Below are positions 1 to 64,000 of a stretch of DNA of 64,000 bases, in pieces. The DNA is taken from sequence record OR539220.1; one strand, given 5' to 3'. A program made the position numbers and the translations under genes. How positions within the stretch are numbered: position 1 is the first letter of the stretch; each line of letters starts with the position of its first letter. Below the pieces are notes generated by a model, which saw only the letters and a list, made by a program, of their open reading frames with translations, did not search any database and was not told the DNA's origin. The DNA is from Escherichia phage vB-Eco-KMB40.

Positions 1-6
1 TCCTTA

Positions 7-2184
7 TTAGGCCGCAAGGGCCTTCATAGTTTTGGCGATTTGGGAAACTTCATCATCACTTAAAGAGTTGCGATATCCGATGAAGTCGGAAACAATACGG
101 AATTTCTTGGTAAACTCAGCAACCATTTTATCACTGTTTTTTGAAGCATTATTTGATAATACATCAAAAAGATTAGTTACTGTCCAGATGTCATGACCGA
201 TGGTATCTTTTCCACCATTAAAATATACACCACGCAATGAACTAACTATATTAGCGAGTCGTGTATATTCTTCAGAAACTTCATCTGTACTGAAGTACTT
301 CATCATAAAATCTAGTTCAGGATACTTGATAATTTTATCAATATATCGTTGAGCTGAACTTGAATAACCTACGTACTTATCATAATCTACATCATCAAAA
401 GCATCTACATATAAATCACGCAAAGCTTCAAAAATACATTGGCACTGACCGAGTTCTTTTACCTTTTTCTGTAAAAGCGGACGAATAACATAAAATTCAT
501 TAATGCCAATAAGATTAGCCATACGAATCAAAATATTCATAGATGGATGACAGAGAGATGTAGTACCATCCATAGAGAAAATATCAGAACGATGCATATA
601 CGCTACATAACCAGTAATTTCATCTGCTTCTGACGTAAGTGTAAATAGTTCCTCTTTTTCCCAGCGCCCATCTTTAATTTCAAACTTAAATGCTGTAGCA
701 GCTTTAGGACGAGGAGCTTTACTTTTAACTATCTTTGGAATATAGCTTTTAACTAAAGCTTCAATTTCTGACAAATAATGAATGTTAACTTCATCACTTT
801 CAAACATCGCCATAATATCAGGAAGCAAATCAATCTGCGATTCTACTTCTGGATTAATAAACAGAAGACGCTCATTGTGATGAATATTCAAAGTGTTATT
901 AAATTCACTATCATCTAACGCATGTGCTAATCCACGGACAATATTAACACGATTTTTAATATTATCAATAACGATATTAATTTTTGTTGTATTGATACCA
1001 AACAGACGATAACTTGATGCAACGGCTGAAGTTTCATGACTTTGCTTAATGCGTTTCAGTCGAGGGTCAAGATTTACTTCATACACAACTCCTGCATTAC
1101 ATAACTTACTATCAGGTTCAAACATGCTCTGCATCTTTTTATATGACAGATTTTTAGTCGTGAATTTGACTGAATTACTAATCATATAATCTCGAGCAGA
1201 ATACCCCATCTTCATTAATTCGCGATATGTATGACGAGGAGATGTAGATTCTTTAAATCGTTTTACATCTTCATTAAATGCTTTCTCACTGAGTTCTTTA
1301 ACTCGTTCAATGATATTTTTACGAGTGCGATCATCTAGTGAAAGAGCCTCGCGAGATGGAGCAATATCAAGTGAACCCATTGGAAACTTAATGTAATTCA
1401 CTTCATTGCGAATGCTTAGCCAGTTACGGTCTCTAATAACACCATCGATAGGATAAACAATACCGCCATAGATAGCATATAATCCACCACGATCAGGCCA
1501 GTATCTTTCTGGATTTACACCATAATAATCATCAAAATCAGGAAAATAATCAATTTCGCGGTCAAGACCATTAATGATAGCCAAATCTTTGAACGGTCGC
1601 ATAATATAAGAAACTTCATAAGCAAAGTTTCTAAAGTCTTTTTCTTCAACTGGAACTACGATTTCAATACCAGTTTTATCATCTGGACCCATTTCTTTTA
1701 CGAATGTAGGTTTAATTTGTGGACCATCGCCATCCATGTAAGCTACATAACCACGAATTTCACCTTTATGATACGAAGTAATACTAAACGTATCAGTATA
1801 ACTAAACGGAGATTTAGAACCTAAACCAAATCCGCCAATAAAGTCATTAGATTCAGCCTTAGATGAACTGAAGTATGAATTATACAACCCAGGAGAATTA
1901 TCATCACCTTGAATATCAAAATCACTCATACCCGGACCAAAATCTCGACAAACAAATCGTGGGTCTAATCGTCCTGGAACTTGTATGATAAATTTTTCAG
2001 GATTTCCATTGAGAGCATGGGCATCAATCATGTTAGTAATTAATTCACGGACTACTGCGCGAATCTTGTTTGTATACAAATCAGATGACAGAATTTTAAA
2101 TACTTTAGGAGATGCTGTGATGCTAAATGCTTTTGATTTAGAACCATTACCAAGAATTGTTTCTTTTTCAGTGGTGATAATCAT
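7..2184 (-). CDS. rIIA: rIIA protein (725 aa)
   Basis: 725-aa ORF, same length as T4 rIIA, N-terminal ATPase-like region; followed by rIIA.1 and gene 39 as in T4. Confidence 0.9.
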
Positions 2185-2194
2185 AATTTCCTCA

Positions 2195-2398
2195 TTAATT
2201 CATATTACGCTTAATAACTTCAGCAACTTCTAGTAGTTCATCTTTAGTTGCAGTGTCGGATTGAATTTTATCTCTAATATCTTTAAAGCGGTTTTTAAAT
2301 TCTTCGGCTTCTCCCATATCGAAAAAGCGTTGAATGATTCTATATTCTCGATGAACTGCTTTATCAAAAAGTTCTAAATTTACTTTATATGATTTCAT
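2195..2398 (-). CDS. rIIA.1: rIIA.1-like small protein (67 aa)
   Basis: 67-aa ORF directly upstream of rIIA, same position and size as T4 rIIA.1. Confidence 0.7.
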
Positions 2399-2423
2399 TT
2401 CAATATCCTCATTTGCCCAATTA

Positions 2424-2453
2424 ATTATACCACATCCTTGTGGTAAAGTAAAC
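2424..2453 (-). promoter_or_regulatory. early sigma70-type promoter (GTTTAC -35, TATAAT -10)
   Basis: minus strand GTTTAC at 2448-2453 and TATAAT at 2424-2429, 18 nt apart; upstream of rIIA.1/rIIA; 32 nt identical to promoter at 46641. Confidence 0.6.
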
Positions 2454-4270
2454 TACTGACTCATCCATTCTTTACGAAGGTCAGCATTATCTCCCATGAG
2501 CATTTCAAAAAGCTCTTTCCAGTTCTCAGGAAGTTTAACAACATCATATACTGGATTTTGAATCATCTCACGATATTCAGATTTTTCCAAAGAGCCAAGT
2601 CCCTTAATATAACGGATGCTATGTTTAGGTAGAGCATCTTTGGCACTCTCATATTCAGCGACTGTATAAAACCATTCTTGTTTTTTACCGACCTGAGCGA
2701 TGATTACAGGAGTTTTGACAAAACGAATTCGTCCTTGCTCAAACAATTCTGGCCAATTACTAAAAAATCCGAGCAAAGAAGGATAAATGCTTCCTAGACC
2801 ATCATGGTCAGCATCAGTCATAATAGCAATATTATGATAATTCAAGTTTTCAGCTTTTTCACCGAGAACTAATCCAGTGATTGCGCAAATATCAAATAGT
2901 TCTTTGTTTTTAAGCATATCTGCATAAGACATACCCCAACTGTTGAGAACTTTACCGCGCAATGGATAACCACCGTGAAGTTCTTTATCGCGAACATCAA
3001 TAAGATATCCGATAGCAGAATCACCCTCAGTCAAGAAAAGAGTAGTGTCAGCATCTTTACCACAAAGATTCGCTTTGATATGTTTATGAACCTTAGCTTT
3101 AGAAGCCTTTTTAGCTGCTTTAGTTTCTGCTGCTTTTTCTGCTGCCAATTTACGAGCCAAAGCAGCTTCAATAATTGGCATCAAAATTGCTTCATTATTT
3201 AGAATAGCACGTGAAATCTTTTTAGCATCAAGCTGAATATGACTACGGATTTCACCAAATGGAGAAGTCAAACGCTCTTTAGTTTGAGAATCAAATCGCA
3301 TGTTTTTCATATCACGAACAAACATAACGATAGTCAAACATTCTTTGACACGCGCTTTAGTTACATCAATTTTGAACTTACGTTTGATTTGTGGAATAAG
3401 GTCTTCACAAATATCATCCATAACACAGTCAATGTGATGGCCACCATTCTTAGTATGAATGTTATTGACGTATGTTAATTGACGAAATCCATCCGGTGAA
3501 CGACCAACCGCAATAGAACAATTTTCTTGTTCTTGAACAATAGCATGTTCATCATACTGTCGTGCATATTTCTTAAAATTGCCCTGAACCTTTTTACCAT
3601 TAAAGGTAAATTGAATATCAGGATAAACAACAGCAAGTGTCTGGAGACGATCTAATGTAATGTCAAGATAAACCTGAGATAGCTCATTAGTTTCAAATGA
3701 CATAAAATCAGGAATGAAAGTAACGCGAGTTCCTTTCCATTTTCCAGGAATATCTTCCCATGATTTATTTTCCATGCCATTTGAACAACGAACTACAATA
3801 TTATTTTGACCATCACCAGTTTCACCGACAAACATCACAGAAAAAATGTTTGTCAAACTAGAACCAACACCATTCATACCGCCGGTGACGCGTTCTTTAT
3901 CATCACCGAAGTTACCACCTGCTTTTGGAATAGTCCATGCAGCAACAGGACCAGGAATTTCTTCACCGGTAGGTGTTTTAACCATCGCTTGCGGAATACC
4001 ACGACCGTTATCTTCAACTGTTACTTGATTGTTTTTAATAGTAACATTAATTTTATTTGCGAATTTAAACTTAGTACGAATACCTTCATCTACTGAGTTA
4101 TCGATAATTTCATCAATAAGCTTAACAAGACCAGGTACATACTGAACACTTTCCCATTTACCAAACAGAAAGCGCTCATGCATTTCATTAGCAGAAGAGC
4201 CAATGTACATGCCACTACGCTTTTTGATATGTTCAATATCGCTCAGAATTTTAATTTCATTCTTAATCAT
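2453..4270 (-). CDS. 39: DNA topoisomerase II large subunit, unsplit (605 aa)
   Basis: GyrB-like ATPase motifs, N-terminus MIKNEIKILSDIEHIKKRSGMYIGS as T4 gp39; continuous ORF covers the part encoded separately by gene 60 in T4; track start at 4273 is GTG, ATG at 4270. Confidence 0.9.
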   Translation of the reverse strand: MIKNEIKILSDIEHIKKRSGMYIGSSANEMHERFLFGKWESVQYVPGLVKLIDEIIDNSVDEGIRTKFKFANKINVTIKNNQVTVEDNGRGIPQAMVKTPTGEEIPGPVAAWTIPKAGGNFGDDKERVTGGMNGVGSSLTNIFSVMFVGETGDGQNNIVVRCSNGMENKSWEDIPGKWKGTRVTFIPDFMSFETNELSQVYLDITLDRLQTLAVVYPDIQFTFNGKKVQGNFKKYARQYDEHAIVQEQENCSIAVGRSPDGFRQLTYVNNIHTKNGGHHIDCVMDDICEDLIPQIKRKFKIDVTKARVKECLTIVMFVRDMKNMRFDSQTKERLTSPFGEIRSHIQLDAKKISRAILNNEAILMPIIEAALARKLAAEKAAETKAAKKASKAKVHKHIKANLCGKDADTTLFLTEGDSAIGYLIDVRDKELHGGYPLRGKVLNSWGMSYADMLKNKELFDICAITGLVLGEKAENLNYHNIAIMTDADHDGLGSIYPSLLGFFSNWPELFEQGRIRFVKTPVIIAQVGKKQEWFYTVAEYESAKDALPKHSIRYIKGLGSLEKSEYREMIQNPVYDVVKLPENWKELFEMLMGDNADLRKEWMSQ

Positions 4271-4297
4271 CACTTATCCTCGTTTGGTTTCGGGAAT

Positions 4298-4322
4298 ATT
4301 ATACTCCGGTAATCATAAAGCT
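4298..4322 (-). promoter_or_regulatory. candidate middle promoter (MotA-box-like AGCTTTA, 12-nt spacer, TATAAT)
   Basis: minus strand AGCTTTA at 4316-4322, TATAAT at 4298-4303; upstream of gene 39 start. Confidence 0.4.
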
Positions 4323-4340
4323 AAAGGCCCGAAGGCCTTT
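4323..4340 (-). terminator. intrinsic terminator hairpin (UUCG loop)
   Basis: AAAGGCC-cgaa-GGCCTTT perfect 7-bp stem, U-rich flank; right after stop of 4340..4600 ORF. Confidence 0.6.
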
Positions 4341-4600
4341 TATTTAAAACGGATAGTCGAATCCTTAAAGAACAGCCCAGAACATACTGTTCCTTCTACT
4401 TTCTGCCCAGTAGGTCCAATAGCACGAAATCCAGTATGCTGGAAATCATTTTCAGAGCAACCGAACCAATTATATCCAGTGATTTCAATATTAGTAAAAC
4501 CACTTGAAGACAAAACTTTAGTTGCATTATCAGCATCAGTACATCCTACTAAAGACACTACTAATACTAATGCTGCAATAGAACGATTAATATATTTCAT
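4340..4600 (-). CDS. predicted lipoprotein (86 aa)
   Basis: signal peptide with lipobox LVGC; in 39-cef interval. Confidence 0.5.
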   Translation of the reverse strand: MKYINRSIAALVLVVSLVGCTDADNATKVLSSSGFTNIEITGYNWFGCSENDFQHTGFRAIGPTGQKVEGTVCSGLFFKDSTIRFK

Positions 4601-4602
4601 AA

Positions 4603-4779
4603 TTACCCTTTAAGCAAGTCGTAAAATCCGCCATTCACATGCTTAGGAGCGGAAACTAACCGAATAGCAATCCGATGACAATCAGGACATACATCAGTAT
4701 CTCTTTCAGAAATTTTCTTGATTTTTTCGTATTCTTTTGCACAGTCTTTGGATTGACATTTATAATCATAAAGCGGCAT
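4603..4779 (-). CDS. zinc-ribbon protein (58 aa), not in ORF track
   Basis: MPLYDYKCQSKDCAKEYEKIKKISERDTDVCPDCHRIAIRL..., Cys pairs CQSKDC and CPDC; SD AAGGA before ATG at 4779. Confidence 0.5.
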   Translation of the reverse strand: MPLYDYKCQSKDCAKEYEKIKKISERDTDVCPDCHRIAIRLVSAPKHVNGGFYDLLKG

Positions 4780-4781
4780 AA

Positions 4782-5195
4782 TTATTCCTTAAAGTGAGCT
4801 TTCAACATCTGATACAAGGACCATGCCTGTTCATTATTTTCAATAGTAACTTTCATTACAGGGAATTTAGATGGATCAGTTATCGGTGCAGATTCTTCCT
4901 GCTCTTCAGCTGCCTGGTATGGATTTTCAACTTCATTAAAGAACTCAGCTTCGCTCGTTGAAAGCCAAATAAAGTCTTCATCCAAAATATCTTTACCAGA
5001 AGATAGTACTAAATTTCCAGTAGATGTCACAATTTTAGTAGGACGCCCGTAATAGTCAACATCTAAAATTTTAAAAGGTTCCATACCTAAACGGCGCGCA
5101 TAGATTCCGTTATCAGTATGGTCTTTAATAAAATTTTCTTGAGCTTGTTTATTTTTAAATTGATACCATTTATTAACTTCAAATTTAATAGCCAT
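4782..5195 (-). CDS. hypothetical protein (137 aa)
   Basis: ORF in 39-cef interval; no recognised motif. Confidence 0.5.
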
Positions 5196-5410
5196 TAATA
5201 AATTTCCTTCCAGTAAGTTGTGCCATCTTCAGTAATTTCACGAAATACACCATAAATTGGCTGTTTATCGCCGACTTTCTCATACACATAAACCGAAGTC
5301 AAGTGAGTAAACTTGATGGTGTGTTCCTTTTGAACTACTACCAAATCTGGATCAAATAATACATCTTCAAATTCATCATTAGTGCAGTTCTGAACAATTT
5401 TACGTTTCAT
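5195..5410 (-). CDS. hypothetical protein (71 aa), at position and size of T4 cef
   Basis: 71-aa ORF with SD GAGGAAA; assignment by position and length only. Confidence 0.4.
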
Positions 5411-5508
5411 TATAATTTCCTCATTAATTGAACAGTGGAGCGATGCGTTTCAAAAGAGTAGCAGCACCTTTAGCGAATTTTCATTTTATTCTCCAAGTTG
5501 TTTTCTGT

Positions 5509-5551
5509 ATCAGTAGTTGATATTGATATAGTACCATAATCAACTACTGAT
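5509..5551. repeat. 13-bp perfect inverted repeat around a promoter -10-like element
   Basis: ATCAGTAGTTGAT at 5509-5521 and ATCAACTACTGAT at 5539-5551, 17-nt spacer attgatatagtaccata. Confidence 0.7.
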
Positions 5552-5579
5552 GTATATAGTTTTATGAAAAATTTAAACT

Positions 5580-6068
5580 TTATGCATAGAGAGCATTGCT
5601 ATAGTGTTTAATCCAGCTTTCAGGAATGACTTTGTATGTTCCTAAAAATACCACATTGTACAGCTTAACACCATCTTCTACCCATTGATCAGTAATGTAT
5701 GCACACATAGCGCGAGTATAACAAGCCTTTCCATCATCTTTGATAAATTTAAATTCACAAGGAGCAATGAACTTGATAGCCTGACCGAGTTTCCACTTAA
5801 AGTCTACACCTACATGCGAAGTATCAATCGTTTCAATTCCTTTAGCGGGAACAGCTTTCAAAAACGCAGGCTCAAGAAATTTCGCACGAACATAGCCAAA
5901 CTGAGGTTTAGACTTTCCATCCTTAGGAATAATACGCACTTTTACTTCAGAATCTTCATCTTTAACGCCATGTTTAAGCTGAATGCTTACAATTTCAACC
6001 AATTTTCCTGCTGCTTTAGAACGGGATTTATCAGATACACGAGCAATTTCACCAATATTAATAATCAT
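5580..6068 (-). CDS. motB: MotB-like protein (162 aa)
   Basis: 162 aa as T4 MotB; position between cef-like ORF and dexA. Confidence 0.6.
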   Translation of the reverse strand: MIINIGEIARVSDKSRSKAAGKLVEIVSIQLKHGVKDEDSEVKVRIIPKDGKSKPQFGYVRAKFLEPAFLKAVPAKGIETIDTSHVGVDFKWKLGQAIKFIAPCEFKFIKDDGKACYTRAMCAYITDQWVEDGVKLYNVVFLGTYKVIPESWIKHYSNALYA

Positions 6069-6112
6069 AGTTATCTCTCACTTGTTAAAAAGATTTTATA
6101 CTCCACAGGACC

Positions 6113-6142
6113 ATTATACTCTGGTCCCAAGAGTTTGTAAAC
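6113..6142 (-). promoter_or_regulatory. early sigma70-type promoter
   Basis: GTTTAC at 6137-6142, TATAAT at 6113-6118; upstream of motB. Confidence 0.55.
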
Positions 6143-6144
6143 TA

Positions 6145-6687
6145 TTACTTCAAAATAGCTACCACCGCACTACGAGGTACTACACTAAAATCACCTGCAT
6201 GAACAACGTTCAGAAGTTCAACACCATCTTCAATCCACTGGTCTGTTACCCAACCACAGACCGAAATAAATGGAGTCTTGATAGCTACAGCACGAGTTAG
6301 AAGGTCGGTAGGGTCTTGTTCTTCAACTTCTTGGAACAGGATGAACTCATCTTCATAAACCAGGTTTTTCTTTATTTTGTTATTATCTAACCGGCGACCG
6401 TGGATGACGTAAGATTTGTCAAACCACTCACTTTTGGCAAATTCTTCAACAATAAATTCGCCTTCGCCAAAAACATCAGTCAGAGTTTTATGACCGGAAA
6501 TCAAGGCATTAGTTTTAATTTTAGGTTCAACCAGTTTGTAGGTTTTGCCGATTTCAATAGTGGTAGTCATAGTAGGTTCCTTAATTTCCAGTGGTTTAAC
6601 AGGGCATACATAAGTGCTTACAACATCAAAATCAATCAGTTTAGCTACCGGATTCGATATGTATTCAGGATTATAATTAAATTTCAT
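6145..6687 (-). CDS. MotB paralogue (180 aa)
   Basis: C-terminus VTDQWIEDGVELLNVVHAGDFSVVP resembles motB ITDQWVEDGVKLYNVVFLGTYKVIP. Confidence 0.5.
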   Translation of the reverse strand: MKFNYNPEYISNPVAKLIDFDVVSTYVCPVKPLEIKEPTMTTTIEIGKTYKLVEPKIKTNALISGHKTLTDVFGEGEFIVEEFAKSEWFDKSYVIHGRRLDNNKIKKNLVYEDEFILFQEVEEQDPTDLLTRAVAIKTPFISVCGWVTDQWIEDGVELLNVVHAGDFSVVPRSAVVAILK

Positions 6688-6689
6688 AA

Positions 6690-7190
6690 TTATCTCATTT
6701 CAATAAAATCTACAAGTTCAGCATGGGATTTACGGAACATTACCTGGCGTCCGCCAATGATAACTTCATCTTCAGGAACTTCATATACGGCGAGATAAAA
6801 TCCTTTAGAAGATAATTCTTCCCGCTCTTCTCGTGTGAACCATCTCATCATATCATATTCACTAGCGAAAGCAAAATGATAAAGAGCTATAAACCATCCT
6901 GGAATATGATATTCTACTCCAACATAATCTTTCTTGAACTTAGTATTAATTACTATATTAGCGTTTTTAACTAATAGTTTATCTTCGTGTGGTAAAGGAA
7001 TTCTTTTATTATCATCGCTATGATGCATAAAATTAGGTCTGTCATAACCTACGTGTAATAGCCACTCTTCGCTCCATGAATCTATTATACTCCTGTACGG
7101 CGTTATTTGAACACAAAGATTTCGACGTATTGTTATAGCATCTTCATAATCAAGAATACTAAACGATGATTCAACACGATAAATTTTCAT
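6690..7190 (-). CDS. hypothetical protein (166 aa)
   Basis: track ORF 6690..7229 trimmed to ATG at 7190 with SD GAGGA, because promoter -10 lies at 7218-7223. Confidence 0.45.
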   Translation of the reverse strand: MKIYRVESSFSILDYEDAITIRRNLCVQITPYRSIIDSWSEEWLLHVGYDRPNFMHHSDDNKRIPLPHEDKLLVKNANIVINTKFKKDYVGVEYHIPGWFIALYHFAFASEYDMMRWFTREEREELSSKGFYLAVYEVPEDEVIIGGRQVMFRKSHAELVDFIEMR

Positions 7191-7217
7191 TTTATTATCC
7201 TCAGTAGCTATGGTGTT

Positions 7218-7247
7218 ATAGTACCACAACTAACCGAGGAAGTAAAC
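7218..7247 (-). promoter_or_regulatory. early sigma70-type promoter
   Basis: GTTTAC at 7242-7247, TACTAT at 7218-7223. Confidence 0.5.
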
Positions 7248-7254
7248 AATTTTT

Positions 7255-7938
7255 TTATCGTTTTGTTGGAAGAGACAGAGGATCGCATTCTTCCTCTGAT
7301 GGAGCATCTTCAAGACCCATAGCATATCGCAAAGCATACTTCATCATCAAGATGTCTTTCGCACAGTCATGAATAGAATCATGCGCAACGAATCCATCTA
7401 AAGTTCCTTTTGGAAGAGGACACGTGGTCATATCACGAACAAGCAGAAGTGCTTCAATTCTGGTACGAATATCACGCTGATTCCAGAATTTACATGGTTC
7501 TAACTTAAATGTGTCAAGCTCATTCTCAGAAACACCATTAAGACGTTGAATATCACGAATTAGATCGACTAAAATTGGAAAATCAAACGACATTCCACGG
7601 CACCAGCCTTGAGATTTCCAAGGATCGATATTATGCGCATTGATGTAATCATTAAATTTTGCAATACCATCGATGGTGCTTACATCTTCATCTGATGGTG
7701 CAATATTTTTTCTAGCTTCAGGTGATTGATTTTTCCACCATTCAATAGTGCTTTTAGTAAAAAGACGATGTCCTTTTTGGCTTTTTAAATCAAATTTGAT
7801 TTTAATGCCGCGTGAAACTAATTCATCAAATGTTTCAACTACTTCTGGGTTAGGGTCAAAAGCAATTACAGCTAAATCAATAACAGCTGCTTTTTCACCA
7901 CTTCCCATTGTTTCAAAATCTATAATAAAATCAAACAT
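7255..7938 (-). CDS. dexA: exonuclease A, DnaQ-like 3'-5' exonuclease (227 aa)
   Basis: 227 aa as T4 DexA; N-terminal FIIDFETMG exonuclease motif. Confidence 0.85.
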   Translation of the reverse strand: MFDFIIDFETMGSGEKAAVIDLAVIAFDPNPEVVETFDELVSRGIKIKFDLKSQKGHRLFTKSTIEWWKNQSPEARKNIAPSDEDVSTIDGIAKFNDYINAHNIDPWKSQGWCRGMSFDFPILVDLIRDIQRLNGVSENELDTFKLEPCKFWNQRDIRTRIEALLLVRDMTTCPLPKGTLDGFVAHDSIHDCAKDILMMKYALRYAMGLEDAPSEEECDPLSLPTKR

Positions 7939-8180
7939 TAAATTTTCCTTGCTAAATCGCGAATTTGACCTACAGTATAGTCTTGAATATAAACTTTATT
8001 AATAGGTTCATCAATAAATTTTGCCATAGATTCAATATCTTTTTGTATCTCTTCAAGACTGTATACTATCTTTGAAGCTTTTTCGCGAATAGTAATATTT
8101 TCAGGACCCGGATTTTCTTCAATGACAGCTTTAACGTTTGTCATAAGAGATTTAAACTGGTACCAACTCAATTCAATCAT
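7938..8180 (-). CDS. hypothetical small protein (80 aa)
   Basis: track ORF trimmed to ATG at 8180, which overlaps upstream stop. Confidence 0.4.
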   Translation of the reverse strand: MIELSWYQFKSLMTNVKAVIEENPGPENITIREKASKIVYSLEEIQKDIESMAKFIDEPINKVYIQDYTVGQIRDLARKI

Positions 8181-8433
8181 TAATAACCGCCTTATAAAGA
8201 TGGCTAATTTCACCTAAAATGTAATCACTGATTGTAACAGTTTTTACTTCACCACAAAAGAATTCTAACGCAATCAAATCTCGTTCAATTTCTTCCAATT
8301 GAAGCATTAACTTGCCTGATTCAGTTTTCACATTTTTGCGATTTTTGCTATAAGCTATTTCATAAATTTCGCTTACTTTATCTTGAAGAAGATAAAACTG
8401 ATCTTTAGTTATTTCCACGAATAGCTTCCTCAA
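8173..8433 (-). CDS. hypothetical small protein (86 aa)
   Basis: ORF between dexA and dda. Confidence 0.45.
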   Translation of the reverse strand: MRKLFVEITKDQFYLLQDKVSEIYEIAYSKNRKNVKTESGKLMLQLEEIERDLIALEFFCGEVKTVTISDYILGEISHLYKAVIND

Positions 8434-8439
8434 ATTTAA

Positions 8440-9759
8440 TCATACATAAAATACATCATAACGACCACGGGTAACACCAACATAAAGAAGTTGTTGGGCC
8501 AATTCAGCATCTGCATAATGAATACAAGGCGTATAAATGAAAGCACGGTCTACAGACATACCTTGCGCTTTATGGAATGTTGATGCAGGAAGTGCTTTCA
8601 CTTTACTGAACTGTGATTTAGCATCCCAAAAATCACTCCACGGAGCTTTTCCGCCTTTGTTCCAATTTTTATAAGTTTCTGCCGTTTTACCTAAAAATAA
8701 ATTAAACTTATATAGCTCTTCATCAGATGAAATTATTTTAATCTTTTCACGATAATATTCATCATCGCCATAAGTTTCTACTGTTAAATCCCAATGACGA
8801 ATTAAGTATTCTCCAGGAACACCACGAGCTTTAACAAATGTTGATGTATATTCTGCTTCTATAATACGAACTAATTGTCCGTTATTAAAAATAATTTCTG
8901 AAACAGGCTTTCCATCAATTTTATATGTTTTAATTAATGGTTCCTGCATTACAATAATTTCACCGACAATAAAATCTTTATCAGTTTCAAAAATCTTTTT
9001 ACGAATAATGCTATTTAACTTATCAACAGATTTATTCGTAAATGCCATTACGCGGTTTTCAAACAAATCATCTAGAGATTTGACGATTGAAAAATAATTT
9101 ACCATAAAATCGCGTAAAGCGGTATCACCTGTAAATCCACGTACTCCATGCCCGTCAACAATTTTATCATAAATCCACTTACCGTTACGAACGTCAGTAG
9201 CTACATCAATAATAGGAGCATTACTGCGTTTAACTTCAGTGAGTTCGCACTGATAAAAATCTTTATGCGTAAAGAATGGACTGATATAAGCAGTGTTTTC
9301 TCCTGGGTCAACAGGTCTAATTTGCTTATTATCACCTATTCCAATTATAGTACACCACGGCGGGATAGTTGAAAGCAGAATTTTAAATAGCTTTCTATCA
9401 TACATTGACACTTCATCGCAGATTAATACCCTGCATTTAGCTAAATCTGGTACTTCTTTTTGTTCAAAAAGAACATTTTCTTCATATGTTACTGGGTTAA
9501 TTTTAAGAATACTATGAATAGTACTCGCTTCTTTCCCTGATAGTTTTGAAAGAATCTTTTTAGCTGCATGAGTAGGAGCTGCTAAAATAATACCAGTTTC
9601 ACCCGTAGATATTAAAGCTTCAATGATGAACTTGGTAAGAGTAGTCTTACCAGTACCAGCAGGTCCATTAATAGTTACATGATGTTTCTTTTCTTTAATA
9701 GCCTTCATAACAATGTTAAAGGCATTTTTCTGGCCTTCGGTCAAATCATCAAATGTCAT
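8440..9759 (-). CDS. dda: Dda DNA helicase, SF1 (439 aa)
   Basis: Walker A GPAGTGKT, 439 aa as T4 Dda. Confidence 0.9.
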   Translation of the reverse strand: MTFDDLTEGQKNAFNIVMKAIKEKKHHVTINGPAGTGKTTLTKFIIEALISTGETGIILAAPTHAAKKILSKLSGKEASTIHSILKINPVTYEENVLFEQKEVPDLAKCRVLICDEVSMYDRKLFKILLSTIPPWCTIIGIGDNKQIRPVDPGENTAYISPFFTHKDFYQCELTEVKRSNAPIIDVATDVRNGKWIYDKIVDGHGVRGFTGDTALRDFMVNYFSIVKSLDDLFENRVMAFTNKSVDKLNSIIRKKIFETDKDFIVGEIIVMQEPLIKTYKIDGKPVSEIIFNNGQLVRIIEAEYTSTFVKARGVPGEYLIRHWDLTVETYGDDEYYREKIKIISSDEELYKFNLFLGKTAETYKNWNKGGKAPWSDFWDAKSQFSKVKALPASTFHKAQGMSVDRAFIYTPCIHYADAELAQQLLYVGVTRGRYDVFYV

Positions 9760-10067
9760 CGTAAATTCCCTGCAATTGGTATACTAACAATACGCCCAGT
9801 ATCTAAAATTCGCTGATATAATCTTTGTGTGTCTACGTCAGGCTTAACATGTTTAACTTCTATTTTATTAAACCAAAATTTACGTGGAGTCTCAACTAAT
9901 CTTGGAATTCCCTTACCTAAAGCTAGTTGATACTGCTCTTTAAGAGTGGTAAATACTTTATCAGCAATCTTCCATTCAAAAAATACAGCAGGACGATGCT
10001 CATCAAGCGGAACTGGCGCCGTAAATCCGTCTTTGTCTCGGTAAACTATCGCATATACATAAACCAT
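9756..10067 (-). CDS. hypothetical protein (103 aa)
   Basis: ORF overlapping dda start by 4 nt. Confidence 0.5.
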   Translation of the reverse strand: MVYVYAIVYRDKDGFTAPVPLDEHRPAVFFEWKIADKVFTTLKEQYQLALGKGIPRLVETPRKFWFNKIEVKHVKPDVDTQRLYQRILDTGRIVSIPIAGNLR

Positions 10068-10068
10068 A

Positions 10069-10815
10069 TTATCCTCGGATAAGTTTAAAAATTGAACAAT
10101 TTAGCGGATATCCTCTTTTCAGTTTAAGTTTATCAATAAAAGACAAGTTTTGATACCGCTCTACACCTTGAATAATTTTATCACACATATCATATTGCAT
10201 TTCTGCTTCTGACAACTTTTTCACAATTTTCCAATCCGAGCCTTTAAGAAGAACGTTCAATTTAACAACTTCAGCGCCTTCTGCTATGCGAGAACCATCA
10301 ATACGAGCTTTAAGTGCTATAATCCTCAGCTTAATGTCAGAGGTCTGTTTTGATTTAGAAAGCTGAGAAATGTGTTCAATTCGGTTTTCACGTTTTTTCT
10401 GTATAGCTTTAATTTGATTATAAGTCTTTTTGATTTTAGCCCATTTCTTTTCATCTAAATTTAGTTTATGAACTTTTTTCGCAGATGAACGACCAATTCG
10501 CAAAGCAAATAAATCACGCTTTTCAATCAACTCTTCTAAAGTATAATCAGAACGAAATGTATTATACTTTTTCTTTACTGCAATAACATTCCCTTTAATG
10601 TATCCAACGTTATTATCAAAACGTTCTAATGATAATTTCTCTCCTTCAATACGATTATCAAAAGGTTCTCCCGAGTAAGCGCAAACTTTCTGATCTAAAA
10701 TGTTCTTAATGTAATTGAAGTCTAAGTTAAAATCTTTAGAACGTCTTTTTGCAGATGCCTGAGTATGCTCTAGACGACGTTTAATTTTACGAATTTGATT
10801 ATTAGACAGCTTCAT
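10069..10815 (-). CDS. srd: Srd-position protein (248 aa)
   Basis: basic 248-aa ORF between dda.1 and modA; assignment by position and size. Confidence 0.45.
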   Translation of the reverse strand: MKLSNNQIRKIKRRLEHTQASAKRRSKDFNLDFNYIKNILDQKVCAYSGEPFDNRIEGEKLSLERFDNNVGYIKGNVIAVKKKYNTFRSDYTLEELIEKRDLFALRIGRSSAKKVHKLNLDEKKWAKIKKTYNQIKAIQKKRENRIEHISQLSKSKQTSDIKLRIIALKARIDGSRIAEGAEVVKLNVLLKGSDWKIVKKLSEAEMQYDMCDKIIQGVERYQNLSFIDKLKLKRGYPLNCSIFKLIRG

Positions 10816-10851
10816 ATTTTTCTCACATCTTACGGACGGTTAATTACTTAT

Positions 10852-10881
10852 ACTATAACATTTTTACTTTAACTTGTAAAC
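10852..10881 (-). promoter_or_regulatory. early sigma70-type promoter
   Basis: GTTTAC at 10876-10881, TATAGT at 10852-10857; upstream of srd-like ORF. Confidence 0.5.
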
Positions 10882-10894
10882 AACTTTATGTAAA

Positions 10895-10921
10895 AATGCT
10901 TTAAAACTTTCATGGTATAAT
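10895..10921 (+). promoter_or_regulatory. candidate plus-strand middle-type promoter (antisense to modA)
   Basis: plus strand TGCTTTA at 10897-10903, 12-nt spacer, TATAAT at 10916-10921 preceded by TGG. Confidence 0.3.
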
Positions 10922-10938
10922 GAATCTAAGTCCTTCCA

Positions 10939-11541
10939 TTATAGATTAAATCCTTCAAAATCAAGAGTATAGATATTGTATGTTGAACACTTTTTGTACT
11001 CATATCTATCTGCAATTCTAAATACACTTCCAGCTGGTATCATTACTTCTTGTTCATCTGAAACTAATTCCATATTACGATAACGATGACTATCCGGAAA
11101 CTTAAAGTTTGGATTGTATTCTTTACAGCGTAGAGCTTTTATAGCATACTCCTGGAAATTGAATACCATAGGAGCTTTGAATTCAAAAATAACTTGTGTG
11201 TTATACTCTAAACCGGAAGCAAAATGTAGAGCTATATTTTTATCATATGAAGCTGATACTACTTTATCAAATTTAATAATATCAATTCCTTGATTTAATA
11301 CTTGTTTAGTCTCAGCTGGAACACCTCTCCAAAGAGGTTTATCGTTTGGAACCAAACGAGATTTGATTATTTCATTTAACCAAGTATGGTCATCTGGTTT
11401 GTTGGTAATACAATGAATTAAAAGTTCAATTTCAGATAAATTAAACCCTTCAGAAAGTAATTCTTCACGAATAGAAGCACGCACCGATGCATCCATTGAT
11501 TTTATTTTAAAATCTTTTAGTTGCATTACTGAGTATTTCAT
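10939..11541 (-). CDS. modA: ADP-ribosyltransferase ModA (200 aa)
   Basis: 200 aa as T4 ModA; adjacent paralogue; position after srd. Confidence 0.7.
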   Translation of the reverse strand: MKYSVMQLKDFKIKSMDASVRASIREELLSEGFNLSEIELLIHCITNKPDDHTWLNEIIKSRLVPNDKPLWRGVPAETKQVLNQGIDIIKFDKVVSASYDKNIALHFASGLEYNTQVIFEFKAPMVFNFQEYAIKALRCKEYNPNFKFPDSHRYRNMELVSDEQEVMIPAGSVFRIADRYEYKKCSTYNIYTLDFEGFNL

Positions 11542-12161
11542 TCAACTACCTCAATATCATAAACTTTAAATGTTCCAAATGAATCGTGTAATTTTTCTTT
11601 TGAAATAGAAGTTATTCTATACTTTCCAATTGGAATCATCCATTCTTGTTCACGCACAATCATCATTAAGTTATCAGTACGCTCTGAATCTAATCCATCA
11701 GTATCTTCATATGTATACTTAAACTCAGTATTAGGAGAAGAAAGTATAATATCGCTGATATGGTCAGAATAATTAAAAGCTTTATCAGTTTTTAAACGAA
11801 GTATTATTTTAGTAAAATATTCAGCATAAGAAAAAGAACATGCTGTGAGCAAACTAGTAGTAAATGAATCTACTCTGTTCGTTGAAAACACTTCTCCAAC
11901 TTGTAAATCTTTAATAAGTTCTTTTGTCGATTTTGATATACCACGATATAACTGATATGGTGATTTAGTTAAATGCTTTTTAACGATTTTATTCAACTGC
12001 CGATGAAGAGCTTCATTCTTTTTGGCTTCCATACATTGCCAAAGAACAGATTGCTCAAAGTCAGTAAATTTTTCACAGACCTTTTTATACATATCATATT
12101 GAAAATCAACGCTTTCAGCTTTTATAGATAACTGTTCAACATCTGCAAGATTAATAATCAT
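11538..12161 (-). CDS. modB: ADP-ribosyltransferase ModB (207 aa)
   Basis: 207 aa as T4 ModB; SD GGAGG. Confidence 0.7.
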   Translation of the reverse strand: MIINLADVEQLSIKAESVDFQYDMYKKVCEKFTDFEQSVLWQCMEAKKNEALHRQLNKIVKKHLTKSPYQLYRGISKSTKELIKDLQVGEVFSTNRVDSFTTSLLTACSFSYAEYFTKIILRLKTDKAFNYSDHISDIILSSPNTEFKYTYEDTDGLDSERTDNLMMIVREQEWMIPIGKYRITSISKEKLHDSFGTFKVYDIEVVE

Positions 12162-12187
12162 GATAGCCTCCGTATACTTCAGAAGCT

Positions 12188-12217
12188 ATCATATCATCGT
12201 TAGAAAGGAAAGTAAAC
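12188..12217 (-). promoter_or_regulatory. early sigma70-type promoter
   Basis: GTTTAC at 12212-12217, TATGAT at 12188-12193; upstream of modB. Confidence 0.5.
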
Positions 12218-12228
12218 AACTTTTTGAA

Positions 12229-12411
12229 TTATTTTGCCCAGGGAGCCCAGGGCGGAGGGTCAAGATGGTATGAAGCTAGTTCTTCTAGAAGAGCATCTGG
12301 GGCTTCAATTCCATAATTCTGTAATACTATACGGTACTCTTTCTTATAATCACTAGAATCATTCTGGTTATTCGTAGAATGATTATCTTCTAACATCTCA
12401 AATAAATCCAT
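12229..12411 (-). CDS. hypothetical acidic small protein (60 aa)
   Basis: ORF in modB-soc small-gene cluster. Confidence 0.4.
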   Translation of the reverse strand: MDLFEMLEDNHSTNNQNDSSDYKKEYRIVLQNYGIEAPDALLEELASYHLDPPPWAPWAK

Positions 12412-12419
12412 ATTAATTC

Positions 12420-12890
12420 CTAGCGATAAAAACCAAATTGACGATTAGCTTCAGCAATCTTTCTTTCTTCTTCGGACATTCTCCAGCGTAGTCCAACATC
12501 AAAATGAGCCCAGACCATCTTAACAAATGCATTTATATCTTTAATATCTTCAATAATGAATGTTTTACTTTTAAAAGGCTGACTCGCTAATTTAACTTTA
12601 TCATCTTCAAACAGGTCAAAAAGACCATATTCATGAGCTCTTTTATAGCCTTTAATAGTTAAAGCTTCAGAAGAAGAAAACGGTGAATCAGTATTCTGCA
12701 AAATATCTTCAGTATGCTTTATAATTAGAATAACATTTTCTGGATATTTTCTTTCTTTTATATCTTTAATTAAAAAATCCGGATTTTCTGCTAAAGGAAT
12801 AATCAATGAGCAATTTTTATCAAGCGTATTTACTGATTTACCTTCTTTGGACATAAATTCTATTGAATAGTGTTTTGCTACTTCAATCAT
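12420..12890 (-). CDS. hypothetical protein (156 aa)
   Basis: ORF in modB-soc cluster. Confidence 0.5.
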
Positions 12891-13047
12891 GTGATTTCCT
12901 TTTGCCTACTAATGGACCGTCGGGAATTTTGTTTTCCTGGATATACTTCTCATTTTCTTCCATCATTTTACTACCAATTTTAAGAAGCAAATCCATTGCT
13001 TCATTTGCTTTAGCTTTAGCCTCTTCTAACGTCATATCTTTGTTCAT
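12883..13047 (-). CDS. hypothetical small protein (54 aa), not in ORF track
   Basis: [21 protein letters not shown]...; start and stop overlap both neighbours. Confidence 0.4.
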
Positions 13048-13247
13048 GATTTATCACCATAGATGTCTCTCATCAATTTAAGCGCTGAGCGTTCTAATTT
13101 CTTTTCTTTCTCAGCACTAATCATTGATTTCATCCATTCTTCCGATTCATTCTGCATTTCTTTATTTGCTTGTTCAACCCAACCATCATCAATATACATT
13201 GAGTTTGGTCTACTGAACCATTCAAGCATCTTCTTCAGAACTTTCAT
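13044..13247 (-). CDS. hypothetical small protein (67 aa)
   Basis: ORF in modB-soc cluster. Confidence 0.4.
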
Positions 13248-13719
13248 TTGTTTTACCTAAAACAATAGTAGGAGCATCGTCAAATTCATGAATTTTGAGT
13301 AAATTTGGATTTAAATTATTCCATACATAATAAATAAAGTATGATAAAGCATCTTCACTCGCAATTATAAATTTATTTCCTTTATCTATTTTCCAGTCAT
13401 ATACTGAATCGTACGAATAAAAAGATAAAGGGTTATCATTATATTGTTCTGCGCTAACATTAATGTATTCGGATTTAGTAAATGCTTCAATTGCTCTAAA
13501 CGGACTATTTGACACAGTTTCAATAATTCCGATCTTTTTAAGTTTTATTTCAGCATCTTCTGGAACTGGCATTGAAACGAAATTTTCTACGAGATACATA
13601 GGGTTACGATAACCCTTATCAATCATTACGGCTACAGTAATTGGAACATCTTTAGCAAACGACATACTATTGCTGCTAATATACATTTCAAACAAAATCG
13701 CTTCCATAATTTTCCTCAA
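13222..13719 (-). CDS. hypothetical protein (165 aa)
   Basis: ORF in modB-soc cluster. Confidence 0.5.
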
Positions 13720-14057
13720 TCACAAGATGTAGATGAACAACTAGAATCACAAGAACTTCCACATGAATCGCCCGTCCATACATGAACAGGAACATTAGTA
13801 TCATATGAATCAGAACTAGACTGTGTATTCTGTGTATTAGATGATGTAGTAGGTGTTGACCAGCGCCAAGGATTTTTATAATATTCTTGGGCTTCTTCAT
13901 AAGTCATAGTAACTGCTTCTACTGTTCCATCTTCCATATAAACATACTCAACTACAGTTAAAGGAAGGTAGTCATTTGAAATAGGAACTACACCTTCCCC
14001 AGGAGTCGTAGAGAAAAAATCCGTAAAGAAACTTTTAAACCAATTAAAGATAAACAT
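13716..14057 (-). CDS. hypothetical protein with Cys-rich C-terminus (113 aa)
   Basis: C-terminus [18 protein letters not shown]. Confidence 0.5.
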
Positions 14058-14263
14058 TACAAAAAGCCTCTTTTGAATTCAACTTGCTTCTCACCATAAT
14101 CATATCGAATCTCTGCATTAAATTCGACAGAGCCATCTGCGTACATCATAAATGAATGCACAACAACTTCTGTAGACCATGGTTGTAGTTCATATTTCTT
14201 CATTACATGTCGTGAAATGATAATATCTAAATCTTCATTTGGTTTAATCCAACGATTTAACAT
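14057..14263 (-). CDS. hypothetical small protein (68 aa)
   Basis: ORF immediately upstream of soc. Confidence 0.45.
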   Translation of the reverse strand: MLNRWIKPNEDLDIIISRHVMKKYELQPWSTEVVVHSFMMYADGSVEFNAEIRYDYGEKQVEFKRGFL

Positions 14264-14289
14264 AGTGCTCTCCTCTATAAGATAATTCT

Positions 14290-14319
14290 ATTATACCATA
14301 CTCATTTTGGAAAGTAAAC
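14290..14319 (-). promoter_or_regulatory. early sigma70-type promoter
   Basis: GTTTAC at 14314-14319, TATAAT at 14290-14295. Confidence 0.55.
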
Positions 14320-14334
14320 CATTTAAATGAAAAA

Positions 14335-14354
14335 AGGACTCCCGAAGGAGTCCT
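14335..14354 (-). terminator. intrinsic terminator hairpin (UUCG loop) after soc
   Basis: AGGACTCC-cgaa-GGAGTCCT, 8-bp stem, followed by U5 on transcript. Confidence 0.65.
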
Positions 14355-14361
14355 TGAATTA

Positions 14362-14598
14362 TTAACCACCTATTTCTGTGGGCGTAAACATTGCAGCATT
14401 CTTAGTTTTCCAGTCAGCTGCATCAGAAACTACAGTAGAATATGCCGCCTTTTCAGAAGGAAAGGTCTGATAATGAGAATCTGCAATACGATGCTCGTTA
14501 GAATAGATTTCAAATGGAACAGAAACTTCCATACCTTTAACTTCTTTGCCTTCACCTGCTGGATGAGTAAAGGTCTTGATGTTAACGAAACCACCCAT
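14362..14598 (-). CDS. soc: small outer capsid protein Soc (78 aa)
   Basis: size and sequence consistent with T4 Soc; late promoter and SD AAGGAG upstream. Confidence 0.8.
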   Translation of the reverse strand: MGGFVNIKTFTHPAGEGKEVKGMEVSVPFEIYSNEHRIADSHYQTFPSEKAAYSTVVSDAADWKTKNAAMFTPTEIGG

Positions 14599-14629
14599 AA
14601 TAAACTCCTTTATTGTTTAATTACAGGTG

Positions 14630-14637
14630 TATTTATA
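14630..14637 (-). promoter_or_regulatory. late promoter TATAAATA for soc
   Basis: exact TATAAATA on minus strand about 32 nt upstream of soc ATG. Confidence 0.65.
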
Positions 14638-14639
14638 AC

Positions 14640-14780
14640 TTACAATTTAGCGGCTTTCCAGAGTTGTTCAATAATCTCTTGGTCTATTTCTTTAGTTATT
14701 TCATTACGTAATAAAGCAGTAAGGGCTTTCGCCCTTTTCTTATTCAACTTTTTGAGTTGACGTTTATTTAAACGAGACAT
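14640..14780 (-). CDS. hypothetical basic small protein (46 aa), not in ORF track
   Basis: MSRLNKRQLKKLNKKRAKALTALLRNEI...; ATG overlaps gene 56 stop; occupies soc-56 interval where T4 has segF. Confidence 0.4.
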   Translation of the reverse strand: MSRLNKRQLKKLNKKRAKALTALLRNEITKEIDQEIIEQLWKAAKL

Positions 14781-15298
14781 TAATAACCTCGGTCCTGACG
14801 AGCAAAGTTCTCGGCATTTTTCAGGTAATACAGTTTAAAGATTTCTTCTGCTGTAAGACCAAGACCTTGGAACATGTTCAGAACGAAATGGAGAATATCA
14901 ATCATTTCAAATTTAATTTCCAATTGGTCTTGTGGAGACAAATCAGTAATCAGAGTTTCACGGCGTTCACCATGCTGCGACTTCCAAGGTTTCCATACAG
15001 CAGATGCATCTTTTTCGCCGTTGCTCATACCACCAAGAGAAGTCAAAAGTTCGCGGAATTCATCATCAATATAATCTTTCTGATTGCGCAGCCAATCAAC
15101 AACTTCACCTGCAGTAGCCAAATCATCAGGATGACGGTTATATTCAGGTTTATCTTTAGCTAAACGAACCTGCAAAGATTTCTGCATATCAAGCATAACT
15201 TGCAGCGGGTCTTTTTCATCACCGAGAATATCCCAGTATTCATTTTGAGCTTTATCAGCGCCTTCGATCAGTTGTGAACATTCATTAAAGTATGCCAT
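14780..15298 (-). CDS. 56: dCTP pyrophosphatase (172 aa)
   Basis: N-terminus MAYFNECSQLIEG and length as T4 gp56; track ORF extends further upstream in frame. Confidence 0.8.
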   Translation of the reverse strand: MAYFNECSQLIEGADKAQNEYWDILGDEKDPLQVMLDMQKSLQVRLAKDKPEYNRHPDDLATAGEVVDWLRNQKDYIDDEFRELLTSLGGMSNGEKDASAVWKPWKSQHGERRETLITDLSPQDQLEIKFEMIDILHFVLNMFQGLGLTAEEIFKLYYLKNAENFARQDRGY

Positions 15299-15332
15299 TA
15301 TTTTTCCTTTCAATTCATGGATTAGTAGATTA

Positions 15333-15356
15333 ATTATACAATAAATATATAAAGCA
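15333..15356 (-). promoter_or_regulatory. candidate middle promoter (MotA box TGCTTTA, 11-nt spacer, TATAAT)
   Basis: minus strand TGCTTTA at 15350-15356, TATAAT at 15333-15338; upstream of gene 56. Confidence 0.45.
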
Positions 15357-15369
15357 ATAAGGAGGACAT

Positions 15370-15570
15370 ATGGTACAAAAATTAATGGCACTTATTAATG
15401 CCATAAAAGGTAATAAAAAGCGTATAGCTTTTACTATTTCTGCTATGGTAGGAATTTTACTCTGGAACTTTATTTTATCACCTGTTGCAATTGCGCATGG
15501 TATTAATATTCCAGTAGTTACTCTTGATACATTCGTAGATTTAGCATTTGCTTTAGTTGGGTTAATTTAA
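15370..15570 (+). CDS. small hydrophobic protein (66 aa), only convincing plus-strand gene here
   Basis: strong SD AAGGAGG 4 nt before ATG; two hydrophobic segments; fills the 56-61 intergenic gap; stop overlaps primase stop. Confidence 0.5.
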   Translation: MVQKLMALINAIKGNKKRIAFTISAMVGILLWNFILSPVAIAHGINIPVVTLDTFVDLAFALVGLI

Positions 15571-16595
15571 ATCTTAGCATATTTAGATAACCGCATTTTA
15601 GCCATCAACCCCTGGGCAATATTATTTTTCATATATTCCATAATTTGTTCAGGGGTTGCACCTTCCTTTCTAATCATATCATTAACATCTTTTGATTTCC
15701 AGGGAGATTTATCCCAAAACATAACCCTTTCTCCTGCATCAACTAATTTAGTCATTCGCTTAATAGTGTCAGGATGACGAGGTTCATTATCTAAAACCCA
15801 CACACGTCTATCTTTAAATGGAACAACTTCTAGGTCTAATTGACCACCCGTAATAGCTATACCATTTTCAATAAAAAGTGAATCTATAGGTCCTTCTAGA
15901 ACATATACATCGCCATCTTTAACTCGTTCGACTCCATATATTTTTGTTGCCTCAGGATAAGCCTTAATGGTGATATATTTTTGAGGAGCATCTTTCTTTA
16001 ATGCACGTCCTTGAAAAGACTCAGCTTTTCCATTAGCATTATAAATTGGAATAACAAGACGAGGCTCAGAAATTTCCTTTTTGTATGTTCCCGGTGCTAT
16101 GCTATTAACTAATTTAGGCCATTCGGTTGTAAACCAAAGATATTTCCATTTATCCTTTGGAATACAACGAGCTTTTACATATTTTATAATTGGATGGTCT
16201 TCCGCCAGTTTATCTAATCTAACGCATGACGGAAGAGATTTAATTATTTTCTTCTCAGGTTGTTTAGGAAGTTCTTTAGGTTTTTCTACTGGACGACTTT
16301 TACCTTTTTCTTTTCTTATTTCAAAGATATACTCACGATATAAATCAGGTTCAAACTCCTTTAAATATATTCCGATTGGCGCATGATAGTTACAGTTATA
16401 ACAATGAATATTTCCTTCATTATTATCACCATAATACCATCCACGAGCTTTATTCTGGTCGGTTTTTGAATCTCCACAAACAGGACATCTAAACCGCAAT
16501 TTAAAAGTTGAACTATTATTTACTTGTGTGAATTTAGGTAAATGAGCTAATGCACGGTATGCAAACTCATTATCAATCCAAGGTATTGATGACAT
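15567..16595 (-). CDS. 61: DNA primase (342 aa)
   Basis: zinc ribbon CPVCGDS...CYNC, 342 aa as T4 gp61. Confidence 0.9.
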   Translation of the reverse strand: MSSIPWIDNEFAYRALAHLPKFTQVNNSSTFKLRFRCPVCGDSKTDQNKARGWYYGDNNEGNIHCYNCNYHAPIGIYLKEFEPDLYREYIFEIRKEKGKSRPVEKPKELPKQPEKKIIKSLPSCVRLDKLAEDHPIIKYVKARCIPKDKWKYLWFTTEWPKLVNSIAPGTYKKEISEPRLVIPIYNANGKAESFQGRALKKDAPQKYITIKAYPEATKIYGVERVKDGDVYVLEGPIDSLFIENGIAITGGQLDLEVVPFKDRRVWVLDNEPRHPDTIKRMTKLVDAGERVMFWDKSPWKSKDVNDMIRKEGATPEQIMEYMKNNIAQGLMAKMRLSKYAKI

Positions 16596-16761
16596 TTTTA
16601 CTCTTCTTTTTCTTTAGATTCCTCTTTTTCTTTTTAGGAATCTGTTCAGGGCCTTTATTTACTACAGCGCCTGACGTTGTTCCAGTAGAGATATTTTCAG
16701 GATTACCACCTGAATCTCCAGCGACCATATCTTCTTTGATAAATTCTTTATATGTTTTCAT
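16573..16761 (-). CDS. 61.1-position protein with capsid-targeting-like N-terminus (62 aa)
   Basis: N-terminus MKTYKEFIKE resembles internal-protein targeting sequence MKTYQEFIAE; SD GAGG. Confidence 0.5.
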   Translation of the reverse strand: MKTYKEFIKEDMVAGDSGGNPENISTGTTSGAVVNKGPEQIPKKKKRNLKKKKSKNVINTLD

Positions 16762-16762
16762 A

Positions 16763-17389
16763 TTAACCTCTATTCATAAAAGCATTAAAAATTTGGTCAT
16801 CAATAGAAACATTTACGTTAGACTGTTTTTCAGATGGCAATTCATATCCACATATTACAATTTTATGATCAATATCAAAATACACAGAAGCAATATGATT
16901 AATGATATTTTCAGTGAAGTCTAAATCGACATCAATATCTTTTTGACCACAGCCCAAAGGATAAATAATGCGAGTAATTCGATTATCTTTAACAAATATT
17001 CCACCGACATACTCTGTACTGCGTTTAAAGTCTACACGCCGACGAAATGAAAAATATTCAGGCTCTTTATGAGCTCGGCTCATAGGACACAACGAATAAC
17101 TAGAATAAGAGATGTCAAATCCTACGCCTTCGATATGAGCCAAAGTGTCATGATTAAACCAATTATAATCGTACGCCAAATCCATTAGATTATAATATGT
17201 AAAAGGCACCGGATTAACATCATTAGTCACAAGCATGTAATTAGCAACTGCTATAATTTCATTGTTTTTAACGAATACAAACCGTGATTGATGCGAATGA
17301 CCTGGACCCGCGTTTTCACGATTAATGATATAACACTGGGCACCTTTATATTTGTATGTATCTTTGCACTTGTGCATTTGATAGAGCAT
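16763..17389 (-). CDS. 61.2-position protein (208 aa); possible AdfA homologue
   Basis: 208-aa ORF downstream of primase; name by position and recollection only. Confidence 0.35.
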   Translation of the reverse strand: MLYQMHKCKDTYKYKGAQCYIINRENAGPGHSHQSRFVFVKNNEIIAVANYMLVTNDVNPVPFTYYNLMDLAYDYNWFNHDTLAHIEGVGFDISYSSYSLCPMSRAHKEPEYFSFRRRVDFKRSTEYVGGIFVKDNRITRIIYPLGCGQKDIDVDLDFTENIINHIASVYFDIDHKIVICGYELPSEKQSNVNVSIDDQIFNAFMNRG

Positions 17390-17682
17390 TATTCACCTAC
17401 CACTTCAGCGATGATATTTTTGTTATTAAAGTTTTTATCGCAATACAGAACATAATTATACTGCATTACACCACCAGACTTAAGCTGTTTTTGCACTTCA
17501 GCTTTCATTTCAGGACGATCGCGCTCAACAATATTCATAATATCCGCTTCAATTTGAGTTTCAACCTCAGTCTGATCAGCAGTCATAGACCATTCGCACA
17601 AATCTTTATCATAACCTGCCATAGCAGGCTGAGCAGCACAAGAAGCTAAAGCAAAAATTGTAGCAAAGATAAATTTTTTCAT
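17389..17682 (-). CDS. predicted lipoprotein (97 aa)
   Basis: signal peptide with lipobox LASC. Confidence 0.5.
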   Translation of the reverse strand: MKKFIFATIFALASCAAQPAMAGYDKDLCEWSMTADQTEVETQIEADIMNIVERDRPEMKAEVQKQLKSGGVMQYNYVLYCDKNFNNKNIIAEVVGE

Positions 17683-17710
17683 GATAATCTCCTCAGTAGT
17701 TTATGTTTAT

Positions 17711-17740
17711 ATAGTATCTCAATTTCCAACAAAAGTAAAC
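17711..17740 (-). promoter_or_regulatory. early sigma70-type promoter
   Basis: GTTTAC at 17735-17740, TACTAT at 17711-17716. Confidence 0.5.
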
Positions 17741-17742
17741 AG

Positions 17743-18000
17743 TTATTTTAAAACTTCTGTGTAATCACATGTTACAAACTGTTTCTCTAGCTTGACGATT
17801 TTACGAAAGTATCTTTTACATTGACGAATCTGTCGCTTAGTAGGGCGCACAGCAAACTTAATAAATTCCACTCGACCAAATGGAGGGCTTTCTTCTGATG
17901 GAATATCTAACACCAATTCCCACGTATCCGCAATAAGTGCTTTGAATTGAGTATTTTTCCTGACGTTATACGGAGTAGGTTTAAATAAAACAATATGCAT
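17743..18000 (-). CDS. tifA: 61.4-position basic protein (85 aa); possible TifA
   Basis: ATG at 18000 with SD GAGGA overlapping dmd stop gives 85 aa; immediately downstream of dmd; name from recollection. Confidence 0.4.
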   Translation of the reverse strand: MHIVLFKPTPYNVRKNTQFKALIADTWELVLDIPSEESPPFGRVEFIKFAVRPTKRQIRQCKRYFRKIVKLEKQFVTCDYTEVLK

Positions 18001-18001
18001 A

Positions 18002-18184
18002 TTATCCTCGGCAATCCACTTCGCACACTTTCTTGTCATCAATGAAAGCTTTAACTAATGCTTTATTAACTTCAGCATATTGAGTAGTAGCCCATTGAAC
18101 GTCATCTTTCATCATTGTGATTTCTTTAGTAAACATGCTTTCATTCTTAAACCACCCCATAAAAACTACCTTTACCAATTCCAT
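18002..18184 (-). CDS. dmd: Dmd, anti-RnlA/LsoA antitoxin mimic (60 aa)
   Basis: 60-aa ORF between 61.4 and 41, size and position of T4 dmd. Confidence 0.7.
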   Translation of the reverse strand: MELVKVVFMGWFKNESMFTKEITMMKDDVQWATTQYAEVNKALVKAFIDDKKVCEVDCRG

Positions 18185-18213
18185 AACAATCTCCTCATTT
18201 AACCAACAAGACT

Positions 18214-18243
18214 ACTATACCATAGTCTTGTCAGTTTGTAAAC
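18214..18243 (-). promoter_or_regulatory. early sigma70-type promoter for dmd
   Basis: GTTTAC at 18238-18243, TATAGT at 18214-18219, SD AGGAG downstream. Confidence 0.55.
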
Positions 18244-19670
18244 TAAAATTTTAATTCATTTGCCAAAGCATCTAACTGAGCTCGAGTGGATTCATTTCTT
18301 TGATAGCGATTCTGTTCAGCCTGAATCTGTTGTGAACCTGCTACTTCACTCACTTCGGTTGGAGTAGAATCTTGTTCAATTTCTACCCATTTTTGATTTC
18401 CTTTTTGAACACCCATCAAAAACTTATTCCACTTATTCTTATCACCATATCGTGATTTGATTTGCTTAATAAGTTGTTGTTCAGCAGCTGCCAACTCCTC
18501 GGTTTCAATGACCGCAAGCATAAAATCGGCTGTCGCTGGAAGACCAGCAGATTCTGCGATATCACTCATGTTAACATCAGAAGAATCCCAAGCTTGTTTA
18601 CCAACCTGTGCTGCAGTCCAAAGAACAGTTTCGGTTTCAACAGCCAGAGCACGCAATTCCTCTGCGATAGCTTTAACAGTTGTGTAACTATTTTCTGAAT
18701 AAACTCTAATGCGGCAAGATTTACAAATACCTAGATAGTCGACAATAATGATTGTTGGAACAAAATTCTTCTTGAGCTTTAATTCATTTAAAAGTGATCG
18801 AAATGTATTAGCGTCTGCTCCACCAGTAGGATATTGTTTAACGATTAAACGACCGAGAGTAGATTTCTCACGCCATTTTTCCATTTTTCCTTTATACTCA
18901 GCGTAAGAAATATGCCCATCATCAATGTCATCAAGAGAAACATCGAGCATATTAGCGTCAATACGTTTAGCACAGACTTCTTCTGCCATTTCCATGGAGA
19001 TATAAAGAACGTTATGACCAAGCTGCAAATAATCTGCTGCTAATGAACAAAGTCCTAATGATTTACCAACGTTAACGCCAGCCATTAAAACGTTCAGTGT
19101 TCCTGTTTCAGCTCCGCCTTTAGTAATTTTATTCAAAATACGAAGTTTAAATGGAACTTTACGAGCTTTATTCATATAAGATAGCCAACGTGCTTCGTAG
19201 TCATCCATCCAATCATGACCAACGTAGCTATCAAATGAAATTGATAATGCTTGGCGCATGATGTCAGGAATAGCACCAACATCCGGCATTTTCTTATTTC
19301 GTTTTTCCGGAGGAAGTTCAGCATTAGTTTGAATTTCGATTATTTTAGACGTAGCATTAAACATCGCCCTTTGCTGAACATATTTTTCTGTTTCTTTTAC
19401 TAACCAGCTGTGGTCTTCTGGAGAATCGGCTAGTTTTGAAATAAGTGTTTTTACACCAGAATATTCCGTTTCAGTAAATGAACTATTTTCTAATGCAACA
19501 TTTAACGCATTAATAGATGGAACGCTATGATACTCATTAACATGAGATTTAATTAATTTGAACGTATTTTTAGCTGGACCACTTTCAAAATATTCTGAAT
19601 CCATATATGGCCAAACTTTTGAAAAATAAGCTTGATCAAATATGAGATGAGAAAGAATAATTTCTACCAC
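18243..19670 (-). CDS. 41: replicative DNA helicase, DnaB-like (475 aa)
   Basis: 475 aa as T4 gp41; Walker A GVNVGKS. Confidence 0.9.
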   Translation of the reverse strand: MVEIILSHLIFDQAYFSKVWPYMDSEYFESGPAKNTFKLIKSHVNEYHSVPSINALNVALENSSFTETEYSGVKTLISKLADSPEDHSWLVKETEKYVQQRAMFNATSKIIEIQTNAELPPEKRNKKMPDVGAIPDIMRQALSISFDSYVGHDWMDDYEARWLSYMNKARKVPFKLRILNKITKGGAETGTLNVLMAGVNVGKSLGLCSLAADYLQLGHNVLYISMEMAEEVCAKRIDANMLDVSLDDIDDGHISYAEYKGKMEKWREKSTLGRLIVKQYPTGGADANTFRSLLNELKLKKNFVPTIIIVDYLGICKSCRIRVYSENSYTTVKAIAEELRALAVETETVLWTAAQVGKQAWDSSDVNMSDIAESAGLPATADFMLAVIETEELAAAEQQLIKQIKSRYGDKNKWNKFLMGVQKGNQKWVEIEQDSTPTEVSEVAGSQQIQAEQNRYQRNESTRAQLDALANELKF

Positions 19671-19679
19671 ACTTACTCC

Positions 19680-20024
19680 TTAAAAGAATTTAAACTTTTT
19701 CTTTGACCTTTTATTAAATGCATCTTGTAGTTGCATTGTAATACATTTTTCTACATGAGGAGCTAACTCAGCTTTTCTTTCTTGGTCAAGAACAGCAAAG
19801 TCCATTACAACCTTTCCATTAACCCAATCTAATTTTGTCACATACACAATGTGTGTAGAACCATCTTCTAGTTTAATGACAATCTCCTGGATAACATTTT
19901 CCATGGCAGATTTAATTATCTTAAGAGATTCATTAAAAAGACGTTCTTTTCTTTCTTCTTCCCCCTCCGAAGAGGGGGATTCATCGATAATTTCTAGATC
20001 TAAATCTAAATCATCTTTATTCAT
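19680..20024 (-). CDS. 40: gene 40-position protein (114 aa)
   Basis: position between 41 and uvsX; ATG at 20024, track start is GTG. Confidence 0.5.
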   Translation of the reverse strand: MNKDDLDLDLEIIDESPSSEGEEERKERLFNESLKIIKSAMENVIQEIVIKLEDGSTHIVYVTKLDWVNGKVVMDFAVLDQERKAELAPHVEKCITMQLQDAFNKRSKKKFKFF

Positions 20025-21198
20025 TAAATTCTTCCATATCACTTAACTGCTCGAGGTCAGTTTCTAAATCAGCAGCTGATTTACTTTTACTTTCTGGAGA
20101 TTTAAATTTTTCAACCTTTGAGTTAATCAATTCATCAACTTCAGCTTCAACAATTTCATTACTATCAATAGCACCTAACTGATAAGCACGCTTAATAGCA
20201 TCACGGAATGGTTGATGCTTAAATAAAGGACCCCAGAATGTAGTGCAGTTGGTATCTTTTGCACGCCAAGATTTTTCTTCGCGAATCATCTCGCCGGTTT
20301 CTTCATCAAGAAATTCACGAGCATACCAACCATTTTTAGGTTTTACCACGAATCCTAATTCTAGAGCCATATCTAACAATCCAGAATAAGGATCGATACC
20401 GCCGTCAAATTTAACATCAATAAAGAATTTACTTTTTTCTTTAACGGTACGAGATTTTTCTACATTTAGAACAAATTGATACCCTTGAAGATCAGAACCA
20501 TCTTTAATCTGACGTTTACCGATAATGAATACGGTATCAGCCGAATACATTACGCCTGTACCACCTGTCATCACGGTTTTACTAAACATTTCAATTGTTT
20601 CAATTGTATGGTTAACCGCAACACATGGAATATTTTTAATGCTAAAGTAAGGAGTAACAATACGGAATAATGACTTCAGTGATTTAGCACGAGTCATATC
20701 TGCCACAGATTTTTCATTCAAGGCATCTTCCGTTTCTTTCTTAGAAGCCATATTACCGATTGAGTCGATGAATACAATAACTTTTTCACCACGCTCAATA
20801 GCTTCAAGCTGATTCACCATATCAATTTTCAGCTGTTCAACTGACTGAATCGGCGTATGAATTACTCGTTCCGGGTCAACTCCCATGGATCGCAAATAAG
20901 CTGGAGTAATACCAAATTCACTATCATAGAATAGACAAACCGCGTCAGGATATTTGTTCAAATATGCCGCAACCATAGTCAAAGACATATTTGATTTAAA
21001 GTGTTTAGAAGGCCCTGCGAAAATAGTTAAACCAGACTGCATGCCGCCATCAATCGCACCAGAAATAGCAATATTAAGCATTGGGATTTTTGTACGGATT
21101 ACATCCTTTTCATTAAAGAATTTAGATGTAGTCAGTTCAGCAGTCATTTTAGAAGTGGAAGCTTTAATCAAACGGGATTTTAAATCTGCAATAGACAT
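20017..21198 (-). CDS. uvsX: UvsX recombinase, RecA-like (393 aa)
   Basis: N-terminus and Walker A GPSKHFKS match T4 UvsX. Confidence 0.9.
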   Translation of the reverse strand: MSIADLKSRLIKASTSKMTAELTTSKFFNEKDVIRTKIPMLNIAISGAIDGGMQSGLTIFAGPSKHFKSNMSLTMVAAYLNKYPDAVCLFYDSEFGITPAYLRSMGVDPERVIHTPIQSVEQLKIDMVNQLEAIERGEKVIVFIDSIGNMASKKETEDALNEKSVADMTRAKSLKSLFRIVTPYFSIKNIPCVAVNHTIETIEMFSKTVMTGGTGVMYSADTVFIIGKRQIKDGSDLQGYQFVLNVEKSRTVKEKSKFFIDVKFDGGIDPYSGLLDMALELGFVVKPKNGWYAREFLDEETGEMIREEKSWRAKDTNCTTFWGPLFKHQPFRDAIKRAYQLGAIDSNEIVEAEVDELINSKVEKFKSPESKSKSAADLETDLEQLSDMEEFNE

Positions 21199-21252
21199 TC
21201 ATTTTTTCCATAGGCATCATTATATTTTCCTCACTGGTTAAAGATAGAGTAA

Positions 21253-22119
21253 TTATAACACAATAAATTTAGGCATAACTGCTATCGGATGAATAGCATT
21301 AAACTTATGAAATGCTTCTGATTTTTCTTTGCGCGAAACACACATGCGAAGAACCTTTAATGGCTCGTCTTCTTCACCCAACGATTTTCGTTTTTCGATA
21401 TTAGAAGTTTTCCAACGAGCTTGCTCTGGAAACTCTCTATTGATTTGCTCAAGCGCTCTATTATGTTTAGAATTACTACGAATTGAACTGCACCCGCCAG
21501 GAGCTTGTGCTTTTCCAGATACAACCAGATATTTGAACAAGGCCAAATGCGGATAACCTTGATTAATTAAATTGAGAAATGCATACATATCTTCGCATAA
21601 ATCAATTTTTCCATACCCAATTTGTTCTGTCGTAAGTTTTCCGAGGTCATACCATGTATTCGTGAATCCATATGAATTTTCACGATAATTACCCCAAGAT
21701 GAAGTAATTTTAAAAATAGGTAGACGAGCATGGCCATGATAATACCCGCAATCCATGGCATCTTCGACGTATTGAATCAATTCATAGAACTGTTCACGGG
21801 TTAATTGATTGACTTTATCTACACAACGACGGTCATCTCTTTTTCGCATTGAACTCATACGAATAGTAGTATCATCGTCAATCATCCAGATTCGTTGACC
21901 TGCATACATATCAGTAATTGCTTTACGAGTACCGGCAATTCCGTTTACATCATCAGGAATAGTTATAATTTTAGCTCTAGACCCATAGGCATCATAATAA
22001 GCTTTTTCTTCATGTTCACGCACTACAATATGGGGTTCATAATCAGTCGGAAACATATCAAGGGCAGAAACTGCCCCGACACGCTGATAACTTGGAATTA
22101 CGAATTGAATCATTTCCAC
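21253..22119 (-). CDS. GT-A-type glycosyltransferase at beta-gt locus (288 aa); possibly beta-alpha-glucosyltransferase
   Basis: between uvsX and 42 where T4 has beta-gt, but sequence unlike T4 beta-gt as recalled; DxD-like IDDDTT motif. Confidence 0.5.
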   Translation of the reverse strand: MEMIQFVIPSYQRVGAVSALDMFPTDYEPHIVVREHEEKAYYDAYGSRAKIITIPDDVNGIAGTRKAITDMYAGQRIWMIDDDTTIRMSSMRKRDDRRCVDKVNQLTREQFYELIQYVEDAMDCGYYHGHARLPIFKITSSWGNYRENSYGFTNTWYDLGKLTTEQIGYGKIDLCEDMYAFLNLINQGYPHLALFKYLVVSGKAQAPGGCSSIRSNSKHNRALEQINREFPEQARWKTSNIEKRKSLGEEDEPLKVLRMCVSRKEKSEAFHKFNAIHPIAVMPKFIVL

Positions 22120-22850
22120 TCACCTTTATAGTCTTTTTTCACAATATGAGTTTCGCCAGTATTCCACCAATGATCAACCAAGTAAAAATGACGAGAATAT
22201 ACATGAAGACTTCCAACATTCCATATAATAGAACCTGCTTTATACTGACGAGTTGAATCGCCTGCATTCAAATCAGATACTAATTTATCTAATACGTATT
22301 TTTGCCATGCATAATCATTACGGAATCCGAAGACCACGTCATTTGAGCGCATGCTTACTACTGCATTGACTTTCTTATCACGAATCAGGTACTGTACTGT
22401 ATTAGTACACATGAAATCTGACATACCATCTTTATTGTAGTCAAATTGCATGGATGGACGAGTATAAATCATGATACCACGTCGAGAATCAGGATTTTGA
22501 CCAAGTTCAGCTAAACACATATCATACTGGGCATAGTTATCTTCTGACCAGATAGCCCAGCCATAATTCGAGTTAATTTCACCTTTAGAAGATGCTACTT
22601 GTTGCCAAATCTTCGGTGTTTCACCCGGAATATCTTTAACGAACAAGCTCTTAGATTTATACCATTCAAGTTCACGCTGAATGTATTCATCATTAAGAGC
22701 GCCAAAAATAAACGGTTCATCTGCTATAAATGATGCGCCAATAATTTCAATAGTTTTAACGCCAGTTTTATCAACTACGAAATCTTTTTCTTTTAATGCA
22801 AGCCCCAAATGAAGACGGATTTCTTCAACTGTCATAGAGTCACTAATCAT
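22110..22850 (-). CDS. 42: dCMP hydroxymethylase (246 aa)
   Basis: 246 aa, thymidylate-synthase-like; matches T4 gp42. Confidence 0.9.
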   Translation of the reverse strand: MISDSMTVEEIRLHLGLALKEKDFVVDKTGVKTIEIIGASFIADEPFIFGALNDEYIQRELEWYKSKSLFVKDIPGETPKIWQQVASSKGEINSNYGWAIWSEDNYAQYDMCLAELGQNPDSRRGIMIYTRPSMQFDYNKDGMSDFMCTNTVQYLIRDKKVNAVVSMRSNDVVFGFRNDYAWQKYVLDKLVSDLNAGDSTRQYKAGSIIWNVGSLHVYSRHFYLVDHWWNTGETHIVKKDYKGEWK

Positions 22851-22857
22851 TTAAACC

Positions 22858-23007
22858 TCAATTGATACATTCATATTTAACTTGTAACAGTAATAAACCC
22901 CAGCCTAAAATAATAGTTGGAATCATAAGAGGAACCGTTACACTATAGTATATACTTATTATAATCATCAAGATTAAAAGCAACACTGCTATAATTTTGC
23001 TTTTCAT
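22858..23007 (-). CDS. small membrane peptide (49 aa), not in ORF track
   Basis: MKSKIIAVLLLILMIIISIYYSVTVPLMIPTIILGWGLLLLQVKYECIN; ATG overlaps imm stop. Confidence 0.4.
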   Translation of the reverse strand: MKSKIIAVLLLILMIIISIYYSVTVPLMIPTIILGWGLLLLQVKYECIN

Positions 23008-23255
23008 TCCTTCTCTCTGATGATAATTACCTGATTTGGTTGTGCAGACTTTTTAGTTTCACCCGCAATTGACCAAATAAATGTAATAAACCAACCAATA
23101 ATTGACCAGTTAAACAGTAAAGATGTGAAAAAGATTCCTACTGTCGATTTTGACCCACGCATCAAGGCGATAAACCATGGAAGCATGTATATAATAATAG
23201 CCAACACACCTGAAACTAAAACCATAAAAATTGAACCTGCTACTAAAGTTTCCAT
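23004..23255 (-). CDS. imm: Imm superinfection immunity membrane protein (83 aa)
   Basis: 83 aa, two TM segments, position after gene 42. Confidence 0.8.
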   Translation of the reverse strand: METLVAGSIFMVLVSGVLAIIIYMLPWFIALMRGSKSTVGIFFTSLLFNWSIIGWFITFIWSIAGETKKSAQPNQVIIIREKE

Positions 23256-23262
23256 GTTTTCC

Positions 23263-23643
23263 TCACTTAGTCAAATTTTTTACACATGAATTATAAGAAT
23301 TCACTACATACTCCATCGGAGCATTTTTACCGGTACGCCATTGGTAATTATTAGCCCAATTAGCCCAAATTTCGGCGCAGTAGTTTTCAATTTTTTCTTC
23401 GCGTGTAATTACATCAGAATTACGATATGCTTGAGCAGATTCATCTGGACGAATAGCTTCGTCAAAATTCGCCTGCATTTGTTCTACTGTCTGTTTTGGA
23501 GCTTCTTTATAACACTTGACATTAGGATTATAAAATTTGCTTGAACAATTTACAATTTTTCCTACATCAGACTGATTTACTACCGGTCCTTGAGCTACAC
23601 AACCAGTAAGACCTAATGCAATAACCAAAATAGCGATTTTCAT
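23263..23643 (-). CDS. predicted lipoprotein (126 aa)
   Basis: signal peptide with lipobox LTGC. Confidence 0.5.
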   Translation of the reverse strand: MKIAILVIALGLTGCVAQGPVVNQSDVGKIVNCSSKFYNPNVKCYKEAPKQTVEQMQANFDEAIRPDESAQAYRNSDVITREEKIENYCAEIWANWANNYQWRTGKNAPMEYVVNSYNSCVKNLTK

Positions 23644-23653
23644 AATAATTTCC

Positions 23654-23902
23654 TCAAATGCAAGTAGTAATTACTCCAGTAGTGCTTATGCAGGTATTAC
23701 CCATTTGCACACCTAAAGATCCATTTGTATTCACATGAAGATTATCATCAATTTTAACTGATATTTTACCATTAGTGTGAATAACGGTGCTAGATTCAAT
23801 CACAGGTTGAGTATCATTTTCAACACTAACAAATGGAACTGCTGCTAATGCAACTAAACAAACTGCTAAGCATCCCATAATAATTTTCATTTTATTCTCC
23901 AA
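23654..23902 (-). CDS. secreted/membrane small protein (82 aa)
   Basis: N-terminal hydrophobic signal; SD GGAG. Confidence 0.5.
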   Translation of the reverse strand: MENKMKIIMGCLAVCLVALAAVPFVSVENDTQPVIESSTVIHTNGKISVKIDDNLHVNTNGSLGVQMGNTCISTTGVITTCI

Positions 23903-23924
23903 ATCCGTATTAGTTGATAGTTGT

Positions 23925-23954
23925 ATAGTACCATGGAAGAACAGTCTTGTAAAC
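23925..23954 (-). promoter_or_regulatory. early sigma70-type promoter
   Basis: GTTTAC at 23949-23954, TACTAT at 23925-23930; conserved TGGTACTATACAACTATCAAC block shared with promoters at 49613 and 51052. Confidence 0.55.
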
Positions 23955-24040
23955 AGTTTTGTGAAAATTTTTTAGGGAATTCTAAAGGTCCAGAATCATC
24001 TGTTTTTCATAAGTATAGATTTATATTACTTGTATGAAAA

Positions 24041-24058
24041 AGGGACCCGGAGGTCCCT
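24041..24058 (-). terminator. intrinsic terminator hairpin after gene 43
   Basis: AGGGACC-cgga-GGTCCCT, followed by U5 on transcript. Confidence 0.6.
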
Positions 24059-24070
24059 AGATTTATTCTA

Positions 24071-26767
24071 TCAGCCAAACAGGAAGTCTAACGAAGCTTT
24101 TTCTTCATAGTCCATGCCAGCCGATTCACACATACCCGCAAGCGGTTTAACAAACGATTTTTGGAACAAAGTTGAGTAGTCAATCCAAGACAGTACGTCA
24201 GAACGAATTTCTTTTGGAAGTTCTGTACCCGACGGCCAAGCAATGCATTTGTCACCAAATGGATTTCCTTCACGCAATGGAAGAACCATTACTTTATTTC
24301 CATCCAAAATTGGAGCTACACCTAAACCGCTAACAGCTCGACGATAAGTTAGCACACCACGAATATGGAACGGACATTTAAATCCTGGCCAACCTTTATC
24401 ATCATATTTCGCTATATCGTTCGCAGTTTTTACTTCAGCAATAACTTTATAGTCAAGTTGACGATATTCTTTCTCGAAGTTCTTGTAATATTCTTGGACA
24501 GACTCTTCACCTTCCTGAAGAATACGACGAATACTTTCTTCGAGAGCTTCTTGGACCGCTTTAGGCGTTGAACTCTGCTGAGTTTCCATACCCATGATTT
24601 TTAGATGTGGTTCAGCAAAACGCTTATCTTCCATATCATAAACGTTCAGAGCATAACGCTTTTTCGCTTTCCAAAATCCACCAACGCCCTTTGAACCAAG
24701 TGGAGGGCAAGAAATAGCTTCACGGTCCATATGCATCAGATGCTCGCGGTTATTCATATAATCACATAACTCACGATATGCAACATCAATCATAGGTTCC
24801 ATCTTTTTCTTACCGAACTGATTCATGAATTCAACTAAATCGTTCTGCTCTTTGAATCGGTCAAGACCAACTTTTTCAATAACTTTATCTACACAAACAT
24901 ATACCGAATCAGTATCACCTGCTGCAATGAAATCTTCGCCATTAGTTCCGCATACTTTATTCAGATATTCATTAATTTTACGAGCAATCCACTGAATACC
25001 AACTTGGCCGAAAATTGTGATAGCAGTAGCATTTCGCAAATCATAGTAACGGAAATGAATATTACCAAGAGCACCATAAAGACTGTTAATAAGAATTTTA
25101 CGGTTCAGCTGATTTGTGTTAGCAAGTGTAGCTGCTTTTTCACATTCTTCGATCAGACTATTAAGAACAGATTCAGTGTAATTCGATAATTCATTTAAGA
25201 AATCATCACTGAACTTAACATATCGTTCAACTTCAGGTTTAGTTGAACAAGACCCTGCGCCTTTCATAATAATCTTTTTAATAGCTTCGGCATTCATTTC
25301 TTCAGCGAACATTTTCTTTTTCCAATCTTTACGCTGGAAAAATACTTTAGCGATTTCCTTTGGAATGATACCTTCTTGATGCTTATCATACATCCATCCA
25401 TTCGGAGAACAAGAATATTCATCACTTGGTTTAGGAGCTGTTCCTGCGATATATTCATGAATTGGATGAACTTTAAACTGACCACGAATAGTTTCAGGAC
25501 TAATGTTAACCTGACGAATAATGCTCGGATACAGAGACGTCAAGTCAAAACTCATAATGTATCGACGAGCAATTGGTTTAGGTTCAAACACAAATGCACC
25601 CGGAAAACTTTGTTTAACATGCGAACCTTGTTGAGGAATAACCTTATGTTCACCTTTCAATGAGTTAAAAATAATGGCATCCCAGGTTTTAATAGGACTC
25701 ATTACACCGGAAAAAGGCATTTTAGCATAATAAGACATACTTAAAACTAGATCGATAAACCCGCGAATTTTATCAATTGCTTGAACTGATTCTACGTCAA
25801 TGATGTTATAACTAATGTATCGTTGATGATTAGTCTCACGAAGTTTATTAATAGGACCATCATACGGTAATTTACCTTTTTTGGTTTCATGTTGAGCAAC
25901 TGATTCCAAAGAGAATGACGGCAAATTAGTAAAAGCGAATTTCTTGTACAAATCTAAATAATCAAGAATAGATACGCCATCAATAGAATAAATTTCTTTG
26001 CTACCGTACATATTTTGAATTAGTTTAGATTTTACTCGACCGATTGGAGAGAAGCGTTTCATACTACGTTCACCGAGAACCATTTTAACACGATTCATGA
26101 TATACGGAACGTCAAATCCCTCAATATTCCAACCGGTAAAAATAGCAGGTCGTTTCTGTTCCCAGAGATTAATATATTCCATGAGCATATCACGCTCATT
26201 ATCAAATGGCATATAAATTACTCGGTCAAGAATTTCTTGAGGAACTTCATCACCACCTTCACAGTCAAGCTTAGCAGCTAACTTTGCATCCCATTTTGAT
26301 ACTGAACCGTACATTGAATTCAAAAGGTCGAAAACATAAAAACGATCATCAATTGAATCGTAATGAGTGATAGCATCAATTTCATATTCAGCTTTCATTG
26401 GGTCAGGAAATTTATCACCAGTAACCTCAATGTCACAGTTAGCTACACGAACAAATTTTCGGTCATAAACAATTTCTGAACCATACGTATCACTGATATA
26501 AGCGAGTTTAAAATCGTTCATACCGAGAGCTTCGAGACCGATGTCTTCCATTCGCTTCATCCAATCTCGAGCATCTTTCATTGATGGAAATTTTTGAGGA
26601 GCGCAATTTTTACCATAGATGTCTTTGTACTTTGACTCTTCCTTACAATGTCTAAACATAGTTGGAAGATATTCTACTTCGCGAGTACGTTCCTTTCCAT
26701 TTTCATCAATATAACGTTCAACAATGTTATTTCCGACTGTTTCGATAGAGATATAAAATTCTTTCAT
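24071..26767 (-). CDS. 43: DNA polymerase, family B (898 aa)
   Basis: 898 aa, exonuclease and polymerase motifs, matches T4 gp43. Confidence 0.95.
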   Translation of the reverse strand: MKEFYISIETVGNNIVERYIDENGKERTREVEYLPTMFRHCKEESKYKDIYGKNCAPQKFPSMKDARDWMKRMEDIGLEALGMNDFKLAYISDTYGSEIVYDRKFVRVANCDIEVTGDKFPDPMKAEYEIDAITHYDSIDDRFYVFDLLNSMYGSVSKWDAKLAAKLDCEGGDEVPQEILDRVIYMPFDNERDMLMEYINLWEQKRPAIFTGWNIEGFDVPYIMNRVKMVLGERSMKRFSPIGRVKSKLIQNMYGSKEIYSIDGVSILDYLDLYKKFAFTNLPSFSLESVAQHETKKGKLPYDGPINKLRETNHQRYISYNIIDVESVQAIDKIRGFIDLVLSMSYYAKMPFSGVMSPIKTWDAIIFNSLKGEHKVIPQQGSHVKQSFPGAFVFEPKPIARRYIMSFDLTSLYPSIIRQVNISPETIRGQFKVHPIHEYIAGTAPKPSDEYSCSPNGWMYDKHQEGIIPKEIAKVFFQRKDWKKKMFAEEMNAEAIKKIIMKGAGSCSTKPEVERYVKFSDDFLNELSNYTESVLNSLIEECEKAATLANTNQLNRKILINSLYGALGNIHFRYYDLRNATAITIFGQVGIQWIARKINEYLNKVCGTNGEDFIAAGDTDSVYVCVDKVIEKVGLDRFKEQNDLVEFMNQFGKKKMEPMIDVAYRELCDYMNNREHLMHMDREAISCPPLGSKGVGGFWKAKKRYALNVYDMEDKRFAEPHLKIMGMETQQSSTPKAVQEALEESIRRILQEGEESVQEYYKNFEKEYRQLDYKVIAEVKTANDIAKYDDKGWPGFKCPFHIRGVLTYRRAVSGLGVAPILDGNKVMVLPLREGNPFGDKCIAWPSGTELPKEIRSDVLSWIDYSTLFQKSFVKPLAGMCESAGMDYEEKASLDFLFG

Positions 26768-26825
26768 AGATATTCCTTAGTTTATAGCCCGAGTTATTAG
26801 GCTCTTGATATATTATACTCCAAAT

Positions 26826-26843
26826 AAGGGGCCGAAGCCCCTT
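26826..26843 (-). terminator. intrinsic terminator hairpin after regA
   Basis: AAGGGGC-cgaa-GCCCCTT perfect 7-bp stem. Confidence 0.55.
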
Positions 26844-26845
26844 GC

Positions 26846-27214
26846 TTAATTACCAATCGTATATTTAGGAACGAGTTTCCATTCATGTTTTTGTTTAAAA
26901 GAAATAACTCGGAAGTTATTAGTTAAATCTTTCATAAAAGTTCTTTGTCCAGGAACGATTTCAATCAGTCCCCAATCTTCTAACAGCCATGCAATCGAAT
27001 CACGACGAACTTCATCTTCTTCTGTCATTTCAACTTGACGGCCATCCATACGAAGCATTTCTTTAAAATGAACGATATAGTATAGTCCTTTTTTCTGAAG
27101 AATATGACAGGACTGATACAGAACTTTATCTTTATTATTAGCAATTCCCATACGAGTCAAAGTTTCTTTTACTTTCAGAAAATCTTCAGGTTTTTTAAGA
27201 GTAATTTCAATCAT
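26846..27214 (-). CDS. regA: RegA translational repressor (122 aa)
   Basis: 122 aa, position between 62 and 43. Confidence 0.85.
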   Translation of the reverse strand: MIEITLKKPEDFLKVKETLTRMGIANNKDKVLYQSCHILQKKGLYYIVHFKEMLRMDGRQVEMTEEDEVRRDSIAWLLEDWGLIEIVPGQRTFMKDLTNNFRVISFKQKHEWKLVPKYTIGN

Positions 27215-27215
27215 T

Positions 27216-27779
27216 TTACCATTCCAATGCTAGTTTTTTGAGTTGTTTCTGTTCTTTTACGTTCTTAGTCACTTCTTTCAAAAAATCATCCGTGACTAAT
27301 CCTTTAAGTTCTTTTAATACTAAAGGTAGTTTTCCATTTTTAGTAAGAATTGATTTATAGTTAATTGCATCATTTGTATTAACTTGATACTGTTTAGCAA
27401 GTAACTTAATAATCAATACTTCGGTAGAATCTTCAACCAGTTTTGCCCATTTACCATATCTTTTACCACGAGGAACTGCAGCCATTAGATAATTAAAATG
27501 GGCTTCATCACTTAAGCCTGATCCAATTAAATTCATAGCATATACAGCTGGCATGCACTCTGGAAATTGTGATAATGCATTTTCAACCATGAATTTTGAA
27601 TAATCTTTTTGAGCAATAGAGCATTTAGTTTTATTATTAATAGCTCCAATTATTTCAAAAAACTCATTTTCAGCTTTTTCTTTAAAAGAATCAGCAGCGG
27701 ATTGGACAGCTGTCCAATCTTTTGAATACCAAGCAACTTGATGCTCGTTTAATTGAATATCATCTTCAAATAAGCTCAT
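27216..27779 (-). CDS. 62: clamp loader small subunit (187 aa)
   Basis: [22 protein letters not shown] as T4 gp62; ATG at 27779 overlaps gene 44 stop. Confidence 0.85.
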
Positions 27780-27780
27780 A

Positions 27781-28740
27781 TCACTTCCACTGCATTTCAC
27801 ATGCTAATTGAATGAAAAGATAAGCTAAATGCAATTCAGTATTAGCTGCAATACCATGATACTGATTATTTTCGCCGACAATTTCGTACATACGAATAAT
27901 ACTTTGCGGAGTTACGCGTGTATAGATTTCTTCGGCAAGTTTACCTACGAACCACGAATAATCAGCTGCATATTTTGGTGCTAAAGCTCTGAGCTGTTTA
28001 ACATCTTTATTTTTGAGAGACTCAAGAACATCATCAATAGCACCACGATCGTTAGTAACCAGTGATAAAATACCAGCATCCAAAACACCTTTAGATGAAT
28101 AACTATCGAGCTCGCCAATAGTTTTACGAAAATCAGGAAAATTCTTTTTAACCAAAGCTGCTACAACTTTCATATCAGCTATAGCAATTCCTTCACGCTT
28201 GCAGATTTCAGTCAATCGACGAATCATCTGCTTCATCATTTCAATTTTATCTTCATCGGTCGGTTGACCGAACGTAATAACTCGGCAGCGTGACTGAAGT
28301 GGTTTAATAATACCATCAATATTATTAGCAGTAATAATAATACTACAGTTTGAACTATAAGCTTCCATAAAGGAACGAAGATGTCGCTGAGACTCTGCTA
28401 ATCCTGAGCGGTCAAATTCATCAATAACGATTACTTTTTGACGACCATCAAATGAAGCGGCGCTGGCAAAATTAGTCAAAGGACCGCGAACGAAATCAAT
28501 TTTACAATCTGATCCATTCACAAACATCATATCAGCATTTACATCATGACACAATGCTTTTGCTACAGTTGTTTTACCTGTTCCTGGAGAAGGAGAATGA
28601 AGAATAATATGTGGAATCTTACCTTTACTTGTAATAGATTTAAAGGTTTCTTTATCAAAGGCGGGAAGAATACATTCATCGATAGTAGATGGACGATATT
28701 TCTGTTCAAGAATGTGTTCTTTTTCATTTACGGTAATCAT
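27781..28740 (-). CDS. 44: clamp loader large subunit, AAA+ (319 aa)
   Basis: [17 protein letters not shown], Walker A GTGKTT; ATG at 28740 with SD GAGGAAA. Confidence 0.9.
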
Positions 28741-28774
28741 AATTTCCTCATTCAAGTTTTAGTGTAAATTATAA

Positions 28775-28788
28775 AGGGCCGAAGCCCT
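28775..28788 (-). terminator. short terminator-like hairpin after gene 45
   Basis: AGGGC-cgaa-GCCCT 5-bp stem. Confidence 0.4.
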
Positions 28789-28791
28789 CTA

Positions 28792-29478
28792 TTAAAAATC
28801 GTGGGTAGAATCAGCTTCAAGAGCTACTACATAATTCGCATGTTCACCTTCAAATTTAGCAGCACCTTGTTTACCTTTTGCCCAGAGCAGAAGTTTATAA
28901 TTTCCTGGTTGCATTTTCATATTTGCCATATTGATAATGAAATTAAATGTATTTTCACCATCATAATCACCAAGAGTCAAAGAATATTTAACACGGGTCA
29001 GAGCAGAATCTTCTACTTTATTAAAACCGTTAATTACGATTTTACCTTCTTTTACCGTGATAGCAATTGTATCAATTTGCAGACCACGAGATACACGCAA
29101 CAGTTGTTGAAGGTCTTCAGCTTTAATTTCAGTAACAACAGATGCTACCGGGAATGGAATTGGTTTATTAGGAGCAACTACTGTACTCGGATCGGCTGCT
29201 GGCCAAAAAATTGTTGAGCGGGCATCAGCAATTTTAATATTTCCATCTTCTGACTGGGAAATTTCTGCATCATCATTAACTAGAGACAGAATACCGAGAA
29301 AACCGTTCAAATCGTAAATTGCTACATCAAAATCAATAACGTCAGAAATATTTGCTTCCGCATAAGTTGTACCATTAACTGCGCGAGTCATAATAAATTG
29401 ACCGGATTTAAGCATAATACCAGAGTTAATAGTAGCGAAATTTTTAAGCAGAGCAGTAGTATCTTTAGACAGTTTCAT
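28792..29478 (-). CDS. 45: sliding clamp (228 aa)
   Basis: 228 aa, matches T4 gp45. Confidence 0.9.
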   Translation of the reverse strand: MKLSKDTTALLKNFATINSGIMLKSGQFIMTRAVNGTTYAEANISDVIDFDVAIYDLNGFLGILSLVNDDAEISQSEDGNIKIADARSTIFWPAADPSTVVAPNKPIPFPVASVVTEIKAEDLQQLLRVSRGLQIDTIAITVKEGKIVINGFNKVEDSALTRVKYSLTLGDYDGENTFNFIINMANMKMQPGNYKLLLWAKGKQGAAKFEGEHANYVVALEADSTHDF

Positions 29479-29507
29479 GTAATTTCCTTCAATTCAAATG
29501 AGATTTA

Positions 29508-29532
29508 ATTTTATAACTAATTTAATAAAGCA
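29508..29532 (-). promoter_or_regulatory. candidate middle promoter (MotA box TGCTTTA, 12-nt spacer, TAAAAT)
   Basis: minus strand TGCTTTA at 29526-29532, TAAAAT at 29508-29513; upstream of gene 45. Confidence 0.4.
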
Positions 29533-29533
29533 A

Positions 29534-29923
29534 TTAACGATTAAAATCAGCTGCGATTGTTTCGGCAACAATTTGAGCGGCAACAATCAGACGTTCATCT
29601 GCATTGCCACAATATTCATCTTCAAGGCGTTCACCACATGAAGTCATAATAAATTTAGCACCAGCGTTTAGGGATTCTGTAGTATGTTTGCGCATTAGTT
29701 CAATCCATTTATTACTTACTTCACGATCGATAGCTTCATAATACGCATGACGAGCAGGTGCAGATTTAATTTTGTTCTGAATAACTTCCATTGCGTTATC
29801 AGAAAGAGACAAAACCCATGCTCGACGAATTTTATTTTGGTTTTGTGGATTTGATTCAGAACGCACGTGTTTTGGCTGAATATCTTTTACATCAACAGTA
29901 TAATTCACAGTAATTTTAGTCAT
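29534..29923 (-). CDS. rpbA: RNA polymerase binding protein RpbA (129 aa)
   Basis: 129 aa, position between 45 and 46. Confidence 0.75.
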
Positions 29924-29932
29924 AATACACCT

Positions 29933-30121
29933 TTAGTCATAATAATCAGTAACAGTCCAAGCTTCATTTCTATTGGACATTATTTTTGTATATTCTGCTT
30001 TAAATGCATTCCTAAGCATAGATTCAGTAACTATATGCTCTTCATTAGAAAAATTATTTCTCAGAATATATCGTTTTATTTCAGGAAAAGTTAATAAATG
30101 CTGTCCAGTTGAATATTCCAT
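29933..30121 (-). CDS. hypothetical small protein (62 aa)
   Basis: ORF between rpbA and 46. Confidence 0.4.
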   Translation of the reverse strand: MEYSTGQHLLTFPEIKRYILRNNFSNEEHIVTESMLRNAFKAEYTKIMSNRNEAWTVTDYYD

Positions 30122-30176
30122 GTTTTTCCTCCATAGAGATTATACTCTAATAAATTAAAGCATAATCTCTTATAAA

Positions 30177-31859
30177 TTAAACCATTACAGTAAATCGACC
30201 AACTTTCTTCATTTGAAGATGCTGACCATATTCTTGCGGGTCATGGTCTTTATGCGAAATTATAAAAACATTAGTGTTTTTCATTGAATTTATAATATTA
30301 GCTACACCTTTAATACCTTCGGCGTCAAATGACCCATCAAACACTTCATCGAGTATTAATGTACTAATACTAACACCAGATACAATAGAAGCAATATCAC
30401 GCCAAGTAAATAAAAGAGCAATATCAATTCTTGCCTTTTCACCTTCACTAAATGAAGCATAACTAAAATCTTCACGACCACGGGATTTAATTGTCTCATT
30501 AAATTCTTCATCTAATGTAAACACATAATCCGCTTCCATTATTTTAAGATAATGGTTAATCTGCTTATTAAATAATGGAATGTACTTTTTAATAATAGCA
30601 CCTTTAATACCAGAATCTTTGAGCATATCAGTCAAAATTCCTCGGTGATATTTTTCCATTACTAAATTAGTTTTTGTCTTAACAATTTTATCAAGTTCTT
30701 CTTGAAGCAGTGCTATTTCATCAGCATGGTCAATAAACTCAGAAGATGCTTTTTCTATAGCTGCTTTAACTTTTTTAGCTTTATCTACCGTCGTGATTAG
30801 AGATTGCTTTTTATTGCGAATATCATTTGCCAACGACTGCTGGGTTTTAATATTATCTCGGTATTCATCAACAAGAACTTTTAAATTATCACGATGTGTT
30901 GAAAGCTGTTCAAACGAATGCGTACATTCAGAAACTTTATCTTTAATTTTAGAAACAACTTTATCACCGGAACTTAATTGTGACAAACAGGTTGGACATA
31001 ATCCACCTTCGTGATACATATTAATGACTTTATTATACGAGTCAATTTTTGATTTAATTAAAACTGCTTCTTGACCGATTTTATTAAATGCATCAGTCGG
31101 GTCTTCGTCTAAAACAATATTAACTAATCTTTCATTAGCTTCTTCTATTTCTGATTTTAGCGTTCTAGCTTCTTTTGCCAAATCATCATACATATTTTGA
31201 AGACGAGTAAGGTTGTCACCAGTTAATTTTTTCTGGCGTTCAACGTTATCATTATATATTTTAATTTGTTGGATAATACTATCTTTTTTGACATCAAGCA
31301 CTTGGTTCTGCGAATTTAATTCACGTATTAGTGCTTTATTAAGCTTATCCATTTCAGCTAATGTTCCTACCTCAAGCAAGTCTTCCACAAGCTTTCTTCG
31401 CGCAGGGGTCGACAAACCCATGAAAGGGGTATACCCTGCTGTACCAAGGACAACAATCTGCTTGAAACTGGCATATGACATTCCGATAAGCTGTTCAAAT
31501 TCTGCTTGGAAATCTTTACTGCTGGCAGATTCATTAAGACGTGTACCGTTAACGGTGATTTCGAAAACGTTTGGTTTTTGTCCTCTTTTGATATAGTACT
31601 TTTTCTCATCATATTCCATCCACAGTTCAACTAAAAGTTCTTTCTTATTTGTGCTGTTTATTAATTGGCCTTTCTTTACATCGCGAAATGGCTTGCCAAA
31701 AAGCCCAAATGTGATGGCTTCTAGCATAGTAGACTTACCACCGCCATTTCGTCCAGTAATAAGAGTTTTTTGAACCTTATCTAATTGAATGTCAACTCCA
31801 TTTTGACCAACTGACATTATATTTTTATATTTTACTCTATTAAGTTTAAATGATTTCAT
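30177..31859 (-). CDS. 46: recombination nuclease subunit, Rad50/SbcC-like (560 aa)
   Basis: 560 aa, Walker A GRNGGGKST, coiled coil with CPTC hook; matches T4 gp46. Confidence 0.9.
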   Translation of the reverse strand: MKSFKLNRVKYKNIMSVGQNGVDIQLDKVQKTLITGRNGGGKSTMLEAITFGLFGKPFRDVKKGQLINSTNKKELLVELWMEYDEKKYYIKRGQKPNVFEITVNGTRLNESASSKDFQAEFEQLIGMSYASFKQIVVLGTAGYTPFMGLSTPARRKLVEDLLEVGTLAEMDKLNKALIRELNSQNQVLDVKKDSIIQQIKIYNDNVERQKKLTGDNLTRLQNMYDDLAKEARTLKSEIEEANERLVNIVLDEDPTDAFNKIGQEAVLIKSKIDSYNKVINMYHEGGLCPTCLSQLSSGDKVVSKIKDKVSECTHSFEQLSTHRDNLKVLVDEYRDNIKTQQSLANDIRNKKQSLITTVDKAKKVKAAIEKASSEFIDHADEIALLQEELDKIVKTKTNLVMEKYHRGILTDMLKDSGIKGAIIKKYIPLFNKQINHYLKIMEADYVFTLDEEFNETIKSRGREDFSYASFSEGEKARIDIALLFTWRDIASIVSGVSISTLILDEVFDGSFDAEGIKGVANIINSMKNTNVFIISHKDHDPQEYGQHLQMKKVGRFTVMV

Positions 31860-31874
31860 TTTGTATCCAATTGT

Positions 31875-32729
31875 TCACAATGAAGAAAATTCTTTAACTA
31901 AAGCCTGTAATGAAGCCTCTATTGGATATCCATTCTTAACTAACATTTTCCTAAACATCACATGTTTAGGACGATTATATGATATCCACAATTCATACAA
32001 TTTATCTTTATTATCCCAATGATAGCCTTTTCGTCGAGATGCTATATGAGCTTTTCTAATCTCCGGATTTTTCCAACTAGCAGCTACTGAATTTGATATA
32101 GCTATTTTATATTCAGGTTTTGATAAAGCAGCACGAACAGCCTTTTGGTGTTTAATTTTATTTTCTTCGTTATTAAACCATTCCCTTGAAGCCATTGAAA
32201 TTTTTTGTTTTGTTTTAAAATTATTTAATCTTTCTTTGTTATCTTTCCTATTTTTTGCTACTGAAAAATATTTTAATGCCCTTTCTCTAGCAGCATTTCT
32301 ATTTTGCGGATTTGAATAATACTGTTGAAGTCTTTTTGATATTGTGTCACTTACATCTTGTTTTATAAAACTATACTCAGCAGCTATTAAATCAACTTCG
32401 GCTAAAGATAAATTTTTATATGTTTTTCCTGACATCATTCTATTTAAAGCATTTAGCATTTTTCCATTTTTACCTTTTGCTAATAAGAAATGTGCTTTAA
32501 AATGATTAAAATGACTTAAATTAACTAAATTCCATGTAGATTTTAAATATTCAGGAAATATTGATTTAGGAAGCACGTGGTGTGCTTCCGTTTTACCTGG
32601 AGTTTTAACAGTTGAATTCATAGAAATAAAATTAATGTAAGACTTGGCGTCTTCTTCACTCAACGCTAATTTTTCAACTAATTCCTTTATTAAAAATTCA
32701 TCATTAATGTCAAGTTTAAAATTCTTCAC
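31875..32729 (-). CDS. free-standing HNH homing endonuclease (284 aa)
   Basis: HNH motif EAHHVLP...NLVNLSHFNHFKAH; lies between 46 and 46.1; starts with GTG overlapping 46.1 stop (GTGA). Confidence 0.7.
   Translation of the reverse strand: MKNFKLDINDEFLIKELVEKLALSEEDAKSYINFISMNSTVKTPGKTEAHHVLPKSIFPEYLKSTWNLVNLSHFNHFKAHFLLAKGKNGKMLNALNRMMSGKTYKNLSLAEVDLIAAEYSFIKQDVSDTISKRLQQYYSNPQNRNAARERALKYFSVAKNRKDNKERLNNFKTKQKISMASREWFNNEENKIKHQKAVRAALSKPEYKIAISNSVAASWKNPEIRKAHIASRRKGYHWDNKDKLYELWISYNRPKHVMFRKMLVKNGYPIEASLQALVKEFSSL
32695..32713. repeat. 19-bp direct repeat copy A (aattcatcattaatgtcaa) at 5' end of HNH gene
   Basis: identical to 32898-32916; both encode FDINDEF-type N-terminal codons. 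Confidence 0.8.
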
Positions 32730-32941
32730 AAAAGATTCCTTTTAATGTATCTTTTAGACCATTCTATCATATCATCATAATCTAAAAAGTATTCATCAAA
32801 TTCAGCCATGCAAACAACACCTTGTGCTGCTTTTGATGTGATATAAATTATTCCAACATATCTAGAATCTTCTTCGGTATAATCAATATTTGCTATGAAT
32901 TCATCATTAATGTCAAATGTCGAAAACTTCACAGTATGCAT
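32726..32941 (-). CDS. 46.1-position small protein (71 aa)
   Basis: ATG at 32941; N-terminus MHTVKFSTFDINDEF shares DINDEF with HNH ORF start. Confidence 0.45.
   Translation of the reverse strand: MHTVKFSTFDINDEFIANIDYTEEDSRYVGIIYITSKAAQGVVCMAEFDEYFLDYDDMIEWSKRYIKRNLL
32898..32916. repeat. 19-bp direct repeat copy B at 5' end of 46.1
   Basis: identical to 32695-32713. Confidence 0.8.
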
Positions 32942-33176
32942 CCTTAATACAAGATACAGCCATATCTCGTAATGATTTAGGTGTGTCATTATCTAAAATG
33001 TTGAAGTTAAAAGATACAGCCCAGTCAGTGCAGACTGTAACCTTTTTAATACAATTATCTTCAACCTCTAACGGTTCAAACCAATATTCAATAATTTCTT
33101 TATGCCCAATATCATCTTTTACTTCACATTCAAAATGCTGACTCATCATAACATTTTTAAATTCATCAAAAGTCAT
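32913..33176 (-). CDS. 46.2-position small protein (87 aa)
   Basis: ORF between 47 and 46.1. Confidence 0.45.
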   Translation of the reverse strand: MTFDEFKNVMMSQHFECEVKDDIGHKEIIEYWFEPLEVEDNCIKKVTVCTDWAVSFNFNILDNDTPKSLRDMAVSCIKDAYCEVFDI

Positions 33177-34192
33177 TGTGTTGCCTCTACATATAGCTGA
33201 TTTGCATATTGAATAAGTGCTTCGCGATCAGAATCAGTGATGTCTGGAATTGCATTAATGTATTCTTCCATCAACGTCTGAAGAGATTGAACTTCAACTT
33301 CTTCACTGTCATCTGACTCGACAGAGTTATCAATCTTTGACACAACTCGTAATGAATGCACAACTTTCTCTAGTTCAGATTCGAACTTCGTCAGATTTTT
33401 GTCTACTTCAGTTACTATAACACGTACTGATAGATTTGTAAAATCTTTATAGTCAATTTTTCCTTTAAATGGATAATGAATTCTACGATGCCAGGTAGTG
33501 TTGTTTGGAATAAATTCCATTCGTTCTGTTTCTGTATCAAACATCCAGAACCCACGAGGGTCATTCTCGTCACCGGCAGTTAGTGTCCATGGTGTCCCAA
33601 TATATCTGACGTTAGCAGCCTCAGAGATAGTATGGAAGTGACCAGACCACACCTCTTTATAAGTCTTAAGGAAATCAGGTTCAAGACCGTGAGATTTCAT
33701 TCCTTTATAAAAATAAAATCCATTCAGTTCCCAGTGACCAACACAAAAAGAAGCAGATGAAGTTTTGATGTGCTCAAGAATTTCACCAGTATTTTCTTCA
33801 CACATCCAAGGAATTAAATCAATTAAACATCCGTCAAAATCTACTGTAGTAGGCTTATCATATACTTTAACATTAGGATATTTAGCCAAAAGCTCAGTAG
33901 AGGCATTTGGAGTTAAAGTATTTTTAAAGTGCATATCATGGTTTCCTACAACAGTATGTAGGGTAATACCAGCATCATCAAGCATTTGAACTATTTCACG
34001 AGCGAACTCCATAGTTTTATGCGTGATTGCTTTTCGCACATCAAAAATATCGCCGTATTGAATCCATGTAGTAATTCCATTTTTCTTAGAATATTCTATT
34101 GCTTGTTTAATTCCATCCAACTGAATGGATTGAACCCACTCATCATCGGCTTTAACGCCTAAATGCCAATCACCTAAATTTAAAATTTTCAT
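33173..34192 (-). CDS. 47: recombination nuclease subunit, Mre11/SbcD-like (339 aa)
   Basis: phosphoesterase motifs DWHLG, GNHD; 339 aa as T4 gp47. Confidence 0.9.
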   Translation of the reverse strand: MKILNLGDWHLGVKADDEWVQSIQLDGIKQAIEYSKKNGITTWIQYGDIFDVRKAITHKTMEFAREIVQMLDDAGITLHTVVGNHDMHFKNTLTPNASTELLAKYPNVKVYDKPTTVDFDGCLIDLIPWMCEENTGEILEHIKTSSASFCVGHWELNGFYFYKGMKSHGLEPDFLKTYKEVWSGHFHTISEAANVRYIGTPWTLTAGDENDPRGFWMFDTETERMEFIPNNTTWHRRIHYPFKGKIDYKDFTNLSVRVIVTEVDKNLTKFESELEKVVHSLRVVSKIDNSVESDDSEEVEVQSLQTLMEEYINAIPDITDSDREALIQYANQLYVEATQ

Positions 34193-34329
34193 ATATCAAG
34201 AACCGTCATTGAAATGCAAAATAAAATTATTGAAATAAATCCATCTGGAGTGCTAAAGAACCCAATCCAACATGCTCTAGTGAATAGATAAAATGCGAGA
34301 AAAAGTATCACATATCCAAGAAATATCAT
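34189..34329 (-). CDS. small membrane peptide (46 aa), not in ORF track
   Basis: MIFLGYVILFLAFYLFTRACWIGFFSTPDGFISIILFCISMTVLDI; stop overlaps gene 47 ATG; SD GGAG. Confidence 0.4.
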   Translation of the reverse strand: MIFLGYVILFLAFYLFTRACWIGFFSTPDGFISIILFCISMTVLDI

Positions 34330-34352
34330 TATATCAAACTCCGTATAAAGCT

Positions 34353-34370
34353 AAAGGGCCGAAGCCCTTT
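34353..34370 (-). terminator. intrinsic terminator hairpin after a-gt, possibly bidirectional
   Basis: AAAGGGC-cgaa-GCCCTTT perfect 7-bp stem with U-rich flanks on both strands. Confidence 0.6.
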
Positions 34371-35571
34371 ATTTTGTAATAATGTCAAACTGTTCTTTAA
34401 AGCAGAAGCTTGAATCTTGATGCTGATACAAAAATTCATAAGCTTTTTCGCGTTCGCGGTCATAAAGAGTTCGGTCAGATGACAGTTCTTTAATACGTTC
34501 AAATGTTGATTCCATGTCATTTTCATCAAACCAAATGATACCGCTATCATGCGAGGTCAAAGGAGTATTATCAACACGGAATTTTAAATTTTCGCCAGTA
34601 GATTTCCAAAATACCGGAATTGTTCCACATGCACCAAGCTCGAGATGAGTATATTCTAAAGAACGTTGTAGATATTTTTTATCCAACTTACTCAACTGAT
34701 AACCAAAACCGGATTTACTCATACGTTCAAGCATTTCGCTATTTACATAACGGTCAAGAATTTGCGTTGGCAAATTAGGAGCAATTTTAATTTGGTCTAC
34801 TTGATGAAGACGATAATACTCGTATGGAATTCCTTTTTCTTTAATAGGAATGAACGCTGGAGAACGTTCCAGACCTTCCATAATAGTACTTAGTCCTGCA
34901 GGTTTAAGATGTTTTTCATGAAAATCAAACATCTGATAAAAACCTTTCCATGTGGTCGTACGACCAATCCAACGGTTGATATTCATGTTAATTTCAGAAA
35001 CATCTTTCCAGTAGGTTGACCGAACCTTCGCAATATCCATAGGAGGCTGAAAGTTATATACTGTCGGTGCTTCTTCAATATCATCAAACAGAGAAACTGT
35101 TTCAGGATACCATTCTTTCATCAGAACTTTATTAAAATCACCATTATCAGAATGGCTAAAAATAACATCAGCTCGACGAACAGTTTCTTCTAATCCCAAA
35201 TTTCGACGCAAAGAAAGAGAAGAATGGTCATGTTGATAAACTACAACACGAACAGAAGGTTTAATGTTATCAATAATTTTTTTATAGTTATTAATAGTGT
35301 CTTCTTCAACCGAAGTAGCAGGAACTGAATTGATAATTAGAATATCACAATCATTTACCAGCTTAAGTGTTTTATCATATTCTTTTGCCAATAAAACCGG
35401 AATTGAAAATGATTTATAATCATGCGCGCAATTACGAGTAAATGATTTATCTTTAGCATAAACCAAAGTTACTTCATGACCATTCTTAATAAACCAATCA
35501 CGTTGCTCAAGAGAAAATTTAGTTACACCACAACCTTCAAGACCTCGAGCCATAAAAATACATACTTTCAT
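34369..35571 (-). CDS. a-gt: alpha-glucosyltransferase (400 aa)
   Basis: N-terminus ICIFMARGLEGCGVTKFSLEQRDWFIKNGHEV and 400 aa as T4 alpha-gt. Confidence 0.9.
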   Translation of the reverse strand: MKVCIFMARGLEGCGVTKFSLEQRDWFIKNGHEVTLVYAKDKSFTRNCAHDYKSFSIPVLLAKEYDKTLKLVNDCDILIINSVPATSVEEDTINNYKKIIDNIKPSVRVVVYQHDHSSLSLRRNLGLEETVRRADVIFSHSDNGDFNKVLMKEWYPETVSLFDDIEEAPTVYNFQPPMDIAKVRSTYWKDVSEINMNINRWIGRTTTWKGFYQMFDFHEKHLKPAGLSTIMEGLERSPAFIPIKEKGIPYEYYRLHQVDQIKIAPNLPTQILDRYVNSEMLERMSKSGFGYQLSKLDKKYLQRSLEYTHLELGACGTIPVFWKSTGENLKFRVDNTPLTSHDSGIIWFDENDMESTFERIKELSSDRTLYDREREKAYEFLYQHQDSSFCFKEQFDIITK

Positions 35572-35595
35572 TTAATATCCTCTTTGTTTTGGTTT

Positions 35596-35619
35596 ATTTT
35601 ACCAAAAATTTATAAAGCA
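35596..35619 (-). promoter_or_regulatory. candidate middle promoter (MotA box TGCTTTA, 11-nt spacer, TAAAAT)
   Basis: minus strand TGCTTTA at 35613-35619, TAAAAT at 35596-35601; upstream of a-gt. Confidence 0.35.
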
Positions 35620-35622
35620 ATA

Positions 35623-35640
35623 TAGGAGCCGAAGCTCCTA
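35623..35640 (-). terminator. intrinsic terminator hairpin
   Basis: TAGGAGC-cgaa-GCTCCTA perfect 7-bp stem. Confidence 0.5.
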
Positions 35641-35829
35641 TCCACATAATACGCCATACAGAGGCTCGTTAGAACTTTTAAATTTTATGCGCTTATATTT
35701 TATAGTTCCTTCTGCTTTAGCTTTATCATGAGACTCTTTAAAGCGTCTCATCATTTCCTCTTGAGAGGAACGAATTTTATTATAATCTATTTCAGAAGTC
35801 TGGTGTTCATCTTTCATAACTGCCACCAT
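35638..35829 (-). CDS. hypothetical small protein (63 aa)
   Basis: ORF in a-gt to 55 cluster. Confidence 0.4.
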   Translation of the reverse strand: MVAVMKDEHQTSEIDYNKIRSSQEEMMRRFKESHDKAKAEGTIKYKRIKFKSSNEPLYGVLCG

Positions 35830-36020
35830 TTTTTGACTTGATAAGAATCAACCCACACTTTCATATTGGGGTCTGCTCTTACAATAGGAGGATTAACTTC
35901 TTTAATTGAACTATCATGGTATTCTTTTTCAGAAATTTTCACACAAAGATGACCATTCAAAGATTCAGTAAATCCTGCATTAATTTTAAGACGCTTGAAT
36001 TTTACGTGTGTAAGCATCAA
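35814..36020 (-). CDS. hypothetical small protein (68 aa)
   Basis: ORF in a-gt to 55 cluster. Confidence 0.4.
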   Translation of the reverse strand: MMLTHVKFKRLKINAGFTESLNGHLCVKISEKEYHDSSIKEVNPPIVRADPNMKVWVDSYQVKKWWQL

Positions 36021-36303
36021 TCATATCCTCAATCTGCGATCTAGTAGTCTTCCAAAGAATACTGATGAGTTCATCGTTATATGGCTGTTTCAGAATATCC
36101 CGACTTTTCTTGATAGCATATTCGTATTGAGCAAAATTATTATTTTCAGCTGCAATCTGAGCGTGCTTATAAAGACGATTCAGTTCGCGTTTGTTTTTAG
36201 ACAATAACTTATTTGCTTTTCTTTCTGCTTCAAGACGGTTCTTTTCTTCAATAGAAGAAATAAGCTTTTCCACTTCATCATTAATTTCGGGTTTATCAGT
36301 CAT
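35986..36303 (-). CDS. hypothetical protein (105 aa)
   Basis: ORF in a-gt to 55 cluster. Confidence 0.45.
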   Translation of the reverse strand: MTDKPEINDEVEKLISSIEEKNRLEAERKANKLLSKNKRELNRLYKHAQIAAENNNFAQYEYAIKKSRDILKQPYNDELISILWKTTRSQIEDMIDAYTRKIQAS

Positions 36304-36304
36304 A

Positions 36305-36523
36305 TTATTTCTCTAATATAAAATAAAAATCATCATCTGTTAAATGATACCGATAGTTTAATTCTACACCATTAGATTTAAAAGCGGTATCATACGGATT
36401 TTCTGGATCAATATCAATGTCAAGAGCTAAAACTTCCCTGAGATACATTTTAAGTAAATAGGGAATAGCTTCAACTTCAGGTATTTCTTCCAAGAATCCG
36501 GAGAGGTTAATCGTTAGCCTCAT
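36305..36523 (-). CDS. hypothetical small protein (72 aa)
   Basis: ORF directly downstream of gene 55. Confidence 0.45.
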
Positions 36524-37064
36524 ATAAAAAATCCAAACTAGGAGAATCGTCTACAACACTTTTCTTTTCAGCCCCCGGTGTTCTATAGGTTGATTCTTCG
36601 TAATGCGTCATTTTATCGTAGATGTCTTGAATAAAAGTTTCATCTACTAACGCAACCATATCGTCGTCACGACTGTCATAGACATTGTGAACGAAGTAAC
36701 TATATTTCTTTGCAACTTCCTTACGTTCTTTTTTAATACGTTGGACGAATGCATTAAAACAAGCTTGAGTTATATACGCATGTGGGTTTTTATATTTCGT
36801 TTCATCAAAATTATGAAGCCCCTTAATAGAAGCTTCTATACCATCTGCAATCATTTCTTGTTTCCAAGACTGGGTGTATCCTGAAAAGTTGAAACGTTTA
36901 GATAAGCCTTCTGCAATAAGCATAATGGCTAATCCGATAGTATCATTCTGACGAACTACTTTATTTGGGTCTTTATTATTTGCTAATTCTGTTTTCCAAT
37001 CAATAATAGCCTGTAAAAGCTCTTTATTGTTTACGTAATTATATTTAGGCTTAGTTTCTGACAT
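36507..37064 (-). CDS. 55: late-transcription sigma factor gp55 (185 aa)
   Basis: [23 protein letters not shown] as T4 gp55; ATG at 37064 with SD AGAGGTG, track start is GTG. Confidence 0.85.
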
Positions 37065-37144
37065 TTTCACCTCTTAGCTCAATTCATAGATCTATTATAT
37101 CATAATATTTGAAGATCTATCTTAAAGCATAGAGGATGAATCAG

Positions 37145-37414
37145 TTATCTAAGTAAACAGTATGCTTGGAACACTTTCTCCATCATCTTTTTAAATTCAT
37201 GAATATCTATATAATGACTAGTTAAATCAGCATGATATAAAAAGTCTAAAAACTTTTCATGTGTGCTAACATATTCACTTTCATTTAATTCAGAAACATG
37301 ACTTTCCCAATATCCAACACCAGTCTTATTTGGGAAAAATGAAATTTTCATATATTGGTCAACATAGAAAATGCCATAATTTTCAATAGTAATAGAAATA
37401 TTAATAAATTTCAT
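37145..37414 (-). CDS. hypothetical protein (89 aa)
   Basis: ORF in 55-nrdH cluster. Confidence 0.4.
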   Translation of the reverse strand: MKFINISITIENYGIFYVDQYMKISFFPNKTGVGYWESHVSELNESEYVSTHEKFLDFLYHADLTSHYIDIHEFKKMMEKVFQAYCLLR

Positions 37415-37632
37415 ACATTCATCAACTTAGCCGCTTCGAGAGCTGCATCTATTGAATCAAATTGGTCAACATATTCAATCAATTCGCCGTAATTAGCATA
37501 TAACCACCATTGGCTAAATTCATACTCAAGGATGAATCCGTTTCCTTCAATTTGAGTTAAACCAATGCCATTTGTATTTACTTCATACCCAGCAAGACGC
37601 AAATCGTTAATAAGAGCTTCGTTCATATTCAT
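37411..37632 (-). CDS. hypothetical protein (73 aa)
   Basis: ORF in 55-nrdH cluster. Confidence 0.4.
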   Translation of the reverse strand: MNMNEALINDLRLAGYEVNTNGIGLTQIEGNGFILEYEFSQWWLYANYGELIEYVDQFDSIDAALEAAKLMNV

Positions 37633-37955
37633 ACCTTAGTAATTTTCAGGTCTGCAAATTTTTTCTTGCGTTGATTTTTCATGCGACGAATAGTCTTATC
37701 GGAAATTTCACGCTTTTGATAAGCTTTAGATTCTACACCGAAAGCTTTAACATCAAATTCTGACAAGATATATTGAACCAACAATTCACGGACAGTATTG
37801 CGTCCAATCTTCTGATCATTCTGTTTCATCGTCTGATGAAGCTCTTTTTCCCATTTATCCAAAATTTGAGGAGTTACAATATCGCCTTTTTCTAACAAAG
37901 AAACTACTTTATCATATGCGTAAGAATTGATGGCGTTTTTAATTTGAATAGTCAT
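37629..37955 (-). CDS. hypothetical protein (108 aa)
   Basis: ORF in 55-nrdH cluster. Confidence 0.45.
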   Translation of the reverse strand: MTIQIKNAINSYAYDKVVSLLEKGDIVTPQILDKWEKELHQTMKQNDQKIGRNTVRELLVQYILSEFDVKAFGVESKAYQKREISDKTIRRMKNQRKKKFADLKITKV

Positions 37956-37993
37956 ACATTATCCTCAATTACGTTAAAATTTTATTATCCAAA

Positions 37994-38009
37994 AAGGGCC
38001 GAAGCCCTT
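37994..38009 (-). terminator. intrinsic terminator hairpin
   Basis: AAGGGC-cgaa-GCCCTT followed by U5 on transcript. Confidence 0.6.
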
Positions 38010-38208
38010 AGCTAAACTTTTTGGCACCCTTCCAGCCTTCGTACATCATTGCGACTGACAATGACAAAGCTCCTTCACATGCTGCATACTTATTATTCCA
38101 GAACCAATTTAGAAAAACTTCATCCTCAATACCATTGTGTTTCATGTTCTGGAAAAATTTGGCGCGTTCTTCAGCAATTCGCTGTGATAATTTAGATTCA
38201 GGATTCAT
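38008..38208 (-). CDS. hypothetical protein (66 aa)
   Basis: ORF in 55-nrdH cluster. Confidence 0.4.
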   Translation of the reverse strand: MNPESKLSQRIAEERAKFFQNMKHNGIEDEVFLNWFWNNKYAACEGALSLSVAMMYEGWKGAKKFS

Positions 38209-38341
38209 TTAAATTTTTCCAGTTACCGTTTTCATCAATAAATTTAATCCAGTCATTTACTGACCACTTGGTCGTATCGCCTTTTGGAGTAACATTTAAA
38301 GTGTATAACCCTTGTTTAAAAAGCATTCGTTTGATATTCAT
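38198..38341 (-). CDS. hypothetical small protein (47 aa)
   Basis: track ORF 38198..38425 trimmed to ATG at 38341 with SD GAGGAAA. Confidence 0.35.
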   Translation of the reverse strand: MNIKRMLFKQGLYTLNVTPKGDTTKWSVNDWIKFIDENGNWKNLNES

Positions 38342-38348
38342 ATTTTCC

Positions 38349-38642
38349 TCAGCTGTAACGATAACACTCGTTTGATTTACGTTTAGCAACTCGTTGAGAA
38401 ATATTATAATCAAAATCATCATCAATGTAAACAGATTTTTTCAACTTTCTTACTTCGCCGCGTAATTGACGATTTAACTCATCTTTAACTTCTGAATCAA
38501 TACCTTTCATTCTACGCCATTTATCTGAGCGAAAAATGTTTTCAACCATATCTTTATGACTTACACCATCAGGAGCTTTACGCTTTCCGAAATAGTCATA
38601 ATCACGCACTTTTAAGTCTTTACGACGATACGTTTTACCCAT
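38349..38642 (-). CDS. hypothetical basic protein (97 aa)
   Basis: track ORF starts with GTG at 38687; first ATG at 38642 overlaps upstream stop. Confidence 0.4.
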   Translation of the reverse strand: MGKTYRRKDLKVRDYDYFGKRKAPDGVSHKDMVENIFRSDKWRRMKGIDSEVKDELNRQLRGEVRKLKKSVYIDDDFDYNISQRVAKRKSNECYRYS

Positions 38643-38817
38643 GGAGTTTAATTTCCTTAGCAACTGAACTAAATACAGCACGATCACAAATCATACGTTT
38701 ATGTAATTTGATTATAAGATAGTAAACATCAAAACCATTTACATAAGTAACACGAACAACATTACCATTAATAAGATAATACTGTCCCTTTTTAATTTCT
38801 TTATCAACCACAACCAT
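38635..38817 (-). CDS. hypothetical small protein (60 aa)
   Basis: first ORF downstream of promoter at 38848. Confidence 0.4.
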   Translation of the reverse strand: MVVVDKEIKKGQYYLINGNVVRVTYVNGFDVYYLIIKLHKRMICDRAVFSSVAKEIKLHG

Positions 38818-38847
38818 ATCAATTCCTCAAAGGTAATTCATATGTTA

Positions 38848-38877
38848 ATAATACCATGGTTTGAACTTGTTGTAAAC
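38848..38877 (-). promoter_or_regulatory. early sigma70-type promoter
   Basis: GTTTAC at 38872-38877, TATTAT at 38848-38853. Confidence 0.5.
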
Positions 38878-38958
38878 AACTTTGTGAAAAATATTTTAGG
38901 GAATGATAAGAAAGGAACGATAGCTTAGAATGGTAATATACAGAATGTGAGAAAGAAA

Positions 38959-38971
38959 GGCCCAGAGGGCC
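38959..38971 (-). terminator. terminator-like hairpin after nrdH
   Basis: GGCCC-aga-GGGCC with U-rich downstream on transcript. Confidence 0.4.
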
Positions 38972-38975
38972 CGTC

Positions 38976-39284
38976 TTAATCTTCTATGATATCTCTATCA
39001 TATCCAAGTGAAATGAGAGTTTCTTTGAAGTGTTTAATGTTCTTTTGTCTAGAATCATTAATGAAAATGACCGGATAACGAATGTTAAGAGATGTGAATC
39101 CAGCGCGTTTAGCAAGAGATACAATCAGCGGACGATCATACTCAATCTTACCATTATTTGTAAGAACTTTATAGAAAGTAAAAGGAGCATTGAGCTCCTT
39201 TAGAAGTTTTGTAACTGATTGACATCCAGGACAACGACCTACTTCATCTGGAATTCCATAGACTTCAATCTTATTTTGTTTCAC
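38976..39284 (-). CDS. nrdH: glutaredoxin-like NrdH (102 aa)
   Basis: CPGC redox motif, size, position next to nrdG/nrdD. Confidence 0.8.
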   Translation of the reverse strand: MKQNKIEVYGIPDEVGRCPGCQSVTKLLKELNAPFTFYKVLTNNGKIEYDRPLIVSLAKRAGFTSLNIRYPVIFINDSRQKNIKHFKETLISLGYDRDIIED

Positions 39285-39286
39285 AA

Positions 39287-39499
39287 CTATTCCTTACTAA
39301 GAGCAGCATTCAGCTTGTTAGTAATTTTATCCAGACGCTCATTAAACTCACTAGAAGATAAGCCCTTTTCTGGAGAAATTAAACTAATCACGAAAAATAT
39401 AGCAATAAAAGGAATAAGGAAAATAGCTCCAACTGCCATAAACAGAAAGAACGTTACAGTTGTAAGAAAATCAGCTAAACCTTTACGAAATTTATACAT
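39287..39499 (-). CDS. small membrane protein (70 aa)
   Basis: hydrophobic core; ORF between nrdG and nrdH. Confidence 0.45.
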   Translation of the reverse strand: MYKFRKGLADFLTTVTFFLFMAVGAIFLIPFIAIFFVISLISPEKGLSSSEFNERLDKITNKLNAALSKE

Positions 39500-39614
39500 A
39501 TTTTACCCTTAATTGATTAACCAAGCATTGATAAGCACTAAACTATATTGCGAATAAAATTCTGGACCAAAATGAAAAATCATATCATTTATAGTATCCA
39601 TAATGTAATTCAAT

Positions 39615-40085
39615 TTAATCATGTGTCCACACCCCATCGGTATTTGACCAAAGTCGCTGATTATCTGATCCTCGCCACAGCTTTTTAGTCGGAAGATTTT
39701 TCTCATACTTCCCATCAATAATAACATCAACATATTTAAGCATTTCTAGTTGTTTAATATCTTCAAACTTATATCCTGTCCACAACCAAATGCTTTTATT
39801 GGGATAAAGATTTTTAATAGTTTGAACCACAGAGTGAATCACGTCTCTGTTATCAGGATAAAGAGGGTCACCTCCGGTTATAGTCAATCCTTCTATATAA
39901 TCATTATTCAAACATTCAATTAATTGTTCTAGTGTTTCACCAGTGAATGGAACACCATTTCTAGCATTCCATGTTGATTTATTATAACACCCTTCACATT
40001 TATGCAAACACCCCGTAACGAAAAGAACGACCCTGCAACCAGGGCCATTCACAAAATCGCAAGGATAAAATCTATCATAATTCAT
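39615..40085 (-). CDS. nrdG: anaerobic RNR activase, radical SAM (156 aa)
   Basis: CxxxCxxC-type cluster CLHKCEGC; 156 aa as T4 NrdG. Confidence 0.85.
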   Translation of the reverse strand: MNYDRFYPCDFVNGPGCRVVLFVTGCLHKCEGCYNKSTWNARNGVPFTGETLEQLIECLNNDYIEGLTITGGDPLYPDNRDVIHSVVQTIKNLYPNKSIWLWTGYKFEDIKQLEMLKYVDVIIDGKYEKNLPTKKLWRGSDNQRLWSNTDGVWTHD

Positions 40086-41899
40086 TGGTGTTTAACCCTA
40101 TGCATGATTTCTTTATTTTTACCGAGATTAAATCCACGTTCGTTCGGATTTCCCAAATAACCACATGTTCTTCTTATTGTGTTCATCTTTTTAGGGTCAG
40201 TTTCTCCACAAATAGAACAAACAAATCCGTTTTCAGTAGGAGTCATTTCATGGGTACTTCCGCATGTAAAACATTTATCTACCGGCATATTAACACCAAA
40301 ATAATCTAAATGTTGTGCAGCATAATCCCAGACAGCCTCAAGACCCTTTAAATTGTTTTTCATATCTGGAAGTTCAACATAAGAAATGTGACCGCCTGTC
40401 GCAATGAAATGATAAGGCGCTTCACGAGAAATCTTTTCAAACGGAGTAATATTTTCTTCTACTGAAACGTGGAAACTGTTAGTGTACCAGCCTTTATCGG
40501 TAACATCTTTTACACTTCCATATTTTTCTGTATCAAGTTTACAGAAGCGATAACAAAGGTTTTCAGCAGGAGTCGAATATAAACTAAAAGCAAATCCGGT
40601 TCTTTCAGTCCACTGCTTAAGACGAGCATTCATTTTAGTTAAAATTTCTTGTCCAATATCACGACCGACAAGAATATTCAATTCATGAATACCAATGTAT
40701 CCTAAAGACACTGAACTTCTACCGCTTTTAAATAACTCAATTATATCATCATCAGGTTTAAGACGAACCCCGAATGCACCTTCTTGGTAAAGAATAGGAG
40801 CAACAGTCGCTTTAACTCCTTTTAAAGAACTAATTCTACACATCAAAGCTTCAAAACATAAATCCATTCGCTCATTGAACAATTCGATAAATTTCTGTTC
40901 ATTGAACTGTGTTCCAATATAAGAATCTAATGCGATACGAGGAAGATTCAGTGTTACAACACCGAGATTATTACGTCCATCAAGAATTTCATTACCAGTC
41001 GAATCTTTCCATACACCCAAGAAACTACGGCAACCCATTGGAGAAACAGGAATAGATGAACCTGTGATAGCTTTATTGTTCTTAGCCGAAATGATGTCAG
41101 GATACATTCTTTTGCTTGCACACTCTAGAGCAAGCTGCTTAATATCATAGTTCGGGTCGTCTTTATAAAGATTAACACCTTCTTCAACGAACATAACAAG
41201 CTTAGGGAAAATAGGAGTTATCCCATCACGACCAAGACCTTTAATACGATTTTTCAGAATTGCTTTCTGAATCATTCGTTCAGTCCAGTCAGTTCCCGTA
41301 CCAAATGTAATTGTTACAAAAGGAGTCTGTCCGTTTGAACTAAAGAGAGTATTTACTTCATATTCATAAGCTTGGAATGCATCGTATACATCTTTTTCTG
41401 TTTTAGATTGAGCATAATTCAACGCGTCAGTGATTTGCCATTTTTCTGCGTCCTCAATATGTTTTGCATAGGTGCGTTTAACATAAGGAGAAAGTACTTT
41501 ATCTACATTTGCAAAAGTCGTTCCGCCATATTGATGGGAAGCAACCTGTGCAGTAATTTGTGCCATAATTGCAGTAGCAACACCGATTGATTTAGGAGTT
41601 TCAATCTGTGCATTACCGAGCTTAAATCCGTTTTCAAGCATTCCTTTTAAATCTACTAAACAACAATTAGTAAATGGAAGAGCAGGGGAATAATCAATAT
41701 CGTGGAAATGGATAATTCCGCTTTCATGCGCTTTCATAATAAAAGACGGGACCATATTTTTGGCAATGTGTTTAGACACAATACCAGCCATAAGGTCCCG
41801 TTGAGTTGGAAAAACACGAGAATCTTTATTAGCATTCTCGTTTAAAAGGTCTTTATTAGTTTTATGAATCAATCCTTCAATTTCTTTTTCAATTGTCAT
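40082..41899 (-). CDS. nrdD: anaerobic ribonucleoside-triphosphate reductase, uninterrupted (605 aa)
   Basis: 605-aa continuous ORF, C-terminal Cys cluster; no intron interruption. Confidence 0.9.
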   Translation of the reverse strand: MTIEKEIEGLIHKTNKDLLNENANKDSRVFPTQRDLMAGIVSKHIAKNMVPSFIMKAHESGIIHFHDIDYSPALPFTNCCLVDLKGMLENGFKLGNAQIETPKSIGVATAIMAQITAQVASHQYGGTTFANVDKVLSPYVKRTYAKHIEDAEKWQITDALNYAQSKTEKDVYDAFQAYEYEVNTLFSSNGQTPFVTITFGTGTDWTERMIQKAILKNRIKGLGRDGITPIFPKLVMFVEEGVNLYKDDPNYDIKQLALECASKRMYPDIISAKNNKAITGSSIPVSPMGCRSFLGVWKDSTGNEILDGRNNLGVVTLNLPRIALDSYIGTQFNEQKFIELFNERMDLCFEALMCRISSLKGVKATVAPILYQEGAFGVRLKPDDDIIELFKSGRSSVSLGYIGIHELNILVGRDIGQEILTKMNARLKQWTERTGFAFSLYSTPAENLCYRFCKLDTEKYGSVKDVTDKGWYTNSFHVSVEENITPFEKISREAPYHFIATGGHISYVELPDMKNNLKGLEAVWDYAAQHLDYFGVNMPVDKCFTCGSTHEMTPTENGFVCSICGETDPKKMNTIRRTCGYLGNPNERGFNLGKNKEIMHRVKHQ

Positions 41900-42369
41900 T
41901 TTAAACTCTTTCTAAGCTGCTTCTTGAATGAAGCTATTAATTGTGTTTTGGTGTCAGATTCATTATATTCAAATCCTCTTTGAAGCATCTCAGCCATCAT
42001 TTCCTCTTTTCCTAAACGAGAAAATTCCTTTGATTTATCTCCAACGAAGTTAGGGTGAATATTATTTTGGGTGTAATCGGATTTTAAATAAGTAAGTAAA
42101 TTTTCTAACCATTCAAGATAATCAACCCCTTGTCCCTTTAAGCCAGAACGATTAAATTTATGCTTCATTTGACCTTCTGCGGCATTGCAGAGATTACAAA
42201 GCAATCCACGTACCTTTCCTGCTTTTGGTCCATTTAATTCATGGTCATGGTCGAGGTGATTAGCTTGAACATCAGGATTTAGTTCTCGTTGGCAAATTAA
42301 GCATTTACCGTTTTGTGCATCATAAAATTTCTGTTTTTCTTCTTTATATAATTTGCCAGTCAATAACAT
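41896..42369 (-). CDS. 49: endonuclease VII, Holliday junction resolvase (157 aa)
   Basis: matches T4 gp49 as recalled; 157 aa. Confidence 0.9.
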   Translation of the reverse strand: MLLTGKLYKEEKQKFYDAQNGKCLICQRELNPDVQANHLDHDHELNGPKAGKVRGLLCNLCNAAEGQMKHKFNRSGLKGQGVDYLEWLENLLTYLKSDYTQNNIHPNFVGDKSKEFSRLGKEEMMAEMLQRGFEYNESDTKTQLIASFKKQLRKSLK

Positions 42370-42411
42370 AATAAAACCCTTACCTTAAATAGATAAGGGT
42401 ATTTATTATTT

Positions 42412-42897
42412 TCAAGTATTGTAAAACATTTGATTCAATCGCTTATATTGCCGAATCTTTTGGTCAGAAAAAGAAATTTGGGTTTCAAGCCATTCAATAT
42501 ATTCTGCCGCAGCTTGCATCAAATTTCCTTCATAGCCATCGTTATTTTCTTGTGCAGCTAATTTAGCTAATGCGTATGAAATACGTTCACCTTGAAAATC
42601 AGCTTTAGGCTTCTGAACAACTTGATTAGTTCGCTCTACAACTTCTTCAATTTCGCCATTTTCAACGGATTCAGTATTCCATAAGCACCAATACGTAATT
42701 GGCTTATCATAGATATTAATAATCTTTCCGTCGGAAAGTTCAATTTCAATAATTCCAGTATCAGGCTCTATATCATCTTCACATTCTTTTGCAAGTTCAC
42801 GAACTTTAAAGACAGCACCTGCGCTAAGTTCCGGCCAGTAATTACACAGCCCTGTATCAGCACGATTAATTCTAAACCACTTATCTACTGTAATCAT
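42412..42897 (-). CDS. pin: PinA, Lon protease inhibitor (161 aa)
   Basis: 161 aa from ATG at 42897 with SD GGAG; position after gene 49; track start is TTG. Confidence 0.6.
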   Translation of the reverse strand: MITVDKWFRINRADTGLCNYWPELSAGAVFKVRELAKECEDDIEPDTGIIEIELSDGKIINIYDKPITYWCLWNTESVENGEIEEVVERTNQVVQKPKADFQGERISYALAKLAAQENNDGYEGNLMQAAAEYIEWLETQISFSDQKIRQYKRLNQMFYNT

Positions 42898-42937
42898 GTC
42901 CCATCTCCATATCAATTAAGTCATTTATCGTTGGTTC

Positions 42938-42967
42938 ATTATATACTGTTTCTTCATCAGTGTAAAC
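42938..42967 (-). promoter_or_regulatory. early sigma70-type promoter
   Basis: GTTTAC at 42962-42967, TATAAT at 42938-42943; upstream of pin. Confidence 0.5.
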
Positions 42968-43020
42968 CGGTTCTTCCGGCTCTGGCTCTACAGTTTCCCA
43001 TCTAGCCGCCCACCAAGGTT

Positions 43021-43341
43021 TTATAGCGTAATCCATTCTCGTACTGTCTGAGTTACTACACGTTCATGGGGCTCTACTAGTTCAACAGTCGGAACTGCAT
43101 AATACCAGTCAGAATGATAAGAACCTGACCGAGATTCATTTACAGCCACATGTACATTATGTTTTGGACTAAAGTAAACACACTGACGATATTGACATTT
43201 ACCATCTTGCACCCAGTCTTCTATTTCGACAGGTTTAAGATAATCGGAAAAATCGAAATCATAGTTTTCCGAAAATGCATCATGGTCTTCAATGATTTCG
43301 CTCAGAACTGCATCAACATCTAATTTATTTTCAATAGTCAT
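43021..43341 (-). CDS. hypothetical acidic protein (106 aa)
   Basis: ORF between nrdC and pin. Confidence 0.45.
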   Translation of the reverse strand: MTIENKLDVDAVLSEIIEDHDAFSENYDFDFSDYLKPVEIEDWVQDGKCQYRQCVYFSPKHNVHVAVNESRSGSYHSDWYYAVPTVELVEPHERVVTQTVREWITL

Positions 43342-43351
43342 TTTTCACCAA

Positions 43352-43561
43352 TTAATTTCGCAATTTATTAAGTTCTTCATCATCAATCCAGGATTCTAGT
43401 CCTGATGGCAGGTCACATTCAATTTCCCAAAGAAGTTCTTCAATTTTCTGAAGACGATCTAGTTCTTCAGCAGGAATAGTAACCATCGACGGAGCTCTTG
43501 CTACATTAATATCGTAAATCATATTTACCCCAGTTTGACCATACAATCGCCGTATTTCCAC
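43352..43561 (-). CDS. hypothetical small protein (69 aa)
   Basis: ORF between nrdC and pin. Confidence 0.4.
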   Translation of the reverse strand: MEIRRLYGQTGVNMIYDINVARAPSMVTIPAEELDRLQKIEELLWEIECDLPSGLESWIDDEELNKLRN

Positions 43562-43740
43562 TTAGAAATAGACTTTTCACCGTTAGAATAATAAACTTCA
43601 AGTTTAGCACGATTATTTTTAATTTGAATAACCTTTGCCGTCATCAAAGTTCCATACCCATAATAAACTGCAACTTCATCACCTACATATACCGCGCTTC
43701 CGCGGTAATCATGGATATAATCAGTTCCTTCGAGCATCAT
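43525..43740 (-). CDS. hypothetical small protein (71 aa)
   Basis: ORF directly downstream of nrdC. Confidence 0.4.
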   Translation of the reverse strand: MMLEGTDYIHDYRGSAVYVGDEVAVYYGYGTLMTAKVIQIKNNRAKLEVYYSNGEKSISKWKYGDCMVKLG

Positions 43741-44000
43741 TTAAAATATTCTCGCAGTTGGTCAAATCCACCAATATGACTTCCATCAGGAGCAAATACC
43801 TGAGGCATTGTCAAGCCGATTTGAGTATCACGACCTAGTTTAGTCAGAAGCTCAGCGATTTTCTCATCATCAAAAACACCTTTTTCCGGCATAATGTTGA
43901 TAAATTCAAACGGCTGTTTCTTCACGGTCAAAAGACGTTTTGCATTATCGCAATACACACATTTATGAATGTTGCTATCATAACCATATACTTTAAACAT
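43737..44000 (-). CDS. nrdC: thioredoxin/glutaredoxin NrdC (87 aa)
   Basis: CVYC active site, 87 aa as T4 thioredoxin. Confidence 0.85.
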   Translation of the reverse strand: MFKVYGYDSNIHKCVYCDNAKRLLTVKKQPFEFINIMPEKGVFDDEKIAELLTKLGRDTQIGLTMPQVFAPDGSHIGGFDQLREYFK

Positions 44001-44001
44001 A

Positions 44002-44244
44002 TTATTCCTTAATTCCTAGTACTTGTTTAAAAGTCTCGTCGTAATCAAGACTTTGACCCGTTTGTTCTTTATGTTTGTATATAATATCACTTACTTCTGA
44101 TAGCATATTTTTATATGAACGAGTTAAAGCAGATTTAAGCACGCTGTATCTATAAGGAAATTTACCATGTTCATTATAATAAGCTATTGCTAATTCACGG
44201 ACTGCCTTTTCAGCAGCCTCCATATATTCTTTACGCTTGGTCAT
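44002..44244 (-). CDS. hypothetical protein (80 aa)
   Basis: ORF in nrdC-rI cluster. Confidence 0.45.
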
Positions 44245-44246
44245 TT

Positions 44247-44636
44247 TTAATCCAAAATATTATTAGGCATTGGTTGAACACTCACAAGTTCTTTAAAGAA
44301 CTCAGTAGAGTCAGGCAATTTAACCATTTCCGGAGCATGCTTACTGAATTTATGTTTACATTGACGGCATTTATATTCAAGCTCTGGTTTACGCCAGTTA
44401 ATCAATTGAACTTGTTCAGTACCGCATTCAGGGCAATTAGGAACGTTTTTAGAAGCTCTTTCACGTCGTTCAACCATAGCCATAATAGCATCCCATGCTG
44501 GAGGTTTAAAATCTAAATCGTCGCAGCCGTGAATCTTTCCACGCATTTCCATATCATCTTCCTCACCAGCCATAATAATTTTAATTAGACTAGAATTACT
44601 TGAAGCTGCAATGTCTTCTAATAAACGCTTTTTCAT
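44247..44636 (-). CDS. zinc-ribbon protein (129 aa)
   Basis: CPEC...CRQC Cys pairs. Confidence 0.45.
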
Positions 44637-45562
44637 TTCAATACCTCAATAGCATTACGTAAACCATTTGCTTTGGCGGTTAAAGCCTTAAGAACTTTAG
44701 TATGCTCTTCAATTTGTTTTTCAACTTCAGCCAAACGGGCATTGAGATATTCACGTTCTTCACTCAGATTATCAACCTTTTCTACTTTAGGCTCTTTTAC
44801 AACTGTCTTATATGTATTAGGGTTCTTCAGTTTAATTAGAATGCGTGAACTGTATAACATTGAACCATTATCTTCGGTTTCGTCATACATTTCCACTACG
44901 TCCATAATTTTTAACATCATGCGGAGTTTATAAGACAACGAACGAATAGTTTTGTTGTGCTTATTAATTTCTTTAGCTGTCATGGCGCCAAGATTACGTG
45001 AGTAATAATAAGGAACCTGGATATTAATTAATACTGATGAACCACCTGGCTTGTGTGTTACTTCATCAGCAATAACCCAGTCCTTAACATGAACTGTATT
45101 TGTACGGTCATCGCCTGCAGTAAACAGCTTGCGAGCATGCTTAAAAAGCATATTCACTTGGTCATTGAATTGACAAGCAAATTTATCAGCAAATTTAGTT
45201 TCAGGAATGGTAGATAACCAATCAGCCAAATGGGTCTTTTTAACATCGTTAACAATAGTAAATTCAACCAAATCAGTTATAGATGTCGCAGATTTAATGA
45301 AGCTCGGCTTCATAAAGTTTTTAATGTTATCACGAGCTACAGTAGAAGATAACATACGAGAACGTTTAAACCATTCAAGCAAATTGCCTAACGAATGAGA
45401 ATAAGCGTTTTGAGTATCTTTACAGATATGATTTTCCTGACCAACATATTGAAGGAAATCACGAAGAATATTATTGATTACTGCTCTGTGCCCGATCTGA
45501 TAATTACGGTGTTTAGTAATAAGACTGTCAAAATAATCAATATAATGTTTACGAGTTTTCAT
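44633..45562 (-). CDS. hypothetical protein with C-terminal coiled coil (309 aa)
   Basis: heptad-like C-terminus ...EEREYLNARLAEVEKQIEEHTKVLKAL. Confidence 0.5.
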   Translation of the reverse strand: MKTRKHYIDYFDSLITKHRNYQIGHRAVINNILRDFLQYVGQENHICKDTQNAYSHSLGNLLEWFKRSRMLSSTVARDNIKNFMKPSFIKSATSITDLVEFTIVNDVKKTHLADWLSTIPETKFADKFACQFNDQVNMLFKHARKLFTAGDDRTNTVHVKDWVIADEVTHKPGGSSVLINIQVPYYYSRNLGAMTAKEINKHNKTIRSLSYKLRMMLKIMDVVEMYDETEDNGSMLYSSRILIKLKNPNTYKTVVKEPKVEKVDNLSEEREYLNARLAEVEKQIEEHTKVLKALTAKANGLRNAIEVLK

Positions 45563-45614
45563 GTTCTTCTCACTTGGTTAATGATTTATACTCCGAGCCA
45601 TCCTTGGCTTTAAA

Positions 45615-46613
45615 TTACTTAATTAACTGTAAAGCTTGTTCCAGACGATCCAAGCGATTGACAGATTCTTCCCAAATCTTTTTAGCCTGCTCATATTCTT
45701 TCTGCGCTTTATTAGAAATTTCTAGAACTTCTTTATAAGCTTTTTCTAGTGCAATAACTTCTGGACGAATTTCTACCGGTTCAGGTGAATCATCAAGATT
45801 ATCCATTAGTTCCTCAAGGGTAGTTTCTTCTTTAGGAGTATTCACAATTTCATCACATTTTTGTTGATAAATTTCTTTATCAGTAGGTGAGTACGCGCAC
45901 TTTACTTCACGAAGACTAATTACAATTTTATATCCTTCCCATCCGCATATATTCTTAAAAGGATATGTATGAATATTTTCTACTGTTTCCATACAAAGTA
46001 ATGCAGTCTCTAACTGACGAGTTATAGTGCTAGCAATTGAGAAAAATTTATTAATATTCTTTTGGTTAGCGTTTGGTGTAAAAAATCCATAATTCACAAA
46101 AATAGCTACTTTATTTTCATCAAGCTCATATTCTTTTACGATAATCATATCAGAAGCCAAAGGATGAATTTGACGATAATCGCCATAACATAATTTAGAA
46201 GCTGATTTTAGAATTTGTCCTTTGAAAAGTCTGAAATTACTAATCCAACGACGAGTAAAAATATTCTCAGGGTCTTCTTTATTAAGATGATAAGAATTAA
46301 CATCACCAAACCAATTATATCCTACTACATCTTTAGTTCGTTTAATTTCTTTCCCAAATTTACTAAGAATATCTCTGTTGACTAAGTATGAAAGAAGACG
46401 AGACCCTTTAAAGGTTTTCTTAATGTCATCTTTATCTGTACGACTAGAAATTTCACGAACTTCATGAATAAATTTACTGGAAGAAACAATACTTGCATCA
46501 ATACTGCTGAGCCATTGATTGATAATAGAAAGAACAGCGTTCTGACTAGACATGGGTTTAACTTTATCATCAATAACGCTATTGAATGATTTGATATATT
46601 CGTTACGAGTCAT
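45615..46613 (-). CDS. hypothetical protein with C-terminal coiled coil (332 aa)
   Basis: track ORF trimmed to ATG at 46613, because promoter -10 lies at 46641-46646. Confidence 0.5.
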   Translation of the reverse strand: MTRNEYIKSFNSVIDDKVKPMSSQNAVLSIINQWLSSIDASIVSSSKFIHEVREISSRTDKDDIKKTFKGSRLLSYLVNRDILSKFGKEIKRTKDVVGYNWFGDVNSYHLNKEDPENIFTRRWISNFRLFKGQILKSASKLCYGDYRQIHPLASDMIIVKEYELDENKVAIFVNYGFFTPNANQKNINKFFSIASTITRQLETALLCMETVENIHTYPFKNICGWEGYKIVISLREVKCAYSPTDKEIYQQKCDEIVNTPKEETTLEELMDNLDDSPEPVEIRPEVIALEKAYKEVLEISNKAQKEYEQAKKIWEESVNRLDRLEQALQLIK

Positions 46614-46640
46614 ATTAATCTCCTCAGTAGAAAGTAAGAA

Positions 46641-46670
46641 CATTATACCACATCCTTGTGGTAAAGTAAA
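46641..46670 (-). promoter_or_regulatory. early sigma70-type promoter; 32-nt exact copy of promoter at 2424
   Basis: GTTTAC at 46665-46670, TATAAT at 46641-46646; attataccacatccttgtggtaaagtaaacta identical to 2424-2455. Confidence 0.6.
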
Positions 46671-47690
46671 CTAGTTTAGTGCGTTTAGTGCGTTGTTCAG
46701 TTTAGAACGTTGCTTCGTGAGATTTTTGACTTTTTCTTGTGCTTTTTCTAGCATCTTTTCAGCTTCTAACACTTCATTGGTCGCTTTAACGAGTTCATCA
46801 TCTACTGCCTTAAGGGACTTCTCAATCGCATCCGCGTGCCATTTTTCAACAGGTTTAAGACTCGGATTTTCAGTAGGAAGAAAATTCACTTTATTAAATT
46901 TCCATGCATCTTTATTACCTGAGCTATACATCCAAAATTTAGGATCGTTTGATGAGCAATTAGATAAATTTAAGTTATCTTGCACTTCCTGCTTTTTCTC
47001 TTGTATAACTTCGTCCTTTCTCAAAAAATCGTATTTAAATGAAACGATCATATCAAGTTCATACGTTGTTGTGTCTAATTTAAATCGTTCAAAACGAGGT
47101 AAAATCTTAGATTGAACAGCGGCAACAACATCCATATACTTAAATGCTTCTGTCAACTGTGATTTAAGGCATTCACAAATTGAAAGAGAATTTTTTGTAT
47201 TAGGTTTAAAGCTAATTCGTGCAGTTCTATTATTTTCTTTTAATGGTCTTACTTCCATCTGAAGAGTATAACCATCAAATTTCAGGTTCTTTAAGTTAAT
47301 GTCAGAACCTTTTAATCGACTAGCTGTCGACAAAATTTGCTTTAATTGTTTACGGAATAGAGCAATAAATCTCCATTCAAGACGGTAATGATTTGGATTA
47401 AAAAATCCTGTTGATAAATCAACCTTACTCTGACCAACGCCTTGAACAAATAGAGGATTTTTATAATCAATAGTTTTACAGAAATCGGTGAGCTGTTCAC
47501 GAGCAGTCATTTGCGTAATATATCCAGCTTTATCAAAATGTCGCAACCATTCACTGCTATTCATATACTTAAAGTGAATGGAACTATTAACTCTATCAGG
47601 GTCTAAATTATTTTGGCACAAAAATGTCATAACATTACGGGTATAGCTGGCATTACGAACCATATCTTCAATTTGAGAACGAGTTTTCAT
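46671..47690 (-). CDS. hypothetical protein with C-terminal coiled coil (339 aa)
   Basis: C-terminus ...EVLEAEKMLEKAQEKVKNLTKQRSKLNNALNALN. Confidence 0.5.
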   Translation of the reverse strand: MKTRSQIEDMVRNASYTRNVMTFLCQNNLDPDRVNSSIHFKYMNSSEWLRHFDKAGYITQMTAREQLTDFCKTIDYKNPLFVQGVGQSKVDLSTGFFNPNHYRLEWRFIALFRKQLKQILSTASRLKGSDINLKNLKFDGYTLQMEVRPLKENNRTARISFKPNTKNSLSICECLKSQLTEAFKYMDVVAAVQSKILPRFERFKLDTTTYELDMIVSFKYDFLRKDEVIQEKKQEVQDNLNLSNCSSNDPKFWMYSSGNKDAWKFNKVNFLPTENPSLKPVEKWHADAIEKSLKAVDDELVKATNEVLEAEKMLEKAQEKVKNLTKQRSKLNNALNALN

Positions 47691-47698
47691 GGTATTCC

Positions 47699-48622
47699 TT
47701 AAGATTTAAGTAAATCAACAATTTTAATTAACTTTTCACGCTCAGATTTAGCTTTACTACTCAATCCAGATAGTCTAAAGATTTCATCGTCATATTGTTG
47801 AATAGAAATATTCAGCTCTTCAATTTGCTTATTAAAATAATCAATTTGCTCAGAATGTTTTTCGTTACTACGAACTGGTACAGGTTTTGTAGGCAATTTA
47901 GTTGAACTGGATTCATCCGGGCGATAAATTAAAATACAACTTGAACCAATTGGACATTTTGCACCAGATGAATATTCTAATGTTCCAGATTCTTTTAAAA
48001 CTTCAAAAGCTAAACAGAGATGATGACCCATATTGACATAATCAGTAGAGCGAGCTCTGATGTAATAATCATCTCCACGAGTACTAAATTTAAAGCATTT
48101 AAGGTCTTCTGTATTATTGGTCTTAAAAATCATTTGTTTATCTAGACCTTTAGCTAATCGAGCGCCTAATGCTAATAATCGTCGTTGATTTTCCCACAAA
48201 TATGCAATCATTTGGTCAAATGATAATTTTGGCATTAGTCGACCATAAAGGTCATATCCTTTATTATAATTACGAAGAATTTCACTCGCATTAATACGAG
48301 ACAATGCTCCAATTTTATTAAGGGCTTTCATGATGCGATTAGATAAACTCATTCCAGATCCGTTTGTTCGCTGTAAATGTTTTTCTAATCCAAATCCAAT
48401 ATCAACTTTAAATTTATCTAAAATTTCAGCATGAACATCTCTGTCAATAACATTCAAATCCAAAGTTGGGTTAAATCTATGAAAAAATTTATCTGGCTCT
48501 CCACGACGAAGTACAGTCCATTCATTCAATTTTTTATTAACTAAAGATTTAATTACTGTATTGACATTATTAATTACTACTGACATATTTTCCTCACTCA
48601 ATTTCAATTTTACTAAATACAC
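47699..48622 (-). CDS. hypothetical protein with C-terminal coiled coil (307 aa)
   Basis: C-terminus ...IEELNISIQQYDDEIFRLSGL. Confidence 0.5.
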   Translation of the reverse strand: MYLVKLKLSEENMSVVINNVNTVIKSLVNKKLNEWTVLRRGEPDKFFHRFNPTLDLNVIDRDVHAEILDKFKVDIGFGLEKHLQRTNGSGMSLSNRIMKALNKIGALSRINASEILRNYNKGYDLYGRLMPKLSFDQMIAYLWENQRRLLALGARLAKGLDKQMIFKTNNTEDLKCFKFSTRGDDYYIRARSTDYVNMGHHLCLAFEVLKESGTLEYSSGAKCPIGSSCILIYRPDESSSTKLPTKPVPVRSNEKHSEQIDYFNKQIEELNISIQQYDDEIFRLSGLSSKAKSEREKLIKIVDLLKS

Positions 48623-49001
48623 AGAATATGATGGAAAAGACTATATAAGCACCGCATACAGATTGAACTAATACCATTCCAAAGAACCAAACGATATTAT
48701 CAAACAATGTCTGTTTTACGTCGAAAGGACGTAAACTTACAGTAATATTATCACCTTTTTCTATTGAAGAATACATCTCTGGGGAAATATATTCACTAAA
48801 TCTATAACCGTCTTTGAGTTCATATACGGCAATAAACGATAAACTAGACCCCTTTCCTTGAGTTCCTGTAAGGGTATTAACTACAGTAACATCATAATCT
48901 TTATAATGCATATAATCATTAATAGCATAATAACCATATGCAACTACTATACATAAACAACATATCAATAAATTCAATCTTTTAATTATCAACTGTTTCA
49001 T
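48594..49001 (-). CDS. membrane protein (135 aa)
   Basis: two hydrophobic segments. Confidence 0.45.
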   Translation of the reverse strand: MKQLIIKRLNLLICCLCIVVAYGYYAINDYMHYKDYDVTVVNTLTGTQGKGSSLSFIAVYELKDGYRFSEYISPEMYSSIEKGDNITVSLRPFDVKQTLFDNIVWFFGMVLVQSVCGAYIVFSIIFCVFSKIEIE

Positions 49002-49030
49002 AATAATCTCAATTAAAAGGGCTTAGAACC

Positions 49031-49055
49031 ATTATACCATCCTTGGTATAAAGCG
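49031..49055 (-). promoter_or_regulatory. candidate middle promoter (MotA-box-like CGCTTTA, 12-nt spacer, TGGTATAAT)
   Basis: minus strand GCTTTA at 49049-49054, TATAAT at 49031-49036 preceded by TGG. Confidence 0.4.
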
Positions 49056-49056
49056 G

Positions 49057-49584
49057 TTATGCGAGTACCGTCTTTAACCGTTCTTCAAACTTCCGAAGAG
49101 TATTTTGGCGTTCAGCTCTTTGCTTTTTGTAAGTTTCAATACGCTCTGAAATGAGAGTGTATCGTTCATTTACTGATTCTTTCATAAAATCAGGAATTTC
49201 ACGAGAAGCTTTAATCTCATCAAATTTATCAATAACAGCTTGCTCTTCAGCAATTAAGTTATCATACATTAAAATATCTTTCTTGATGAACTCAATATCT
49301 TCTTGAGTTACACGAGATAATTTAGATGCTTTATCCTTTTTGTACTGTTCGTTAGTATCACGAGACCAGTGTAATGTACGATTTTTATTCGTATTTTTGT
49401 AAATTTCTACAATACCAATTTCATCAATAATAACGATCCAATTCCAACGGGATTTGTAAATTTGTCCTCCATCAACAGTGATTTCACCTCCGATTGAGAT
49501 GTCATTAAAGAACTTGCTTTGTGCTTCAGATTTAAATTTACCATCGTTGTAATTTACCAGGTTGAAAATATCTTTAGCATTCAT
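49057..49584 (-). CDS. hypothetical protein with C-terminal coiled coil (175 aa)
   Basis: track ORF trimmed to ATG at 49584 with SD GGAGG, because promoter -10 lies at 49613. Confidence 0.45.
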   Translation of the reverse strand: MNAKDIFNLVNYNDGKFKSEAQSKFFNDISIGGEITVDGGQIYKSRWNWIVIIDEIGIVEIYKNTNKNRTLHWSRDTNEQYKKDKASKLSRVTQEDIEFIKKDILMYDNLIAEEQAVIDKFDEIKASREIPDFMKESVNERYTLISERIETYKKQRAERQNTLRKFEERLKTVLA

Positions 49585-49612
49585 TTTGTGTTCCTCCGTA
49601 GTTGATAGTTGT

Positions 49613-49642
49613 ATAGTACCACAGAGGAACAGTCTTGTAAAC
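49613..49642 (-). promoter_or_regulatory. early sigma70-type promoter
   Basis: GTTTAC at 49637-49642, TACTAT at 49613-49618. Confidence 0.55.
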
Positions 49643-49644
49643 AA

Positions 49645-49959
49645 CTAAAAGAAACTTCTTTCACAATTTTTTCCACTAAACCATGCGCTGACCGCTTTCT
49701 TAGTCTCAGGAGCAGTGTTATCCATAAACCATTCAAAGGCAGCCTTTTTATGATTCTGGAGGGCTTCTCGGGCTTTAATCTGCTCACGGTCTATTAACAC
49801 TAACATATGAGCCTTTCTTGTCACCAAGGGCTTCTTATGATTTTTTGAATACTCCCAATCATTTGTCCATCGCATCGTTGTTGCGAACTGAAATACTGCT
49901 TCTTTAATTTTAGTTTCGTAAATTTCACGAGCCTTTGAGTATAACATCATTACCTCCAT
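49645..49959 (-). CDS. hypothetical protein (104 aa; start may be ATG at 49947)
   Basis: SD GGAGG best placed for ATG at 49947. Confidence 0.45.
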   Translation of the reverse strand: MEVMMLYSKAREIYETKIKEAVFQFATTMRWTNDWEYSKNHKKPLVTRKAHMLVLIDREQIKAREALQNHKKAAFEWFMDNTAPETKKAVSAWFSGKNCERSFF

Positions 49960-50048
49960 TTACCAGTTTAATTCTAGTCATCTTTTTAATGGCAGTCCAT
50001 ATAATCTATTTCTGAACTGCCTTTTTGTCATAGAAGGCCTCTTATGAA

Positions 50049-51017
50049 TTATTTCAGAAGAGTAACCTCAGCAATTTCTTCCCAACCGTTTTTGTCGGTC
50101 ATAATAAAGTCAGCAAGATAAAGTGCAGTACGCAGTGAAACATTGCGTAAACGATTAACATTGACTTTCATCCATGATAATGCTTTATAAGTTTCTTCAT
50201 CAGAAAGACCGCGTTTTTGCATCATGTCAGTTGAAAGAATAACATCTTCAACCCTGACCATAATTTCTTCATTAGTGTGAACACCCAAATCCAAATAAAC
50301 TGAGCGGGAAACTAATGCTTGTAAATGTGGAGCAAGTTTAGTACCACGGTCTAATTCGCGGTCAATGTCAACGTTTGTGATAAAAACAATCGTTCCTTTA
50401 AATTCAAACTCACGCTCAATGCCTTTTTCTTCTAAGTAAGAAGATGCGGTGCTCCAGCAGACTTTACGGGTCTCTCCGGTGTCCAGAGCAGCTTTCAGAA
50501 GATTAAGAATGTCCATATCAGAGAAAACATCCACATCATCAATCAAAAGGACAGAATTCTCTTCACGATTATTCCAAAGCTGTTCATAAAGACCGATACC
50601 AGAGATTTTACCATTAATGCTTTTATATTCGATGTATCCAATATCATTTGCTTTATTTAAAGCTTTATCTAAAGAATACGTTTTACCAATACCTGCTGCT
50701 CCAGAGATAATTAATGAACGAATGTTTCCGTTAATAATACCATTCGTCATCATTCCCATAACATTAAATCTTTTATTAATGCGGGTTTTCATATCTTCAT
50801 ACGATTCTTTAACTTCTTCAACTTTTACACCATCATATGAAATGTCTGATTTGTAAACCCAAACACCGCGACGCTTACCGTCAATTTCAACAAAAACTTT
50901 ACCATCTCCTTGTGCATCTACCGGAGCATTATCTGGGAACCATTCACCTAAGAGCTCAAAAGTTCCAGAGATTTCTTTACCGAAGTAGATACCCTTATTG
51001 ATAGTTACAGTTTTCAT
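50049..51017 (-). CDS. P-loop ATPase, AAA-like (322 aa)
   Basis: Walker A GAAGIGKT, Walker B-like VLLIDDVD; ATG at 51017 with SD GGAGAA; track ORF extends through the promoter. Confidence 0.55.
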   Translation of the reverse strand: MKTVTINKGIYFGKEISGTFELLGEWFPDNAPVDAQGDGKVFVEIDGKRRGVWVYKSDISYDGVKVEEVKESYEDMKTRINKRFNVMGMMTNGIINGNIRSLIISGAAGIGKTYSLDKALNKANDIGYIEYKSINGKISGIGLYEQLWNNREENSVLLIDDVDVFSDMDILNLLKAALDTGETRKVCWSTASSYLEEKGIEREFEFKGTIVFITNVDIDRELDRGTKLAPHLQALVSRSVYLDLGVHTNEEIMVRVEDVILSTDMMQKRGLSDEETYKALSWMKVNVNRLRNVSLRTALYLADFIMTDKNGWEEIAEVTLLK

Positions 51018-51051
51018 TTTATTCTCCAAATCCGTATCAGTTGATAGTTGT

Positions 51052-51081
51052 ATAGTACCATAAAGCTTTATGCTTGTAAAC
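51052..51081 (-). promoter_or_regulatory. early sigma70-type promoter
   Basis: GTTTAC at 51076-51081, TACTAT at 51052-51057. Confidence 0.55.
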
Positions 51082-51110
51082 CGTTTTGTGAAAAATTTTT
51101 GAAATAAAAA

Positions 51111-51128
51111 GGGAGCCCGAAGGCTCCC
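51111..51128 (-). terminator. intrinsic terminator hairpin
   Basis: GGGAGCC-cgaa-GGCTCCC followed by U-rich tract on transcript. Confidence 0.6.
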
Positions 51129-51130
51129 TA

Positions 51131-52144
51131 TCATTTATAATAACTTCGGTGGTTTTCAAGATAGACCTTCTCAAGGAAGTCATCCCAGAAACTCATGTCT
51201 ACTTTTTGCTGCATACCGTTCTTAGAAGCTTCAGTAGATGCTGCTTCTACTTGATCGACCACATCTTCCAAAAACTCTTGAACTGTTTTAAATGGATGTT
51301 TACCCAACTTCACGTCGAGAATAAATGGAGCATCTTGGAGTGGATAAACCAAGTCACCAGTTTTGTAAATTTCCAATAGTTGGAGTCCACCACGACAAGC
51401 ATGACTCAGAGCTTTCCAGTCAATGCCTTCATTAGCTTCGGCTTTACGAGCACGTTCACCATATTCAGCATCTAATTTATTCAGTGACTGCTTAAGCTCA
51501 ATAAGAGAAAGTGTTGTCTGATATTTACGACCCAACACAGTGTAGAACGTTTGCGGGCCTGTTTTCTCGTGATTATGGAACACCCATTCACAGAATTCGT
51601 TTTCTGGAAGACGATGCTTAATATCTTCAACTTTAGTGCGACGCTGCTTAATAGAACCATCTTCTTGGTAATCAACCCATTGCTCGGGGATTTGATTAAC
51701 TACTTTCAATACATCACGTAATGCAGCCAAACGAGAACCCTTGACACCGTATTTAGAAGCTTGCTTGCGAACATATCCTAAATAGGATTTCATGTTAGTT
51801 GTATAAAAACGAGAACGGTTGTCTTGAATAAACTTCCACACATCAGGCAAATCAGATTTAACCACTAGTTCAGGTGGAGTGTGAAGCATATCCAATGCTA
51901 CAGTTTCACCATCTGCTGCTAATTTAAAGAAATATTTAAGACTGTATAGTTCATGGTCAATATCATCTTTAGTGTTTTTAGATGATGTGTTGTTAGTGTT
52001 TTTACTCATGTGCTCTTTGACATTTCCGATAAGAATATCACGAGCAGGAGGAACAAAAATTTCTTTAAAATCTACATCAGATTCTGGGGTAGAAGTTCCA
52101 TAAAGATGACTACCAAAATAGCTTTTCATTACTGTTTTCATCAT
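51131..52144 (-). CDS. Pol-beta-superfamily nucleotidyltransferase-like protein (337 aa)
   Basis: GS-x10-DVD signature in FGSHLYGTSTPESDVDF. Confidence 0.45.
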   Translation of the reverse strand: MMKTVMKSYFGSHLYGTSTPESDVDFKEIFVPPARDILIGNVKEHMSKNTNNTSSKNTKDDIDHELYSLKYFFKLAADGETVALDMLHTPPELVVKSDLPDVWKFIQDNRSRFYTTNMKSYLGYVRKQASKYGVKGSRLAALRDVLKVVNQIPEQWVDYQEDGSIKQRRTKVEDIKHRLPENEFCEWVFHNHEKTGPQTFYTVLGRKYQTTLSLIELKQSLNKLDAEYGERARKAEANEGIDWKALSHACRGGLQLLEIYKTGDLVYPLQDAPFILDVKLGKHPFKTVQEFLEDVVDQVEAASTEASKNGMQQKVDMSFWDDFLEKVYLENHRSYYK

Positions 52145-52614
52145 TCAGCCTTATATTCAATAACAGGACATACTTTAGCTTTACGAGCTTTTAAAAATTC
52201 AACGATAATCGATTTCTTGGGTTGAATAGGAGGTAAACCTTTATACGCCCTATCAATATTTTCTATGTGTAAAGCATAATCCTTTTTCCATTTATAATCT
52301 TTATATTTTTCATGCAAATGCGCAGGAATAACAAATGAACCGATAATAAGTAAAACAACCAAAAGCGCAAGTATAAATGCTGATGGAAGAAGAGTCCATA
52401 AACTACCGAAAATAAGCCAACGTTGTAGGCTTTCTGCACAAATAATTGTTAGACCTGCGAGTATAGTACATCCGAAAAAAGAAACGAAAAATGTAGGGAT
52501 AACAATAGACCAAAAGTATGCACACAGTGTCTTAGGTCGTTTCCATTCGTCGTTAAACAGTTTGAATAATTTATAGTGCCAAGAGTTTTCATTAATAATC
52601 ATAATTATAATCAT
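52141..52614 (-). CDS. membrane protein (157 aa)
   Basis: three hydrophobic segments. Confidence 0.5.
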   Translation of the reverse strand: MIIIMIINENSWHYKLFKLFNDEWKRPKTLCAYFWSIVIPTFFVSFFGCTILAGLTIICAESLQRWLIFGSLWTLLPSAFILALLVVLLIIGSFVIPAHLHEKYKDYKWKKDYALHIENIDRAYKGLPPIQPKKSIIVEFLKARKAKVCPVIEYKAE

Positions 52615-53132
52615 CCTTTCATTGAAGGTGTAACAGTTGTTAAATACTTAATCATAGCCTCAGCTTCTGATTTTGATAATGAAATTTCTCCATTGTTTTG
52701 ACGAATAGAAATAAAATCCGGATGACGGTCACCACCAGCTTTTAAAACACACATATAAGTATCAGTTTCATCTTCAATATTTGAAATGATTGAAGCAGTT
52801 CCACATGAATGCGGTTTTTGATAAATCAATACAGCTTTTCTTCCGCCATTTGACTGTTCATAAACTTTTAATACATCAAACAAATCACTTCTTTTATCAA
52901 TAGCTAAAATGTTATTTTCATCTTCAACGTTAAATCCTTCGGATACTTCATAAAGTGTTACCCATAAATCGCCAATATCAATAACAGCGTTCACTTTTCC
53001 ATGACTTTCAAGAGCATGACAAATTTTCTTGATTTCGTCATAACTCATTTTAATAATATCATCTCCTTGAATAAGAAAGATGTCATTTTTAAATTCAACA
53101 CGAATTAAACCACTTCCACTTGAAATAAACAT
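52611..53132 (-). CDS. hypothetical protein (173 aa), paralogue of the disrupted gene downstream
   Basis: C-terminus EAEAMIKYLTTVTPSMKG resembles EAIALKNYLDSVIPTMISK of 53139..53540. Confidence 0.5.
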   Translation of the reverse strand: MFISSGSGLIRVEFKNDIFLIQGDDIIKMSYDEIKKICHALESHGKVNAVIDIGDLWVTLYEVSEGFNVEDENNILAIDKRSDLFDVLKVYEQSNGGRKAVLIYQKPHSCGTASIISNIEDETDTYMCVLKAGGDRHPDFISIRQNNGEISLSKSEAEAMIKYLTTVTPSMKG

Positions 53133-53138
53133 ATTTCC

Positions 53139-53748
53139 TCACTTTGAAATCATAGTTGGAATGACAGAATCAAGATAATTCTTTAGCGCAATAGCTTCGT
53201 CTTTGGTAAATGTGACAATATGTGCTCGAGAATCATCATTTTGGCGAACAAGTACGACATCGCCATCTTCATAAGAAGTCTTGACATCCAAAGTCGTAGT
53301 ATAGTTTGCAGCTACTGGATTAATAATGCTAGCACCGCGATCTTTAGCCCATTGAAGTTTAACCTTTTCGGGTGTTTCGACTGTTTCAGATTCCAAGAAT
53401 TCTTTCACCTTGGCAACGAATGTTGCCCAATTGTTGATAGAAAGACACATAAATTCAGTTTCAATAGGCAACGAATGTTGCCCAATTGTTGATAGAAAGA
53501 CACATAAATTCAGTTTCAATATTACCGCCGTAAAGGCCACGATAAAAACGAACTTGGAGGTCGCCTGTAATATTAGTTACACCGGTAACTCCTGAGGGAG
53601 CATAAGATAAAATCGCAGCCAGTTCCATAGGAAGAATAGTAATACTATCGTCTTCCTGCGTCAGAACGTATACATTATCACGTTTTTCGATAACCAGGTC
53701 ACCGAACAAATCAGTTGTTTCAATTACAGCTTTCATATTATTTACCAA
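53139..53748 (-). pseudogene. gene split by 55-bp tandem duplication frameshift (tracks 53461..53748 and 53139..53540)
   Basis: both ORFs encode IETEFMCLSINNWATFVA from the two repeat copies; removing one copy gives a single ORF of about 185 aa. Confidence 0.7.
53412..53521. repeat. perfect 55-bp tandem direct duplication (53412-53466 and 53467-53521)
   Basis: ggcaacgaatgttgcccaattgttgatagaaagacacataaattcagtttcaata present twice head to tail with no mismatch. Confidence 0.9.
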
Positions 53749-53923
53749 TTAAAGTTTCAATATAAGAATCAAGATTTACTTTAGCTTCTTCCATAAGAAT
53801 TTTGTATTTAATCTTGTTAGCATGTCCGGAGAAAGCTGATTCATCAATAATTGTTGATGTATGAACAGCTCTACTATACGTCTCAATTAATTCTCTTAAT
53901 TTAAAAGCCTGCTCACTTGTCAT
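53738..53923 (-). CDS. hypothetical small protein (61 aa)
   Basis: ORF overlapping start of disrupted gene. Confidence 0.4.
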   Translation of the reverse strand: MTSEQAFKLRELIETYSRAVHTSTIIDESAFSGHANKIKYKILMEEAKVNLDSYIETLIGK

Positions 53924-54027
53924 TACATACTCCTTTGAACCATATCAATAATGTTATTCACCAGATTATAAGTAAACATTGGGTAATTATATTGAATCAT
54001 CACATACACAACAAACAAAACTTTCAT
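53923..54027 (-). CDS. possible hydrophobic leader peptide (34 aa), not in ORF track
   Basis: MKVLFVVYVMIQYNYPMFTYNLVNNIIDMVQRSM; SD AAGGAG; first ORF after promoter at 54056. Confidence 0.3.
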   Translation of the reverse strand: MKVLFVVYVMIQYNYPMFTYNLVNNIIDMVQRSM

Positions 54028-54055
54028 TCTCTTCTCCTTGGCAGTTGACAAGATT

Positions 54056-54085
54056 ACTATACCATAACCTTGCCAACTTGTAAAC
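54056..54085 (-). promoter_or_regulatory. early sigma70-type promoter
   Basis: GTTTAC at 54080-54085, TATAGT at 54056-54061. Confidence 0.5.
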
Positions 54086-54087
54086 CA

Positions 54088-54261
54088 TTAAATGGCGTTT
54101 TCAATAAAATTCTGAAGCTTTGTGTGAGCATCAACCATGATTTTCATTTCTTCTTTGGCGAAAGCTGTACCTCTTTCCCGAGAAGAACATTCATAGTCAG
54201 AAACTGCATTAGCATATTCTTCAATTAGTTTCATTAAAAACATCTGCTTTTCAGTTTTCAT
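54088..54261 (-). CDS. hypothetical small protein (57 aa), not in ORF track
   Basis: MKTEKQMFLMKLIEEYANAVSDYECSS...; SD AGGTGG. Confidence 0.4.
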   Translation of the reverse strand: MKTEKQMFLMKLIEEYANAVSDYECSSRERGTAFAKEEMKIMVDAHTKLQNFIENAI

Positions 54262-54445
54262 TATTCCACCTAATCATTTCAAGATATTGAACTAACTTAG
54301 CTTTAGATTTATCCAAATCCTTTTTAGCTGTTTCTATACCGTCGTATGAATATCCTTCACAATGCTCAACTGCTAATTGATATGAATCTATTTCAATATC
54401 ACGTGCTAATTTAATGATTTTTTCAAACTGTTCATGTGTTAGCAT
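54251..54445 (-). CDS. hypothetical small protein (64 aa)
   Basis: ORF in pre-rI cluster. Confidence 0.4.
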   Translation of the reverse strand: MLTHEQFEKIIKLARDIEIDSYQLAVEHCEGYSYDGIETAKKDLDKSKAKLVQYLEMIRWNNEN

Positions 54446-54447
54446 AC

Positions 54448-54687
54448 TTAAACTCTCGTATTATGATCGATAATTTCATCAAGAAACATATCTAACGCTT
54501 CTAAAGCATTATCAACTTTAGTTTCAAAGTCTTTAATGCCTTTATTCGAAATACCCGATGAATACCAAGCAAAGTCAATCAGCTCTTCATCTGCTTTACG
54601 AATTGAAGCCACTAATTCCTTGATTTTATCTGCTTGCTCTATACTAATCATTATTCCACCACATATGACAGAGAGAATATTGCACAC
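54448..54687 (-). CDS. hypothetical small protein (79 aa)
   Basis: ORF in pre-rI cluster. Confidence 0.4.
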
Positions 54688-54839
54688 GCCATGTGAGTTG
54701 CAACTTCATCACACATATTATAACGTTTCTTAAGAAGTTCTACAAGTTCTTCACTAGTAACTTCATCCATGTCGACGAAAAAATCACCATTAATGATGAC
54801 GTAGATATTTCCTTCTTGATTAAGTGCTTCAATTTTCAT
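54651..54839 (-). CDS. hypothetical small protein (62 aa)
   Basis: track ORF trimmed to ATG at 54839 with SD GAGGAG, below promoter at 54868. Confidence 0.4.
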
Positions 54840-54867
54840 GATGTTCTCCTCTTTATCCGATAGTTGT

Positions 54868-54897
54868 ATAGTATCACAGCTCAAACGGAAAGTAAAC
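54868..54897 (-). promoter_or_regulatory. early sigma70-type promoter
   Basis: GTTTAC at 54892-54897, TACTAT at 54868-54873. Confidence 0.5.
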
Positions 54898-54912
54898 CGG
54901 TAAAATGAAAAA

Positions 54913-54930
54913 AGTCTCCCGAAGGAGACT
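54913..54930 (-). terminator. intrinsic terminator hairpin
   Basis: AGTCTCC-cgaa-GGAGACT followed by U5 on transcript. Confidence 0.6.
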
Positions 54931-54934
54931 AATG

Positions 54935-55321
54935 TTATTCGAGGGAAAGAAGATACTTACTCTGGTAAAACATTCCAGTAATATCATCTATCGTGCTTTG
55001 AATGGCTGGAGGCATTTCTTTATAAATGCTGTTAGATTGGTCTAGTATGCGATCAATCATTTTAATTGTGTCGGTAGGAAGTTTACTGGCATCTGGAATT
55101 GAAGGCGTGTATTTTCTACCAGAATACCCCAAATATTGCTCACCAAATTTATCAATCAAATCTGGCAATTCGGAGAAAATAAAATCGTATGCTTTGTGTC
55201 TAGCATAACTTTTAGTTTCAAAATGCGCAGAATGAAAATAAGCTTGTGCAGCCATTAATAAACCTAAGTATTCATCTGCCTTTGAAGGTTTTCCACTTTG
55301 TGAAAAGTCGCTGAATTTCAT
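54935..55321 (-). CDS. rI.-1-position protein (128 aa)
   Basis: ORF immediately downstream of rI. Confidence 0.5.
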
Positions 55322-55611
55322 TCAGTCTCCAATTTAATGTTCATAATTCTAGCGTATGATTGTGCCATCTCCGCGCCTCGTTCTATACATTCAAAATCAG
55401 AAGAGCACGGGTCATTTTTATAGGTCGTTCTCATAAAACTATAGAACTGTTCAGATGATTCTACGCTTTTATTTTCAAAAAGCATATAAACATGTCTAAT
55501 ACCAGATTCCATAAATTTATCAAAATGAGGATCGACATTCGCTTCAATTGGTGGAGATAAAGCAAATGACAATCCTAGCATGGCAAATAGTGCCGTTGCT
55601 TTTAAGGCCAT
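55318..55611 (-). CDS. rI: lysis inhibition regulator RI (97 aa)
   Basis: signal-anchor MALKATALFAMLGLSFALSP; 97 aa as T4 RI. Confidence 0.85.
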   Translation of the reverse strand: MALKATALFAMLGLSFALSPPIEANVDPHFDKFMESGIRHVYMLFENKSVESSEQFYSFMRTTYKNDPCSSDFECIERGAEMAQSYARIMNIKLETE

Positions 55612-55623
55612 AAAGGCCTCCTA

Positions 55624-55836
55624 TCATTTTTGTCCTGTATTTACTTTATGCCGATGCACGGCCTTAACTTTATCAAGGTATTTTTCAAAATTTCGCAATC
55701 TAGTATAGTCTGCCGGAGATTGGTTGAGTGATACTTCTCGACGCAAAGCTGAAATAACATTTCCAACTTCCCTACGAATTTCATCTAATTGAAGAACAGT
55801 AAGATTGCGAAGTTGCTTTTCAGTTAATTGTAGCAT
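55624..55836 (-). CDS. rI.1-position small protein (70 aa)
   Basis: ORF between tk and rI. Confidence 0.45.
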
Positions 55837-55861
55837 ATATACCCCTTTAGTTAGATAAACC

Positions 55862-55869
55862 TATTTATA
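55862..55869 (-). promoter_or_regulatory. late promoter TATAAATA upstream of rI.1/rI
   Basis: exact TATAAATA on minus strand between tk stop and rI.1 start. Confidence 0.55.
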
Positions 55870-55878
55870 ACTTTTGCA

Positions 55879-56460
55879 CTAACCGAGCTTTTTAGTTAAT
55901 TCATTCCAGTGTTTTCTACACAAAGAAACATAAATTTCATCACCAATACAGATTTGATTACCTTCTTTAACTGGTGTTCCATCTTCCATTAATCGAGCTG
56001 TCATAATCGCTTTTTTACCACAATGACAAACTGCCTTTAGTTCAATAAGTTTATCTGCAATCGCCAAAAGTTCTTTAGAACCTTCAAACAATTTTCCAGC
56101 GAAATCAGTCCTTAATCCATAAGCCATAACAGGAACATTATATGTATCAACAATTCGACTTAATTGATGCACCTGTTCAGTTTTTAAAAACTGAGCTTCA
56201 TCTACAAATACGCAATGAATATCTTTTTGTGCTTCAGCCCATTTATAGAACTCGAAAATATCCATATCATCTGTAATAATATTCGCTTCCTGTTTAATTC
56301 CAATGCGAGAAACAACTTCACAGACAGAATCGCGAGTATCAATAGCAGGCTTAAGAACTAATACACTCATTCCACGTTCTTTATAATTATGTGCAGCAGT
56401 CAAAAGAGAAGCAGATTTTCCAGCATTCATTGCTGCATAAGTAAAAATTAAACTCGCCAT
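55879..56460 (-). CDS. tk: thymidine kinase (193 aa)
   Basis: P-loop AAMNAGKS, zinc-binding Cys pairs; 193 aa as T4 Tk. Confidence 0.9.
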   Translation of the reverse strand: MASLIFTYAAMNAGKSASLLTAAHNYKERGMSVLVLKPAIDTRDSVCEVVSRIGIKQEANIITDDMDIFEFYKWAEAQKDIHCVFVDEAQFLKTEQVHQLSRIVDTYNVPVMAYGLRTDFAGKLFEGSKELLAIADKLIELKAVCHCGKKAIMTARLMEDGTPVKEGNQICIGDEIYVSLCRKHWNELTKKLG

Positions 56461-56469
56461 ATCACCTTC

Positions 56470-56655
56470 TTAAAGCGTATTCACATAAGCTATTAATTCA
56501 TTTTCTTTCTTATCAAACCGATCAGCAAATTCTTCCTGCTGTTCGGGAGATAGCGGGCCGTATTCATCATAAAAGGTGTTTGCTTCTGTATGCTCATCTA
56601 GAAGTTCATGGATAAGCCCAAACAATTTATCTTTTTGTTCTTTACTCAGACTCAT
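56470..56655 (-). CDS. hypothetical acidic small protein (61 aa)
   Basis: ORF upstream of tk. Confidence 0.4.
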   Translation of the reverse strand: MSLSKEQKDKLFGLIHELLDEHTEANTFYDEYGPLSPEQQEEFADRFDKKENELIAYVNTL

Positions 56656-56825
56656 ATATTAATTTCCAGGAGTTTTAAAATAATTCGCTTTTGCTTAAAT
56701 ATTTCCATAGTTAAATGACCAGTATCTTTTTGACCGATTCCAATGGCAAAACCTTTATTAACAGCGAGTTCAATTAAATTATCAAGCTCACGTAACACTT
56801 CGTATTGTAACTCAAAACTATTCAT
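56652..56825 (-). CDS. hypothetical small protein (57 aa), not in ORF track
   Basis: MNSFELQYEVLRELDNLIELAVNKGFAIGIGQKD...; ATGA overlaps at both ends. Confidence 0.4.
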   Translation of the reverse strand: MNSFELQYEVLRELDNLIELAVNKGFAIGIGQKDTGHLTMEIFKQKRIILKLLEINI

Positions 56826-57034
56826 TTTGGTTTACCTTCTTTAACGAAATCTGGATAAGGATAAAATCCCGAATAAAATCCTTCACCTTTATGATTGATG
56901 CATCCTTTATTAGAACAATAGCACCAATAATCAAAATCACAAGCCATTTCATCGTTGCATAAAGCAAAAACAACCGGCCATTTACACTTTTCACAATGAG
57001 CATTTTTAAGAATACTAGTTTGGCTCATAACCAT
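56822..57034 (-). CDS. Cys-rich small protein (70 aa)
   Basis: multiple Cys/His (CEKCKW...CYCSNKGCINHKGEGF). Confidence 0.4.
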   Translation of the reverse strand: MVMSQTSILKNAHCEKCKWPVVFALCNDEMACDFDYWCYCSNKGCINHKGEGFYSGFYPYPDFVKEGKPK

Positions 57035-57237
57035 GTAACCTTTAAGCAGTATTCTTCTACATGTTGTTTACGACCTTTCTTATCAATAAAGGTATATTCA
57101 ACGAATGTTCCAATGTAGTCTTTATCTACATCATGTGGACTATTAATTGGACATTTAGTACGGCAAATGCGTTCCCATTGACGAATAATTTCCACTTTGT
57201 TTTTAGGATCAAACGGATGTGGGTAATGTACTTTCAT
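57025..57237 (-). CDS. hypothetical small protein (70 aa)
   Basis: ORF in tk-regB cluster. Confidence 0.4.
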   Translation of the reverse strand: MKVHYPHPFDPKNKVEIIRQWERICRTKCPINSPHDVDKDYIGTFVEYTFIDKKGRKQHVEEYCLKVTWL

Positions 57238-57688
57238 AATCCACCACTATTAAATCAATATCAGGAGTAAACATGTCGATTAATTTAGAAACCTTATCCC
57301 AATCGCCGCCAGCAATACCACAACCTATGCGTGGAATGTAAATTACTGGTTTAAACAAAAGGGTTTCTGCCTGTAGATTTAATTCTATCATGCAGTTTAC
57401 TAAAGCACCATAATCAAGATTAGGACCTGGTTCGTATTGCGTATACAGGTTATAGCATACACCAAAACCATTAGGTTTATGTTTAAAAACAATAGACATA
57501 TCGCCTAATTTATCACGAGAACCGTACTCAGTAGTGGTTTTATCTATTTCTAAAATTTTGGGATAGGCTCTTGCTAATTGACCAGCTACACCTGAACCCA
57601 TAGTATGAAAACAATTGCACCCGTGCGCAATAATATTACCTTGAAGAAATAGGGCGACAATATCGCCCTTGATATATTTTACAATCAT
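57209..57688 (-). CDS. possible macro-domain (ADP-ribose binding/hydrolase) protein (159 aa)
   Basis: motif HGCNCFHTMGSGVAGQLARAYP; assignment tentative. Confidence 0.35.
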   Translation of the reverse strand: MIVKYIKGDIVALFLQGNIIAHGCNCFHTMGSGVAGQLARAYPKILEIDKTTTEYGSRDKLGDMSIVFKHKPNGFGVCYNLYTQYEPGPNLDYGALVNCMIELNLQAETLLFKPVIYIPRIGCGIAGGDWDKVSKLIDMFTPDIDLIVVDYESTLPTSV

Positions 57689-58026
57689 CTAGTACTCAAT
57701 CCTCGATTATAAGAATCTACCAAACGGTCAACCATTGAATGACAAGCGGCTTTATCTTTCTCCTCCGCAACTGAACATTCTAAGGTATTCCACTTTTTAG
57801 CATATCGTTTTAACAATGTATCATTTTTGTATCTGCTTGATTTATCTCTTTCTCCGTCTTTATATGCATATATTAATTTCTGTGCAAATTCAGCTTGGCA
57901 TGCTTTATTTTTCCCGCAATAATCCGCTGCAGTACGGTTTACATACTCTCTAATTTCAGTATATGATGTATCTGCTAACGCAGAAAATGAAATTAATCCT
58001 ATACATAAAACCAAAATTTTAGTCAT
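57685..58026 (-). CDS. secreted protein (113 aa), at position of vs
   Basis: signal peptide MTKILVLCIGLISFSALA. Confidence 0.4.
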   Translation of the reverse strand: MTKILVLCIGLISFSALADTSYTEIREYVNRTAADYCGKNKACQAEFAQKLIYAYKDGERDKSSRYKNDTLLKRYAKKWNTLECSVAEEKDKAACHSMVDRLVDSYNRGLSTR

Positions 58027-58564
58027 TTACTATTTCCAAAAGTTTATTATTTTTAAGGTAATTAGCCTTTTCTAGGACTTCAGAAGCATATTTAGAACCT
58101 GCTTTAACATTCCATCCCGAATTATAAGAGGATATTGCTTTTCTTATATCGCCCTTATGTATATTTAACCAATAAGAAAGTTCAATGTACGCCCAGGAAG
58201 CTGAATTGGACCGTTTATTCAACATTCTTTTTATTTCAGCATCGGTCATATTATAACCAAGTTCCTTAACTCTCGCTCGCATAGTAGGCAAATAATTTTG
58301 GAACATTCCATAAGCGTGATGCTTTGGTTTAGATTTTAAATTAACTCCGCCAGAGCTTTCTTGCCATAAAATGGCTGCCATTATATGACCTAATCCGCTC
58401 TTGTGGATATTTTTATGTGTTTTATATTTTCCATCCTTAGAAAATTGTTCCCCGAATTGATACGCGTAACGCATGTTATCGAGTTGGACATTACTGAAAG
58501 TATGCTCGGAGCTATGTGCCATCATTGAAATGGCCAATAGACCAGCGAGTAGTGCTTTTCTCAT
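58019..58564 (-). CDS. secreted lytic-transglycosylase-like protein (181 aa)
   Basis: signal peptide; SLT-like motif AAILWQESSGG. Confidence 0.5.
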   Translation of the reverse strand: MRKALLAGLLAISMMAHSSEHTFSNVQLDNMRYAYQFGEQFSKDGKYKTHKNIHKSGLGHIMAAILWQESSGGVNLKSKPKHHAYGMFQNYLPTMRARVKELGYNMTDAEIKRMLNKRSNSASWAYIELSYWLNIHKGDIRKAISSYNSGWNVKAGSKYASEVLEKANYLKNNKLLEIVND

Positions 58565-58571
58565 GCTTACC

Positions 58572-59033
58572 TCATTGAGTTTTAATTACTGCTTTAGAAG
58601 CCTTTCCTGGTAAACGACGACTGTTGATAATTGCCATCCTACATTGAAGTGACGGGTCTTTGAACTTCTCATTAGGTTTACAAACTGTAAATCCAAGCCA
58701 AAGATTTCCATCTGTAATTTCTAAACGTCCAGGACGATATTCAACTCCATCAATAAAATCCTCATCAATGTCAGGACGCGGAGGCATACTCAGGAATTCA
58801 TTAACTTCTAAAACATGGTCTTTTATTTTATGGAATAATTCAAAAACATATGTCTCATCAATCTCCCGTTGAATTGCACGATCAAGAAGATGTTGAGAAT
58901 ATTTTAGATGAAACGATGAGACCCCTGCTGCTTTTGATGCCTCACGAATCTCATTGTTAATTTGACGAAACTCCGACTCAAAGTGACGACGAAGCTTATT
59001 TCGACGGATAAAAACTTCTGTATTGATAGTCAT
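58572..59033 (-). CDS. regB: RegB endoribonuclease (153 aa)
   Basis: 153 aa as T4 RegB; promoter and SD upstream. Confidence 0.8.
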   Translation of the reverse strand: MTINTEVFIRRNKLRRHFESEFRQINNEIREASKAAGVSSFHLKYSQHLLDRAIQREIDETYVFELFHKIKDHVLEVNEFLSMPPRPDIDEDFIDGVEYRPGRLEITDGNLWLGFTVCKPNEKFKDPSLQCRMAIINSRRLPGKASKAVIKTQ

Positions 59034-59059
59034 GTTATTCTCCTCTTAACTGATAGAAA

Positions 59060-59089
59060 AATTATACCACAGTCAAGAGGAAAAGTAAA
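59060..59089 (-). promoter_or_regulatory. early sigma70-type promoter for regB
   Basis: GTTTAC at 59084-59089, TATAAT at 59060-59065. Confidence 0.55.
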
Positions 59090-59092
59090 CAG

Positions 59093-59371
59093 TTATTCTT
59101 TAAATCTAATCAATTTATTCATAGACTTTGAAACTTCTGCACGAACCTCATGTAAGTTTTTAAGCTGTTCAAGACGCTGCGTATAGTAAGCAATTTCATC
59201 TTCTTCGAGACAGTCCTGTGAATCTTCTTTAAGATAACGTGCATAGTCCTGGAAAGCTTTACGGACTACTTCCTGGAAGTCATCAAGACTTTGAATTTTC
59301 TTAGGAGCGACAGATACACGACGAGGTGCAGTATAATACTCATAACCAAACCCTGCGCTTAATTGAGCCAT
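59093..59371 (-). CDS. vs.3-position protein (92 aa)
   Basis: ATG at 59371 overlaps upstream stop (TAATG); track ORF starts further upstream. Confidence 0.4.
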
Positions 59372-59637
59372 TAGTATTTTTCCTCTGGTTGGAACACTGC
59401 GCGACAAGCCCACATACTGGCTTCTTTGAGTTTCGTTTTAGCAATAGTTAACTGATCGAGGCTTTCGGCGTAATTCTTCGCGAGTTCATCATCTTCACAG
59501 CTATCAAATGCTTCCCAAAATTCATCGTATAAAGCATCAAAGATAAGTCCTAAACGAACTTCAGCGTCTTTAATAGCATTTACTTTACCGATTTTTTCGT
59601 CGGTATGTGGCTTATAACCTTTAATATCTTCAATCAT
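59371..59637 (-). CDS. acb2: vs.4-position protein, possible Acb2 cyclic-oligonucleotide sponge (88 aa)
   Basis: ATG at 59637 with SD GAGGAAG; second ORF upstream of regB; identification from recollection of T4 Vs.4. Confidence 0.4.
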
Positions 59638-59851
59638 ATTTGACTTCCTCACCAGTACATAAATCGTATTCAACTAAACGAATAGGTTCATGAATGCCAT
59701 ATCCCTGAACAGAAATTTCTGTAGTAGGATAAATTCCATTAATATCACCCATGTTCCATGCTTCGTTAAATTGCTGTTCGCCTGAATTACTAAACCATTC
59801 GGCGAAAGCATTTAGCACATCTTCAGAACCTTCAATAATTATCTTTGCCAT
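59630..59851 (-). CDS. hypothetical small protein (73 aa)
   Basis: ORF in vs cluster. Confidence 0.4.
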   Translation of the reverse strand: MAKIIIEGSEDVLNAFAEWFSNSGEQQFNEAWNMGDINGIYPTTEISVQGYGIHEPIRLVEYDLCTGEEVKYD

Positions 59852-60213
59852 TACAAACTCTCGGTAAAGGTACGAGCGATAACGTCGCGCTGCTGTTCCG
59901 GAGTCAGAGAGTTAAAGCGAACTGCATAACCGGATACACGGATGGTCAGCTGCGGATATTTTTCCGGATGCTTAACTGCATCTTCCAGAGTTTCACGACG
60001 CAGAACGTTAACGTTCAGGTGTTGACCACCTTCAATTTTAACTGTAGGTTGTGGCTCAATTTCAATTTCACGGGCATGCAAACCATAGAAAATTTCTGGG
60101 TCTACAAAAGAGTCCTCTTTAAAGGTTTTAGAGACAATAATTCGTGCTTGAATACCATCTTCAAAATAAATAGTACCTTTATGTGTGCCTTCAAGAATTT
60201 GATATGCTTTCAT
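59851..60213 (-). CDS. autonomous glycyl-radical cofactor, GrcA/YfiD-like (120 aa)
   Basis: glycyl radical signature RVSGYAVRF and GQHLNVNVL...[15 protein letters not shown]. Confidence 0.7.
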
Positions 60214-60220
60214 ATAAACC

Positions 60221-60547
60221 TCAATTAGAAAATAAATTTATCCAAGATTGTTCTTTAATTAAAAATGGCTCAGAATCATATGCCATTAAACTTTGGGTGA
60301 TTAGTCCTTTAAAAGGTCCATCAATAAATTCCATGGTAAAATATGGAATTTTATTCATTAACTGTGCGTTAGGAGCAGTGCACAAAACTCTGCATCCTTT
60401 GAATACGCCTTTTTGTAATTTGTATTGCTTGGGATAAAATTCGCTTAAAATGTTGTTATTTGCCAAAATTTCAAAATGATTTACCAATTTATTTTTAATA
60501 GTTTTTGGCGAAAAATAGAGATATTCGAAAAGCTGTGTGTCTGTCAT
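60221..60547 (-). CDS. hypothetical protein (108 aa)
   Basis: track ORF trimmed to ATG at 60547 (TAATG overlap with upstream stop). Confidence 0.4.
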
Positions 60548-61137
60548 TATTGCATTCCGATTACGAAAAACTGTGGACGAGTAATACCACCAATGCAACA
60601 TTTACTATTACAGCAGTAGTGTACAGTGTCAATATGGACGCTATAAATCTTATCCATATCAGGAGATTTGACAGGCTCATCAATTATATACAAAATTCGC
60701 GAAAGCGATAAACCTCTGAACTTGCTTCCTTTATTACCAATAAAACTGCGTACAGAATCAGTAAATAAACGAAAACGTATATCATCATTAGAATAACGCG
60801 AAAATTCCTTTTTAATGTTATTTGCAGAAATTTTAGCGTAAGCTGAAGTATTAGAAAGAACAATAACTGTTCCGCCATCATACAGCCAATTAGCAGCAAA
60901 GTTAGTCACAGCAATTGATTTACCGGATTGACGTCCACCATCTATACGAAGTGTGCAGTACTGTTTGAGCACATCTTCCATTGGTGGAAGATAATCATTC
61001 TTACAAAGTTCTTCTACTCTAGCATCAGAATGGTGTGTAAAAGCATTCATCAGGGATAGATAAGGTCCGGTTAAAAATGTTCTCATGTTATTTCTCTTAA
61101 GGTTTTTGGGCCATTCCGTGGCGCATGAATTGTCCAT
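60547..61137 (-). CDS. P-loop protein (196 aa; alternative ATG at 61086)
   Basis: Walker A-like DGGRQSGKS. Confidence 0.4.
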   Translation of the reverse strand: MDNSCATEWPKNLKRNNMRTFLTGPYLSLMNAFTHHSDARVEELCKNDYLPPMEDVLKQYCTLRIDGGRQSGKSIAVTNFAANWLYDGGTVIVLSNTSAYAKISANNIKKEFSRYSNDDIRFRLFTDSVRSFIGNKGSKFRGLSLSRILYIIDEPVKSPDMDKIYSVHIDTVHYCCNSKCCIGGITRPQFFVIGMQ

Positions 61138-61230
61138 TTCTGTATTTACCCATTACCGCACTCAGGCTCGACCTTATTACAGGTTGGCGGGAATCCCTCA
61201 TAGAATCATGAGGTCCAGGCTGTTCCCATA

Positions 61231-61704
61231 TTATTTGAACGATTTAACGTACTGAATAGAACCTTTACTATTTACAAAGGCAATTTTACCATTTTTATTA
61301 TACATGGTAGCAGTACGTTGATAACCATAAGTTTGTTTACCAGATTGATAACCAACTAATGCGAAATTATCTTCGCCCATTTTATTCTGTTTAGCGCGAA
61401 TGCGTTCATGACCATGTGCCATAAGAACCTTAGCATCACCGGTTGCAATGGATCGACGAGTTTTTTCATCTTCAACTGTATTAACAAAGTCGTCAAATGA
61501 ATCAAATTTAGCATGTGATTTATTATACAGTTTTCCATCTACTGCATAATTATATCCCTGTACATCCATCTCAACTTCTGTACCATCATCCAATACAGCA
61601 GTGATTTTTTGACCTTTTTTAAATTTCAAAAGATCAGTAAAAGATTCAGCAATAATTTGAGAATTAATAGCTGCTTCAGTGATAAATTCTTGATATGTTT
61701 TCAT
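61231..61704 (-). CDS. internal-protein-like protein with capsid targeting sequence (157 aa)
   Basis: N-terminus MKTYQEFITEA matches T4 IP targeting sequence MKTYQEFIAEA; adjacent to denV. Confidence 0.6.
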   Translation of the reverse strand: MKTYQEFITEAAINSQIIAESFTDLLKFKKGQKITAVLDDGTEVEMDVQGYNYAVDGKLYNKSHAKFDSFDDFVNTVEDEKTRRSIATGDAKVLMAHGHERIRAKQNKMGEDNFALVGYQSGKQTYGYQRTATMYNKNGKIAFVNSKGSIQYVKSFK

Positions 61705-61713
61705 ATGTTTCCT

Positions 61714-62130
61714 TTAAATGTAAATATTTTTACCGTAATACTTATACCAATGTGGTTTCATTAAAATTTTTTCATCAAGTCGTTGTTGACTCAATTTAAT
61801 AGCTGATTTGCATGGATTATAATCATTTTTCCATTCTACTGGAATATCGCTGATGTCAGGAACTTCAGTATCTTTTATACTGAACCCTCGTTTTAAGCAT
61901 TCCGTTATAATGTCTAATTGACGCTTTCGCAAAAATTCTAACTTATCGTAAAAGAACGTAACATGACCAGAACCTAAAATAAACTCGGAAGATATTTTAA
62001 AATCTTTAACGCGCTTACCGTTTGCCACATGCTTACGAACTATACCAAAAACACGTGGCAATTCACGATATTCTGCAATTAAATGCTGATCAGTAAGTTC
62101 AGATACTAAAGTCAAATTAATACGAGTCAT
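61714..62130 (-). CDS. denV: endonuclease V, pyrimidine-dimer DNA glycosylase (138 aa)
   Basis: [12 protein letters not shown]...[10 protein letters not shown]...WYKYYGK; 138 aa as T4 DenV, visibly diverged. Confidence 0.85.
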
Positions 62131-62155
62131 TTTATCCCTCCAAGTAACTGTGAAT

Positions 62156-62185
62156 ATACTATCACAATTCTAGGAGAAAGTAAAC
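62156..62185 (-). promoter_or_regulatory. early sigma70-type promoter for denV
   Basis: GTTTAC at 62180-62185, TAGTAT at 62156-62161, SD GGAGGG. Confidence 0.5.
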
Positions 62186-62189
62186 AACT

Positions 62190-62720
<531 letters not shown>

Positions 62721-63176
62721 TTAAAAGAGGCTGTTCATTATTCGGTAAAGTGAAGGACCCATCACATATTGCCACTGAGTACGAGGAATAAGAGCAAAAG
62801 CATCCATCTCTGGAATCATAACGCCATCTTTATTTTCAAAATAAGACTCGCAATGGCAATTTCTGAACATCTCATGCTCTACTGGAATCGTATAATAAAA
62901 TAACTGTAAGTCTTTATTACTAGAATATTTAAATACACCTAGGTCTTCTAGAAGGTCTGGATTATAATTGCTAAAACCAGTCTCTTCTAAACATTCTCTT
63001 CGTGCTGCATCTAATGCGCTTAAATCGAAATTTTCTACACGGCCCTTTGGAATATCCCAGCGATGTGCCATCATTCCAGGCTTACGAGAACCAGTAACCC
63101 GACCCATAAATAAATCTTTATCTTCTGTCATAAAGATAATACCAGCTGATAGTGTTTTCATTTTAATTTCCTGCAT
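62721..63176 (-). CDS. nudE: Nudix hydrolase (151 aa)
   Basis: Nudix box GRVENFDLSALDAARRECLEETG; position next to e. Confidence 0.8.
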   Translation of the reverse strand: MQEIKMKTLSAGIIFMTEDKDLFMGRVTGSRKPGMMAHRWDIPKGRVENFDLSALDAARRECLEETGFSNYNPDLLEDLGVFKYSSNKDLQLFYYTIPVEHEMFRNCHCESYFENKDGVMIPEMDAFALIPRTQWQYVMGPSLYRIMNSLF

Positions 63177-63646
63177 TCAGTGATAAAGTTATTTAAATTT
63201 TGAGTATATTTCTTTTCATCAAAAATCTTTTGCTGTCTGCGTAAACGCCATGGCATTTCAATGAACACGCACCATATTCCTGATAATATTGCTGCTGTCA
63301 AAATATTAACAATCATAATTAAAAGAATCCAATCTCCTGTTCTGCCTATTGGACTTTCACCAAAGAAGCAAAATACAAATGATGACACAGGAAGACTAAT
63401 GATATACCACAGAATCATAATCTTATTTGTAAACCAATCAGCGTTCGTTAGCTTAGCGCGACCATTATGAATACACACAAATTTATCATCTGTTATAATA
63501 GATGGCTTAGCTGCTTGATATCCCATTCTAAACTCCCTAATCAACAAATTTTTCATATCTTCGGAACAACCATTCCAGTCAACTCTATTAACTGAAATGC
63601 CATCATCCCCATCATCTAAATCATACCAGCGAGTTTTTAAAATCAT
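63158..63646 (-). CDS. membrane protein (162 aa)
   Basis: several hydrophobic segments. Confidence 0.45.
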   Translation of the reverse strand: MILKTRWYDLDDGDDGISVNRVDWNGCSEDMKNLLIREFRMGYQAAKPSIITDDKFVCIHNGRAKLTNADWFTNKIMILWYIISLPVSSFVFCFFGESPIGRTGDWILLIMIVNILTAAILSGIWCVFIEMPWRLRRQQKIFDEKKYTQNLNNFITECRKLK

Positions 63647-63942
63647 TTAATTTTCCTGCAATCACTCACAAACTCTTCCATTGATTCTTTTTCAATATAA
63701 GACATGTAGTTGTTATATTCCTTTAATTGTATTTTGTAATCCTTTTTTCTTTGCCAATTTATTTTAAAATTATCATAATGAAAATATAACATGGTACCAA
63801 AGAATGAAAATAATGAAATAATTTTAGTATAGTGAAGTTCACTCCAAACTTCTATTATATTTACTGTGCCGTCAATGTTTAAAATAATACAGTCAATTAA
63901 CAATCCAAAAAGACTACCCGCAAGAGCTGCAGCCAACGCCAC
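63643..63942 (-). CDS. membrane protein (99 aa)
   Basis: hydrophobic N-terminal half. Confidence 0.45.
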   Translation of the reverse strand: MALAAALAGSLFGLLIDCIILNIDGTVNIIEVWSELHYTKIISLFSFFGTMLYFHYDNFKINWQRKKDYKIQLKEYNNYMSYIEKESMEEFVSDCRKIK

Positions 63943-64000
63943 AGCAAAAATTAAAAATGACTCAGGAAGAGAATATTTGACTTTATTTAGTTTTGGCTTT

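Follow-up and report, generated by a model that had tools for sequence, protein, structure and literature searches.

The T-even gene vs.6 of Escherichia phage vB-Eco-KMB40: a known GrcA/YfiD-type radical domain with an apparently host-derived patch in its 3' half

Two spare-part proteins of ~14 kDa, bacterial YfiD and phage T4 Y06I, are described by Andorfer et al. (2021; PMC8683613), with reference to Wagner et al. (2001), as restoring pyruvate formate-lyase (PFL) that has been cleaved by oxygen. Following work from the Knappe group, that paper states that PFL-AE installs the radical on YfiD or Y06I, which form a complex with cleaved PFL, and it names the two as the sole validated spare-part proteins. 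The primary report for Y06I (Wagner et al., 2001, BBRC 285:456) is used here as rendered by that citing paper; the same work on YfiD/Y06I is cited in a 2026 review (PMC13450708). In YfiD, binding of cleaved PFL and efficient activation are both promoted by the disordered residues 1-60, and residues 61-127 duplicate the C-terminal fold of PFL (PMC8683613). At the genome level, Nolan et al. (2006; PMC1524935) saw the Gly_radical match of vs.6 in six of six T4-like genomes.

In a 64,000-nt stretch of DNA from phage vB-Eco-KMB40 (sequence record OR539220.1; in the following, the window), vs.6 occupies 59851-60213 on the minus strand according to the ORF listing, as an intact reading frame of 120 codons plus stop with an ATG start. 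A sequence-only reading had claimed a 120-aa product with the motif RVSGYAVRF for this interval, giving no strand; frame and motif are both present. By translation, the glycyl-radical signature RVSGYAVRF (residues 92-100) lies at 59914-59940 and the GGT codon of the radical-bearing Gly95 at 59929-59931, both on the minus strand, and alignments to E. coli GrcA (6OWR) and PFL (1CM5/1H16) equate Gly95 with GrcA Gly102 and PFL Gly734. A Shine-Dalgarno sequence GAGG (60219-60222, minus strand) is located 7 nt 5' of the ATG (AATTGAGGTTTAT-ATG) and shares bases with the TGA stop codon of vs.7, the gene upstream. At the other end, the stop of vs.6 and the start of vs.5 have one base in common in a TAATG junction (59849-59853, minus strand; GTTTGTAATGGCAA), as do the two genes in the T4T annotation. 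As read from the sequence, the TAATG overlap would provide translational coupling in an early gene cluster, and the tight packing of genes around vs.6 is typical of the T4-type early clusters. A scan for promoters and terminators over 59000-62300 returned 13 promoter matches at a shuffled expectation of 12.3, none of them above chance. An open reading frame of 127 aa on the plus strand (59845-60228) was dismissed as an antisense shadow of vs.6.

The DNA of vs.6 shows 100% identity to its T2 counterpart and 99.4% to that of T4, and the protein equals T4T Vs.6 (T4 Y06I, UniProt Y06I_BPT4) residue for residue, bearing out the YfiD homologue that T4 is reported to encode. The T2 gene, which encodes the identical protein, is labelled vs.6, "autonomous glycyl radical cofactor GrcA", in RefSeq. 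Gene and function are already known and publicly annotated, and the locus adds nothing as a gene finding. The surrounding genes follow the T-even order of T4T and T2 (regB, vs.3, vs.4, vs.5, vs.6, vs.7, vs.8, denV), and the matches to T2/T4 vs.6 together with this order place the window in a Tequatrovirus. The neighbourhood differs from that of T4T by an extra gene between vs.8 and denV (61231-61704, minus strand), which encodes a 157-aa DUF7412 protein (Pfam, 5.7e-96) and has no T4T counterpart; T2 contains a gene of the same length in its vs.8-denV region, whose annotated product is internal virion protein IpIV. T4-like gene content (denV, vs.8) and T2-like gene content thus occur side by side in the window, and the segment 56000-64000 of the window reaches no more than 98.1% identity with any deposited phage, even though vs.6 is 100% identical to T2. 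Judged by sequence, the source is a mosaic Tequatrovirus, neither T2 nor T4 proper. Two places downstream of vs.6, vs.4 (59371-59673, minus strand) matches the Pfam Acb2/Tad1 hairpin domain (1.4e-19); we take its product to be the T4 anti-CBASS cyclic-nucleotide sponge Acb2. The vs.4 ORF is listed with a TTG start, and the internal ATG of the T4 annotation is probably the true start.

For family assignment, Vs.6 was compared with Pfam, NCBIfam and PHROG profiles and with solved structures. Gly_radical (PF01228) is its sole Pfam domain (residues 61-101, E-value 2.8e-18, 66.8 bits at a cut-off of 22.2), carried by a stand-alone ORF bounded by vs.7 and vs.5. GrcA/YfiD (IPR011140, TIGR04365) is characterized by small size (~14 kDa) and a stand-alone build without fusion to the barrel of a glycyl radical enzyme, by the RVxGY signature and by a score above the PF01228 gathering cut-off, and Vs.6 has all of these properties. 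In NCBIfam, TIGR04365 (autonomous glycyl radical cofactor GrcA) ranks first (E-value 3.7e-45, alignment over residues 20-120), with a score of 153.3 bits that lies below the equivalog cut-off of 170 for the whole protein because the N-terminal half is divergent. PHROG 1209 matches at full length (E-value 1.2e-62, residues 1-120 of the 121-position profile), which, together with the conserved place in the regB-denV early cluster, identifies the protein as T4-type Vs.6. Among solved structures, E. coli GrcA (6OWR) is closest (E-value 8.6e-42), followed by residues 697-759 of E. coli PFL (5.2e-26), with the remaining glycyl radical enzymes at 4e-12 or worse; the domain is accordingly of PFL type, with the PflB C-terminus and GrcA as closer matches than any other glycyl radical enzyme. 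In the pairwise alignment with E. coli GrcA, the last 60 residues of Vs.6 (61-120) are 100% identical, so the structured half as a whole is identical to a solved structure. The Pfam, NCBIfam and 6OWR matches therefore agree on a GrcA-like C-terminus with a glycyl-radical signature, as the sequence-only reading had proposed, and the signature glycine region, whose lack of conservation would have spoken against that proposal, is fully identical to that of E. coli GrcA.

On this basis, we consider it very probable that vs.6 is a T2/T4-type gene for a 14-kDa radical domain of the GrcA/YfiD type that repairs O2-cleaved host PFL. The rescue of oxygen-damaged PFL put forward from the sequence finds support in the literature on the identical T4 protein, as PMC8683613 relates it. 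By analogy with what is reported for T4 Y06I in vitro, Vs.6 would take its glycyl radical from the PFL activase and restore the cleaved enzyme. In a microaerobic infected cell, oxygen would cut host PFL at its radical glycine, Gly734; Vs.6 would bind the cleaved PFL, with its GrcA-identical C-terminal half replacing the lost PFL C-terminus; the host PFL activase PflA, a radical SAM enzyme, would put a new radical on Gly95; and the restored PFL would again make acetyl-CoA and formate from pyruvate and CoA. The benefit to the phage may lie in an ongoing supply of fermentative ATP and acetyl-CoA during infection. In the literature searched, no phenotype in vivo was found for vs.6 mutants.

The half of the protein that departs from GrcA bears on a different role. 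Residues 1-59 (60036-60213, minus strand) are phage-specific in the alignment, homologous to the disordered half of GrcA and divergent from it, and as this half governs binding and activation of cleaved PFL in YfiD, the regulation or affinity of Vs.6 may differ. One might accordingly picture Vs.6 as a decoy or modulator that titrates PFL activase or occupies PFL, redirecting host pyruvate metabolism instead of repairing the enzyme: Vs.6 departs from the host protein in the very part responsible for binding and gated activation in YfiD, and the score of Vs.6 falls short of the GrcA equivalog cut-off. We regard such a role as very unlikely, since reconstitution of PFL activity by Y06I is reported (PMC8683613), the conserved positions of the N-terminal half are common to Vs.6 and bacterial GrcA, and the sequence gives no sign of a loss of the catalytic glycine loop. 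In the alignment, Q5, D34 and R48 are invariant across phage and bacterial GrcA-type proteins; the glycine loop and its flanking residues do not vary in any of the homologues examined.

Repair of host PFL may also be connected with anaerobic nucleotide metabolism. The window encodes NrdD, a formate-dependent glycyl radical enzyme that serves as anaerobic ribonucleotide reductase (40082-41899, minus strand; Pfam NRDD 8e-171, Gly_radical 1.2e-25), and NrdG, its radical-SAM activase (39615-40085, minus strand; Pfam Fer4_12 4.5e-49, Radical_SAM 9e-08). Of the connection drawn in the sequence-only reading between these genes and vs.6, the presence of both nrdD and nrdG stands; the tie itself is thematic only, because the genes are ~18 kb apart and not physically linked. 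In class III RNRs of this type, the overall reductant is formate (Mulliez 1995, as cited in PMC11226230). PFL-made formate might therefore serve as reductant for the phage NrdD/NrdG, which would give a functional reason for vs.6 to occur together with nrdD/nrdG.

In other phages, homologues are found within the nrd cluster. In Aeromonas phage PX29 (L095:1023-1878), a GrcA-like gene directly follows nrdG and overlaps its end; a homologue directly after nrdG is also found in phiWae14; and in the Yersinia jumbo phage fHe-Yen9-04 (L088:1-3345), a GrcA-like gene sits between nrdD and nrdG. Judging from the placement in PX29 and fHe-Yen9-04, PFL repair and anaerobic ribonucleotide reduction may be functionally tied in a conserved way, and the formate link would account for such a tie. 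The same placement in these three phages, and the speculation of Nolan et al. (2006; PMC1524935) on a role in nucleotide metabolism, could instead be taken to mean that Vs.6 is a spare glycyl-radical domain for O2-cleaved phage NrdD, activated by NrdG, and not for host PFL. Repair of NrdD is unlikely because Vs.6 and the NrdD of the window lack significant similarity (BLASTP E-value 2.6). The domain, moreover, is identical to that of GrcA and shows 84% similarity in type to the C-terminus of PFL, vs.6 lies 18 kb from nrdD in the window, the function reported in PMC8683613 is with PFL and PFL-AE, and adjacency to nrd genes is explained equally well by PFL feeding NrdD with formate. We thus give NrdD repair very little probability and retain host PFL as the substrate.

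What sets vs.6 apart as a gene is its composition from two halves. A stretch of 172 nt (59864-60035, minus strand; nt 179-350 of the gene) matches nt 200-371 of E. coli grcA exactly; the equivalent exact match in T4T is 178 nt long. This patch encodes phage residues of about 60-117, which is almost the whole structured glycyl-radical half; its counterpart in GrcA is residues 68-123, out of a structured region that spans 61-127. The 5' half of vs.6 is ~50% identical to E. coli grcA in the DNA alignment, and the last four codons differ from grcA again, synonymously, so the identical stretch is internal to vs.6. All 5426 complete E. coli genomes (5426 of 5426) match only the patch half, with 95-99% identity. 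The patch has a GC content of 0.49 and a GC3 of 0.43, the latter as in E. coli grcA (0.43), and the 5' half has a GC content of 0.34 and a GC3 of 0.19, neighbouring phage genes having a GC3 of 0.23-0.34. With a host-like composition in the patch and a phage-like composition in the 5' half, vs.6 has the appearance of a mosaic, in which the 3' half would have been overwritten recently by host grcA via homologous recombination. The patch would, we infer, be the only part of vs.6 with enough homology to recombine with host fragments during T-even infection. Selection on the protein cannot explain the identity of the patch, as Slopekvirus 05F keeps the protein, with two amino-acid changes in the patch, at 82.5% DNA identity; the amino-acid sequence of vs.6 is thus conserved where synonymous sites have diverged. 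In the literature that could be searched, which did not extend to Wagner (2001) and Miller (2003) as the primary papers on T4, no description of the vs.6/grcA mosaic was found.

The same position carries different patches in different phage lineages. In the E. coli T-even phages (Tequatrovirus, Mosigvirus), the patch is 97-100% identical to E. coli grcA; in the Klebsiella T4-like phages (Jiaodavirus), it is of K. pneumoniae type, with 95-98% identity. For phage Kpn6N, the 171-nt patch is 95.3% identical to K. pneumoniae grcA and 86.0% identical to E. coli grcA, the two bacterial genes being 87.7% identical to each other over this patch. Reciprocal searches bore this out on a larger scale: with K. 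pneumoniae grcA as query, 106 phage records matched at 95% identity or more, mostly Klebsiella phages (KPV15, 98.2%), and 526 at 80-90%, mostly E. coli phages; with E. coli grcA as query, 638 phage records matched at 95% or more, and 106, from Klebsiella phages, at 80-90%. In both searches, only nt ~200-384 of the query aligned. With Salmonella grcA as query, no phage matched at more than 90% identity, and a comparison with a sample of 80 bacterial grcA genes revealed no recent host patch in the homologues of T5-like phages, Slopekvirus, Karamvirus, Krischvirus, Aeromonas phages and the jumbo phage. The K. oxytoca phage PKO111 had its best match in K. pneumoniae grcA (89.6%) within a sampled set that held no K. 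oxytoca grcA. In Tequatroviruses whose isolation host was Yersinia, the patch is of E. coli type, which indicates that the patch follows the phage lineage and its main host, not the isolation strain. Among the bacterial records, grcA of K. aerogenes NCTC10006 (PLSDB 'plasmid 2', L100:200-590) shows an apparent frameshift immediately ahead of the glycine loop, probably through an assembly error, and several PLSDB 'plasmids' with grcA or pflB are megabase-sized chromosomal records (e.g. the 5.37-Mb CP125156.1).

The two halves of the phage genes also have discordant histories. Between T4 and Mosigvirus, the 5' halves are 88.3% and the patches 97.7% identical; between the Jiaodaviruses Kpn6N and PKO111, the 5' halves are 96.3% and the patches 90.6% identical. 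These discordant identities point to independent events. In bacterial grcA, both halves diverge equally between species (84-88%), which argues for vertical descent in bacteria and hence for transfer from host to phage. As far as sequence comparison can tell, the presence of Klebsiella-type and E. coli-type patches at one position points to repeated gene conversion from host to phage. We think it likely that phages have repeatedly re-copied the working half of this spare part from the host of the respective lineage, the 5' halves evolving independently. The E. coli and Klebsiella patches encode the same residues at all but two positions, so that conversion may be largely neutral and not adaptive.

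An exact match of 172 nt to E. coli grcA with host-like GC3 could, taken by itself, mean that vs.6 is host DNA picked up by chance recombination and carried as a functionless passenger, a notion to which we attach hardly any credence. Homologues were found by tblastn in 1588 of 50,697 phage records, spanning Straboviridae, T5-like Demerecviridae, Aeromonas phages and one jumbo phage, and in 1539 of these records, from several families, at least 80% of the protein is covered and the full-length ORF is kept, including the phage-specific 5' half. Lineages that have no recent host patch still retain the amino-acid sequence, and the full-length phage gene (at least 80% coverage) occurs in none of the 5426 E. 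coli genomes. Frequent frameshifts or stop codons in vs.6 of natural isolates were not seen in the sample examined.

T-even phages are usually studied under aerobic conditions, and they would carry an anaerobic kit suited to the gut, in which NrdD/NrdG consume formate and a PFL repair part sustains the production of formate and ATP. The patch would then be a small, clean natural record of a virulent phage recombining with a chromosome that is being degraded, independently in at least two host genera. If this is true, vs.6 represents a natural, recurrent case of host-to-lytic-phage gene conversion within a functional gene, which may be neutral or may serve to match the host's PFL and activase. 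The patch could be used to date the host associations of T4-like lineages, and to test if a glycyl-radical domain that matches the host matters for repair. Next to a function that is already known, the recurrence of a patch derived from the host adds a modest, well-supported footnote on evolution.

Compared with the described systems, the protein is the same as T4 Vs.6/Y06I and occupies the same genomic position, with no substantive difference within the gene. E. coli GrcA (6OWR) is likewise a stand-alone protein of ~14 kDa whose C-terminal 60 residues, including RVSGYAV and the radical glycine, are identical; it differs in its length of 127 aa, Vs.6 being 7 residues shorter at 120 aa, and in its N-terminal half, which is ~30% identical to that of Vs.6 and contains an NSFWLLD segment that Vs.6 lacks, although homology to GrcA extends weakly but really into this half. 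Unlike GrcA, Vs.6 is encoded by a phage, and its 5' half has the AT-rich codon usage of phage genes. With the C-terminal domain of PflB (1H16, 2PFL; residues 697-759), Vs.6 shares domain and motif end-to-end over its residues 58-120; PFL has in addition the catalytic barrel with Cys418/Cys419, and as Vs.6 has neither, it can act only by docking into damaged PFL. The homologues in T5-like phages (Demerecviridae), Aeromonas T4-like phages and fHe-Yen9-04 have the same architecture and the invariant glycine loop at 44-65% amino-acid identity to Vs.6, but their genes are 70-77% identical in DNA to any sampled bacterial grcA and thus carry no recent host patch. Their neighbourhoods differ as well, with a tRNA cluster in the T5-like phages and the nrdD-nrdG cluster in the Aeromonas and jumbo phages: in the T5-like Escherichia phage HildyBeyeler (L091:1-1869), a GrcA-like gene of 122 aa, ~53% identical and without a host-like DNA patch, lies directly 3' of a run of tRNA genes.

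Follow-up and report, generated by a model that had tools for sequence, protein, structure and literature searches.

The gene adjoining denV in Escherichia phage vB-Eco-KMB40 is ip4 of T2-like phages and probably encodes a packaged internal protein

Which protein is encoded beside denV in Escherichia phage vB-Eco-KMB40, is it loaded into the phage head, and what might it do in the infected cell? We addressed these questions in a 64,000-nucleotide stretch of the phage DNA (OR539220.1), referred to here as the window. A preliminary description, made from the sequence alone, had reported a 157-residue product beginning MKTYQEFITEA, had recognised in it the capsid targeting sequence of T4 internal proteins and had proposed an injected anti-defence effector. 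The open reading frame listing places a coding sequence with an ATG start and a TAA stop at exactly 61231-61704, and both the coordinates and the sequence given earlier were right; the product has the N-terminus MKTYQEFITEAAINSQ and a precursor mass of 17.8 kDa (157 aa). The strand, which had not been specified, is the minus strand. On this strand the order of genes is nudE (62721-63176), e (62190-62684), denV (61714-62130), the gene under study and a homologue of vs.8. The gene adjoins denV and lies outside the e-denV interval, as described; it had been called upstream of denV, whereas it is transcriptionally downstream of it.

The product matched the Pfam family DUF7412 over its full length (E=5.7e-96), with 319.4 bits against a cut-off of 27 and residues 1-157 covered in a 158-position model. 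It likewise matched PHROG 3155, labelled 'internal virion protein', over its full length (E=6e-102), while the matches to other ip-family PHROGs were weak and N-terminal only (mostly residues 1-14 to 1-30). The protein is identical to those of T2, RB18 and RB33, and its only significant match among predicted viral structures was UniProt Q38388, 'Ip4 [Enterobacteria phage K3]' (99% identity). When the 2.4-kb region was searched, 732 phage records matched, the best being phage teqhad (98.4%), in which the RefSeq label reads 'internal virion protein' with the note 'putative Ip4 internal head protein'. A tblastn search with the protein returned 470 phage records, 290 of them at 99% identity or more, including T2, RB18, RB33 and ime09 (labelled 'Ip4: internal virion protein'), and about 160 at 60-80% identity in Klebsiella, Salmonella and Serratia phages. 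Ip4 of K3, T2, RB18, RB33 and ime09 is 99-100% identical in amino acid sequence to that of the window over all 157 residues, and the tag and the 3' flank are shared as well. The family is small and confined to phages: a set of 5.8 billion proteins contained 14 of its clusters (90% identity), and one of 1.84 billion contained seven representatives. The gene is the already named ip4 of T2-like phages, widely annotated and not new; this long-standing name had been missed in the preliminary description. A literature search under the names Ip4 or DUF7412 found no paper, and we traced the name to UniProt and GenBank labels and to Silas et al. 2025, who cite Repoila et al. 1994 for at least ten Ips in T4 relatives (PMC12373910). 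The T2 and window alleles differ by nine synonymous and no non-synonymous codons, which indicates that ip4 is under strong purifying selection.

We then considered whether the N-terminus is a capsid targeting sequence, using T4 IPII and IPIII from NC_000866 for the alignment that the preliminary description had suggested. The tag (codons 1-10, MKTYQEFITE; 61675-61704, minus strand) ends in an I-T-E protease motif and is identical to the MKTYQEFIAE of IPII and IPIII at nine of its ten positions (residues 1-8 and 10), in agreement with the match first noticed. Nothing is conserved past residue 10; the similarity is confined to the tag, and the mature part is, as had been thought, unlike IPII or IPIII. 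The T4 prohead protease gp21 recognises L/I-X-E, and in IPIII mutants residues 4 and 7 govern head targeting while residues 8 and 10 govern processing (PMC9026906). All four of these experimentally critical residues are kept in Ip4: Y4 and F7 are the same as in IPIII, and I8-T9-E10, followed by the small residue A11, conforms to the L/I-X-E rule, the sole change (A9T) falling at its free X position. E10 is near-invariant across the family, and by T4 biology Ip4 would be cleaved after this residue, leaving a protein of 16.5 kDa with a pI of 9.1. When the entire 64 kb were translated in six frames, the tag pattern M[KN][TSQ][YF]x[ED]F[ILM]xE turned up only twice, in ip4 and in a homologue of gp61.1, and the tag match of Ip4 is therefore not a chance one.

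The second tag-like open reading frame lies far from the ip loci (16573-16761, minus strand), between the primase gene 61 and 61.2. It encodes 62 residues starting MKTYKEFIKEDMVAGDSGG, with a Lys-rich tail, and belongs to PHROG 1823, which has a function-less label. T4 gp61.1 has the N-terminus MKTFKEFIKED, and the homologue in the window keeps Y/F4, F7, I8 and E10; judging by this N-terminus, it might be a packaged peptide too.

The tag of Ip4 is followed by a linker (residues 11-20, AAINSQIIAE; 61645-61674, minus strand), beyond which the globular domain is predicted to begin. This linker ends in a second protease-type motif, I18-A19-E20 followed by S21. E20 hardly varies within the family. 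All close homologues have I, L or M at the second position ahead of this Glu, and 'LNES' takes the place of the motif in two distant members, P0016 and P0017. A second conserved protease-type site at E20 distinguishes Ip4 from T4 IPII and IPIII. Ip4 is probably also cut after Glu20, in which case the mature N-terminus may be S21 (15.5 kDa).

Indirect support for packaging came from an orthologue. Gp127 of the Klebsiella phage ValerieMcCarty03 (159 aa) is encoded directly after the lysozyme gene and is 70% identical to Ip4 of the window. It was detected in CsCl-purified virions of two phages, with 66 peptide-spectrum matches from each, a count in the range of those of several baseplate and fibre proteins (PMC13119998). 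This orthologue is abundant in the purified particles. Further evidence came from three distant homologues (P0015, P0016 and P0017; 34-36% identity), which start with MNFEQFLNES or MNFKDFLNES and not with MKTYQEF. On the contig that encodes P0015 (ERR14707364_71623, 1-2794), four adjacent open reading frames start with MNFEQFLNES, MNFQRFLNEA, MSFKKYLDEQ and MKFSEFLNES, and this group looks like an ip cluster with a different targeting sequence. The contig is a metagenomic one from a divergent T4-like phage, and one of its four tagged frames is the DUF7412 homologue. Since the distant homologues and these neighbours share the variant tag, the mature domain is conserved while the tag follows that of the local phage, as expected of a true targeting signal.

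To place ip4 in its surroundings, we compared the locus among relatives. Within its transcription unit, ip4 is directly preceded by denV (61714-62130, minus strand), which encodes endonuclease V according to Pfam Pyr_excise, PHROG 1183 and the annotation of relatives. Directly before the ip4 start codon stands a 27-nt ip leader, AAAAATATTTACATTTAAAGGAAACAT, which contains the ribosome-binding site (61705-61731, minus strand); it is identical to the T4 ipII leader and overlaps the last five denV codons and the stop (overlap 61714-61731). Because of this overlap, denV ends KNIYI* in the window versus KAIYA* in T4; the C-terminus of a repair enzyme has been rewritten by the insertion of a cassette. 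Between e and denV (62131-62189, minus strand) lies a cassette of the promoter-early stem-loop (PeSL) type, with a GTTTAC box and a hairpin of -18.3 kcal/mol, homologous to the T4 e-ipIII spacer. PeSL cassettes have been proposed to mediate shuffling in T4-type genomes (PMC4122927, PMC2839356). The 3' flank of the ip4 cassette (61087-61230, minus strand) is homologous to the stretch behind the denV stop of T4, where the annotation makes it the 5' end of vs.8. Past its stop, ip4 is followed by GGGAACAGCCTGGACCTCATGATTCT, as T4 denV is, and T2 shares this flank. In the window, the flank is out of frame with the main vs.8 frame. We also considered an RNA element or a mobile-element relic in this G+C-richer spacer (61087-61230) and rejected it, with no Rfam match and folding like that of shuffled sequence (z = -0.38).

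The vs.8 gene itself differs between these phages. T4 vs.8 is annotated with 219 residues and starts MRDSRQPVIRSS, while vs.8 of the window lies at 60547-61137 (minus strand). Its 5' part is a separate 34-aa open reading frame (61097-61201) in a different frame from the conserved body, whose start, MRTFLTG, is at 61086, and the gene is split or shortened in T2 and teqhad too. This suggests that the 5' extension of T4 vs.8 may be non-coding, or that vs.8 may be decaying.

At least five layouts of the ip hot spot at e and denV were found. T4 has e-ipIII-ipII-denV; T2 has e-ip4, without denV; the window and teqhad have e-denV-ip4; teqsoen has e-denV-ipX-ip4; and Jiaodavirus has e-ip4-ipII-like, followed by a gene labelled IpIII and, further on, denV. 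Bas37 has e-denV-vs.8, with no ip gene at the locus, and the HIDEN-SEQ data on that phage accordingly offer no ip4 phenotype. The 5' neighbour of ip4 therefore varies, being e in T2, denV in the window and an extra 105-aa ip gene in teqsoen-type phages. This extra gene of teqsoen (positions 2813-3130 of locus L002) bears the tag, starts MKTYQEFIAESAAGQRVEGG, belongs to PHROG 3966 and lies between denV and ip4, as it does in many close relatives. The window is without exactly this cassette: the 100 nt upstream and the first 23 nt of the tag are identical, after which the sequence is that of ip4. The identity up to the tag and the switch to ip4 imply that the two layouts differ by a crossover within the repeat formed by the ribosome-binding site and tag. 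Next to denV without the extra gene, ip4 was found in 8 of the 30 best-matching records, and the position that had seemed striking in the preliminary description is thus a common variant. The gene lies in the e/denV locus, one of two hypervariable ip loci, behind the shared leader, as ip genes do, and in T2 it occupies the slot of T4 ipIII. In the T2 record (PV648364.1, 19058-20113), ip4 directly follows e, with no denV between them or nearby, and no other ip gene is annotated at the e locus of T2. T2 is classically more UV-sensitive than T4, which fits this arrangement.

How would such a gene be expressed late, when heads are assembled? An exact T4 late promoter box, TATAAATA, lies upstream of e (62711-62718, minus strand) and pairs in the alignment with the first of two late boxes that T4 has there; exact copies of this box are strongly depleted in the 64 kb (3 found versus 10.5 expected). 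The second of the tandem T4 boxes reads TATAAACA in the window (62698-62705, minus strand) and is not exact. Neither T4 ipIII, T4 ipII nor ip4 of the window has an exact late box of its own. When one mismatch was allowed, the search of the window gave 220 matches versus 223 expected, which is at chance level, and a scan for sigma-70 promoters and terminators gave background only. Late synthesis of ip4 most likely starts at the e late promoter and reads through e and denV. Early synthesis would start from the cassette before denV, whose promoter activity we infer from homology.

We next turned to the mature part of the protein. Mature Ip4 is basic, with a pI of 9.1-9.3 (about 15.5-16.5 kDa) versus about 9.6 for mature IPII and IPIII. 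An AlphaFold model, for which the input alignment included distant family members, had a pLDDT of 83.8 and a pTM of 0.78; residues 21-157 were mostly above 90 and residues 1-20 low. The predicted fold consists of beta-hairpins and three helices and weakly resembles nucleic-acid-binding small barrels (Sm/Hfq, bL19 and Tudor). There was no significant sequence match in the PDB; a designed Kelch repeat protein retrieved in that search (E=6e-4) was noise, its score being summed from six sub-threshold repeats. Searches of NCBIfam and PADLOC gave sub-threshold noise only. Across Pfam, PDB, NCBIfam, PADLOC and structure comparison, no enzymatic motif, known inhibitor fold or relative of known fold was found for Ip4. 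Polar residues of surface type (N61, K62, N107, K108, Q120, Y128 and T131) are strongly conserved across homologues that are 35% identical.

The reading of Ip4 as an internal protein is well supported because the tag, the family membership, the locus, the basic charge and the orthologue in purified virions all agree with it. That part of the preliminary description stands, while the injected anti-defence effector proposed there is an argument by analogy. The analogy draws on proteins with the same kind of tag. Each of the T4 proteins Ip1, Ip2 and Ip3 blocks a single, specific type IV restriction enzyme of the GmrSD type (Silas et al. 2025, PMC12373910), and IPIII does not need its tag to work in the cytoplasm (Srikant et al.). 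A fourth protein with such a tag, Bas37_0260, is an inhibitor of McrBC (HIDEN-SEQ preprint). All four internal proteins with an assigned function thus inhibit type IV restriction, Ip1-Ip3 acting on GmrSD variants and Bas37_0260 on McrBC. Ip4 resembles T4 IPII and IPIII, the injected inhibitors of GmrSD-ECOR21 and GmrSD-ECOR17, in tag, in leader and ribosome-binding site, in its place at the hot spot beside e and denV, and in having a small basic mature protein. It differs from them in that the mature parts share no detectable similarity and in that they have GmrSD targets whereas none was found for Ip4 in the GmrSD panel. The tag also likens Ip4 to T4 IPI*, which inhibits GmrSD-CT596, and to Bas37_0260, both of which are injected with the DNA and act before phage gene expression. 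The Dar proteins of phage P1 follow the same principle, being loaded into the head and co-injected to protect the incoming DNA, but they come from an unrelated phage lineage, are loaded without a T4-type tag and counter type I restriction (PMC12810830).

The anti-defence idea is the standing hypothesis of the field rather than a new lead, and one that has been partly tested, with a negative result. In the single published assay to cover ip4, where ip4-10 were set against the GmrSD panel, no reproducible inhibition or interaction was seen (Silas et al. 2025, Supplementary Fig. 9, PMC12373910), and T2 remains sensitive to restriction by GmrSD-ECOR21 and GmrSD-ECOR17 (Silas et al. 2025, PMC12373910). 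Since the panel was negative and T2 carries an identical Ip4, the target of Ip4 is not among the tested GmrSD enzymes. Beyond the tag, we found no homology to inhibitors of the Ip1, Ip2 or Ip3 type, either in the alignment to IPII and IPIII or in the weak N-terminal PHROG matches. Overall, the best explanation is that Ip4 is packaged and injected and is most probably an inhibitor of a type IV restriction nuclease variant, a reading to which we assign a probability of roughly 0.6.

Our proposed sequence of events is as follows. The late Ip4 destined for packaging would be translated mainly from read-through transcripts begun before e. From T4 biology, the tag would attach the precursor to the prohead's scaffolding core, where a gp21-type protease would remove it after Glu10 and probably cut after Glu20 as well. 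The basic mature protein, like T4 IPI-III, would remain among the packed DNA and be injected along with it. By analogy, injected Ip4 would act at once in the cytoplasm, before phage genes are expressed, most probably by inhibiting, in a stoichiometric manner, some variant of a modification-dependent (type IV) restriction nuclease.

A first alternative is that Ip4, though packaged and processed, lacks a specific host target and serves as a basic, DNA-associated filler of the head (in charge neutralisation, packing or ejection) that is interchangeable with IPII and IPIII. The basic pI, the weak likeness to nucleic-acid-binding barrels, the T2 gene sitting in the ipIII slot and the lack of a GmrSD target in the panel are all consistent with such a role, as are the contacts that lysines of T4 internal proteins make with DNA phosphates and the DNA binding of IPs at low salt. 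However, IPII and IPIII were themselves long taken for fillers and proved to be specific GmrSD inhibitors, and Bas37 is viable without any ip gene at the locus, so a filler is dispensable. The conserved polar residues of surface type in 35%-identical homologues also suggest a specific interaction, and we consider a pure filler unlikely.

Another alternative keeps the injection but changes the target: Ip4 could act on another immediate-early defence or in host take-over, possibly by binding RNA or DNA through its beta-barrel. This would agree with the negative GmrSD panel, and the orthologues in Klebsiella, Salmonella and Serratia phages (61-71% identity) imply a target common across Enterobacteriaceae; the case of Alt, moreover, shows that other roles are possible for head proteins that T4 injects. 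Against it, the solved proteins of the ip loci act on type IV restriction enzymes in four cases out of four, and neither an enzymatic motif nor a relative of known fold was found, which makes a target other than type IV restriction distinctly improbable. That the tag is a recombination relic on an unpackaged, cytoplasmic early protein would fit the position of ip4, which follows denV (an early gene) and a promoter cassette of early type, and the tag-like N-terminus of the gp61.1 homologue outside the ip loci, but it is very hard to reconcile with the abundance of the orthologue in purified virions and with a tag and Glu10 motif conserved family-wide and co-varying with the phage's own tag in distant members.

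Returning to Ip4 as a packaged and injected protein, we can suggest, tentatively, a version that accommodates the panel result: Ip4 might neutralise a first-line defence outside the tested GmrSD groups (another modification-dependent nuclease, for example), or might bind nucleic acid via a small beta-barrel, with a target common to Escherichia, Klebsiella, Salmonella and Serratia. If this were true, Ip4 would be usable as bait to discover that defence system; there is a modest residual chance that it points to an undiscovered defence. The gene itself carries little weight as a finding, being named, covered by Pfam and PHROG families, and present in hundreds of sequenced phages including T2. 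It is nevertheless among the most widespread and best conserved ip cassettes, one without an assigned target versus the four injected ip proteins that have one. The locus in which it lies illustrates clearly how T-even phages, by sharing leader and tag sequences, can exchange, insert or lose cassettes for injected proteins.
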